Part shown: positions 1 to 64,000 of the stretch, piece by piece | Numbering within the stretch: position 1 is the first letter of the stretch | Layout: each line of letters begins with the position of its first letter | NCBI GenBank assembly: GCA_964016885.1 | Contig: OZ024743.1 | Coordinates: 194,928,001-194,992,000, forward strand | Length of the DNA stretch: 64,000 nt | From: Eledone cirrhosa | Taxonomy: Eukaryota | Direction of reading: 5' to 3' | Position numbers and translations under genes: made by a program | Notes under the pieces: generated by a model | Seen by the model: only the letters and a program-made list of their open reading frames with translations | What the model was told of the DNA's origin: nothing | The model's database searches: none

Positions 1-188
1 TAATTGTTATTTTTCACACCAATGATATTTTTTCACTTGTCAGTTGTAGAATATGCCTGAAAAATAAATACAAAATACATATATTCGGTACGAATGTAAC
101 GTCTCCAGCGACCCCTATATATGTACACACACACGCATCTATATATACACATACGAATACATATATATGATTATATATCTATATATAT

Positions 189-339
189 AACAAAGGAATT
201 GTGGTAAGGAAACAGATGGACCATAACGCACCAGAGTACTCAATATTTAGGGTAGTAGAGTGGGAAAGAGGAAAAAGTATGCCCCCGACGGCAGAGCTAA
301 AGCCGTTTCGACGGCTATTTCTGGACTCAGTCCAGCTCG
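189..339 (-). mobile_element. Short non-coding (TA)n-embedded repeat, family A (probable PLE 3' end)
   Basis: Reverse complement of 59953-60090. Related copies at 2395, 4755, 17079 and 28823. All copies are flanked by TA-rich tracts. Confidence 0.75.
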
Positions 340-382
340 TATATATACTCATACGCTATATATCTATATATGTAGATATATA

Positions 383-467
<85 letters not shown>

Positions 468-487
468 ACATACATATATACACACAA

Positions 488-521
<34 letters not shown>

Positions 522-1005
522 TTATATATATATATATGCATATATATGGGATTGCGTAAAATTGCCTCCTGTGTTTTGTTTGTTTATATATGTAAGTAAG
601 CATGTACGTGCGTATATATATACATATATATTCTCACATAAGAAATATATACGTGTTATCACACATATGCCAACACATATGTTCGGGTGTAGATATTAGC
701 ACTACAGACTGGGTTATCAACACTTCGATAGCTCTCGAGTAAAATATTTTAGGCTTTTTCTTAAAAATATTTTTTTTCTGTATTGTAAAATCAATACATT
801 GGAAATCGAGTGGAGTTTCAGATCTATAAACTATTTGGTTTGGAACATTGTTGGTGTCATATTTTCATTACGAAAGAATAATTAGAAATATTTTCCCAAA
901 AGCACAAATCTTGAGATTTTCCATTTTCTATTTCACAATGTTCACAATAGATTAAAGCCAAGAACAACATCAACAGAAACTAAAGTATTCAAAATATATG
1001 TTCTA

Positions 1006-1194
1006 AAACTGCATGACTTTTCTCATAACCTGCTGTTATTGATGTAAATAATTAGATAGTTATGTATTTTTTGTTCCAGACAATAAGGTTCGATTTTTCA
1101 GTGGGATCTTTAAAGCAGAAAATTTGATTTAGCCTTATGGCCGCATTCATTATACGCTTTTGCTCGTAATTCAATAACAAATTCTTACTTTCTA
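1006..1194 (+). repeat. ~190-bp direct repeat, copy 1
   Basis: Near-identical to 2565-2753 (aaactgcatg...ttcttactttcta). Confidence 0.9.
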
Positions 1195-2168
1195 ACAATA
1201 TCGAACATTTTCACATAGATTAGAACTACATTCTAATTGAAATATCAGAAGATATAAAGAATATTATCGAAGGAAGGTTTCGAATATTAAATCATCGATG
1301 ATTTAACAATTTACAATGTATTTTTATTCTCTTTTAATCGTACAAAGCTCAGACATCTAAAGCTCAACAAAGGAGATTACAATTTACAATTGAAAACTCG
1401 TTATTAATCCAACCCATAACAGCAAAAGGAGAAAAGAAGAATATTTTCTATCAAAAGAAGGAAAGATGTAGGGGAAACATAGCAAAGAAAAATATCTGTC
1501 GGATAGCAAAGAAAAATATCTGTCGGAAATAAAAAAAAAACCGGAAAAGAGAGAATCTAAAACATAAATGTCTCAATAGCTTGACATGCAACATCAAGAC
1601 AACAAGTCTGCCCAGAAGCATAATTGTATTCTTGCAAGTACTAACCGCATTTGAATGTTATTTTTTGCATTGATAATGTCTAGATATGTATCGATATTCC
1701 TGTGAAACAAACAGCTGATTGCTTGATATTTTAAATAATATAACAATATAATAGAGAGGCTAACGCATAAAAACACAAGCACATTCATGTGTGCACAAAC
1801 ACGCACAAAAAGTATTTTGTATGTATAGACACTTACTTTCCGAGGCAGTCGTATGGGTAATAGAGTGACGTAAGGCATGTGTTGAGTATTTGAAACCAGG
1901 CGTAGCACATCTCTCTCCTGATTTTGACACAGTTGATTTCTTCCCGAGAAAGGAACTGAGAAATCCATATAGAGAAAGAACTAGATTGGTAATCTATATA
2001 TCGACACCGAAAGATACAAAGGCAAAGTTCACCCAGATTTGATTCTGTTAATTTTTTTACGTATCTAGATATATCTTGCGCGATTATCTCAACTATTTGT
2101 TATTGCCATCATTCATTAACATTATGGCCATATGCATTGAATGGAGACATCCCAACATACAAATGGGA

Positions 2169-2234
<66 letters not shown>

Positions 2235-2394
2235 AAAATAAGAAGTGCCGAAGAGGGCTCGATAAGGATATATATAATATATATAATAACCTGTAGAGCA
2301 AATATTTATTCCAAGAAAGTTCTAAAGTTTAAGCAGAGGGTGAAAGGAGCGGTTATTTGCTTAAACTTTAAAATCTGATCTTACAATATATATA

Positions 2395-2547
2395 TAGGAA
2401 AGTGTATGACCCCGACGGCAGAGCTCAAGCTGTTTCGACGGCTATTTCTGGATTCATACACTTTCCTATTACCCACTCTACTACCTTAATTATTGAGTAC
2501 TCTGGTGCGTTATGGTCCATCTGGTTCCTTACCACAACTCCTTCGTT
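2395..2547 (+). mobile_element. Family A copy with 5' inversion
   Basis: Antisense segment taggaaagtgtatgacccc...ctgga, then the sense 3' part ending ccttcgtt-(TA)n. Confidence 0.75.
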
Positions 2548-2564
2548 ATATATATATATATTAT

Positions 2565-2753
2565 AAACTGCATGGCTTTTCTCATAACCTGCTGTTATTG
2601 ATGTAAATAATTAGATAGTTATGTATTTTTTGTTCCAGACAATAAGGTTCTATTTTTCAGTGGGATCTTTAAAGCAGAACATTTGATTTAGCCTTATGGT
2701 CGCATTCATTATATGCCTTTGCTCGTAATTCAATAACACATTCTTACTTTCTA
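2565..2753 (+). repeat. ~190-bp direct repeat, copy 2, between TA tracts
   Basis: Matches 1006-1194 with few substitutions. Confidence 0.9.
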
Positions 2754-2876
2754 TATATATATCTAGTTCGCTACACAATAAAAATCTAAGTACATGGAAA
2801 CGAAAACATATACACTTTGCCTGTGCATAGTGCTTGTTTTAGTACCACCACCAGTAATTCACTGAATCACCTACAC

Positions 2877-2907
<31 letters not shown>

Positions 2908-3778
2908 ACGTACGTATTTGGTGCGTGCATTTGTGTGTGTGAGTGTACGTACGTATTTGTGTGCGTGCATTTGTGTGTGTGAGTGTGAGTGTCCGGGCTT
3001 GTATTATAAATCTAAGCAACAACATATAAAGGAAGTACCTAATGTCTTTGAGTGCTACACTATTATGATAAACATGATCTTTATAAATAGTGTTGTTCTT
3101 TAAAATAAGAACATGAGCTTCGTGATGAAAATACTGTTTGGACTGAAAGAGCATTGAACAAAATATTGTCAATAGGATATTTCTAAATGTCGAGTATAAT
3201 ACATATTTTGGGATTTACAATAAGAAAGCAACATTAAATCGACATAAAATGATATTTTCAGAGGAATATCATAAATAATTAAGGTGATACGTAATAAATA
3301 CTGAGGAAAGCTCCTTAAGTAGCAGTGTTTCGATCTTACTGAGTTTTTTTTTTTTACGAAATTCATTCTTGACGCATAATATGTGACACCGCATTGGATA
3401 TAACTACGTGTACGAGTAATAATCAAAAACATTACTTCAATGTATTATAAACCTATCGAAATTAAAATTGTGCCTAACATACTCAAAATAGATCGATGAA
3501 AACTACGTAAATAATGGCAAAATGTTTAGCAGTAAAATAAGATTCTTAGACTATTGATTGGGAAGAGATTGTAATGAAGAAGGAATAACGTGGGTGTTAC
3601 AATATATTGTATTTTAATCTGGAGTCAATAACAAATGTCCTGAGTATCACGCTATGGCAAACGAGGTAACATTTCAGATACATTAGAGCATAAACATAAT
3701 ATAATGTAGCTTGGAAAATAGGATGGTACCCAAGTTAGTTTTGCAAACACGAATTTCCTGAATTAATAACATAATACC

Positions 3779-3845
<67 letters not shown>

Positions 3846-4110
3846 TTTGAGTATATGTTGGTTGTATTCCAACACCTCAGTATGCAGACTGGAGCACTCG
3901 ACGAAATGCGCAGGTTGGTTTGGTTACTCCGGAGTAATGTAAAATAAAGTTAAATAAAAAGTCAAATGTTTAAAATTTAGCTGTGACCTCTTCAGGCAGT
4001 CCGAATTAGTGTGGTATAGACAAGTACATATGTTGTTGAGGTGTATAATTTTGTCAATACTCTGATATGCCCAGTTCCTGGTTGGGTTGTTATTTCACTG
4101 AGGAACTGGA

Positions 4111-4177
<67 letters not shown>

Positions 4178-4180
<3 letters not shown>

Positions 4181-4739
4181 GATAAATCTACCAAGAGTTT
4201 ACGGTAGTGTCCAATCCGTATGAAGAACTCAATGTAATCCGGATATCATGGAAAGAAGAGATGCAATGAAAAATCACTTTCGGTGAAAGATAAACGGAAT
4301 ACAGAGTCAAGATAAAATATTAAAAAAATAATGAATAAAACAATGAAACAGTTCCTTATATTAAACAAAAAAAGTTCATTATTTAACGATCGTTTCTAGG
4401 ATATATATGTGTTAGAATTGGCATGCATATTCAACAGATCTATGTACAAAATTATAGAAAATTATACAAACTATCAAAATTAAATATACATACCAACACA
4501 TATATATGCCGTCTTCAGAAATAATATTATTTCTGAAGACGGCATATATATGTGTTGGTATGTATATTTAATTTTGATAGTTTGTATAATTTTCTATAAT
4601 TTTGTACATAGATCTGTTGAATATGCATGCCAATTCTAACACATATATATCCTAGAAACGATCGTTAAATAATGAACTTTTTTTGTTTAATATAAGGAAC
4701 TGTTTCATTGTTTTATTCATTATTTTTTTAATATTTTAT
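4178..4739 (-). mobile_element. Non-coding PLE-like fold-back insertion (family B) in (TA)n
   Basis: Palindrome 4312-4525/4526-4739 plus a unique tail 4178-4311. 4178-4525 is near-identical to 55965-56312. Confidence 0.85.
4526..4673 (+). ncRNA. Type I hammerhead ribozyme motif with long helix II (mirror copy 4378-4525 on minus strand)
   Basis: attattt-CTGAAGA-[atatatatgtgtt...aacacatatatat]-GAAA-cgatcg-TT-aaataat. Helix I pairs 7 bp. Helix III is palindromic. Confidence 0.75.
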
Positions 4740-4754
4740 ATATATATATATATA

Positions 4755-4865
4755 TAGGAACGAGTAGGACCCCGACGGCTCGTTCCTATTACCTTCTCTA
4801 CTACCCTAAGTATTGAGTACTTTAGTGCGTTATGGTCCATCTGGTTCCTTACCACATTTCCTTCG

Positions 4866-4867
<2 letters not shown>
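4755..4867 (+). mobile_element. Family A copy with short 5' inversion
   Basis: taggaacgagtaggaccccgacgg (antisense), then ctcgttcctattacc...ccttcgtt-(TA)n. Confidence 0.75.
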
Positions 4868-4952
<85 letters not shown>

Positions 4953-4967
4953 ATATGTATATATATA

Positions 4968-5413
4968 TGTCACGCCGACAGCCATTGCTGACACCCCAAA
5001 TGTCACACCAGTGCTGCTGTTGAATGTCAGAGGTCTGGTGAAACTCACTAACATGAGTAAAATTTCGTACCTGGGACACTTAGCCATAAGCAATCAAGCA
5101 TTATGCATGGCACTAACCGAAACGAACCTGACAAGCAGTATAGCAGATGCGGAAATACATATACCAAAATATACTGGAATTTGTGCGTACAGGAAGGAGA
5201 GAACTCGTGGTGGGGTTGCTCTGTATATCCGTGAAGATGTCACACCAATTGTACTGTTTACACATTCAAACTCAGTCTGTAACACACTGATAGTACATAT
5301 GAACCAACTAAAGACGGTAATATGTGTCACATATCGGCCACCCGATGCACCAGACATGAGACTAAATTTGAAGATAGCCTCAGTAGGATAGACGAGGTCC
5401 TGGACAAACTGGA
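4968..5413 (+). pseudogene. LINE (CR1/L2-type) apurinic endonuclease fragment
   Basis: ORF 4813-5391 contains LLNVRGL, LTETNL, RKERTRGGVALYI and VTYRPP, which are typical LINE APE motifs. Frameshifted near 5355. Confidence 0.8.
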
Positions 5414-7472
5414 CCAGTCATGTCGCGGTTATGCTGGTTTCGTCTGTAGAGGCTGTTGCCAGCACTACTGGATGCTGCCAGGGAGTCGTTAAGGCTGATA
5501 TAGTTATTGTCAGGTGTAGGTGCGCCTGTGCTAATGTGCTGTATCTTGGTCATCTTACTGTGATTAGTTTTTCCTATGATGTCTGCTAGGTTAGGAGTAG
5601 TAGAGAAGGATATTTTTATATTGTTCCTATTAAGGATTTTTCTATACCTATGGTTGGGTGGGAAGTTCTTCTCTAAGGCTTCGAAGAATATCCGGGGTAT
5701 GTTGGAGGCTACACTCCGGGAGTAGGGGGGATGGAACCATAGCACGTTAAGGTGGCGATTGCGTATCCTTGTACGTTTGCTACGGGTAGTGCCATCAGGG
5801 TGACCGTTCTTATGCATGTTAATGCGCTGTAGCCCGTTACGTGCCCCTTTCACTTTATGCTCGGGTGAACTCTTCTTCCTTCTGCTATGTTTATGTAGAG
5901 GAAGTTGTTGGTTGGAAGGCGTTGCAACCAACATCTTCCTCTACATAAACATAGCAGAATGAAGAAGAGTGCACCCGAGCATAAATTGAAAGGGGCACGT
6001 AACGGGCTACAGCGCATTAACATGCATAAGAACGGTCACCCTGATGGCACTACCCGTAGCAAACGTACAAGGACACGTAATCGCCACCGTAACGTCCTAT
6101 GGTTCCATCCCGACTACTCCCGGAGTGTGGCCTCCAACATACCCGGATATTCTTCGAAGCCTTAGAGAAGGACTTCCCACCCAACCATAGGTATAGAAAA
6201 ATCCTTAATAGGAACAATATAAACATATCCTTATCTACTACTCCTAACCTAGCAGACATCATAAGAAAAACTAATCACAGTAAGATGACCAATACACAGC
6301 ACATTAGCACAGACGCACCTACACCTACCAATAACTATATCAGCCTTAACGACTCCCTAGCAGCATCCAATAGTGCTGGCAACAGCCTCTACAGACGCAA
6401 CCAGCATAACGGCGACATGACTGGGGAATATGCAGGACATGACGTGCGGAATAATAATGGTACCACCCCGCGCACAGTGGGTTATAATGGTGCTAATGAC
6501 AGGTGTGGAAGCGTAGGTAACAACGAAGACAGCAATAATGATAGCCTTACCGTGGGAATTAGAAGGGACCGCGACCGAAATTGCAACTGCCGCGAAAGGG
6601 GACGCTGCCCCCTTAGAGGATACTGCTTGACTGATATAGGTGCACTGTAACTAGCCACAATAGCGTTAACCATTATATAGGGGCTACCTCTGGCCCGTTC
6701 AAAATTAGATTTCGAACACATCTCCACTCTTTGACAAATAAGAAATTAAGACACTCCACTTCGCTCGCGGATTACATCACATCATTAACAGACTCAACCA
6801 TCAGCTTCTCCACGCACAGGGAAATTGTCGGCAGGGCTGCACCGTACAACATCAAGAGGAAGTGCGATCTTTGCCAGATGGAGCTCTACCACATCATAAC
6901 AGCACCCCACGAGCTCATCAACAGCAGAGCTGAAACGACGATAAGCTGTATACATCGCTTAAAAAATATCCTTCTTCATATGGGATAAGGACCAGGAGCG
7001 AAACCGTATGCCGGGTCTCCCTGCGACAAGCTTTAACACCCCGGCGAGCAAGCGCTGCAAAAAACATCCGGAAACTAACCATGCATCCCAGACCCGGCTT
7101 CAAATGACCCAGGCGGATAGGTGCAGAAAAACAAATGTCTCAAAACAAACGTTGCATACCTGACACTGAGCGTATCGACAATGGTAAGGTTGTAACCACA
7201 TCTTGTAAGGATAAAAAATGTGTCCAGGAAAGACTGCCCTAACACAGGCCAGAGTTACCTCCCTTAACCTACTGCAAAATCAAAACACGCTTTTTTTGCG
7301 AAGAATGAATTTGATGACGTGAAGTTATCTCCAAAAACACTTTCCGGGCCATATAAGGAACACTATTCAGTTATTTATGACCTTGAGAAGCCCATCTGGG
7401 CGAAACGTACGTAGGTGCTGTTTTAAATAAACATGTTGTAACGGTCTGTTCTCATATTTCTTATTTTTCCAC

Positions 7473-7473
<1 letters not shown>
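5414..7473 (+). mobile_element. 5'-truncated Penelope-like element with ~500-bp 5' inverted duplication (linker + GIY-YIG remnant)
   Basis: LWFHP, FPPNHRYRKILNRN, CNC...CPLRGYCL, HYIGATSG (frameshifted) and KCDLCQMELYHI motifs. Diverged inverted arms 5414-~5915 and ~5922-6424. Ends at (TA)n. Confidence 0.88.
7380..7416 (+). ncRNA. Minimal hammerhead motif, U3-A8 core variant, in PLE 3' region
   Basis: acc-TTGAGAA-gccc atct gggc-GAAA-cgtacg-TA-ggt. Confidence 0.7.
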
Positions 7474-8187
<714 letters not shown>

Positions 8188-9389
8188 CAGGATAGAGGGA
8201 TATGTGAATGTGTTGAAGTGTGCGTGCGTATGTATGCAATTGGTACAATAATTTGGTGAAGTCATACTTATATTGCGGATATTTCCATTCAATACATTTC
8301 ATGTGCAGCAGTCTTACGAGTATGGAATTGAATTCTTATAATGTCAATTTGGCGCCACTTCAATTTATGTGTGATGTTTCTAATGGGAGGAAATTTTCCA
8401 ATCAAACCTTCAAAATGATTGTTTTAGATTGATGAGTGTATAGATTTATTTTACAAATATTATTTTAATAATTTTACATGTTTGTTACAATATCAATAAA
8501 CATCGAATATTTATTTGTTTATGTAATAGCATTAATTTTATTTAGTTTTTCGATTTAGAATCATGTAAGTTCGTTTAGCACTTAAAGAAATCATTCAGGA
8601 AGCAATTCGCTCATGCTGAAATATTCCGTTGGCATGATTAATGGTTTGGGTCTATGTTTGGGAGACGAATGATTCGTGTAATTTCATCAAAAGTGAATTA
8701 AATTTGTCTCAAAAAATGTTTTAAATTATTACATTGTGATGTATTTTGCAACATTACATCGATGACTCTAATTAATTTAAGATATTTTTCTTGTCGATTT
8801 TAATTTATTTATGCTGTTGGGGCAGTGAGCGTTTTATTTGCTAACGAATTTGTTGAAAACAAATATTTTAGTATCATTCTATGTTTATTTTGTATCGTTT
8901 TCATTTTAATGTATATATAACTCGTTACATTTTTGTATGACTGGCTCTGCTTTATATGAATGAATAGATTCATTCCGTTAATACGGAAAGGAAACCAAAG
9001 TACCGTATCTGAATAATTGTTCCCTGAATTTAAACGTGCACTAATGTATTTTCAGTTGCATGCTGTTACTTAAAATACACTGTTGTCTAATTATATACCT
9101 ATCCATGTGTATCCTGATATTTTTATAATTTTGATTAACTTGTAAGTATAAATATAAATATATATGTAAATATATATATATGTGAATATATATATATACA
9201 CACACAGACATTTATATATATGTGTATATATACATATATTAAGTAAGAATATTTTCGAAACAGCAAGTGGGTTTGAAATTATTAGAAATGTTAGCTATCG
9301 CCGTATTTTGACTAAAGAAATTAAAGAAATTATTTAGCCTGATAGTGGGGTTAAGAACCCTCGGAGAAATGGAAAAGATGGGTATTGAC

Positions 9390-9428
<39 letters not shown>

Positions 9429-9724
9429 GAAACACACAGATACATGCGGACACACACATATATACATGAATGCATCCGCACCCAACTGTGAGTTAAGGGT
9501 GCCAACTTCACCGATGTTGCTCAATGAATGACTGGGACAGACCAATTCAGTTTGAACGGCCTCGATATGAATACCCCCTCCGCCTCCGTGGTATTTTCTT
9601 CGTGGTTATAAGAGGCTTAGCTCTGTTTCTCGACCGTTATATCGCGTGACTATCTCCCCCTCCGCCTTTTGGGATTCTTTCTCACGTCGTGTAGACGCGT
9701 TCTTGAGACTAGTAAAATGAGGTA

Positions 9725-9812
9725 TCCTCTTGATAAGTTGGCAGACCTCGCAAGGACTCTATATCTTTGATATATTGTTTTTGTTTATGCCACGAAACTA
9801 CGTAGTCGAGGA
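9725..9812 (+). ncRNA. Hammerhead ribozyme motif, U3-A8 variant (copy 1)
   Basis: tcctc-TTGATAA-gttggca...tgccac-GAAA-ctacgtag-TC-gagga. Predicted cleavage after 9807. Confidence 0.8.
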
Positions 9813-10312
9813 ATTTAGGAGCAGTTTAGGTATGATACATTTTATTACTAATTATATCTAAATGTTTCTTCTCTCTTCATAATGTATTTTTAACTCTGAT
9901 ACTGGTTCAGTCTGGTTCAAACTGAATTGGTCTGTCCCAGTCATTCATTGAGCAACATCGGTGAAGTTGGCACCCTTAACTCACAGTTGGGTGCGGATGC
10001 ATTCATGTATATATGTGTGTGTCCGCATGTATCTGTGTGTTTCTAAATATATTAACTCCCTCTGGTCGAGCAATCTTTGAAGTGTGGGGAAAACTGGAAA
10101 GCTTCCATTACTCATACTTCTCGCCTTCTTCACTACCTCTTCTACGGCCTCGATATGAATACCCCCTCCGCCTCCGTGGTATTTTCTTCGTGGTTATAAG
10201 AGGCTTAGCTCTGTTTCTCGACCGTTATATCACGTGACTATCTCCCCCTCCGCCTTTTGGGATTCTTTCTCACGTCGTGTAGACGCGTTCTTGAGACTAG
10301 TAAAATGAGGTA

Positions 10313-10400
10313 TCCTCTTGATAAGTTGGCAGACCTCGCAAGGACTCTATATCTTTGATATATTGTTTTTGTTTATGCCACGAAACTACGTAGTCGAGGA
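10313..10400 (+). ncRNA. Hammerhead ribozyme motif, U3-A8 variant (copy 2)
   Basis: Same motif as copy 1. Predicted cleavage after 10395. Confidence 0.8.
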
Positions 10401-10469
10401 ATTTAGGAGCAGTTTAGGTATGATACATTTTATTACTAATTATATCTAAATGTTTCTTCTCTCTTCATA

Positions 10470-10509
<40 letters not shown>

Positions 10510-10511
<2 letters not shown>

Positions 10512-10972
10512 GGAAAGTTATATTTAAATTGTTGGGTTACAACTAGTAAATATTTATAACTGATATCAAAGCACTCAACAAGTATTTGGAGTATATTTAC
10601 GATATTAAATAAATGGAAACTATATTTATAAAACCATATTTATTTCATTATATATATTTCAGGGATATCATATTAACAATATGTTATGCCTTCTTCAGAC
10701 AAAATACAATATAGACAGTTTTATAAATAAATAGATTTGACATACCGTTCAACATCGACTTGTATTTGAAAAGTTGATTTGGCAGTGCCAAATCAACTTT
10801 TCAAATACAAGTCGATGTTGAACGGTATGTCAAATCTATTTATTTATAAAACTGTCTATATTGTATTTTGTCTGAAGAAGGCATAACATATTGTTAATAT
10901 GATATCCCTGAAATATATATAATGAAATAAATATGGTTTTATAAATATAGTTTCCATTTATTTAATATCGTA
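10510..10972 (-). mobile_element. Non-coding PLE-like fold-back insertion (family C)
   Basis: Palindrome 10598-10972 centred at 10785 (ggca-g-tgcc), plus a unique tail 10510-10597. TA-flanked. Confidence 0.8.
10864..10929 (+). ncRNA. Hammerhead ribozyme motif (mirror copy 10641-10706 on minus strand)
   Basis: tattttgt-CTGAAGA-agg..catatt gtt aatatg..cct-GAAA-tatata-TA-atgaaata. Confidence 0.72.
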
Positions 10973-11125
10973 TATATATATATATATATATATATTTACA
11001 TATGTATATATATATATATATATTTGTGGAAAGGTTCTATTAATCCAGTATTTAGATTTAGAGTTACATCTAGAAAATTTACCTTCTTATGGTTTAGTTC
11101 GTAGGTAATACTTAGGCCTAGTTTT

Positions 11126-12379
11126 TTGAAGAAACTAGGCCTAAGTATTACCTACGAACTAAACCATAAGAAGGTAAATTTTCTAGATGTAACTCTAAAT
11201 CTAAATACTGGATTAATAGAACCTTTCCACAAAAATAATGAAAATCTTGCCTACATTAGTTACAACTCAAATCACCCCAAATCCATAATTAAATCCATAG
11301 CACGTAGTATATCCCTCCGAATATCCCGCCTATCCTCAAACCTAGAAATCTTTAACGAGCATGCTGACTATTATAATGCAGCATTAAGTAGGGCCGGTCA
11401 TAAAGATAAACTACAGTATATAGTGAATAAGAACAACATAAACAATCCTAGTAATTTCTACTCCAACCGCTCACATAATAATAGGAATAGCTTGACTAGA
11501 CATAGGGTTAGACATGTAACACCTAGAGTAAACGGCCAAAACACTAATAACGTAAACCCTAGAAACAATAGAAGAAACAGACAAAGAAAATACCTATGGT
11601 TCAACCCAATATTCAACTCCTCTATAAAAACTAGACTGCCCTCTACATTCTTTAAACTAATAGATAAACACTTCCCTATCTCGCATAGATATCACAAAAT
11701 ACTCAATAGATCTACTATAAAACTCTCTTTCTCAACAGCAGCTAACATAGAATCACACATACGCAAGATCAACCACAGAAATATCTCAAGTAAATCAATT
11801 GCACCTATACATAAGCACAAACTCATCACAACATCACAACCACAAGCGCATTCAAACGCGCAGCCGCAAAACCCCATGGGGCATATATCACAACCCATTT
11901 ATAACAGGGTACTAAATAGGAATGTAAAAGCTGCACAAAATAGCGCCTCAAACTGCAACTGTCACCTCCCAGATAGGTGCCCATTGGCGAACAGATGTCT
12001 CGATTCGAGCCTGGTGTACATGTGCACTGTCATCTCGGGTAACTCCACCTGGAATTACATAGGATCCACCGCGGGTTCTTTTAAGAAAAGATGGTATGTG
12101 CACAGGCACTCAATGAAAAATGGAGCACTTATGGGTTCCACCACCCTCGCCAGAAAAATATGGGAATTGAAGGACAGCAACGCTAGCTACACTATCAACT
12201 GGTCGAAGTTGTCGGCTGCTAAAACCTATAGTACAGGGATGTCCTATTGCGGGCTGTGTGATCTTGAGCTATTGTATATCCTTAGAAATGTTAAAAGGCT
12301 ACTTAATAATAAGTTAGAAAGATCTATCTTCTGCAGACATAGAATAGCCACTAAATTCATAAGATTCAAACCTCCGTGA
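11126..12379 (+). CDS. PLE polyprotein C-terminal part (RT thumb + linker + GIY-YIG endonuclease), open but 5'-truncated
   Basis: VNFLDVTLNL, SNHP, WFNP, CNC..CPL..CL, YIGST and CGLCDLE..I motifs. 417 aa without stops. Confidence 0.9.
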   Translation: MKKLGLSITYELNHKKVNFLDVTLNLNTGLIEPFHKNNENLAYISYNSNHPKSIIKSIARSISLRISRLSSNLEIFNEHADYYNAALSRAGHKDKLQYIVNKNNINNPSNFYSNRSHNNRNSLTRHRVRHVTPRVNGQNTNNVNPRNNRRNRQRKYLWFNPIFNSSIKTRLPSTFFKLIDKHFPISHRYHKILNRSTIKLSFSTAANIESHIRKINHRNISSKSIAPIHKHKLITTSQPQAHSNAQPQNPMGHISQPIYNRVLNRNVKAAQNSASNCNCHLPDRCPLANRCLDSSLVYMCTVISGNSTWNYIGSTAGSFKKRWYVHRHSMKNGALMGSTTLARKIWELKDSNASYTINWSKLSAAKTYSTGMSYCGLCDLELLYILRNVKRLLNNKLERSIFCRHRIATKFIRFKPP

Positions 12380-12707
12380 ATCGAACCAACATAACATAGC
12401 TTTAAATTAGGATACCTACTACCCACAGAAATATATTCATTAAGTATACTATTTCCTTCACAAGTCTATACCACACAATTGTCTGTGAATACCTCATCTA
12501 CCAACAATCTTACTCCTTCTCAGCTGCTGCAATAATTTGATCCTAGATCCTAGTTTTTCTCATTTCTCTACTACAATGTTACTTTACCTTCTTTTTGCCA
12601 TAACTACAATTAGCACGCTTTTCTCTTTGCATGTATGTATATTTTTGTACGAGTGTATATTGATGTGTATGTATGTGTCTATGTACACATATATGTGTAT
12701 ATATATT

Positions 12708-12819
<112 letters not shown>

Positions 12820-13179
12820 TAGATATATGCGTATATTAATTCGTTAACCTCTGTATTAACTCTACAACTATTGAGCTTTGACAGTGGTCCCACTCATGTA
12901 TACTGTTGAAGATGAAGAGAAAGACTGTAAAAACTAGCTTATCTTTATAATTTAAAATTGATACACACTACGATACTTTTTGCCTTATGACAGCTGATTT
13001 TCACGCCGTAACATTAGATACATTATATACCCCCCACCTAAGTAATGTCAGGGTCTCCTTAAATAGTTTATTGATAGCATTGTTGTAATAATTGTTGTTG
13101 TTATTGTTCTAATTGAATGCCATAACTACTCCATATTTTCTTTTCTTTTCTTGCCTGTGTATTTTCTTCATTCTCGCAT

Positions 13180-13285
13180 GCTCCGAAGATCTGACTGGTT
13201 ATAATTCTGTATTGACGATCGAGTGACGCAAAATTAGGCGGATAGCGATCTCTAGACAGACCAGTTCAGTGAAACAAATGTAAGC
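13180..13285 (+). ncRNA. Hammerhead-like motif (U4C) with ~80-nt helix II
   Basis: gct-CCGAAGA-tctgactggt...accagttcagt-GAAA-caaatg-TA-agc, near the PLE 3' end. Confidence 0.6.
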
Positions 13286-13334
13286 TATGTGATTAAAAAC
13301 TTTTTTGTATAGCAAACCATGTAAACCTTCTTTC

Positions 13335-13375
<41 letters not shown>

Positions 13376-13416
13376 ATAATAATAAAATTGAAGACTAAAA
13401 TCCAGAGAGGGCTCGA

Positions 13417-14411
13417 TTAGACAATGTTACTAGAGAGGCATTTCCCGGATAGGGGACAATCAGCCCGATACCTACAATTACAGTTAGTACTAACTACAGG
13501 GTTGCACGTGTTGCTACGGCTAGGTATTTTAGCTAAATTTGAAGCTGTAATGTTATGTGCAAGGTTAGGAGTCGTTGAGTAAGAAATTTTAATAGTGTTT
13601 CTATTAAAAATTTTACTATATTTATGTGTAGGGGGAAAATGCTTCGTAATAAGGGAAAGAAAGATCTTAGCTAATGGTGTGGCCACCTCCATATTATATG
13701 GTGGGTTAAACCAACAAATGCGACGGGATCTATTTCTTCTAGGTCTATTCTCGTACTCTGTATATGCTAACTTATCGACAAATCCACTTCGAGCAAGAGC
13801 TTCATTGTAATAAGTGGAATGGTCGTTGAAAATGCGCTCGTTGGTGGAAAGACGGGAAAGCCTCAACGAAACGTTTTTTACCAGGTTCTTGGTTATGCTG
13901 GCAGGATGGTTGGAATGTTTACTTATGTAATTAAGCGTATCATTCGGCTTTCTATACGGGTAATGCAACCCATTCAATAAATTGAGGGTAACGTCGAGGT
14001 AATTAACGACCGAGAGATTGGCCTCAACCTGTATAGAGAGGTTGAAGCCTTTAAAGAAGGCTGTGAGTTCTTTTCTGAATCTGTCGCAAGCACGAGGTCC
14101 GCACTTAGTCATGGTCAAAAGGCCATCGTCACGGTACAAACCACCGCCCGCGTTGGGGAATTCGTCCTTGATAGATTAAAGAAGGAAAAGGCCAATAAGA
14201 TCAGTACCTCCGCAGAGTCACTGGCGCCCATACTCACGTCGAATGGGGTACTATTGGATTTTTTAATCCAAATAGAATCGTCGAAATTAATCACCGACTT
14301 TCGGGCATTAAGGATGACATCAACTTCGAAATCCTTAACCACTGTGAGTGTTTTAGCGAAATTGATAGCTCTAAGGAGAAGTGGTAAAGTGATGGAGGAG
14401 TAGTAATTGTT
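13417..14411 (-). pseudogene. Penelope-like RT fragment (inverted 5' part of a PLE)
   Basis: NYYSSIT (motif A remnant), FDVSMGASDSAEV (motif B), YRDDGL (motif C), NYLDVTLNL, WFNPPY and CNCRYRADCPL. One frameshift near 14130-14200. Confidence 0.9.
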
Positions 14412-15110
14412 GAAAAACCACGTAAATGGTATAGCAGAAGTCGTAGACTAAAATTCTAACTAGGAGACCGAATGAATCTCCGCTACAGAGTTAAGAACAA
14501 AGTAAATAAATACAATACAGCAGTAATAGGAACAAATAAATACATACACGCAAACAGATACGTACATACACAAGCATACGCAAAACCTTACCATAGGTAT
14601 ACAAAACCACGCACATATAATTATGTGTATGTGTGTATGCTTGTGTACAAATAAATAAATAATTATATAAACGTATATAAGTAAATAAATACGTATATAA
14701 CAAGCGCACACACATCCTACAAATAAATACACGAAGGTTCGGAGACGTAAGTCAACTAAAACAAGAAGTACGCCTACACACACCCACCATACGTACGAAC
14801 CTGCATACTCACGCAGACGCAAAACTCCCATATACACATAACCAAGCCCTAAATACCAGAATGTGTAAAAATTATATGCCAAAACAGTCAAATATACGTA
14901 CGAGAAGGTATACATACCTTCACAAAACATACGGGTAATATATACTTACCTATGCAAAAAGTAAAGGAATAAACAAAACATATACTTAGCTCCCACATCA
15001 AGACGTAAATATCCACGTATAGATCGTGCTATCCGTTAGGGTATAACGTAGGGCCGTAATACAGGAAAGTTTTGTGCAATTTATGTTTACAAGCCGAAAT
15101 TGCCTCAGAT

Positions 15111-15470
15111 TGTAGGAATCGGGCTGATTGTCCCCTATCCGGGAAATGCCTCTCTAGTAACATTGTCTACAAATGTAAGGTTGTAACACCCACGTCCCGT
15201 AGGGCCTACATAGGGTTAACCGCCAATAGTTTCAAGCAGCGTCTTTACATGCATACCCATTCTTTTCGTTACCCTCTAAGAAGGAATATGACGTCACTTT
15301 CAGCTTACATCTGGAGTCTAAAAGACAACCACACCCAATATAAGTTACACTGGGAGATCCTAGCTAGGGCTAGATCGTATAACGGAAATAAAAGACCATG
15401 TGACCTCTGCGCCGCTGAGGCCCTGGAAATACTCTACGCCACAGACCACATCTTAAACAAAAAATCTGAT
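15111..15470 (+). pseudogene. GIY-YIG endonuclease of the same PLE (sense 3' part)
   Basis: CPLSGKCL..IVYKC..AYIGLT..CDLCAAE. The first ~57 nt are the reverse complement of 13418-13475. Confidence 0.88.
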
Positions 15471-15742
15471 GACTTATTATCTTCGTTTTTTCGTTCATTG
15501 CCAGAGAACGTCTCTATGCACCACTTAGAGAACATTAGTCTACGACCTCTTTTATACCATAAACGTGGTTCTGTCCTTGCACGTAATTGTTTTTCACCGC
15601 TCCTATTAATGACGTATTATTCGTTTTTTTCCCGTTCTTTGCCAGCGAACGTCACCATGAACCAAAGTATCGTCTTCCTGTCTTCCTCCGGTTGCAACGT
15701 TTTTTGAAATATCCAGTTCTGCGTTTACAGATTGATTTTGTT

Positions 15743-15793
15743 AGTTTCAGAAGATCCCGTTAAGGGTGAAAGCAGCGATTCTTTGCCTAAACT
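15743..15793 (+). ncRNA. Degenerate hammerhead-like motif at PLE 3' end
   Basis: agttt-CAGAAGA-tccc gttaa gggt-GAAA-gca...tgc-CT-aaact. Two core deviations (U4A, U16.1C). Confidence 0.5.
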
Positions 15794-15809
15794 TTAATCT
15801 GTTATTTTA

Positions 15810-15846
<37 letters not shown>

Positions 15847-15847
15847 A

Positions 15848-15909
<62 letters not shown>

Positions 15910-16688
15910 CAATGTAAGCCCAAATAATCATTATATATATATATATGTGTCTGTGCGTGTGTGTGTCTGTTTATGTGTTTGTGTCTGTATGAGTCTGTGT
16001 GTGTCTGTGAGTTGCATTTGGCACAATTATACTTTTATTTTAATCTGTGGCACATTAGATATTTATATTTTGTAGCAAGTTATTAAAAATTTCTCATGAA
16101 AAAGGATTCATCTCTGCCTGAATGGGATGTTTATTCAGAAAATAATCTCGTACAATTTATTTTCAGTAAGATGACATCCCGTATCCTGGTTCAATACTGT
16201 CTGTAGGTTGTGTGCAAGGACTCATCTTCAAAACGTACCTGATACACATTTGGAAGGGTCGCATTTTATTTAGTGTATCAGCAGGTTCAAAATATCTAGG
16301 TATTTCTGTCTTATAATTTGTTTCTTTGCATCAATGTATCTTAATTGTTTTTGGCTTAAAAAGAATACTTTATCTACTTGGCATTTATTTTTTTAATATG
16401 ATGAGCTGACCTTTTCAAACGATATTGAGAGTAGTTATTCTCAAATTAGCATTGCTAAAACAGTCGTGATATAGCTTATTCCATTCCTCTTATGTTAAGA
16501 TTTCAATAGATGTAAGAAGTGTGTGAACATATTTTACAAAGTTTGTTAGCATTAGGTCAACATCATCTCGAGAGTTGCAGCTGGTGTATAGGTTGGATTT
16601 ATGACACAAGATATGTCCATATTAGATTTCCACGTCATACTGGAAACCCTCTTAAAGGAATCGAGCATTGAGAGAAACAATTTGCATG

Positions 16689-16816
<128 letters not shown>

Positions 16817-17024
16817 CCTCTCTCTTATAAACATACATACAGATTTGTGCATGCAATACTTATATCAACCAAATAAATTATTAAAGCAGGCATTCACTTT
16901 CGCTGAAATTGTGCTTATCAAACTTATACAATTCACAAAATGTTTGCATTGTCTTTCTCTTAACTTTCTTGCATATATGAACTATATAAAACAAGGAACA
17001 TGAAATTAAATGTGTTACACACAC

Positions 17025-17055
<31 letters not shown>

Positions 17056-17078
17056 GAGAGAGAGAGGGGGAGAGAGAG

Positions 17079-17220
17079 AACTGTGAGGGTGTGGTAAAAA
17101 ACCAGGTGTGCCATAACGCAACAAAGTACTCGATACTTCCATTAGTAGAGAGGGTAATATGAACAGATTCAGGACCCCAACGGCTGAGCTCCGGCCGTTC
17201 GACAGCTATATCCAAACGAG
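17079..17220 (-). mobile_element. Divergent family A copy
   Basis: gtggtaaaaaaccagg..ccataacgca..aaagtactc..ggaccccaacggctgagctc aligns to 189-339. Confidence 0.65.
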
Positions 17221-17238
17221 TATATATATATATAGAAA

Positions 17239-17697
17239 AAAAGAGAAAACACAGGTAAGCATTAAAATAAGGATTTTATCCAGGTATTTACGACCATTTC
17301 ATTGGTAAGCGCAACCTTATATCGCTATACTGCAAATAGCAGCCACTCGATAATAACTGTTATTCCTTTCCAAATTTTCAAAATAATGAATGATTCATTA
17401 TTTTGAAAATTTGGAGGTGAATAACAGTTATTATCGAGTGGCTGCTATTTGCAGTATAGCGATATAAGGTTGCGCTTACCAATGAAATGGTCGTAAATAC
17501 CTGGATAAAATCCTTATTTTAATGCTTACCTGTGTTTTCTCTTTTATTCTTTATACTCCAAGATTGAACGTCATTTACTAACCACATTCTTGCAAACTTG
17601 TGGAGTTACCCCTAACCGTACGTTGGAAACCGTCCAAGAAACTGGCTCTCTTAACCACGAACTGGATTACAATAAGCAATTTTCTGCTTCCCTAACT
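17239..17697 (+). mobile_element. Non-coding PLE-like fold-back insertion (family D)
   Basis: Palindrome 17239-17545 centred at 17392, plus a unique 3' tail to 17697 and (TA)n. Confidence 0.8.
17399..17499 (+). ncRNA. Hammerhead-like motif, U3-A8 variant with long helix II
   Basis: tatt-TTGAAAA-tttgg...ccaat-GAAA-tggtcg-TA-aata. Confidence 0.5.
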
Positions 17698-17707
17698 ATA
17701 TATATAC

Positions 17708-17776
<69 letters not shown>

Positions 17777-17799
17777 TACATATATATATATATGTATAT

Positions 17800-17858
<59 letters not shown>

Positions 17859-18012
17859 GTTATATATATTAACAGAATATAATTTATTGAATAAGATTCT
17901 TAGTTTTCATATGTCTTATAAACACCTCTAAACGGTGCATCCAGCTTTACATATATATATATGTATATTTTATACACCTGAAGAGATGCTAGATCATAAT
18001 AATACTTAACAA

Positions 18013-18589
18013 ATAATTGTTTCTACTTTTGGCACAATGTCAGCAAATACCCAGTACATTACTGGTACTTTATTTTATCGACCCCGTAGGGATGAAAGGC
18101 AAAGTTGACCTCGGCGGGATTTGAACTCAGAATGGCAAGGGCCGTAACTCTATGCGTCAAAGCATCGCGTCCGACCCTCTACCAATACTGCCAATCCACC
18201 GCCCTTAAATAATAATTGTTTCTACTTTAAGCACAATGCCAGCAATTACTCAGTACATTACTGGTACTTTATTTTATCGACCCCGTAAGGATGAAAGGCA
18301 AAGTTAACCTCGGCGGGATTTGAACTCAGACTGTAAAGAGACGTAACTATGATAGAAAGCATGACGTCCAACCCTCTACCAATACTGCCAATTCACCGTA
18401 AATAATTGTTTCTACTTTTTGGCACAAGGCCAGCAATTACTCAGTACATTACTGGTACTTTATTTTATCGACCCCGTAAGGATGAAGGGCAAAGTTAACC
18501 TCGGCGGGATTTGAACTCAGACTGTAAAGAGACGTAACTATGCTAGAAAGCATGACGTCTAACCCTCTACCGATACTGCCAATTCACCG
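18013..18589 (-). mobile_element. Three tandem tRNA-derived SINEs (octopus-type family 1)
   Basis: Units ~18013-18206, 18211-18399 and 18402-18589. Minus strand has A-box-like TGGCAGTATTGG, B-box GAGTTCAAATCCC and an (ATT)-rich tail. Confidence 0.85.
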
Positions 18590-19450
18590 TAAATAATAAT
18601 GAAAGATTAGCGATTGAAGGACGAATATCGCCGAGAATACACTATTAAATGTCGCTATCAAATGAATGAATCACTAAAAATGAAATGGTCCATTTCAATG
18701 AGAAAATGTATTATTGATAATGGCAGTGCAATAAGAGAAATAATTATAATAAAAATTGGGGTTACAACTCACTGATACAAATATAATATATAATAGATAT
18801 CTAGAGAAACATTCAGTCTTCCATTCATAATCTCATGCCCATGATCTCTACCTCTATTAAGTCACTTAGACGGATCAGTTTTGATTACATATCATATGTA
18901 CAGTTATTTATATCTACTTCCTTCCATTTCTAAGTATGCGAAATAGAAGAATCATCAGAAAATCGTATGTAATGTCTGTCGTATTTCGACCGACTCTCTG
19001 CTCTCCTACTTAAAATTTCACCGCCGAAGCTTACATTGCCTGTGTTTCGTTCCCTGTGTTTCGTTCTAAAGATGGATGGGCTTCCCGTCAAGCCGTGTGT
19101 AGTGCCAGTGTCCCTACTATACATTAAGGAGTTAAACGCTCACTGATGAATGGTTACATGCCTAATGGTTGAAGAGTTACTTCAATATAATGTCTATATA
19201 ATTTTGGCAACTAAAATGTTTCTCTACTTCATATTTTCTCTTTAAAATCTTCTATCTGTTTCATAGTCTATGAACACTTTCCTTCTTCATACTCTTTATT
19301 TCAACATATTTTTTACATGCACCTTTTAATATTAAGACAAAAGTATACCGAATCTTTTCTTTGTCTGTGAAATGGTTAACTAAAGATTTACTAGTATCAA
19401 TTATACTATTATTTTCGTCTCTAAAATAACAGAAAATGTCACAGAACAAA

Positions 19451-19622
19451 CAATTGTTTCTACTTTTGGCAATTATCCCAATGTGTTGCTTTATTTTATC
19501 GACCCCGTAAGGATGAAAGGCAAAGTTAACCTCGGCGGCATTTGAACTCAGACCATAAAGGGCCGTAACTCTTTGCTGCAAAGCATGGCGTCAGACCCTC
19601 TACCGATACTGCCATTCTACAG
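19451..19622 (-). mobile_element. SINE family 1 copy
   Basis: Shared core tttatcgaccccgtaaggatgaaaggcaaagttaacctcggcg..tttgaactcag. A more degraded copy lies at ~20000-20115. Confidence 0.8.
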
Positions 19623-20607
19623 AACAAATAATTAAAATAATTTTTTTTACGAACTACTTGATATGTTTAATATGTCTAATTTTATCAGATGTGAATCACT
19701 AAATACACTTGCGTATTGTTTTGTTTCTATTTTGATCGTCGTTGGTCTTTGCAAGGTTTTATGTTATTTAGTAATTTGGCAATTGTATGTATGATCCCAT
19801 ATGTATAGTCCCATGTTTGAAAGTCGCAGGGGCGCCGTATTGACATACAGCATTTCTAGGGCATTTTAATACTTCGCGGAGTCCAACCTCTCCATGTCTG
19901 AATACAGTGCATTTATTCCAGTGAAGAATAGAGAGTGTGATAGAGAATGGAAGTGACCAAGAGATTTAAAAGAAGAATTGACACAGTACAAGCCTAGAAC
20001 TATTTTATCGAGCTCGAATGGATGAAACGCAAAGCTGACCTCGGGAGGATTTGAATTCATAGAATAGAGAGCCGTAAAGAATACCACAAATTGTTCAATC
20101 CGATGTTCTGCCAATTCCTAACCTTTTTAGGGATTTAATTTAATTTGTGTAAATATGGTTACTAATGTGAGTGGGAATATAGTAAGTGAATTGTTTGTGT
20201 CGCATAAAATCCGAGTATTAGGCAGCTGTATAGGAGAAGCGCGACAGTCACATTGTAATGGGAGAATATCTTGCACTCGATATTTTATTTTTCTAGTTGA
20301 TTGTGTCTAAGCATTGTTCCCCTACAACTAACATTAGACATTCTCTTTCTGTGTTTAGCTCTCATTATTTAACCTTTCAAAATAGTTTCCCCTCAGTTGT
20401 AATTCGCGAGTTTTAAACCAGGTAGTGGATTTCTTAATCCTTTATGATATAATGTGGTATATTGTCTCAGACAATACTCATCACAGGTGACGTTCATTAT
20501 TTATATTTAATATGTATACAGTCCTTTCAATACAACATCTTCTGCTCCATTGCAGCCATATTTGTGCATTCAAGCTAGAGTTTAAAAAAAAAAATTCATA
20601 TATGTAC

Positions 20608-20674
<67 letters not shown>

Positions 20675-20675
<1 letters not shown>

Positions 20676-23600
20676 TAGCAGAAGTACCCGGCGTTGCCCA
20701 AGTGTAAGTCGACCTTTGCTCTGTTGTTAAAATGTGTGAAAGCTACATCACAGGTGCAAAAACCTTCGAACCTCAAGGAAAAAACCAGAGGTTAGTAGAC
20801 GCAGGTGTGTAATTGAGCATAAATAATGGATCAATTGTAGATTTACAGTGTATCGTTGAAATTGTTCTTTGCACGACTGACGGAAGTCAAATTCAATTTC
20901 AGTTGATTTTTAAAGCAAGATGAAAAAGTCGATTTTTTCACAGTTTTTTTTTAATTACAATTTTCGCGCTCACATGTGCAGAAGAAGAAATAAACGGGAC
21001 TTTATCTGAACTGCGGCATAATGGCGAGTCTTTTGCGACAGTTTTCAAGAAAGTTGGACGTTCCTGTAAAAAGTTTTACCATGTGCAACTTTGCCTTGTT
21101 TTTTGCGCAAAGTCGAATCCGCGCTTCAATTTTATTGATTTTTTACATGAATACGTGACCTCTGAAGTAGATTTGAGTAGCTAAACACCCGTCCCAGTAA
21201 ATTTGCTATAGGTGAAAAAAAGTTGATCAAAATTGTATCTAGGTTATTGCCCTTTGCAACAGCCTCAACGTGTCTTCAAGTTAATTTTTTGTAGAACTAA
21301 ATCGACTTTCGTCAAATCGGACTGAGGAAACAATGTTTCCATTTGCCTTTCTAGCTGGTGCACCCGGTTACACTCGGGTTATAAGGTGCTTAATTTAAAC
21401 ATGTCTGCGCTAAATTCCAGCAGGATGCTTTAACCGAAATAAATGAAGAACAAACGTCTCTTTTTGTGCTCCTATCTGTGATATTGGCATTTTGAAAAAA
21501 TGGTCCATAAACATCCATGGAGCATGTGTAACGCATGTATCAGGTTATGAGAAAAAGGGTTTTCGATTCTCCATTCATAAAATACCAAAAAATTGCACGC
21601 AAATAAACCGGGATTTTAAGGCACTGCCCAATTCATAGCTGAAAGGTAAGAATCAAGTGGAATCATATTTTGCGACATTGTCAAATGTACAACCGTACAA
21701 AATCAAAGGATATAGCCATTGAAATCTAAGTAGGCCAAAGAATTTGGTGGGGTTGTATATCAGAGGATTGTTTTCCTTGTGATTCGCGTCTAGTCTACAA
21801 AGTGCAGTTAGATTGTAGTCGGTGTTGTATCAGTAAAATATACGGAAGACTGAACACTTACGAATTAAGTGAAAATCACATTGATATTCCTATCGGGGCA
21901 ACATGTGCCGGAAAACCTGACGGACTGTTGTGTCAATATTGAAATCGTAGAAATTGCGAATCCCGACATCTAGGATGTAATAGATAGGCCTTGGAGGTGA
22001 AGAGAAAGAATTGGTATAATTGTTTTGCTGAACATGCTGACCATTAATTTAAATATACTTACGCAGCATCATCGTGCGGTTTTGTTGTTTATGGCTTAGA
22101 ATGAGGGCCGGTTAAACGCGGCAGCAAAATAAGCCATGCTGATGATGTTTAGGGGCGTCGCAGGGAATAGATGCGGCGTTGTGAGTCAATTATGAGGATA
22201 GTGGAAGGCACGCTGATCGCTTGAGAAGGCGCGATGCTACACAGGATGCTACTCGGCCATAATTGACAGAAAGGCATGCCAGGAGAAATGAAAGAGTTGC
22301 TATTCATCCTTTGCTTAGCATTATGAACATGTAATTAAAAAAATTTACCATGGACTATCGTGCACGTTGGTATTGTGTTTAGCCTGCGAAAATCGGTCGT
22401 CAAATGGGGCAACAATAAGCCATGCTGATGACGTTTAATCGAGTGGCAAGGAATTGATGCGGCATAGATAGCCATGGGAGTCTTGAAGGAGCACGACGGT
22501 CAGGCAAAAGAAAGGACCGAGGAGGGGATGGTGGCTGAGAGTGCATGGATACTGCATCCTGAGGCATGACGATGCAGTGGGACGACGGCCAGCAGGCAAG
22601 GAAGAGAGCAGGGGTTGACGGTGGCAGGGATGCGACTTGGTCCCTCAACACTGCCATGCCTAGGCAGTGGAAAGGGCCGGGGGGTATATGGCGGCTGACA
22701 GGGCAGGGATGCAACATGATGAGGCATGACGAAAGGGCAGGGTGAATGGCAGCTGACAGGGCGTGGATGCGGCATGCCAATTGAGTTGCACTTCGGGAAT
22801 GTAGAGAACACCGGGAGGCACGATGATTGTTTGAGAAAACCGGGTGCAAGGCAGGATGTTTATCGGCCATACATGATTGGTAGGCTTTGGAGGAGAAAGG
22901 GATGAATGTTTGTTTAATTTTGTTAAATATGGTCAAAATGAATGTAAAAAGACTTACACAGGATCGTCTTCATGTTTGGTGCTTTCTTTGGTCTGAGATA
23001 ATGGGCGCTTATGTGCGGCGCAGTAATAAACCATGCTGATGATATTTGAGCAAGTTGCTGACAGGGCAGGAATGCCGCATGGTGAGCTATGGCAGTCGTG
23101 AGGGACCAAGGCGTGCGGGCAAGGGAGAGGGCAGGGGTTGACGGTATAAATTTATACTGCTCAGAAGTGATTCTTAGAGCTGAAATAATTGTAAATGACC
23201 CCATTGAGTGTAAACTCTAAGTTATATTATATTACTGCTCCCTCAGTCGAGCTGAATTTGTAATCCCATATAAACGGCTGTTATTTCTAGCACTATGAGT
23301 GTGGGAGGTTAGAGGACTGGAATAAGTCGTGTGCAAAACCTCGTGTATTTTCGCTACGTTAACCAGATCTTAGATATTTTTCTGAGGTGAAGTTACTTAA
23401 TTTATCTGGGTACCTATTGATAAACACAGAAAATTAATTAACTCACTACTAATTAATTAATTATTTCACTATTATACCATCCTTTGTGAAACATGTTTAA
23501 AGTTTGAAGTTCTGACCGATCTGCGGAAAAAGTTTGTATTTTGAAATTTAAACGTGTCTAGGTACCAAGGCCTTTTGCCCATATGGGTTTGTGAGTATTG

Positions 23601-23839
23601 ATTTATTATTTTTTAGATCAACACAGGCAAACTATATGTATTTGAATTAAGATATTTCATTCTAACTATTTTATTTGTCAATTGCAACTAAAACATGTAA
23701 ATGTTTATCATATATTAATTTATACTGCTCAGAAGTGATTCTTAGAGCTGAAATAATTGTAAATGACCCCATTGAGTGTAAACTCTAAGTTATATTATAA
23801 TATATATATATATATATATAGTAATAATAATAAATTTGA
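20675..23839 (-). mobile_element. Non-autonomous Helitron-like element
   Basis: Minus strand ends with hairpin acttgg-gcaacg-ccgggt, 6 nt, then CTAG|T at 20675. A second hairpin+CTAG at 21351. Internal GC-rich subrepeats 22050-23145. 5' TC end tentatively near 23839. Confidence 0.6.
23149..23800 (+). repeat. ~83-bp direct repeat pair (23149-23232 and 23717-23800)
   Basis: aatttatactgctcagaagtg...aaactctaagttatattat occurs twice. Confidence 0.9.
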
Positions 23840-23857
23840 TATATATATATATATATA

Positions 23858-24017
23858 TAATTGTTTCTACTTTCGGCACAAGGCCACCTATTACCCAGTA
23901 CATTACTGGTACTTTATTTTATCGACCTCGCAAGGATGAAAGGCAAAGTTAACCTAGGCGGGAACGTAACTATGCTGGAAAGCATGTCCAACCCTCTACC
24001 AATTCTGCCAATCCACG
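23858..24017 (-). mobile_element. SINE family 1 copy (internally deleted)
   Basis: Same tail and core as other copies. Lacks the B-box segment. Confidence 0.75.
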
Positions 24018-24240
24018 TGCAGGTTTGTGTGTGTGTGAGAGAGTCCCGGTTCAATCAAGGGTAACCACAGGAAACAGGTTACTCAGTACATTAGTGGTGT
24101 GTACACATCAAGTTAAATATAAAAATGGCTTCAACAAGACTAGAACTGTTTCATTCGATAACATTATCTGGGCTTTCCTGGTGATTTCTTTCGAATGTAA
24201 TAGTTCTAGTCGGGTAGAAGCCATTTCTGTATTCAATTTG

Positions 24241-24295
<55 letters not shown>

Positions 24296-24309
24296 TACAC
24301 ACGCACACG

Positions 24310-24380
<71 letters not shown>

Positions 24381-27300
24381 GGGTCATCAAGTTCGAAAAA
24401 ATATAAACTATTATGTTTGTTCACATCCGTAGGTCTATTTCAACTAGAGCTTTACATTCATGGTTTAGCATATAGACTACAACAAAGGGTTGAATGGATA
24501 TGCGTTGGTGCTTTTTCTAACAGTTGCCACTTAATCTCTTAATATATATTTTGATCCATCGATTACCATATATATGTAGTTCGTCTATTGTTTATTCTTG
24601 CCCTTTTTGAAAGGTAAATTAGGCGTGTGTGTGTGTGTGTGAGTGTATTTCTGTAACTGCGTGTATATATATATTCACATTTTGTCCGAAAGATGATCTG
24701 TGCTTTCAATGAAGCTCTAACTATAAACGATGGCTTAGAGAAGAAGAATTGTATATTGCCAGGAATGCAGCTCTCGGAAACTCATGGATGCGCTTTCGGC
24801 TCATTGATAAAGCTGATAATATAAGTTAAATATGGTCTAATCTATCAATCCGTTGGGAATTACTAATACCTTTTACTTATGCACCTACAATATAGCAAAT
24901 AAAGTATTCTAAAAACAGATTTCAACATCATGTTCAGAATGTACTCCCACCACTGAGCAATTACATGACGTTGCTCTTATATTTCAAATTGGGCCACATT
25001 AAAAAAACAAATGCTATCAAAATAGTTGGCAAATATTCATTCACAAAACATTTTTATCGGATTAAAATAATTTTCTAAAACTGTCACAGAGATAAGAAAT
25101 TTAAAATGGAGGTCAAATGCATTAACCTTAGTATTTGATTAGTACTTCATTCATTTAAAATCAGGGGAGAGTGAGGGGGGGGGGAATAGCAACAACAATA
25201 ACAGCTAGAAAACGACTAATTTCACGGTTGATGTTAAATTGTTAATTAAATTAAATAAACAAATGGGAGGCAATAGTGGTAGCACTTAAAACTAAAATTC
25301 ATTTAAAAATGATTTGTTGGAATTAATTTCGATGTGGTAACTAGTTATATAAATGTAATGTGTCACGGTGGTTGTCAGGCGTTGTATGTTCGAATCTGGT
25401 TTTAATCTTACATTCATATTTACCTCCCAACATCTAGTATAAATGGTAGGAATAAACTATTAACATTTTGATGTCATTAAAAAATACTATTGCAAATACT
25501 ACGTTCATTTATTGCACGCCAGTGTATATTTGGTATGTTACTATCTCATGACAGTTTTACAGAATTTTTGTATTTTTTAAAACATTGTTAATTTAATATA
25601 AAAGAACTACTTAGAATTTGCTGTATTTAGTTTCTATAGATGTTTTAAAATAAAATTATCAGTACGTCTAAGGCATACACAGGCGGGAAATAAAGTACGT
25701 TTTTTGGTAATGAAAGAGTTTAATTTCTTTGCTTCTGTTTTATTTTTCCTATCAACGTAGTCGTAATACATCTGGGTCATCTAACGCCAAGAGAATTGAA
25801 TGATTGCTTATATCTCAACTCCCGTCAGAACCGAATGGAATTCTTTTACATTATGAGTCTATAGCGGAGCCAAAAGTAATATATCAATATATCCTTATTA
25901 TACTAAAAAAAAACCGGCATCTGTCTAGTTGAATGAGGAAAATTAATATGTTTATTTTATATTCTTAAATTTACTTTGAATTGAATATATATGTGTTCCT
26001 ACAACCAAGATACTATATAACCTATTACATATTGATAGCCAACAATTGAATAGCTTCACTTTCAATTTCCAGTTTAAAGTTGTTATGTTTTTCAAGTCTC
26101 AGTCACATGAGCAATATAATGCCCACATTCCTTTCATGACTGATGCGGAAAGGAAGTACGTTATCCTCGAAACTGAGGCCAGCCTGGAACACTTACCCCA
26201 AAATGGATTCACCAAAAGGTCTCGAAAGGGCAAGTGATGGGTTAAACTTCACGACAGATTAAGAAGCCAGGTTTCCAAACAGCTTCTGTCTCCCAAATTC
26301 TATTCATAGGGCTTATATCAACCAACTAGAGTTTCTCAAGATGCCGCACTGTGAGATTAAACAAGAATCCACATAATTGAGGAACAAATCAGTTTTCCAT
26401 AAAACCCTGGTTGTGTCCTATCAGTTATTTACGATAATTCTTCGTTCAAAGAATTATAACACAATTATAATTGTTTAGTTTGACAATCGTTTCTTTAACG
26501 AAAAAGAAAGCAACATATCGAGGTAAAATATCAAGAAGATGTTAATGCTTCACTTCCGGACTAGAACAACAAGACTCATTTCAATTTCGTTACATCTAAG
26601 TTTAAATATCTCTGAGGATCTCTACTTGCGGCTGGGTGTACTTTTAACATATCTGGCATGGCGGTAATTCTACAAAAGAAACACCCTAGACCGCATCAAT
26701 GACAAAGCCATTCGACTGATTAGTACAAAGTCCCACATCAACATACTCTAATGTCAGGTTCATATTAGGGGTATTATCTCACTTCTCCGCCTTTTCTCCT
26801 CTTACTATATTCGCCTCTTTCGTTCAGAAATGACTGATTTTTTATTTCCCCTCACTCTGGCACTCGTCTCTCCTACTCTCGTAATCAACCATATATCTAA
26901 ATCACATATGCCGCCGTATGTCGTTTTCAACTTACGGTCTCTGCCCCCCACCCCCATTGCTTTAGTTTGACCTGTATCAAATGAGTTACAATTGTTCTCC
27001 TATAATATTAACCACACCAAATCTGAACGATCTCGCAGGACTGTCAAGACAATAGACACCGCTTTTCGACAAGACGAAACCAACAACGCTTGTTAGTTTA
27101 ATCAATACTGGAAAACCGTGGGTCCCATACTCTTCATTAGATGTCATTTCAGTTTTCCACGGAATCAACGGTTATATGCTGTTATGGAGAATATATTGTT
27201 TGGCAATACGTAATAAATTAAATCGTATAATTTATCAAGATTTGAAAATGAGTCCCAAATTAAGAAAATAACTGTAATAACGGTCGATCATTATAGATAC

Positions 27301-27689
27301 TAGTTGAAGGAATTGGGTAAATTAAACTTAGAAACGGAAAGGAAGTGGACAGGGTCACCTAAATGAAAGCGATCTCTGTATCTCTCGAATACCGTGCAAG
27401 TGCGTTACAATTAAGCTAAGGCGTAATACACTTTTCCCGTCTATTTTAGAATGTCATACTATACTGTTTGAATCTTAAACATAGCTGGGTCTAAATACAT
27501 GTGAATTAAGGAAACGCTAATAGTGTTTGAAATTTGAGTCACAAACGCAAAAAGTAACAGTAATACAAGTCGATAATTATAAATAATAGTTGAGAAAATT
27601 AGGTAAATTACTTTTATTAATACTTTCGACATAGATTGGTAGTGCTAATAAATTGAAAGGCTTAGTGTGTCAAATATTTCTAAAGCAAT

Positions 27690-28161
27690 ATTCGTTATCT
27701 TCAAATCAGTATTCGTGCCAACCATAACATATGGTCATGAATCTTGGGTGATGACCGAAAGTATAAAATCGCGAATACAAAGAGCCGAAATGGAGTTCCT
27801 CCGAAGGGTCGTCGAAGTAACGTTACTCCATAGAGCGCGTAACTCGGAGATCAGAGTCACTCCAAGTAGAGTTGCTACTTCTCCGAATTGGGAGATCACA
27901 GTTCTGATACTCTGGGCTTGTGGTTAGAATGTAGAAGGAAAGAATCGCTGGACAGATTTTATGGGCGAAACCAACCGGCAGAAGACCCTGGGGTAGACAC
28001 GGAGAAAAGTGTTTGGATAAAATCCATGTGTTTGGCGGGTTTCGCTTGGGGATCCAAGTGGAGACGACTGCTTCTGACAGGACTCGCTGGAAGGAATGTT
28101 TGAGAACTCTGCCACCACGACCCTCTCAGGAATACGTGGGCGAAGAAAAGAAGAAGAAGAA
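27690..28161 (+). mobile_element. RTE-clade LINE 3' fragment with (GAA)n tail
   Basis: VFVPTITYGHESWVMTE..IQRAEMEFLRRV..RNSEIR. Ends ccctctcaggaata.gtgggcgaagaaaagaagaagaa. The same 3' end recurs at ~34930-35045. Confidence 0.75.
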
Positions 28162-28719
28162 TATTCACTTCTTTATTCCATAGCTCGTCTCGGGCACAAT
28201 CTCGTGCATGTCTGTAACATACCGTCGTAAATATCCTCTGAATTATCATCAATGATAACCAGAGAAATATATTTCTTTGCAGAGGCAATTTTGCAATCTA
28301 TAGTATCCAAGCCTTTTCTACGATGGAACTTTTATCTTTATGTTTCTATAAGGTCTGTTACTGTAATATATGGTTCCTTGTTGGGGAAATGTTTACCTCA
28401 CAGGTCATGTACTATTTTTGTGATCTTTCTTATTCTGAGCACATTCTAACCTTTATAATATTGTAATCTAACCTCAAACAGTATATGCATTAAAATGTGG
28501 TCTTATATTAAAAACAAGCATGCATTTTGAATTGAATAATTTATCATGCTTCCATTTCTTCATCGTTTATTCGAGTGTTATTCGGCTCCCTTCTGTCTAG
28601 TTAACGATCTTCATTTAGCTTCGGGAAGTTATTTTCAATCATCATTTCCCTTTATAACAATTTATTTCCAAGAGATTTCTTATTCTGTAGAATATATATA
28701 TATATATACATATATTTAT

Positions 28720-28800
<81 letters not shown>

Positions 28801-28822
28801 TTTATATATATTTATATATATA

Positions 28823-28995
28823 TAGGAACAAGTAAGACCCCGACGGCTGAGCTCAAGCCGTTTCGACGGCTAATTCTGGACTGAGTCAAAATTTATTCTG
28901 GTATTTAAATAGTTCCTATTACCCACTCTACTACCCTAAGTATTGAGTACTTTGGTGCGTTATGGTCCACCTGGTTCCTTACCACATTTCCTTCG

Positions 28996-28997
<2 letters not shown>
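28823..28997 (+). mobile_element. Family A copy with 5' inversion
   Basis: Antisense taggaacaagtaagacccc..., then sense gttcctattaccc...ccttcgtt-(TA)n. Confidence 0.78.
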
Positions 28998-29055
<58 letters not shown>

Positions 29056-29091
29056 GTACATATATATATATATACACACATACACACACAC

Positions 29092-29123
<32 letters not shown>

Positions 29124-29254
29124 CAAGATAAGCAGAACAAGTAAAATTCAACCCATTTTTCAAAATAAATCAAAATTAATTTACAATTAAAATTAATCAA
29201 AATTAAAAAATATAATATAAATATTTACCTATTCGAGTGGCTCTTACTGTACAG

Positions 29255-29298
<44 letters not shown>

Positions 29299-29492
29299 TC
29301 AGGTTTGAGGTTCACCACTGTATAGAGCTGGTCTATTCCGTATGGTCAATCGTAATGCAATAATATAGAGAGTACTCAACGTAAAGCAGTTCAACCGTCT
29401 TTGTTTTTGTAGTTGGTGGTGCTATTACGGAGTTAAATATTATAATGAAATGACAGGAGGCTGGATTTGTGTAAATCCTTGAAAGGTTTATT

Positions 29493-29550
29493 ATACTATG
29501 ATTATTTCAATGACCGGGTTCCGTATGAATCCGGTGATATCATCAGGTAT
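29493..29550 (-). ncRNA. Hammerhead ribozyme motif (left-arm copy)
   Basis: Reverse complement reads atac-CTGATGA-..accggattc atacg gaacccggt..-GAAA-taatca-TA-gtat. Confidence 0.72.
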
Positions 29551-30421
29551 TCGAAATATAATACGTGAATGTAATAGGTAAAATCCATGGGGCTTAAAAT
29601 CGAGACCCGAGGGCGACCGCTATTCTGTTCCTTCAACCTCAGCCGGTCGCCCTGGAGTGACGTGGCTAAAGTTTATAGTATGCTACTACCGGTCAGATAA
29701 ACGAAAACAGAAAGGGATGGGAGCATAAGTTACCGTCGATCTCATGACACAAGGTAAAAGAAAGAAAAAAAGGAAGGAGAGAGACGGGGGAAGAAAGAAG
29801 AAGAGAAGCCAGGGTTAATGTCAGCTAAAAGAAGAAAGGCAACTACTACCGGTCAGATATAGGCAAGCAAGAGGGGGAAGGAAGATAAGTCTGCGGGGGG
29901 AAGACAGGAGGAGGGGAGAAGAGAAGGAAGGGAAGAGAGAAGTAGAAAAGTAAGGGATGATGGCTACAAGAAGGAAGATAGAAAGAAAGAGGAAGAAAGG
30001 TCGATATTAATGTCAGACCACAGCCAAGCCAGGAGTGGCGCGAGAAAATGTTCACAGGGACCCGCATCTTAGCAGAGGTGAATATATTGGGAGTCAGTGT
30101 GTTACAGTGTTTAGACTTCTAGGATGAAGTTAAAAAAATTAATAATCAATATTCAATATTAAAGAGGTTAGAAAATTTAAAGTTCAACAGTTTAACATTT
30201 AATTATATAATAGTTCCGATTTGTTCTGTAATTTAAAGGTACTATGTGGCGGTTAAATCACCGGCCGCGCCCCGGGCCCCATGGCGAATTAAGCTACGCC
30301 GAGTATTTTCATTTACTGAAAGAAGGGGAAATTTATTTTTCCAAGCACTCCAGGTGAGCCCGTTCGCCAGGGAGCTGGTCGCGCCGCCATTAAAACCCAC
30401 CCAACAGTCCGACAGAAAGTT

Positions 30422-31466
30422 GGAACTTTAAAATTTTGTTTAGAGAAGTAAAAGAGTAATGGTTGATAGCTACAAGAAGGAAGATAGAAAGAGAGAGTGG
30501 TGTGACTTTAAAATTTTGTTTAGAGAAGTAAAAGAGTAATGGTTGATAGCTACACGAAGGAAGATAGAAAGAGAGAGTGGTGGAACTTTAAAATTTTGTT
30601 TAGAGAAGTAAAAGAGTAATGGTTGATAGCTACAAGAAGGAAGATAGAAAGAGAGAGTGGTGTGACTTTAAAATTTTGTTTAGAGAAGTAAAAGTGTAAT
30701 GGTTGATAGCTACAAGAAGGAAGATAGAAAGAGAGAGTGGTGGAACTTTAAAATTTTGTTTAGAGAAGTAAAAGAGTAATGGTTGATAGCTACAAGAAGG
30801 AAGATAGAAAGAGAGAGTGGTGTGACTTTAAAATTTTGTTTAGAGAAGTAAAAGAGTAATGGTTGATAGCTACAAGAAGGAAGATAGAAAGAGAGAGTGG
30901 TGGAACTTTAAAATTTTGTTTAGAGAAGTAAAAGAGTAATGGTTGATAGCTACAAGAAGGAAGATAGAAAGAGAGAGTGGTGTGACTTTAAAAATTTGTT
31001 TAGAGAAGTAAAAGTGTAATGGTTGATAGCTACAAGAAGGAAGATAGAAAGAGAGAGTGGTGGAACTTTAAAATTTTGTTTAGAGAAGTAAAAGAGTAAT
31101 GGTTGATAGCTACAAGAAGGAAGATAGAAAGAGAGAGTGGTGTGACTTTAAAATTTTGTTTAGAGAAGTAAAAGAGTAATGGTTGATAGCTACAAGAAGG
31201 AAGATAGAAAGAGAGAGTGGTGGAACTTTAAAATGTTGTTTAGAGAAGTAAAAGAGTAATGGTTGATAGCTACAAGAAGGAAGATAGAAAGAGAGAGTGG
31301 TGTGACTTTAAAATTTTGTTTAGAGAAGTAAAAGAGTAATGGTTGATAGCTACAAGAAGGAAGATAGAAAGAGAGAGTGGTGGAACTTTAAAATTTTGTT
31401 TAGAGAAGTAAAAGATTAATGGTTGATAGCTACAAGAAGGATGATAGTAAGAGAGAGTGGTGTGAC
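30422..31466. repeat. Tandem array of 13 x 80-bp units with strict 160-bp dimer periodicity
   Basis: Unit heads alternate ggaac (30422, 30582...31382) and gtgac (30502, 30662...31462). Confidence 0.95.
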
Positions 31467-32436
31467 ATTAATATCGACCTTCCTTCCTCTCTCTTTCTAT
31501 CTTCCTTTTTGTAGCTATCAACCATTACTCTTTTACTTCTCTAAACAAAATTTTAAAGTTCCAACTTTCTGTCGGACTGTTGGGTGGGTTTTAATGGCGG
31601 CGCGACCAGCTCCCTGGCGAACGAGCTCACCTGGAGTACTTGGAAAAATAAATTTCCCCTTCTTTCAGTAAATGAAAATACTCGGCGTAGCTTAATTCGC
31701 CATGGGGCCCGGGGCGCGGCCGGTTATTTAACCGCCACTTAGTACCTTTAAATTACAGAACAAATCGGAACTATTATATAATTAAATGTTAAACTGTTGA
31801 ACTTTAAATTTTCTAACCTCTTTAATATTGAATATTGATTATTAATTTTTTTAACTTCATCCTAGAAGTCTAAACACTGTAACACACTGACTCCCAATAT
31901 ATTCACCTCTGGTAAGATGCGGGTGCCTGTGAACATTTTCTCGCGCCACTCCTGGCTTGACTGTGGTCTGACATTAATATCGACCTTTCTTCCTCTTTCT
32001 TTCTATCTTCCTTCTTGTAGCCATCAACCCTTACTTTTCTACTTCTCTCTTCCCTTCCTTCTCTTCTCCCCTCCTCCTGTCTTCCTCCCGCAGACTTATC
32101 TTCCTTCCCCCTCTTGCTTGCCTATATCTGACCGGTAGTAGTTGCCTTTCTTCTTTTAGCTGACATTAACCCTGGCTTCTCTTCTTCTTTCTTCCCCCTT
32201 CTTCTCTCTCCTTCCTTTTTTACTTTCTTTTACCTTGTGTCATGAGATCGACGTTAACTTATGCTCCCATCCCTTTCTGTTTTCGTTTATCTGACCGGTA
32301 GTAGCATACTATAAACTTTAGCCACGTCACTCCAGGGCGACCGGCTGAGGTTGAAGGAACATAATAGCGGTCGCCCTCGGGTCTCGATTTTAAGCCCCAT
32401 GGATTTTACCTATTACATTCACGTATTATATTTCGA

Positions 32437-32494
32437 ATACCTGATGATATCACCGGATTCATACGGAACCCGGTCATTGAAATGATCATAGTAT
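32437..32494 (+). ncRNA. Canonical-core hammerhead ribozyme motif (right-arm copy)
   Basis: atac-CTGATGA-tatcaccggattc atacg gaacccggtcatt-GAAA-tgatca-TA-gtat. Confidence 0.8.
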
Positions 32495-32545
32495 AATAAA
32501 CCTTTCAAGGATTTACACAAATCCATCCTCCTGTCATTTCTTTAT

Positions 32546-32589
<44 letters not shown>

Positions 32590-33439
32590 GGTGTGTGTGC
32601 GTTTCACAAGAAAAAACTACAAAGGATTGTAGGTAGAAATATAAAATAATGTAAAATGGTATATAAATGATGAGGGGAGAGCTGAAAAAAACAAGAAAAC
32701 CATACATTTCTCCCATCAGAAAAATCCTCACATTGTCAATTAACCTGATTTGATAAACAGTGGTGGAGAAGATGTAACAGCAACACCTTGACAAATATAT
32801 ATTCTGTCATCACCAAATGCAATATTCATTAAAATGATTATTTGGTGATTATGCTAAAGAATACTTATACCCGTAAATATCAGCTCTACATGAAATAAAA
32901 TATAGGATCAACTAAAACCATTGGAAGCCTTGCTGCAGTATGTCCAGTGAGTGAAACCAGTAAAAAGAGAAGAGTAAAGTTGTATACCATGACTAGGATA
33001 TATACGAAGATTAATCATATATTATTTATTTAAAAAATCCTGGAGACTCGTATAAGCGTTTATCTCGAACATTTTTCTGAGAATACACTGTCGTATAACG
33101 AGAATTTCAATATAAGATGACTGAATAGATATCTTGAGATTCTTTTTCCTAAATATTGTTTAGTATTTATAATATGCAGACATTAGCAATATAACATCAC
33201 ACAGTATGTCAGCTGTTAATATTTGTATCTTTGCAGTACTGATAAATAGCAATAGCTAGTGAAAAGGTGATGGTATATATGACCCCGAAATTCTTGATGG
33301 GGGCTTAGGAGTGGCGTCTTGGTAACTGGACACCTGGCAGAGCCCATCCCTTTCCAGGTCGGACCACAACCAATTGTTTCCTTGAAAACGACAGGAGAGT
33401 GACAGAGAGGAAGCGAGAAAGATGTATAGAAATATATAT

Positions 33440-33580
33440 AGAGGTATAGCCGGTACTTTTTTATCGGCATTGAAAAAATGAAAGTCAAGGTTAACAACAG
33501 TGGGATTTGAACTCAGAGCGCAGGAAGCCTGAATGGATTTTGTCAAGCATTCTTTCTGACGGTCAAATTACTCTGCCTAT
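33440..33580 (-). mobile_element. Degraded SINE family 1 copy
   Basis: ggtactttttttatcgg..atgaaagtcaaggttaac..gggatttgaactcag. Confidence 0.6.
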
Positions 33581-36502
33581 TAGGAACGTAAAACTGCACA
33601 AAAGTACTAAGAAAATATACCCATCTAACCAACATCTTTATTAGCCGTTAAGAAGCGTAAGGAATTGTTAACTTTAATAATTAGCCCAACCCTTAGTCCT
33701 GATCTAGAGGATCCATAAGTAAAACTATTCCAGCTAGGATCATCCCGTCTTTTTTACACATGTGCAAGGAATCCAGTATCGCAGTGACCAATATGCCCCC
33801 TTCTCTAAGACGGTAACATGTTGTTTGAGAAAAATTTGGCTGCTAGTCCTAATAGATCGAGCAGCCACGAAGGTGATCGCTCGTTCGTTGCGGGCAGACT
33901 GATAAACAACGATAAGACATTTCCTATTCTTCTTCGTCTTCATATTATTCATATTCTTCGTTGTCTTCGTCTTCATTTTTCTTCTTCAGCAGTACTAGCA
34001 GTAGTACACTTAGTACCATTGGTAATAGTTGTGGTAGTTATAGTAGTAAGAGATTTTAACAGAAAGATACTTATTTCTAGAATAGAAAAAAAAAAGATTA
34101 TTTTCTCATTTTCATTTCTTGTAAAGAAAATAAAAAGAAATTTTAAAATAATACATTTAATGTAACATTCCTCAGTTATGTTTTAAATGTAACTGTTGTT
34201 GAAAGTGATGACGTCATTATTAATAAATGTATCGTTTCTAATATTGATGACATTTCTATAAATGCTGTTGTTAGAATTGTTCTATTTTCTTGATTAGAGT
34301 ATTGCGGTTTTCATTACTGTTGCATTTGTTGTTATTCATGATGATGATGATGATGATGGGGATGTTGATGATGAAAATTAAATTTATAAGTATTCCATTG
34401 CTTTATTACATACGTTTTTACTAGTCTACAGATGTTCACTCATATTTACATTAATTTTTCATAATTACCGAATAAATGGTAATCGACTCAAACCTCTCCG
34501 TCTTATGTCACGAAATTTACATGAAATTCATACAGTTTTTAAAAATAATCTATAAAAAGTGAATGTTAAACTATAATAACAATAAAAACGAAGAGACGTC
34601 ATAATGTCTAGCACATGGAACACAGTTGGACAGGAAAAGCAATCAAAGATCTCGTGATTCTTGTTTAATCTTAAAAACTTAACAATTCACAAATAATATA
34701 TTTATATTAATATTAAGAGAAAATCTTTCTTTACATTTTTATATTTAATATTTGAAATAGTTCAGTAACTGCTGGTCAGGTAAATTATATTATATTAACA
34801 TGAGAATCGTTAATAAGTTGTATTAATATAAATTAAATATTCTTATTTTTTTGCTATTTTAATTTTATAAAATAAGATCAGTTCTCTCTTAAAAATGATA
34901 AACTTTGAAAGACCGTACCAATAATATTGGTCTGGATGCAGTGTTTGAGGACTCTATCCCCACTACCCTCTCAGGAATAAGTGGGCGAAGAAGAACAAGA
35001 ACAAGAAGAAGAAGAACAACAAGACGAAGAAGCAGAAGAAGAAGAGTTATATGTATTCCCTTTTCTATGTTATGATTAAAAAATGCATGTTATTTTACTC
35101 ATTGTGCCATAAAATATATCAAATGAAATTTCACATTTTGTCCACGCGATCGGAAAGCAGTCATACAGAATATATGAAGGCAGGAAGGATGGCGTTTACA
35201 TATTTGAGGATAGAAACTTGAATATTATTATATTTAGGGAGGGTCATGTCCTAATATTGACCCAAAGTAATAAAACACACTCGCTGCTTTGTTCGGTTTT
35301 CGTTTCAATGAATTTATATAAATAATTTAGCTGCCACTCAATGTTTATCATTGACTGACTAACAGTTAAAAATATATAACTATAAATAAATTATGCCAAA
35401 CTTAAATATCATTTTTAGAATAATGCGCTATGTCATTTGGTGATATTGGTGCGTAAGGTTAATCTTCAAACATGCGCTAACATGAGATGCAGCTAATCTG
35501 ATATGACAATAAACATGTATTAGACAACATGATCAATTTTTTTAAAAATAATTAAACAAACGTATAATCATATCTTACATTAAGTTATTCAGACACTTAG
35601 TCATACGGCACTCGCATCTTGTTCAATACACTTAGTCAATGTATGACTATTGTCTGCAAGTGATTCAGAGAACCATCTTATTAGATTTTAGCCATAAAAA
35701 ATGTTATTTCTGCTGTGATATCAGAAAAATCAATAACAAGATAACACAATATAAATGTATGTATGATTGATATTAAGTAAATTTTACTAACTGCTGTGAT
35801 TGCAGAGAGCTATCCCACTCCAATTTATCACCGAAGGTTAAATATTTTATCATCCCAATGAATCAGGTTACTATCTGCTTAATATATTATTTATTCTTAG
35901 TTTCTTACAAACTACCATGAACAGCTAAAGTTTCATGAAAGACGAAAATCCCATTCTAAATATTCTTTTCTGAAGAAAAAGAAACAAACGACAAACAGAA
36001 CAAGAAGCACCCCCGCCCCCACCACGACCCCAAAAAGAATAAAAAAAGAGAAACATAATTTTTGTCCCTTTAAGTGAATGCATGCGTATTTAATTTATCA
36101 AATTATAGTCCATGCCGCAACAGGGTATGGTTGTGGTCGGTTAGAATATTTTCTACTGTATTGGTTGATTTAATCCACTTACCCAGATGTATTAGCAAAT
36201 ATGATTACTTGAAATGCTAGAAATAGCAGCGAAATCTCCATAAAATTAAAACAACTTTAAAAGCAACCTACTTTGGAAAATGAATTTCCTAAACATTCTT
36301 CAAATGTTCAGAAATTAAGAGTTTTCGATCATTGGTCTACTCGATCAGGTTTGACTTACTCTAAACAACAAATGCTGAAAGTGACACAATACAGGTAAAG
36401 GGGTCAGACACATACACATACACACAAATGACGCAAAACATAATGTCCGATGCTCTAACGATACTTCCAATCCACCACTTTTACATCCTTCACTTGTAAG
36501 TA

Positions 36503-37187
36503 ATGGTTTCTGATTTAGGCATAAGGGCAACAGTTTTATTGGGAGGGAAAGTGGATTAAATCGAGTCCAGTACGTTACTTGTACTTTATTTTATCGACTA
36601 CGATTAAAGGCAAAGCTAACCTCGGCAGGATTTGAAATCAAAACGCAAAATTAAAATGCCGTGAAGCATGCTGTCCGATGCTCTACCGATACTGCCAATT
36701 CACAGCCCTTATAAATAGGGGTTTCTCAGATAGGCATAAGGCCAGGAATTTTGGGGAGGGGAAAGTAGATTAAATCGACCCCAATGCGTGACGGGTACTT
36801 TACTTCATCGACCCCGTACGGATGAAAGACAAAGTTAACCTCGGCGGGATTTGAACTCAGATCATAAAGGACCTGGTGTCCGACCCTTTACCGATAGTGC
36901 GAATGCACCACGCTACAACCTTTATAAATAATGGTTTCTCATATAGGCACAAGGCCAGTAATTTGAGGGGAAGGGAAAGTCGATTAAATCGACCCCAGGG
37001 CGTGACTGGTACTTTATTTTATCGACCCCATAAGGATGAAAGGCAAAGTTAACCTCGGCGGGATTTGAGCTCAGATCATAAAGAGCCGTAACTCTATGCT
37101 GCAAAGCATGGCGTCCGACCCTCTTCCGATACTGCCAATCCACCGCCTTACAACCTTTATAAATAATGATTTCTTATTTAGGCACAT
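36503..37187 (-). mobile_element. Tandem cluster of three SINE family 1 copies plus a partial fourth
   Basis: Repeated ttatcgacc..gatgaaag.caaagttaacctcggcgggatttga.ctcag cores at ~36590, ~36805 and ~37020. Confidence 0.82.
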
Positions 37188-37237
37188 GGCGTGAAGAAAG
37201 AGGAGAAGAGCGAGAGAGAAAGAGTGAGAGTGAGAGT

Positions 37238-37321
<84 letters not shown>

Positions 37322-37906
37322 GTTATTAACAGACACGCCGAAATAAAAAGATAAATATGTGCATCTGTAACCATATGGAAGTGAATGTATATAATGTACA
37401 TAAATATGCTGATTGTGTTTCTATTTCTATTAATGTATAGAAGCGTATGTATATAATCAGCCTTTGCATGTATATTTCTGCATTTATTTAGGCATGTTCA
37501 CATGGAAATGAAATCCATGTCTTTTATCACTAAATTTTCTCACAATTCTAAGTTTCCACTCTATGACATTTAAAACTTTACACCAACTTAATAACTTTTC
37601 TTGTTATCTGTGACGTTTTTTCCCCCTTTTAGTCTTGTTAGAATCGACGCTTGATATAATGAAAGGAAATTAATTCCCATGCAGCAATATTTTATTAATT
37701 CTCTGCTTTGTTCTTGTAGCTTAAACGACTCTAAAAATATAAGTGGTCCCAAACAAGTGCTTTCGTATTGGACGCATAGAATTATTTAGTGGAGCGAAAA
37801 TCGCGAATAAAGAACGAGCAATCAATAGCGCATAGTCTAAAAGAGTGTGTAATTACAAATATTTGATTTAATAGTTTGATACTGTCTTGTAATTTTTAAA
37901 ACACAC

Positions 37907-37942
<36 letters not shown>

Positions 37943-38340
37943 ATATGTGTGTCTGAGTAAGAAAATAAATGAATTTAGATTATATTCAAAATGAGTGATG
38001 GAGCTTTTGATATAGACTTTTTCTATATCCTTTCTTAACATACGCTTCCTTCTTCCTTCGTAATTTCCCGGGAGAATAGATTGAAACCATTCAGGCTAAA
38101 TTAACGGTTGTATTACATTCTTGAAATTTATGATACTAATCGAATATTTAGCATAGTTAGAGCTGCACGATGATCGAAGCTATATCACCCCGGGAAGAAA
38201 CTAGTAGAATTCTAACTACGTAGTAACTCGTTTAGTGCGGGAAAATGTTGATATGTGTAACACAGAAAACGTGCTTATATATGATCAAACTGTATTCATG
38301 AAAAATAAAGACGCATAATGTAGCTTTTCATGTTTCGCAT

Positions 38341-38556
38341 ATAATTATTTCTACTATAGGCACAAGACGAACATTTTTTTTGTGGGGGGGAGGGGAGTCG
38401 ATATTATCGACCCAAGTGCTTTATTCTATTGACACCGTAAGAATGGTTGGCTAAGCTAACCTCGGCGGGATTTAAACTCAGATAGTAAGGGGACGTAACT
38501 CTATGCTGCAAAGTACGGTGTTCGACGCTTTACCGATATAGCCCATTTCCCGCCTT
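38341..38556 (-). mobile_element. SINE family 1 copy
   Basis: Tail, core and head motifs recognisable. Confidence 0.7.
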
Positions 38557-38902
38557 ATATATACCGTAGATAATCTAAATCATTTCCGTCTCATATGTGT
38601 TTCCCCATACCATTAATAATTTAATTTTTTTCATATAAGGTGCGTCAAGTGAGTTTTGTAATCAAAAACTTACAGTTCCCAGTACGATTCAATTTTGTTT
38701 GGCAATAAATAAATCGCAGTGATAAACGTGATCAGTTGTGGGCATAAGGGGAGAAAATACAATGATTTTCTCATAGACAATTATATATTGGTTGTACAAG
38801 AAATGTATGCTTTCCAGTTCGTACATGTTTTGGAAAAAATAACTCTAATTTTATTTTAAGGATATTCTCTCTTTTTCTCTTTCTCAATCCCTCTCTCTCT
38901 CT

Positions 38903-38938
<36 letters not shown>

Positions 38939-39143
38939 CATACGAGTAGTGTACTGAATATGTCTCGCTCAATCGCTGCAACAAAAGCCTGGTTGGAATT
39001 CCATATTCCTAGTTCAGTTTAGATGGCTTAGAAAACCGGAAACATTGCTACAATAATTGTATGAATCTGAGAGGGGAATATGTTGAATAAAATCATAATT
39101 AACTCATCGTCCTGGAACTTTTCAGCACTTTCACGTATATACA

Positions 39144-39191
<48 letters not shown>

Positions 39192-39355
39192 GTGTAAATA
39201 TATATATATGTATATATAGATGGAAAAGAGTGAAACGTAAATTGATTTCTCACTCTTAGTACGGCTGATACTTAAATGTAAGTATGACTGTATACGTACA
39301 TACATATATGTATAGAGACGTACAGTAGTTAGTATATATATACGTACATGCATAC

Positions 39356-39418
<63 letters not shown>

Positions 39419-39542
39419 GGTACAGGTTTACCGAACATTTATTATAATGTTCGGGTTGGTTGTAAACAAAAAAACAGCCCGAATTACGCCGTACAGTGTT
39501 CAGCCAACAATCGTCGCCTTCTAGTTCAACACTAACACAGGA

Positions 39543-39585
39543 ACGATGTACTAGTTTCAAGCTTATTAGCTCTCGTCAGCATCGT
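39543..39585 (-). ncRNA. Minimal type I hammerhead ribozyme (intact array copy)
   Basis: Minus strand: acgatg-CTGACGA-g agct aata agct t-GAAA-ctag-TA-catcgt. Confidence 0.88.
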
Positions 39586-40684
39586 ATACCTTCCTGCCAG
39601 ATGATTGAACGTCTGAAAGTATATACATTCTTTATGCATATTAACGGCTGAGCAGCCAAATTTGCATATCGAATGAGTTAGTCGGCCGGGCGCACCGGAT
39701 ACGATAAATGGAAAAGAATGAAACGAAATTTCATTTCTCACTCTTAGTACGTCTGACACTTAAATGTAAGTATGTATGTATACAGACGTACAGCAATATG
39801 TATATATATATATATACATACATGCACACATATATATATGTACGTATGGGTTTACTGAACATTTATTATAATGTTCGGATTGCATGTAAACAAACAAACA
39901 GCCCGAATTACACCGTACAGTGTTCAGGCAATCATCGTCGCCTTTTTGTTCAACACTAACACAGGAACGATGTACTAGTTTCAAGCTTATTAGCTATCGT
40001 CTGCATCGAATAGCTTCCTGCCAGATGATTGAACGTATGTAAGTATATACTTTCCTTATGCATATTAACGGCTGAGCAGCCTAATTTGCATATCGAGTGA
40101 GTTAGTCGGCCGAGCGCACCGAAATCAATAAATGGAAAAGAATGAAACGAAATTTCATTTCTCACTCTTAGTACGTCTGACAATTAAATGTAAGTATGCA
40201 CGTATACAGACGTACAGCAATATGTATATATATACATACATGCACACACATATATATATATAGTCGTATGGGTTTACTGAACATTTATTATAATGTTCGG
40301 ATTGATTGTAAACAAACAAACAGCCCGAATTACACCGTACAGTGTTCAGGCAACCATCGTCGCCTATTTGTTCAACACTAACACTGGAACTATGTACTAG
40401 TTTCAAGCTTATTAGTTATCGTCTCCATCGAATAGCTTCCTGCCAGATGATTGAACGTCTGAAAGTATATACTTTCCTTATGCATATTAATGGCTGAGCA
40501 GCCAAATTTGCATAACGAGTGAGTTAGTCGGCCGGGCGCACCGAAAACGATAGATGGAAAAGAATGAAACGAAATTTCATTTCTCACTCTTAGTTCGGCT
40601 GATACTTAAAGGTAAGTATGTATTTATATGTACATACATATATGTATACAGACGTACAGTAGTATGTATATATATACATACATG

Positions 40685-40766
<82 letters not shown>

Positions 40767-41322
40767 GGTTTACCGAACATTTATTATAATGTTCGGTTTG
40801 TTTGTAAACAAACAAAGAGCCCGAATTAGCCCTTACATTGTTCAAGCAACCATCTTCGCCTTTTTGTTCAACACTGACACAGGAACGATGTAATAGTTTC
40901 AAGCTAATTAGCTATCGTCAGCATCGTATACCTTCCTGCCACATGATTTAACGTCTGAAAGTATATACTTTCTTTATGCATATTAATGGCTGAGCAGCCA
41001 AATTTGCATATCTAGTGAGTTAGTCGGCCGGGCGCACCGAAAACGATAGATGGAAAAGAATGAAACGAAATTTCATCTCTCACTCTTCATACGGCAGATA
41101 CTTAAATGTAAGTATGTATCTATACGTACATAGATATATGTATACAGACGTACAGTAATATGTATATATATACATACATGCACACATATATATATGTACG
41201 TATGGGTTTACCGAACATTTATTATAATGTTCGGGTTGGTTGTAAACGAACCAACAGCCCGAATTACACCGTACAGTGTTCAGGCAATCATCGTCGTCTT
41301 TTTGTTCAACACTGACACAGGA

Positions 41323-41365
41323 ACGATGTACTAGTTTCAAGCTTATTAGCTATCGTCAGCATCGT
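41323..41365 (-). ncRNA. Minimal type I hammerhead ribozyme (intact array copy)
   Basis: Minus strand: acgatg-CTGACGA-t agct aata agct t-GAAA-ctag-TA-catcgt. Confidence 0.88.
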
Positions 41366-42022
41366 ATACCTTCCTGCTAGATGATTGAACGTCTGAAAGT
41401 ATATACTTTCCTTATGCATATTAAAGGCTGAGCAGCCTAATTTGCATATCGAGTGAGTTAGTCGGCCGGGCGCAGGGAAATGATAAATGAAAAAGAATGA
41501 AACGAAATTTCTCACTCTTAGTACGTCTGACACTTAAATGTAAGTATGTATGTATACATACATACAGTAATATGTATATATATATACATACATGCACACA
41601 TATATATATGTACGTATGAATTTACTGAACATTTATTATAATGTTCGTTTTGATTGTAAACAAGCAAACAGCCCGAATTACACCGTACAGTGTTCAGGCA
41701 ATCATCGTCGTCTTTTTGTTCAACACTAACACTGGAACGATGTACTAGTTTCAAGCTATAGTCTGTATCGTATAGCTTCCTGCCAGATGATTGAACGTAT
41801 GTATGTATATACTTTCCTTGTGTATATTAACGGCTTAGCAGCATAATTTGCATATCTAGTGGGTTAGTCGGCCGGGCGCACCGGAGACGATAAATGAAAA
41901 AGAGTGAAACGAAATTTCATTTCTCACTCTTAGTACGGCTGATACTTAAATGTAAGTATGAATGTATACGTGCATACATATATGTATACAGAGGTACAGT
42001 AGTATGTATATATATACATAGA

Positions 42023-42069
<47 letters not shown>

Positions 42070-43080
42070 GTGTGGGTTTACCGAACATTTATTATAATGT
42101 TCGGTTTGTTTGTAGATAAACCAACAGCCCAAATTAGCCCTTACAGTGTTCAGGCAACCATAGTCGCCTTTTTGTTCAACACTGACAAATGAACGCTGTA
42201 CTAGTTTCAAGCATATTAGCTATCGTCAGAATCGTATACCTTCCTACCAGATGATTGAACGTCTGAAAGTATATACTTTCCTTATGCATATTAACGGCTG
42301 AGCAGCCTAATTTGCATATCTAGTGAGTTAGTCGGCTGGGCGCACCGGAAACGATAAATGTAAAAGAATGAAACGAAATTTCATTTCTCACTCTTAGTAC
42401 GGCTGATACTTAAAGATAAGTATGTATGTATACGTACATACATATATGTATACAGACGTACAGTAGTATGTATATATATACATACATGCACACGCACATA
42501 TATACATATATGTACGTATGGATTTACCGAACATTTATTATAATGTTCGGTTTGTCTGTAAACAAACAAACAGCCCGAATTACGCCGTACAGTGTTCAGG
42601 CAACCATCGTCTCCTTTTTGTTCAACACTGACAGATGGACGATGTACTTGTTTCAAGCTTATTAGCTCTCGTCAGCATCATATACCTTCCTGCGAGATGA
42701 TTTAACGTCTGAAAGTATATACTTTCCTTATCCATATTAAAGGCCGAGAAGCCTAATTTGCATATCTAGTGAGTTAGTCGGCTGGGCGCACCGAAATCGA
42801 TAAATGGAAAAGAATGAAACGAAATTTCATTTCTCACTCTTAGTACGGCTGATACTTAAAGGTAAGTATGTATGTATACGTACATACATATATGTATACA
42901 GACGTACATTAGTATGTATATATATATACATACATGCACACATATATATATATGTGCGTATGGGTTTACCGAACATTTATTATAATGTTCGATTTGTTTG
43001 TAAACAAACAAACATCCCGAATTACACCGTACAATGTTCAAGCAACCATCGTCTCCTTTTTATTTATAACTGACACAGGA

Positions 43081-43123
43081 ACGATGTACTAGTTTCAAGC
43101 TTATTAGCCCTCGTCAGCATCGT
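43081..43123 (-). ncRNA. Minimal type I hammerhead ribozyme (intact array copy)
   Basis: Minus strand: acgatg-CTGACGA-g ggct aata agct t-GAAA-ctag-TA-catcgt. Confidence 0.85.
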
Positions 43124-43520
43124 ATACCTTCCTGCCAGAATATTGAACGTCTGAAAGTATACCCTTTCCTCATGCATATTAAAGGCTGAGCAGCCTAATT
43201 TGCATATCGAGTGAGTTAGTCGGCCGGGCGCACCGAAATCGATAAATGGAAAAGAATGAAACGAAATTTCATTTCTCACTCTTAGTACGGCTGATACATA
43301 AATGTAAGTATGTATGTATACATACATATATGTATACAGACGTACAGTAATATGTATATATATACATACATGCACACATATATATATATGAACGTATGGA
43401 TTTACCGAACATTTATTATAATGTTCGATTTGTTTGTAAACAAACATACAGCCCGAATTACGCCGTACAGTGTTCAGGCAACCATCGTCCCCTTTTTATT
43501 CAACACTGACACAGGACCGA

Positions 43521-44043
43521 ATACCAACGTCTCTTCCACTTTACGCGCATATTCGGAGCAACAATAAAATACCAGGAATAACAACCCCAAAACTAGAACC
43601 GGTTGAGGAAACCACCCACTATAAACGGAAAAACTGCAACTGCACAAATCCCAGCAATTGTTCGCCATCGGGTTAATGCTTGTACAAAAATATCATTTAT
43701 CAATGTTACAAAATCTAAACTGGCAATATATAAATATGTGGGTTCCACTTTAAATATTTTCAAGAAAAGATAGTATGTGCATACCCACATGTTTAAAAAA
43801 CCCAATTTAGCTAGATCTAGGGCCCTGGTGAACCAAATCTGGACTCTGAAACGCACTAATATTGAATACACACTACAATAGTCCGTGGTAAAATGTATCC
43901 GTTCATACCGGACTGAAAGACGACCCTGTGAACTATGTTTGGCTGAGGTAATTAAAATAGCGACCAGAAAGGATCTTCTAAATTCTCGGCATGATAGGAC
44001 ATTTAATTGCAAACACAAGGTTCTAAAAACCTTCGCTAAATAA
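43521..44043 (+). pseudogene. Degenerate PLE linker + GIY-YIG endonuclease remnant
   Basis: RKNCNCTNPSNC, then after frameshift YKYVGSTLNIFKKR..QIWTLK..RPCELCLAEVIKI..LLNSR..FNCKH. Contains stops and frameshifts. Confidence 0.82.
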
Positions 44044-44460
44044 AAACTGGACTAGAAAAAGCTTCGATCCCTAATACCGACATTCTATTCAGGATATTTC
44101 CTGTGGCATTAGAACTTTTCACACCTACACAAAGAATTCAATAATATTCAAAACAACCCCATTTTCTTCATTCCTTTCCTCCTTACTCACTATAGCCTAC
44201 TCTTAATATCTACCTTATCTTTAGTCCTTCTCTACCACCATATATGGTAAACATCAAAACCCTAGCTAATAATAATGGTCAATGAATAATTGTTCCACAT
44301 CTCAGCAGACGGATTGATAATGTGAAATTCTTTCCGGCCACTCCCTCTCCCCTTTACTGATTGTATTTCAGGCTAATTTTAATTCATTTACATTTTCTTA
44401 AACGAAAATCTCATTACTGTATTATTACTCGTAGTGAATAGTTTAATTCCACTACTATAT

Positions 44461-44570
44461 GCTTTCTGATGAAGTGTAATAAATAATTAACTATAGCATA
44501 TGATTGAACAATATATATAGTAGTCAGCATATGTAGACAATGTATAATAGAGACAGAAACATGTCAAAGC
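44461..44570 (+). ncRNA. Hammerhead motif with ~83-nt helix II region, in PLE 3' region
   Basis: gcttt-CTGATGA-...-GAAA-catg-TC-aaagc. Helix I 5 bp, palindromic loop III, weak helix II base. Confidence 0.62.
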
Positions 44571-47500
44571 AAATGAATTCATAATCTCCTCACGCCGGAG
44601 TTTTATGTTTCCTGGTGAAATACTTGCTTATATTGATATACTCCGTGATTCTGGCCCTATTTGCCATATTCGCCTGCTTGTATATTTTGAAGTTCTTGAT
44701 ACTACTTATTTAGACCAATGTGTACTGCAGCGTTTAAAATAATATCCCGCACGGAAAGTCATTCGATAAATATTCCGACGGTATGATGATTTCAATAGCT
44801 GTAAATCCAATTTCTGTATCTCTATCACTTTTACAATTCAGATTTTTCAAACCACATGTTCTAATCGATTACAATGTTAACGGAGTTTGCGCAAAACACC
44901 GTTCACTTATCACTTTTCTAATGAGAGGGACAAGTCTTTTTAAAAAAGGTTTTATAATGTGTATAAAGTATATAAAGTATTACCGGTTTCGATGTAGTAT
45001 TAACATTCATCTTATCAAATGTTGAGTATTGAAATAAAAATTAAAAAGAATTAATAGGAGTTAAAAACTAAAAATTAAAGATTTAAAATTAAAATCAAAT
45101 GTTGGAGTAAGTTTTCTTCCATCTTTCTTGCTCAAAACGTGGCTGGAGAATGAGTTCTTGGTGGTAGTGAAGATAGCAGCTGTGTTTCTTCACAGAACAA
45201 AGATTTCTTTTTTTAAACATCCTGTAATTATGTGTTTGTATATCTGAATGTGTTAATTGGCTGGTCAAGAATTCAAAAGGGGGTGGAGAATTGTAAGCTA
45301 GAGGTAAGTTCTATGGCAGCAGCAGGAGCAACGGTATCAAATGTACATTTCATTCCATCTAGAGCATTGCATAGCCCATTGACATGTTAGAATTATTTGT
45401 AATTTTTCCATACATCAGCCAATACTTCTACAATAGCTTTAGATTCCATTGGATAACAAACAATAGATTGTTCATTATTATAACAGTTTTGATCATAGAT
45501 CTTTCTAAATAGGGCCGATCTGCTGTTTAACAACAAATATTTTCCATTATATTGTACAATCAATAATATCACAATCCCTGCCCCCATCCAATTCATGTCT
45601 TAGGACAAAGTGAATTATATTTTTTTTTTTCAAATATATGGAAAATACATTGTTTTAGATTGCATTAAAGTTTAGCAAAGGTTCGATAGGACTTGAATAA
45701 TTTAAATATTGGTTTGTTTTGCTAGATAAAACAAAGCATCTATTTTGGTATCAAATGAAACTTGTTTTGTTCGTGTTTTTCTCAGGGATAATAGATGAGC
45801 AAATGAAATCAATTCGCTTCCGTCAAGTTTTGAAACAGAAATTGATTGCACTATAGCACTTCAACACTTTCATGTATTAAATTATAAAGCTGGAAGTTTA
45901 CTAGAAGCTTTAGTTAGCAATCAATATTTTATCTGTCCCAAACTAGCAGTTGTCGTATATTCTCCGGCAAGATTTGAACGAGAAGACATATGCTCAGTCA
46001 CTCAAGCTTTGACCATTCTCCGTTTTATTGAAACGCAATGTTAATCGCGTTATTTTGTAAAGAATGTTGGATGTGATCTGTGAGAAAATTGGCTGCTATG
46101 TTTAATCTGTTAAACTACACTGTGGAGATCTTGTCATCGAGAGTTATTTTTAAAAAAATGCATTTTCTTTTGCTTATCAGTTGGTGAGATAGAGAAGAGC
46201 AATACTCGTTACCCCGTATATTCTAATGGTCGCAACCTGGAAGGGGTATATTTTCCTTATGTCTGTAAGCTCTTTTGATCTCTTGAAGTTGAGTGAATTC
46301 CGCTAAAGGCGCCCACAGATCAAATATTGGGGTTAAACCGGGTCGACTGTTAATATACAGCACCGGTGTAGATACCGCAAGGCATTTCCTCGGGCAGGAT
46401 ACCAATACCACCAATCGAAAACGTCTAGCTGGTATTTAATTTTCTAGCATGAAAAATGGCCCATGGTGTGGTTTTTTCTCTGGATGCAGTGAGCCGGAAT
46501 GAATAAGGCAAATTATATTGTCATGCGCAATAACGTCTCTGCCAATTCATCGACTCACTTTTTATATTCTTTTATATTCTGAATAAATATTCTGCTAGAG
46601 TCAGCGATAAACTATCCGGGATATACATTCTTCGATTAAATATTTGTAAATTGAGTTCAATTAACCATACAACGACTGTAAATTATTTGTATTTTACTTC
46701 ACCAAGTATATAATATGTCTACGTCACTCGAAAAATCACTTTATTATATGAATTGAAGACTGAGAAAATCATGAACATCACTACATATCGTTATAAATTT
46801 ATGAAATCAATAAACACACGCTTTAACTGACGTTTAATATGAATTATTTCGTAAATGTTATTGTGTTGCATGAAGCTTCAGTTGTGTAAATAGCTAGTAA
46901 CATATCTGAAATGTGAGATGAGACTGTATAGAGAAATCCTATGAATTGAAGAGTGGGCAAACATGATATTAGTTCACCAGTAGGTCTTCATTCTGCGTGT
47001 AAATATTTGTGTTTGTTCCTTATCCGTTTACTTAAAGTCGATAAGTTGATATGTGTATATACTCTTGAATATATACACATTTAGCACCTTCGGTTATATT
47101 GAGTAGGCGTGATAAATTTCTCTTTGTCGGCTTTGCCTAAGGAGGTAGGAATCATTCAAGCAAACTCTGCCTGACTTTAATCACTTGTGTACTTTACACA
47201 ACACAACAAAGTGATGCTAGGAAACGTATTTGTTGAAGATATAGCCAGTAAATTCCTGACCGGACATCTGCTTGCTGAATGAACTTCAATGAATTCCTTT
47301 GCAAACAAAAACACAATAACGATTGAAATAAAAATCTTACCCGCTGTGGTTAATCTGAGAACAAACAAACCACTGGCAGTGGACTCGAGAATTGTTTCTA
47401 AATATACTTCCAGCAGTTTATGAACCCGCTTTATTTAACTGAAATATAGAATAACTATATTGGGTTGTTTACAATCTATTCCCAAAATAGATATTTTTTT

Positions 47501-48569
47501 ATGAAGCTGTGTAAACGCAGATACTTATTAATAGAAGAAACTAGGAAATGCAAATTTCTTAACCCTCAGTTTAAACTGAAAAAACAATCCATGATATTTA
47601 ACTACCTCAATTAAAATCCTTCAAGTTATATTAACAATTTCAAATAAGGAAGCAAGAGCACCCCATAAAAACATTACACAATGAAGTTGCTTTATCGAAT
47701 GGTTCAGTTACACAGATGTGTCATATTCACCCAATAGAGTAGTGTTTCTAACTATTTGGACTTTCCAATATAATAATACAAATATGAGCTACATGTTACA
47801 ACAGAAATATACAATATTTGATGCAGAATTGTGAGTAATTATATCAGGTATAAACCCGGCTAAAGAAATACTACGGGATATCTACTGCTATTTATCTAAC
47901 CTAAAAATATTTCAATCAAGAAAAAGGTGTGGATAAACGAATTGAGTTTTCTCTTAGAAATAGATATATATATATATCAGAAAATATTAAAAAAGTAGCA
48001 ATGGTTAGGATAATAGGTGTTAGAGGAAACAGAAGAAATCAGGCGAATTACCACTAAAAGAGAGCACAAAGAGAATAATAGATACATTCTAAATATAACA
48101 CAATTTAAATCATTCAGCAAAACATAATTCCTCAAGGGTGGGAGGATTTGAGGAAGGACCTAGAGATAGGCTTTCCAATTTAGATCCAGGATTAATTTAG
48201 CCAGATCTGTCAATGTTTAAAACATATCGAACACTGTAAGATTTCGTTTGCTTCGAAATCTTCCTCAATCTATACGTACATTATCAATGAGGGTTCGTAT
48301 AAAAGCACTTCCTCCTCCTTGTGGAGCATATCCAGAAACTTTATTGCATTATTTTTCCCAACGTAAAATCTAGCTGTCTGAGGGCGTGGAGATGTTAAAA
48401 CTTTAAGGGAATAAGACGATAGGTGGTCACCTATCTACCGACCATAAAATAGGTATTCTAACACATGTCGTCTAAGAAAAGATTCAACATAAAAAATGAA
48501 CTGCCCTATGACTGCCCAACCCCTCATGGGTCAATGAACTGCCCTATGACTGGCCAACCCCTCATGGGT

Positions 48570-48907
48570 CAAACTTTGTAATGGCGAGGGGGCTTTTGTG
48601 TCCCATAAATCCAAGAGAGCGTTACTGTTTGGAGCTCTGCTCCTGTTAGGGCCACCCCAGGGAGGCCGGTCTCCCGGACAGGCTCCAGGCCAACAGTGCC
48701 TCACGGCGTGTTGGACCGCCGCCCAGAAGAACACCAATATGTTCCGCAACCGACCTGATGAAACACGAATGTCCAACATGGGAGCAGACCCTTGGCTGAC
48801 CCCACATCCACCAACGAGAGATTGATTTTTTACTCTACTCACGATGATGCTCCTTGGATCGCCGGCTGACGATGACCCCGGCCTCGTCGAGCAAGAAGAA
48901 GAAGAAT
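48570..48907 (+). mobile_element. Short RTE-related non-autonomous element (5'UTR-like head + GAA tail)
   Basis: GC-rich head (gagggggcttttgtgtccc...gttagggccaccc) recalls RTE 5' UTRs from memory. Ends gaagaagaagaa. Confidence 0.45.
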
Positions 48908-51748
48908 GGCTGTCAATACTTTACAAAGTTTTCTTATTTTTGTCTCTTTGGCGTTTTTTCTCACTCTTCATTCACTCTCTCTATCTCCCATCGACCTTCC
49001 TCTCTATCTATCTCTTGTTATGCTTTTTTAATTATAAATGGTAGTAGATACCTTTCTTGGTCAGTCATGGTTTTTCATGGATGTTTAAATTGTTTAAATA
49101 AATAAATATATTTTTGTGGGCAGTTGATTTTTCCTGAGGCAATGCCATAAATATATTTTAGTAAATTGAAAGGCAAAATGCTGTAAAGTACTGCCACGCC
49201 CGGGAGTCAGTACACCGTCTATTTCATTCGGTCGTTCGGTAAATATTTCCCCAAGATATAGCTTACTGTTTCTTTTCCTGTCTTCTCAGAATTAAGATCT
49301 ATTTTTAAGATAAATCTTTAAAGTACTTTTAGGATCAATAGTGAATAGAAAATTTCAAAATAAAAATATTTCGTGTATAAATGTACATATGATTATATTA
49401 AATATATTTGTATTGTAACAATGTCAAACTATCCACCACAGCTAAAATCATACGAGTATTGAAGTTGGTAGACATGTTTCTTAATGATAAATTGGCTTTC
49501 ATTCATCAGTCAGGATCAGATCTACAATACGTATCTTCCAATACATTTTGATGAAGTGCATTAGGTACCGATAACGCTTTCTAATATAATCACAAAGTCA
49601 TCAGTTTTTGAGAAGAGGTTGAAGTCGATTAAATCGATCCCAGTACTTGATCGTACGTTCCTGGCTGATAAGACCGCAAAGAAATATTGCAGAATATTTT
49701 GGCCGACGGATTACCGACTTCGCCAGTCCACAATCTTTATATTGGGTAATGATAATGAGATAATTGTCTATTCGTAGAGAAATTGTGGGTGTACAAACAA
49801 TTACAATGAGAAATTGTGTTAAAAGAGTTTTAATTCTAGAGAGGAATAATATATAGTAGGGATGATAAGAACTGAAGATATAAAGGAATCGAGTTTTTAT
49901 TGTGGTTGGCAGTTGACGGTATTGTTCTATTACGAGGGTGACTCAAAGTTGACATTGTTTTCCGTATTTAGTTTCTTAACACATGTCTCCGTATAAGGGA
50001 ACATTTTATTCCACTGATTAATCATACATCCCAATCTCTGAAGCATGATGCATAGCGGGTAGGGTGTTGGATTCACGAGCAGAACGTGATGGGTTTAATT
50101 CTTGAACTGAGCAGCGTGTCGCAATTGTGAGTATGACCCCCAATGTTACGTTGCTTTTCACACGTGACTGGAGTTCCTATCATTAAAAACCCCGAAAACC
50201 TCCTATGAGACGCAACCTCGTAAGAGTTCAGCTAAACCATCGTAAATGTTAGTACGAAATTTCATTTAGTGTTTTCTTTCAATCTCGGAGCAGGATAACG
50301 TTCAGGCACATATTTTGTCTGTGCTTTCATCGTCTCAGCTATATTTTGCATTGTTTTCCCCCATCAGGTTCCTTTGCTTTTATTATATAAATTGGTAATG
50401 GGTCATAAATCAATTATATTTCAAACATAGGGAGAATAATTCCATATATCCGCCTTTTCTATAAATATGCAATCATGTTCCCATGAAATAAATCAATAAT
50501 TTATCAATATTATAAAATAATTATCGAACCATCTATCATATCATCGCATATAATAAACCATCAGGCAATCTATGTTTATTTTCCACGTGATAGTTAGATA
50601 GACGTTATTTTGCTGGCAAATTCGGATAAAATTTGTAACCTAGTTATTTGGAGAGCATGACATTAAAATTATTCATTCAAGCTCAATAAATTCTGTATAT
50701 TTTTACGTTTTTAATTTAAAATAATTTTAGTGTGATTTCATCCGTATAGTCAAATATGGATATACCTACACAAAAATGATTTTAGCAATATATTTATTTA
50801 ATTTTCTGTTTAATATTTTATTGCCATATTTTTAGTGATCGTAACAAGCGAATAATGTGCGATCAATATTCAAAGCTTGTTTCCATTATGTCAGCTTACT
50901 ACCTTTTGTATTAATCAATTCAGGTATGCTGGGTATCATATCCGCAAGGATAAAACTGTGAAAGAAAAACAAAAAACAAGCAAACGAACAAACAATAACA
51001 TTGTAACATCTTCCGATTGCAAGTAGTTTGTTCGCGCATGGTTTAGTCTTCATTTGTCCTTGAAATAAGTTGCTTTGTGGCGAAACTAAACTCTCTTGAG
51101 TTTTTCTGTTTATAACCATCATAAAATGGATTTATACATCATTTCTATATAGCAGAAAGATGTTGTTTTTTTTATGCAAATAGTGAAGCGTTTTCCGGCT
51201 GTCGGCGCTCTGAGTTCAAATCCTCTCGAAATCGACATTTTCCTTCAATCCTTTCCAAGCAAACAAAATAAAGTACTAGTCTATAGCAGTGGATAAGGGG
51301 AATTCTTGAAACGACAGTATTTATCACTCGGTTTCAGATTCCTCACATGGCTTATTTAGCGAAGTCTGCTAGACATCCAGGTTAAGCATATTTCACCCTC
51401 TCTGAGTACTATCCACATGTACCTAACTACACTTAAAAAAAAGAAAAAAAAACGAATAGTGGGGAATCATTTTAAGACATATCTGATTTGTACTAATTTT
51501 TCTTATAATTTATATATATGCTTTAATCATTATATTTGAGAACTTTTTAAGTAATAAAATATTTCTTTGTATAGATATTCCATTTCATTCACATAATATT
51601 CCTCTACCTACATATAAATAGTAGTCGCAATTGTATATAAATCTTTAGAAATTGCATGAATATAGAGATGGGCATTCTCACAATACGTACATAAATTCTC
51701 ATGTTATCTTAATGAAATTTCCACTGTTATGAATACAAAAAAAGCAAA

Positions 51749-51822
<74 letters not shown>

Positions 51823-52854
51823 GGGAGGGTGTATATCATTCTTAATTTTGAGTTTTCTCCAGAAAGACATTTCTCAATCTAATAAAAATAACTTTTTTCT
51901 ATTAGAATATGCTCATATTAAAAGTAAAGTTATCTTGTGATATGTTGCACACACCCCTGTGTCTAAATAGGGAAAGAAGTCCTCGGCACCACTCTAAAGC
52001 AGTTACTTTCCACGCAGAATATATGCGAATATCCCGTCACGAGCAAAATAGGATAAACCAAATCTCCAATAATTGAAATTTCCTATATCCTTTAAATCAA
52101 TTTGACTATACAATCCCACATGATATTTTACAATATCTTTTTTACTAGACTGTTCTTAAAAGAAACATATCCTGAAATTGAATATGGTGATATATGGGCA
52201 GATTTTGGTTTTGTTCGGCAACCATTGAGACACATCTATTATAATCTTCTCTGACATGTCAGTGTTATAGATGACCAACACAGGAGTTTATTCTCTCACC
52301 AAATTGTTTGTAAAGAATTCTATCTTGATAACGTTTTCTATGCTATCTAGAAATTGTTTTTATAGATATATTATTTTATATAATTGACTGCTTTCCAGTC
52401 ACTCTGGTGTTAGATTACGTAACGCAATGAACTTTCACACGTCTAACCGTGTCATGCTTTTCTTAGTCTATTTTCTACCAGAAACAAATCCGTAACAGTT
52501 TTGTATATTATAGTGTATGCCACAATTCTTATGATTGTATTATACATTGTAATCCCATGTAATAATCAGTAGCAAGTAACAAGTCTTCGATTCCTTTTTA
52601 ATTTATTGAGAAAAAAAATAACAGTAATACAAAGAAATTCAAACCATACCTTCTACTCTGCTAGTACATAATATCTACCCGAGTTTGATCAAAATGCTAC
52701 AAATATAGAATGTTATAATGACCTTAGTGTGCCAACATAATTTTGATATTTCCATTGATATTCTACGAGCAGATTGGAACATAAAAATAGAGTGTGTAAC
52801 GAACAAGATTGTTTAAAGCACAATATTGTTAATAAACGTATAATATATACTACA

Positions 52855-52990
52855 GGGAATGAATTGGAAGGTTTGTATGGACGATGGATGGAATGTTTTC
52901 CGGCTTTCGTTCTGTCACTCTGGACTTTGAGTTCAAATCCCGCCGAGGTCAACTTTGCCTTTCATTATTTCGAGGACAGTACAAAAAATA
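52855..52990 (+). mobile_element. Degraded SINE family 1 copy
   Basis: gagttcaaatcccgccgaggtcaactttgcctttcat. Other degraded copies at ~49575-49735 (-), ~51180-51295 (+) and ~63440-63580 (-). Confidence 0.7.
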
Positions 52991-53365
52991 CTAGCTCGTT
53001 AACTTCGTCTTCCATATGTCTTCCTCACTCTTCCTGTATCACTCTCTCACTCTCTCCTTCTAAGGACGAAATTGATTGTACTCAGGAATGGCTAGTGATG
53101 GGTTCTGCCTTTTTCAGAATTCCCCCTAAGCGCCGTATGTCACTAGGGTGCCCTTACATTTCTACCATGAATCACAGGTCGATATACACAATATATATAA
53201 TACGGTTATAAAGGTAAAGTGAATAAACAAAATTATAGAAAAAAACATTTAGATTTAATAAAAGGAACGATCGAAATTGACTAAAAGCATATCGAAAACT
53301 ATATAAGAATATTTGTTGACCCTCCCAAAGTATAACAATATATATATATATATATATATATATCT

Positions 53366-53418
<53 letters not shown>

Positions 53419-53455
53419 TGTGTGTCTGTGTGTGTCTGTGTGTGTGTGTGTGTGT

Positions 53456-53510
<55 letters not shown>

Positions 53511-54825
53511 GATTCTGTACGTATCTGTTTTAAAGTGTACATTACTTAGCGATATAGCTTAGCATTCGTAATTACTATTTCATTTAACTGAACAGTTCCA
53601 TTTTCCTTCGAAACAAGTCCTGTTACTTAAATACATTGAGCTAATACTAATTGATGTTCCTCTTATCCCTATCTCATACTAATATAATTAGGTCCGAATT
53701 AGAAATAAATCTAGAGATAGAGCAAGAATCACATTCCCAATCTGCCTGATATAATTTGAAATCATTTCACGAAATTGTCAAGCGTATACATTGAGTGGTT
53801 TGTGGAAAATTGAATCTATACCTGCATATTTGCCAAGACTCCTTCATAACCTTGAATTAAAACGGTGACTAATATGTTGTATGAATTCAGAAACTTTGTC
53901 TACCTGCGCAACTAACTTGATAATGTAGTCCTTCAGAGTTGCACATTCTTAAAATTAAGGAGCTGCTATTTGATCCACAAATCTGGATGATACGGATTGA
54001 CCTTGGGCTAAACAAAAACAACACTGATGTAAGTTATAGAATATGGAGTCAGAACATTTTTCTTTGCGTTTTTGTTTATATTTGTGATTCTTGTGATTCT
54101 TTAAATCTAAGTTAACTCTGATAGAAATTATTATGATCAAAGTTGTTCTAGTCGTGAAATTCCAATATTTTTATATCTACAGTATCTAACGCGTTCATCT
54201 GTTATAAAAACAGTAACTTTATGAGACGGCGGCGATTTGTTTGTTATGTCTAGCAAGTTAAGTTACGTTTACTCCTTTCTTAGCTTTGAAACAATAACTG
54301 AGCAATACATTTTTTATGTACGTTTTAGCAATTGCTCATTGTAAGTCCCCAAGCCTATTGTTAATATTTCTATAGGCAATATATTACTCTAATATATGTC
54401 TAAAAAAACTATAAGTGTTAGAGGGAGAAAGAAGTAGAGAAACGGGAAAATGGAGGGAGGAATAAATAGAGAGAAATAGATAATTCTAAATGCGGGTATG
54501 CATTTAATCTTCATACTATTATTTTAGCTATGTTCCGTTAAATGATGATTAGATTATCACATTTCCTTTATATGTTTCTATACTAAATCACTGGAACGTT
54601 TTGCCAAATACTAATTATGGCGATGTTGTATAACAAAGATAGAGATAGTCATGTGATTAATTAACAATGAGTTTGCATATATTTTAATTTTGTTTTGATC
54701 TTTTTAATTATTTGAATTTTTTAAACAAGCAAACCAAAACATATGTACTCACACAATATATAAACAGATACACGCACACATAAACTCATGTGTATTCTTA
54801 CATACACACACCATCATACACACTA

Positions 54826-54898
<73 letters not shown>

Positions 54899-55720
54899 TC
54901 TGTGTGTGTATGCATGTATATATATATATATGTATATGTATATATATACGCACACGCGTATATACATATACTCAAATACACGCACACAAATACACATACT
55001 CTCATGTGCGCACACATGCACGGTCACACACATGTGCATATACATAGAAATACTGTCTTGTCTATGATTAGCAAGAGTATCGATTCTGGTTCCAGATCAA
55101 CTTTTCAGATATGATGTTTACAACTCTTTCTTTTATTTATGTTATAATCACATCGATTGTTCATTAGTTTTTGAATATTTGAACTACAAAAGTTGATTTT
55201 ATAATAAATAATACGAACTTTGATCATATGGTCGAGTGTTTGTATTAAAAAGAAAGCTGAAACAATTTTAATAATGGCATTTACTTGCAAATATTAAACA
55301 ATGAGTTACTAATTTAAAATGGCGACACTGTAATAAAACTGAGCCAAACAAATATTCTGATTCATCGACCAACACTGATATTGGGCATTCGCGTCGAGTG
55401 TAGCAGATGAATAGGAAATTAGTTTTCTAGTCTTAATTAACTTGAATTGTAATTTGGCGAATTTATCTGATACCTGATCAAAATATCTCAATCACCAGTA
55501 AAATCTATCTCTGAATATATTACCTTCTATATACATAGACACACATACCCCCCCCACATACACACACTACCCCACACACATACGCACGCACACACACACA
55601 CACACACACGCCCGCACACACACACATACACACACTCACGCACGCACACACACACATATATATATACGTATATGTATATATATATATATATATATACATA
55701 TATATGTTTGTATATATATA

Positions 55721-55784
<64 letters not shown>

Positions 55785-55793
55785 GTATGTTTG

Positions 55794-55827
<34 letters not shown>

Positions 55828-55841
55828 CATATGTATGTTTG

Positions 55842-56870
<1,029 letters not shown>

Positions 56871-56913
56871 AATTTAGAAATAAAAAGAAAAAGAAAAAAA
56901 GAAATATATTAAG

Positions 56914-56972
<59 letters not shown>

Positions 56973-57006
56973 AAGTAAAATATAAAATATACATCGATAT
57001 ACATAC

Positions 57007-57061
<55 letters not shown>

Positions 57062-57278
57062 TACGTATATATACATACATATACATATACATATACAAAA
57101 ACACATACATACACATACATATACATACACACACCATATAAATACACATACACATACACACACGCATACATATAGAGACACATACATATACACATATAAA
57201 TACATAGACATATACACATATCCACACATATATATATAAAAACATACACACATACATATATATATATATACATTCACA

Positions 57279-57330
<52 letters not shown>

Positions 57331-57383
57331 CTACACACATATATAAACACACTCATGTATATACACACACACACATACATACC

Positions 57384-57423
<40 letters not shown>

Positions 57424-57426
57424 CAC

Positions 57427-57509
<83 letters not shown>

Positions 57510-57577
57510 CACACATACATACACACATATACACATACAGATATACAAAGATATATATACATACACACACACATATA

Positions 57578-57628
<51 letters not shown>

Positions 57629-57765
57629 TATATATATATATATACACATACATACACACACATACATACTCATACATAGACATACATATATACACACATA
57701 CATACACACATACATATACGCATATATACACATACATACACATACATACACACATACATATATAT

Positions 57766-57832
<67 letters not shown>

Positions 57833-57934
57833 CATATATATAAAAAAATAAAGAAATAAAATAAATAAATAAATAAATAAATTAATACACACAGTCAGTC
57901 AAATATGCACACACATACATATACACATATATAT

Positions 57935-57966
<32 letters not shown>

Positions 57967-58019
57967 ACATACTTATACATACATATATATATATATACAC
58001 ATACACACATCAACTACAA

Positions 58020-58057
<38 letters not shown>

Positions 58058-58479
58058 TCACATATACATGCGCACATACGTACATATATACACATACACA
58101 CATATATACATAGACGTATACATGTGCATACATATACATACACACATATACCCACATAAATACATAGATACATATATATATATATATATACATATATATA
58201 AATACACATATATATATATATATACACACAATCATACACCCTTATTTACATGCGCACATATGTATTTTTATACTCGCATACAAACACCCAAACATACATA
58301 CCTACCTACATATACATACATACATCCACGCTTACAAATACAAATAATAATAGGGGGGGGGGGGATTATAGTAAATATAGGTTTCAAGAAACATAGAATA
58401 TTAATCTGCATTTAGATCATAATATGTGTTTATATAGTAGTTTCAGTATTAGGAAATGTAAGAAAGAAGGCAAAATTAT

Positions 58480-58878
58480 GCATTTTAATATAAGTAGACT
58501 ATTAATTATAGGTTAACTAAATTAAAGATAGTTAATATATTGATTTCTAAGGTGTATACTACTTAGGTTTATAATATTTGAAGCGGAATTTTGAAGTTAA
58601 ATAGTAGTAGAGTATTAATTATAGTATAACTAAATTAAAATTATTAACGTTATGGTATCAATATTAGGAAATGAATTTAGTAATAGGGAAAAAAAAAAAA
58701 ATAAATAAAGTATTACATCGGTAGTATAATATAAATTATAGGTTAACTAAATTAAAAATTATATATTAATTTCTATAGTATATGTTAATTTGGTTTATAA
58801 TAATTAAAACAGATATTGTATTTTATCTATAGTAGAATATAATTATAGGTAAACAGAAATTAAAATTAATACATACAC

Positions 58879-58949
<71 letters not shown>

Positions 58950-59480
58950 TATACATACAAATACATATTTTTTCAAAAATTGCAAATAATATATTAACTA
59001 GGTATACATCCAAAACCTATCTCAGTCTATGATTACATGACACTCTGCAATCCATCTGTATTAGATATTAATTTTAAGCCAATTAAATTAAATTTTTAGG
59101 TTAACCAAATTTAAAACCAAATTATAAATATATTTCTAAAATGTACATTAATTAGGTCTATAATATTAAAAATTATTTCTCTGTCATTGAATACACGATA
59201 TTTTGTTATATTTTATCTGTAAAGGAATTTTAATAAAAGGTTAAATAAATTAAAATTAATCTATAAATTAATTTACGAAGTATATATTAGTAATATTTAA
59301 AAGTTTTTCACAATTTATAATTACACAATATTTTATAATCTCATCTGTAGTAGAATTTAAATTAAATTAAATTTATAGGTTAACTAACATTTAAATTAAA
59401 TTATATATTAATTTCTAAAATAATGTTATTAATTAGGTTTATAATATTTAAATGTTTTTCTTAGTTTATGATTACACGAT
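58480..59480. repeat. Degenerate AT-rich tandem repeat (~110-140-bp period)
   Basis: Variants of ttataggttaactaaattaaa recur near 58507, 58736, 58843, 59096, 59238 and 59373. Confidence 0.6.
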
Positions 59481-59857
59481 ATAATTAATTCCTGTCGTTT
59501 ATTTAATAGGATATCCTTAGATTTCATTATTTCAAATAGTTCTTGGGAACATAATCTACATTCATTTCTATTATTTTGATAAGGGGTAGCTCTTATATAT
59601 ATATATATATATATTATATCTATCTATCTAGGGCGGGTAAAATTTCTGAGATCCATGGACGAGTTCTCTCCAGCGGTCATTGTCCTTCATTGTCGTTGCC
59701 ATGTCATACATCTGCAACAGACCAGTGTCTGTCCTTAGGGCATCAACATGCGTTAACCTTGGTCTTCCTCTTCCAGTGTGTCCATGCAGGGGCTCCCACG
59801 GGAGCACTGAGTGCAGTTTTAAATATGGATGTCGGTGAGCATGTATATATGTATATG

Positions 59858-59951
<94 letters not shown>

Positions 59952-59952
59952 T

Positions 59953-60205
<253 letters not shown>

Positions 60206-60701
60206 TAGATATATATATATACATATATACATATACATATATACATGCTGGCGGGGATCATTTAAAAAAAATCTTCGTCCAAGTGAGTTTGTTTCCTGAT
60301 GATTTCGAAGCTCGTGAATTTATCCTTGATCGGATATTTCCAAAAGCGAATGATATCCCATGGGGTAGAAACGTAATCTTGGTATGTTTATATACTTTTT
60401 TCTCCTAACTTTAATTTTATACCTAATTATGTATGGTTGATGATATATTTAATCGATTTCCACGTGCTATTGAAATGCTCGGTAAATATTCTATAGCTGT
60501 TGATCGCGAATAGATGGCTGTCGTTTATTTATCTATTATTTCTTCTTATAGCCTGGTTTAATTGTTTTTTTGTATGGTTGATTATGCTAATTGGGAGAGG
60601 AGCTGGTGTTTATATCTTATCAAATGATTCTATGGTCATACTTTATTGTATATATATATATATATACATATGCGTGTGTATATGTGTATATATGTGTATG
60701 C

Positions 60702-60747
<46 letters not shown>

Positions 60748-60892
60748 AACACTCTATCTCAAAGTTATTTTTGAAAAGCATAAGAAATGCGCAACCGGTA
60801 AAAACTTAAAACTAAAACTGAATACTAACTAATACTTATTATTAATTTATACATATTCCCTTTACAGTCCCTTTATTTATACATATTCCCTT

Positions 60893-61025
60893 TACGTCCC
60901 TTTACAGTCTGAGTTCAAATCCCGCCGAGGTTAACTTTGCCTTTCATCCTTACGCGGTCGATAAAAGAAAGTACCAGTAATGTACTGGGTAATTGCTGGA
61001 CTTGTGCCTAAAGTAGAAACAATTA
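60893..61025 (+). mobile_element. 5'-truncated SINE family 1 copy
   Basis: B box gagttcaaatccc, core, and tail gtagaaacaatta. Confidence 0.8.
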
Positions 61026-61098
61026 ATTTATACATATTCCTAATTGAACTATTTTTCACTGGGAACAATTTGTCAGCAATTTCTTTTCCTTTTTACTA

Positions 61099-61130
<32 letters not shown>

Positions 61131-61132
<2 letters not shown>

Positions 61133-61366
61133 TGTTATACTTTGGGAGGGTCATGTTGCCAATAAGAAACACACGCACCAGTTGTTTTACTCCAATTTAT
61201 TATAAATTAAAAAGATTTAAAAAAAAAAAAATTATTTATAATAAATTGGAGTGAAGCATGGGTGCGTGTGTTTCTTATTGGCAACATGACCCTCCCAAAG
61301 TATAACAATATCGGTTTCAACACACGTTTTCAGATAAAGAATCTTGCTAAACAAATTCAGAAACGA
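61131..61366 (+). mobile_element. Fold-back insertion in (TA)n (family E)
   Basis: Imperfect palindrome 61131-61309 plus a 57-nt tail. Terminal motif gaccctcccaaagtataacaat also at ~53319-53340 and, degraded, at ~35222-35248. Confidence 0.65.
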
Positions 61367-61402
61367 TATATATATATATATATATATATGTATATCTATC
61401 TA

Positions 61403-61523
<121 letters not shown>

Positions 61524-61917
61524 ATTTACATGTATATATATAATATGGTGGCTGCCAACTCGTTTTGGAGTATGGCCACTACTTTATATCCATGTAGGAG
61601 AACCCCTACCGTTGCGCTGAACGAGCGTGACTTTTTAGTCCAGCCAGCGACTTGAAAACTCTGGTAGAAGAACAAGTCAACATCATTGGATGCCATCAGG
61701 GTTGCAGGTGTTATATCAGAGTTTTCATTTTCCTAGAATTCTGCCTTGACAAAGGCTAAGGGGTCATCTCACCCGGTGATTTTGGATAGCCATTGACTCT
61801 CAAGAGTTGTCTTTTAAATATGTTAATTATTTTCAACTGAACCAGATCAATTATGATATATAGTCATCTGATCCAGAAATATTATATGAAGTAGCGAAAC
61901 AATTGTAAACGGACATG

Positions 61918-62130
61918 TAGCTGGATTGGCAGTATCGGTAGAGAGTCGGACGCCATGCTTTCCAGCATAGTTACGTCCCTTTACGATCTGAGTTCAAATC
62001 CCGCCGAGGTTGACTTTGCCTTTCATCCTTACGGAGTCGATAAAATTAAGTACCAGTAATGCATTGGGTAATTGCTGGCCTTGTGCCTAAAGTAGAAACA
62101 ATTATTATTAATATTATTATTATTATTATT
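61918..62130 (+). mobile_element. Near full-length SINE family 1
   Basis: A-box-like tggcagtatcgg, B box gagttcaaatccc, and (ATT)n tail. Confidence 0.85.
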
Positions 62131-62371
62131 CTCTACATTCCTTACATCAAACCAAATTATATTGACAATCTTTAAATAATGTCTTCCTTGTGAAATTTGT
62201 GGTCTTGTTTTGCTTAACTAATGAATATTTCCAGCTCTGCGCACCTAACTTCTTTCTATTGCACATTGAGCACATGCCTTTACGCGTTGTCTTCTAACTA
62301 ATTCACCAATCTCTCCTCTTATATCTCCTCTCCTATCTCCATCTCTCTCTTTAAGATTGGTTACTCTTGAA

Positions 62372-62471
<100 letters not shown>

Positions 62472-62789
62472 ACATGAGGATATGGTCTAATACTTCACTA
62501 TTTTCATTGGTAAGATGACATAAGTTTGATGCAATTTACTATCCTCTGTTCTTCAGTAATGAGAGGAAAGTGGATTCATTAATTACGTCTTGTTAAACTC
62601 AACAATCTAAAATAATTTTCTGACACATTTGTTTGACTGTTTTAGAACTATGATGGATCCTCCATCTGATTGATCCTCCGTCTGTTGCCGTGATGATCAT
62701 CCTGATCATTTAATTGTCATGTACATGTAGATTTAGCAGAATTCACATTATGAAGCAGCAGAATACAATGTAACAAAGCTGAACATTTG

Positions 62790-62950
62790 CTAATACAATT
62801 TATCCGGTCGGCTTCTACAGAGTTTCCGTCAGCCCAGTTAAACTCACAAGATTTGGTCACCTGAGTCTCCGGTAAATGACAATCGCCTAATATGCCACTT
62901 TGATGGATCAGATCCTGTCCCCCATAATATCTTAATAATTTATCCATAGC
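62790..62950 (-). mobile_element. Degraded SINE, second family
   Basis: ggcttctacagagtttccgtc..aaactcacaagatttggtc. A similar degraded segment lies at ~26270-26410. Confidence 0.45.
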
Positions 62951-63943
62951 GTGTTTCTGTATGTGAGAGTATGTTTGTATGTGTGTATTTATGTATGTAT
63001 GTATGTATGTATAAATGTATGAAACTGGGATAACTCCAACATATACCCTGCCGCTCAGTAGTTGACGATGATGTTGATCTTTTCTTCTTTTCCGGTTATA
63101 GCTACTGTCTCTCAGAGAGTAGGATTGGCTCAGTGCACAGTCTTTCCTCCCCTTAAAAAAATGCTTTACTCACAGGCAATGCACAATAGCATTAAGTGAT
63201 AATTACTAATAATGTTATATCGTGCAATGTCCATACTCGTTAAGGAGAGGGCAGCCATCATCATGTATGTATGTTTGAATGTATGTGGTAATGTGTGAAT
63301 GTATTATGCACTTGCAACTACTTGGGTAGACATAAGGCCGTTGTAGTAACCTACAATATTTACACTTGACAGGGTCAAGGTCTGAACACAAACAATTTCT
63401 TCCAAAGGAAATAGAAAACATGTGAGATCTAGAGATAGAATGGGGCCCAGTGCTGGACTGGTACCTTTTGATATAACATTAGAATAATGAAAAGCAAAAT
63501 AGACCCCACAGAACACATAGAACACGAGCTGATGCGCTAAAGCAGTCTATCCGACATTTGTACAAGTTTGCCACATTCCTTATGTTAATTTCACTGGAAT
63601 AAGTTCATAGTTAAACATTAACCCATTGAGGTCTGTGAGAAGAACACTCATTTATCAACAGTCTAGAGTTATGTTAATTATGTTCTCTAATTTTCATAGA
63701 TCCCAACACAAACCTATGCCAACATAAACTAATCAATCAATCAATTTATCTATTTATCTAAGCATCTCTTTCTCTCGGCGAAATTTAGACATTTAATTGT
63801 CTTCTAATGTAAACTCTAGTTAACCGATAAGGAGGTGTGCGGTAGTAGATGAAATCTGTGCAGAGGCCAGCTTATGTATCTATCTATCTATCTATCTATC
63901 TGAAGATTTGTCTGTCTGTCTCTATCTCTATCAATGTAGCTAG

Positions 63944-64000
<57 letters not shown>

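Follow-up and report, generated by a model that had tools for sequence, protein, structure and literature searches.

A 442-nt non-coding hammerhead repeat in the genome of Eledone cirrhosa is very probably mobilised by a Penelope-like element (PLE), a reading well supported by two fixed internal 3' ends, head-to-head pairs that combine a long end with a short one, and (TA)n targets. The original prediction proposed PLE mobilisation from a single array/PLE junction, and this part of it is sustained by the features just named, while its other part, that the reverse transcriptase (RT) had copied a cleaved repeat RNA to its 5' end, is not. As evidence for PLE mobilisation of retrozymes, the junction itself is weaker than it looked.

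The array and its PLE partner

The window is the whole stretch of 64,000 nt analysed here (OZ024743.1:194928001-194992000, forward strand, from a 3.0-Gb assembly), and feature positions are counted from its first base. The repeat is numbered in RNA sense, q1-q442, where q1 is the first base 3' of the predicted hammerhead cut, and we use 'arm' for a single unbroken run of repeat on one strand. The tandem array, of the non-LTR retrozyme type, lies on the minus strand at 39216..43520 and holds about 9.7 units, made up of nine units of ~442 nt and a 287-nt part (q1-287). Its start near 43520, which had been placed about 2 nt from the cut, is confirmed at q3; the match has a single mismatch at q6, a variant that recurs in copy L177. 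At the other end, q287 (39216) is the long fixed end of the repeat family and adjoins a (TA)n tract (39136..39218), again as predicted. The array would probably have grown or been homogenised in place after integration.

A type I hammerhead motif lies in the unit nearest the junction (43081..43123, minus strand), with a predicted cut between 43087 and 43086. The hammerheads of the array have a 6-bp stem I, a 4-5-bp stem II and a short palindromic stem III; the canonical metazoan type I motif, as set out in part of PMC4209133, has a helix I of 6 bp, a helix II of 4 bp and a short palindromic helix III. By motif scan, four of the nine array positions are intact (the unit nearest the junction and the cores at 42675, 41359 and 39579) and the remaining five are degenerate. 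The cores at 43117 and 42675 belong to adjacent units and both pass the motif scan, the latter being altered in helix III; an 'active' retrozyme is described in a section of bioRxiv 10.64898/2026.07.22.740005 as two successive units with both motifs complete. Rfam gave no hammerhead match for the array at gathering score; in e-value mode, the matches listed (150 of 203) were all to miRNA families and driven by microsatellite sequence. Judged from the core motif and stems, the units are putative type I hammerhead ribozymes. Open reading frames in the array consist of nothing but low-complexity stop-to-stop frames, and by its unit size, lack of an ORF and hammerhead the repeat would fit the definition of a non-LTR retrozyme, with putative self-cleavage and putative circles.

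The array abuts its partner head-to-head at 43520/43521, with no bases intervening, and the junction sequence is single-copy in the assembly. The partner was predicted to be a plus-strand, 5'-truncated PLE GIY-YIG remnant with a hammerhead of its own, and this is what we find between 43521 and 44687. It begins with the C-terminal GIY-YIG region of a Hydra-type PLE (43521..44040, plus strand), which is truncated at the 5' side, is frameshifted and carries a CxCx5C linker, CxxC and CxH, but no CCHH. This is followed on the same strand by a 3'-region hammerhead motif (44460..44571, core 44466, predicted cut before 44566) and, past the usual 3' end at ~44633, by the first 54 nt of an optional tail of ~150 nt (44634..44687), which is cut off and has no (TA)n. 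The long optional tail is rare within this PLE family. The remnant ends against a second PLE-like 3' part (44688..45328, minus strand), which lies tail-to-tail with the first and consists of a repeat family match (44920-45328) and an unmatched 232-nt extension; the right-hand target site is hidden because this second part covers that side. Contig pieces in X1 and X2, both from a single sample that may be the one assembled here, span the junction at 44687/8.

For the junction's PLE family, a search with the 3' end gave 264 matches and a sample of 29 loci. The identity of the sequence from 43521 onward as PLE is given by 28 of 29 other family copies, which align across the stretch or further inside, and Atlas feature matches of 0.95-0.97 link the protein of family copy L040 to GIY-YIG clusters. 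In Pfam the PLE pieces went unrecognised, with the sole exception of a sub-threshold RT match in L167, and the remnant carries no RT domain. Its C-terminal motifs and hammerhead, together with the (TA)n targets of its family, suggest a Hydra-clade PLE. With that clade, as described in part of PMC8557442, it has in common the GIY-YIG domain, CxCx5C, CxxC and CxH, the absence of CCHH, the hammerhead and the (TA)n targets; it differs in being a broken 3' remnant of putative clade placement.

End signature of the repeat family

Two samples of the repeat were drawn, with no common locus by coordinates. Sample 1 used a 25-nt pattern near the repeat 3' end, which had 1124 exact matches (control 0); the 100 of these that were listed gave 90 loci and, after 4 redundant ones were dropped, 86 loci with 151 arms, all but one of them (150/151) clear of the locus edge. 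Sample 2 used a pattern picking arms that end within q10..-6, with 369 matches (control 1), and 98 of the 100 matches listed were examined, two duplicates being omitted.

The 3' ends in sample 1 are strongly ordered. Most arms (121/150) end either at q279-290, which we call long, or at q210-235, which we call short, and a TA run follows the fixed end in 103 of these 121. The two fixed internal 3' ends, q220-230 and q287, are ~65 nt apart, and the 5' ends of arms are scattered. Arms are commonly joined head-to-head, the 5' end of one meeting an inverted arm: this holds for 92 of 151 in sample 1, a count that is low by a few, and for 63 of 98 in sample 2. Among pairs with both ends fixed, one arm is long and the other short in 29/32 and 30/35 cases in the two samples (pooled 59/67, p=5e-11), a count that leaves out 13 and 23 pairs in which one or both ends lay, or were scored, away from the fixed sites; pairs with two long ends are rare (3/67). 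The same arrangement is seen in PLEs of this genome used as controls, since complete inverted pairs are long plus short in 3/3 cases in the junction's PLE family and inverted pairs likewise in 3/3 cases in a young second PLE family, although in the former they occur at just 3/28 loci and are far rarer than in the repeat.

Subfamily markers place the two arms of a pair at a distance of 0.13, compared with 0.11 for tandem neighbours and 0.40 for random arms. The arms of a pair are as alike as tandem neighbours, so that in most cases a single RNA or a single source would have given rise to both; arms of clearly different subfamilies occur in 5 of 42 pairs. The markers gave no separation of a monomer circle from a linear multimer. 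When the repeat was compared with ten PLE 3' stretches of this genome, representing a minority of its PLE families, there was no match above chance.

Origin of the junction

For the fusion at this locus we lean towards a two-step origin, and give a single event somewhat less than an even chance. The array and the PLE share a 1-nt terminal overlap at 43520. Within the junction zone (43501..43520, plus strand), the 9-mer at 43501-43509 recurs in copies of the PLE family, on the upstream side of the breakpoint and no more than 40 nt from it, in a run that equals the repeat antisense at q13-q21 over 9-12 nt in 7 of 17 aligned copies and over 5-8 nt in the others. At random junction pairs, a shared run of at least 9 nt within 40 nt has a probability of 0.2-0.8%. 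This homology adjoins the cut site, and a homology-guided join would therefore fall close to the cut; the 9 nt beside the junction can, on the sequence, explain its position, and the proximity of the array start to the cut site is likely to be a chance match. The join retains 11 repeat bases beyond the 9-mer while 18 PLE bases are missing, and because of the retained bases it is not the product of a clean deletion. Repeat-to-repeat joins, too, have short overlaps or inserts (19 junctions).

Nesting of either element within the other was considered and rejected, as the other half is nowhere found beside the locus: there is no missing PLE half on the left and no missing array part on the right. 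A two-step origin consequently needs a deletion, because no halves were left behind. Sample 1 contains three further head-to-head PLE fusions, L062, L074 and L125 (two found by eye). In one of them (L062/L163) a retrozyme dimer lies within an older PLE, both halves of which flank the dimer and a 9-bp duplication, and this fusion is proven to be a later, separate insertion; at L074 and L125 the other PLE half was not found within 8-9 kb. Further head-to-head partners are two RTE LINE pieces in sample 1 and one Helitron-like piece in sample 2. Altogether, PLEs are the partner in 3 of ~30 non-self, non-microsatellite junctions, where the local PLE coding density predicts 0.9 if taken as the measured 2.8%, or 1.6 if taken as a guessed 5%; the excess above local density is not significant (p 0.06-0.2).

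The ages of the two elements differ or agree according to the columns used. Over all non-CpG columns the PLE is the older, divergence from the family majority being 9.8% in the PLE against ~6.3% in the array units (p=4e-4); changes in the PLE fall about equally on the three codon positions (11, 19 and 15 of ~144) with no third-position excess, and its tip is the longest in its family tree (0.127 vs 0.046-0.117). When columns with a majority below 80% are dropped, the two values lie at 5.2% and 6.2% (p=0.24) and the ages agree, so the age difference depends on the method. The long tail occurs in 3/6 paired PLE arms and at 1/26 other loci (p=0.015); since it marks paired arms, a paired origin is probable for the PLE arm. 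However, array and PLE alike end in the long form here, and the pair-type tail and the rarity of long-plus-long pairing offset each other.

The best alternative is a single integration in which one PLE complex used two RNAs, priming one strand on a retrozyme RNA (uncut, and multimeric or circular) and the other strand on a PLE RNA, after which the cDNAs annealed at the 9-12 nt; nearness to the cut would then follow because the homology sits at q13-q21. We regard this as tentative and rather less than probable. It would account for the direct join with no (TA)n between and no missing halves, for the pair-associated tail on the PLE arm and for the agreement of the filtered ages, and it gains from the two fusions (L074 and L125) that likewise lack a second half, from the retrozyme pairs with mixed subfamily arms and from L281, where the repeat meets the 3' end of a different hammerhead-like family, one that terminates in (TA)n. 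Against it stand the two long ends at the locus, the difference in age on all columns, a number of PLE partners not clearly above expectation, one of the three being two-step, and the match in subfamily markers within most pairs. The wider proposition, that a PLE complex loads two RNAs, with hybrids at the locus and at L074, L125 and L281, in a family that has the PLE two-site signature and whose ends are not set by cleavage, is a possibility we take seriously while holding it to fall short of probable. If the two-RNA reading were true, the mobiliser of animal retrozymes would be settled, and cleavage would not set the copied ends.

A single event of the kind first envisaged, with the RT copying a repeat RNA already cut by its ribozyme as far as the 5' terminus and the product being joined to PLE cDNA, is unlikely, and at the level of the family, copying of cleaved RNA in this way is largely refuted. 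The array does start at q3, and the chance of landing that close to the cut is ~2% (7 of 442 positions); a few pairs of repeat with repeat (L061, L064 and L086) also begin at q1-q2. Yet 5' ends at -2..+4 number 3/96 in sample 1 where 2.1 are expected (p=0.35, internal microsatellite excluded), and, of the 121 arms whose 3' end is a fixed one, 87 extend across the cut site. In sample 2, 8 internal deletions and 1 more duplication were dropped from the 98 to leave 89, and 27 at two anchor-adjacent positions, where chance overlaps collect, were set aside to leave 62; ends exactly at the cut then number 3/62 against 4.4 expected, and ends at q1-q3 number 11 against 13.3. An initial impression of 5' ends at the cut was discarded, the query itself having started at q3 and inspection having put several ends upstream. 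Two independent samples show no enrichment of 5' ends, and the cut-site inference of the original prediction therefore fails: hammerhead cleavage would not be what sets the copied 5' ends. Furthermore, none of the 89 near-cut junctions has a PLE coding partner, and the array itself spans nine cut sites. Experiments reported in part of PMC11167929 agree, in that hammerhead mutants left insertion unchanged and unprocessed RNA was the main PLE substrate in vitro.

That the abundant RTE-type LINE of this genome mobilises the repeat by L1-style twin priming, the PLE neighbours being bystanders, is very improbable. This LINE was sampled at 30 loci as a control; it ends in TA-rich tails, which means that (TA)n targeting is not specific to PLEs, it has inverted 5' partners at 7/26 loci, and two repeat arms are fused head-to-head to RTE pieces. 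However, in six of the seven cases the inverted partner is an upstream piece whose end varies, one case showing a PLE-like pattern, whereas the repeat pairs have two fixed 3' ends, and by eye the repeat 3' end is unlike the RTE tail. In L1-type twin priming, the inverted 5' segment is an upstream, non-overlapping piece with a variable end; both systems have an inverted segment, but that of the repeat is a second copy of the 3' end.

That the array/PLE junction is an assembly artefact is hardly credible given its uniqueness, its homology-like features, the chromosome-scale contig and comparable fusions elsewhere in the genome, and although no piece crosses 43520/43521 among the short-read contig matches listed (filtered), this carries no weight either way, and nor does the finding of no empty-site allele among the contig and RAD-read matches listed.

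Discussion

Our account of the family and of the locus is a joint one, in which a PLE spreads the repeat by way of uncut or circular RNA and this particular fusion arose in two steps via a short shared sequence; taken as a whole, its chances are even. Under this model, a Penelope-like RT/endonuclease would likely copy repeat RNA that is uncut, or that has probably been re-joined into a circle. By extension from the parts of PMC11167929 that deal with insertion, a dimeric PLE protein would nick both strands of AT-rich DNA, its RT would prime at two sites inside the RNA, and microhomology would join the resulting cDNAs at their growing ends. At this locus, one element would have been resident first, and the 9-12-nt homology would be where the cDNA end of the other, or a later deletion, was resolved, the intervening DNA being lost. 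The evidence argues for an uncut multimer or a closed circle, and not a cleaved monomer, as the copied template.

The end signature bears on which enzyme spreads animal retrozymes. For metazoan non-LTR retrozymes the case for PLEs, in the relevant parts of PMC7229834 and bioRxiv 10.64898/2026.07.22.740005, consists of co-occurrence and pLTR homology, and in the parts of the latter covered here a PLE origin is argued without an analysis of insertion ends. The family-wide end pattern is new and good evidence for PLE mobilisation of retrozymes. Long/short pairing is a simple junction-level test of PLE-type against LINE-type insertion, which the repeat passes with internal controls, and q220-230 and q287 are the RNA sites that a purified PLE protein should use. 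The literature covered, which took in little of the subscription journals, held no report of a long/short end signature in a retrozyme.

The metazoan non-LTR retrozymes described in parts of those two sources share with our repeat a short non-coding tandem unit, a type I hammerhead, low GC and many dispersed copies alongside PLEs, by which mobilisation has been proposed. They differ from it in having pLTR homology, where the repeat has none to the ten PLE 3' stretches compared, and the features that mark the repeat are its two fixed 3' sites inside the unit and its inverted pairs of a long with a short arm. The non-autonomous Chlamys PLEs of Chlamydomonas, such as MRC1, are also multicopy, head-to-tail and attributed to PLEs in the account given in part of PMC8557442. 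The MRC1 type, however, resembles the 3' end of an autonomous family, while no such partner was found here, and it belongs to a clade without canonical hammerheads, unlike the repeat.

Further parallels come from endonuclease-positive PLEs, as portrayed in portions of PMC8557442, PMC3846280 and PMC11167929. A 'tail at one end only' is given as a hallmark of PLEs in the first two of these, and the third traces the one-ended tail to two internal RT start sites. Like the repeat, such elements show 5' truncation, partial tandems, an adjacent inverted copy, a one-ended tail, AT-rich targets, two internal starts and dispensable cleavage. In contrast to them, the repeat is non-coding and its tail is ~65 nt, against the 30-40 nt reported; and where the start sites in PAc lack homology to the target, both sites of the repeat lie at UA-rich spots.

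Probable expansion or homogenisation of the array in place

Rare variants within the array (window 39216-43520, minus strand) are common to overlapping, non-nested subsets of its units, and no such variant distinguishes the nine units as a group. Across the sampled loci just one of 121 intact arms, that is, uninterrupted same-strand runs of the repeat, exceeds 1171 nt. The non-nested sharing of variants, together with the rarity of such long arms, suggests that the array underwent local expansion or gene conversion after its insertion.

To the left of the array, a 190-nt piece flanked by two (TA)n tracts (window 38945-39135) has a single weak match among the sampled loci. Elsewhere the window carries further hammerhead motifs (4384-4667, 10648-10922, 29496-29546, 32441-32491 and 56171-56305), some of them close together on opposite strands, and a Hydra-type PLE frame of 424 aa (11105-12379).

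Fusions and terminations at other loci

At one fusion locus (L163:4988-6860) an older Hydra-type PLE received an antisense insertion of an exact retrozyme dimer, with a 9-bp target duplication, and a partial duplication in inverted form followed. Two further loci join a repeat arm head-to-head to a PLE, which is a very young partial tandem, 0.6% from the family majority, at L164 (L074) and a near-full-length element at L167 (L125); the other PLE half was not found within 8-9 kb of either. At L281 a repeat arm meets, head-to-head, the final 91 nt of a different repeated family, itself hammerhead-like and with its 3' end in (TA)n.

An RTE-type LINE (L369-L398) is abundant, with 10,530 exact 22-mer matches, and has TA-rich tails and 5' inversions resembling twin priming. 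One RTE copy (L082) is interrupted by a repeat insertion, and approximately 265 nt of target DNA, read by eye, are apparently inverted alongside.

Repeat copies whose 3' end lies precisely at the cut site are rare, accounting for four or five of nine true terminations among 30 loci inspected out of 118 pattern matches (L201, L208, L210, L224 and perhaps L200, which is L085). These copies could reflect occasional priming on cleaved RNA, but this is confounded by TA microhomology and by TA-targeting transposons.

A candidate promoter

Counting from the first base after the predicted cut, the octamer ATGCAAAT occupies positions q323-330 of the repeat unit (for example, window 43189-43196), is retained in 40 of 48 copies, and is followed downstream by a TATA-like palindrome. 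A promoter of the snRNA type, like that of newt satellite 2, may be present here.
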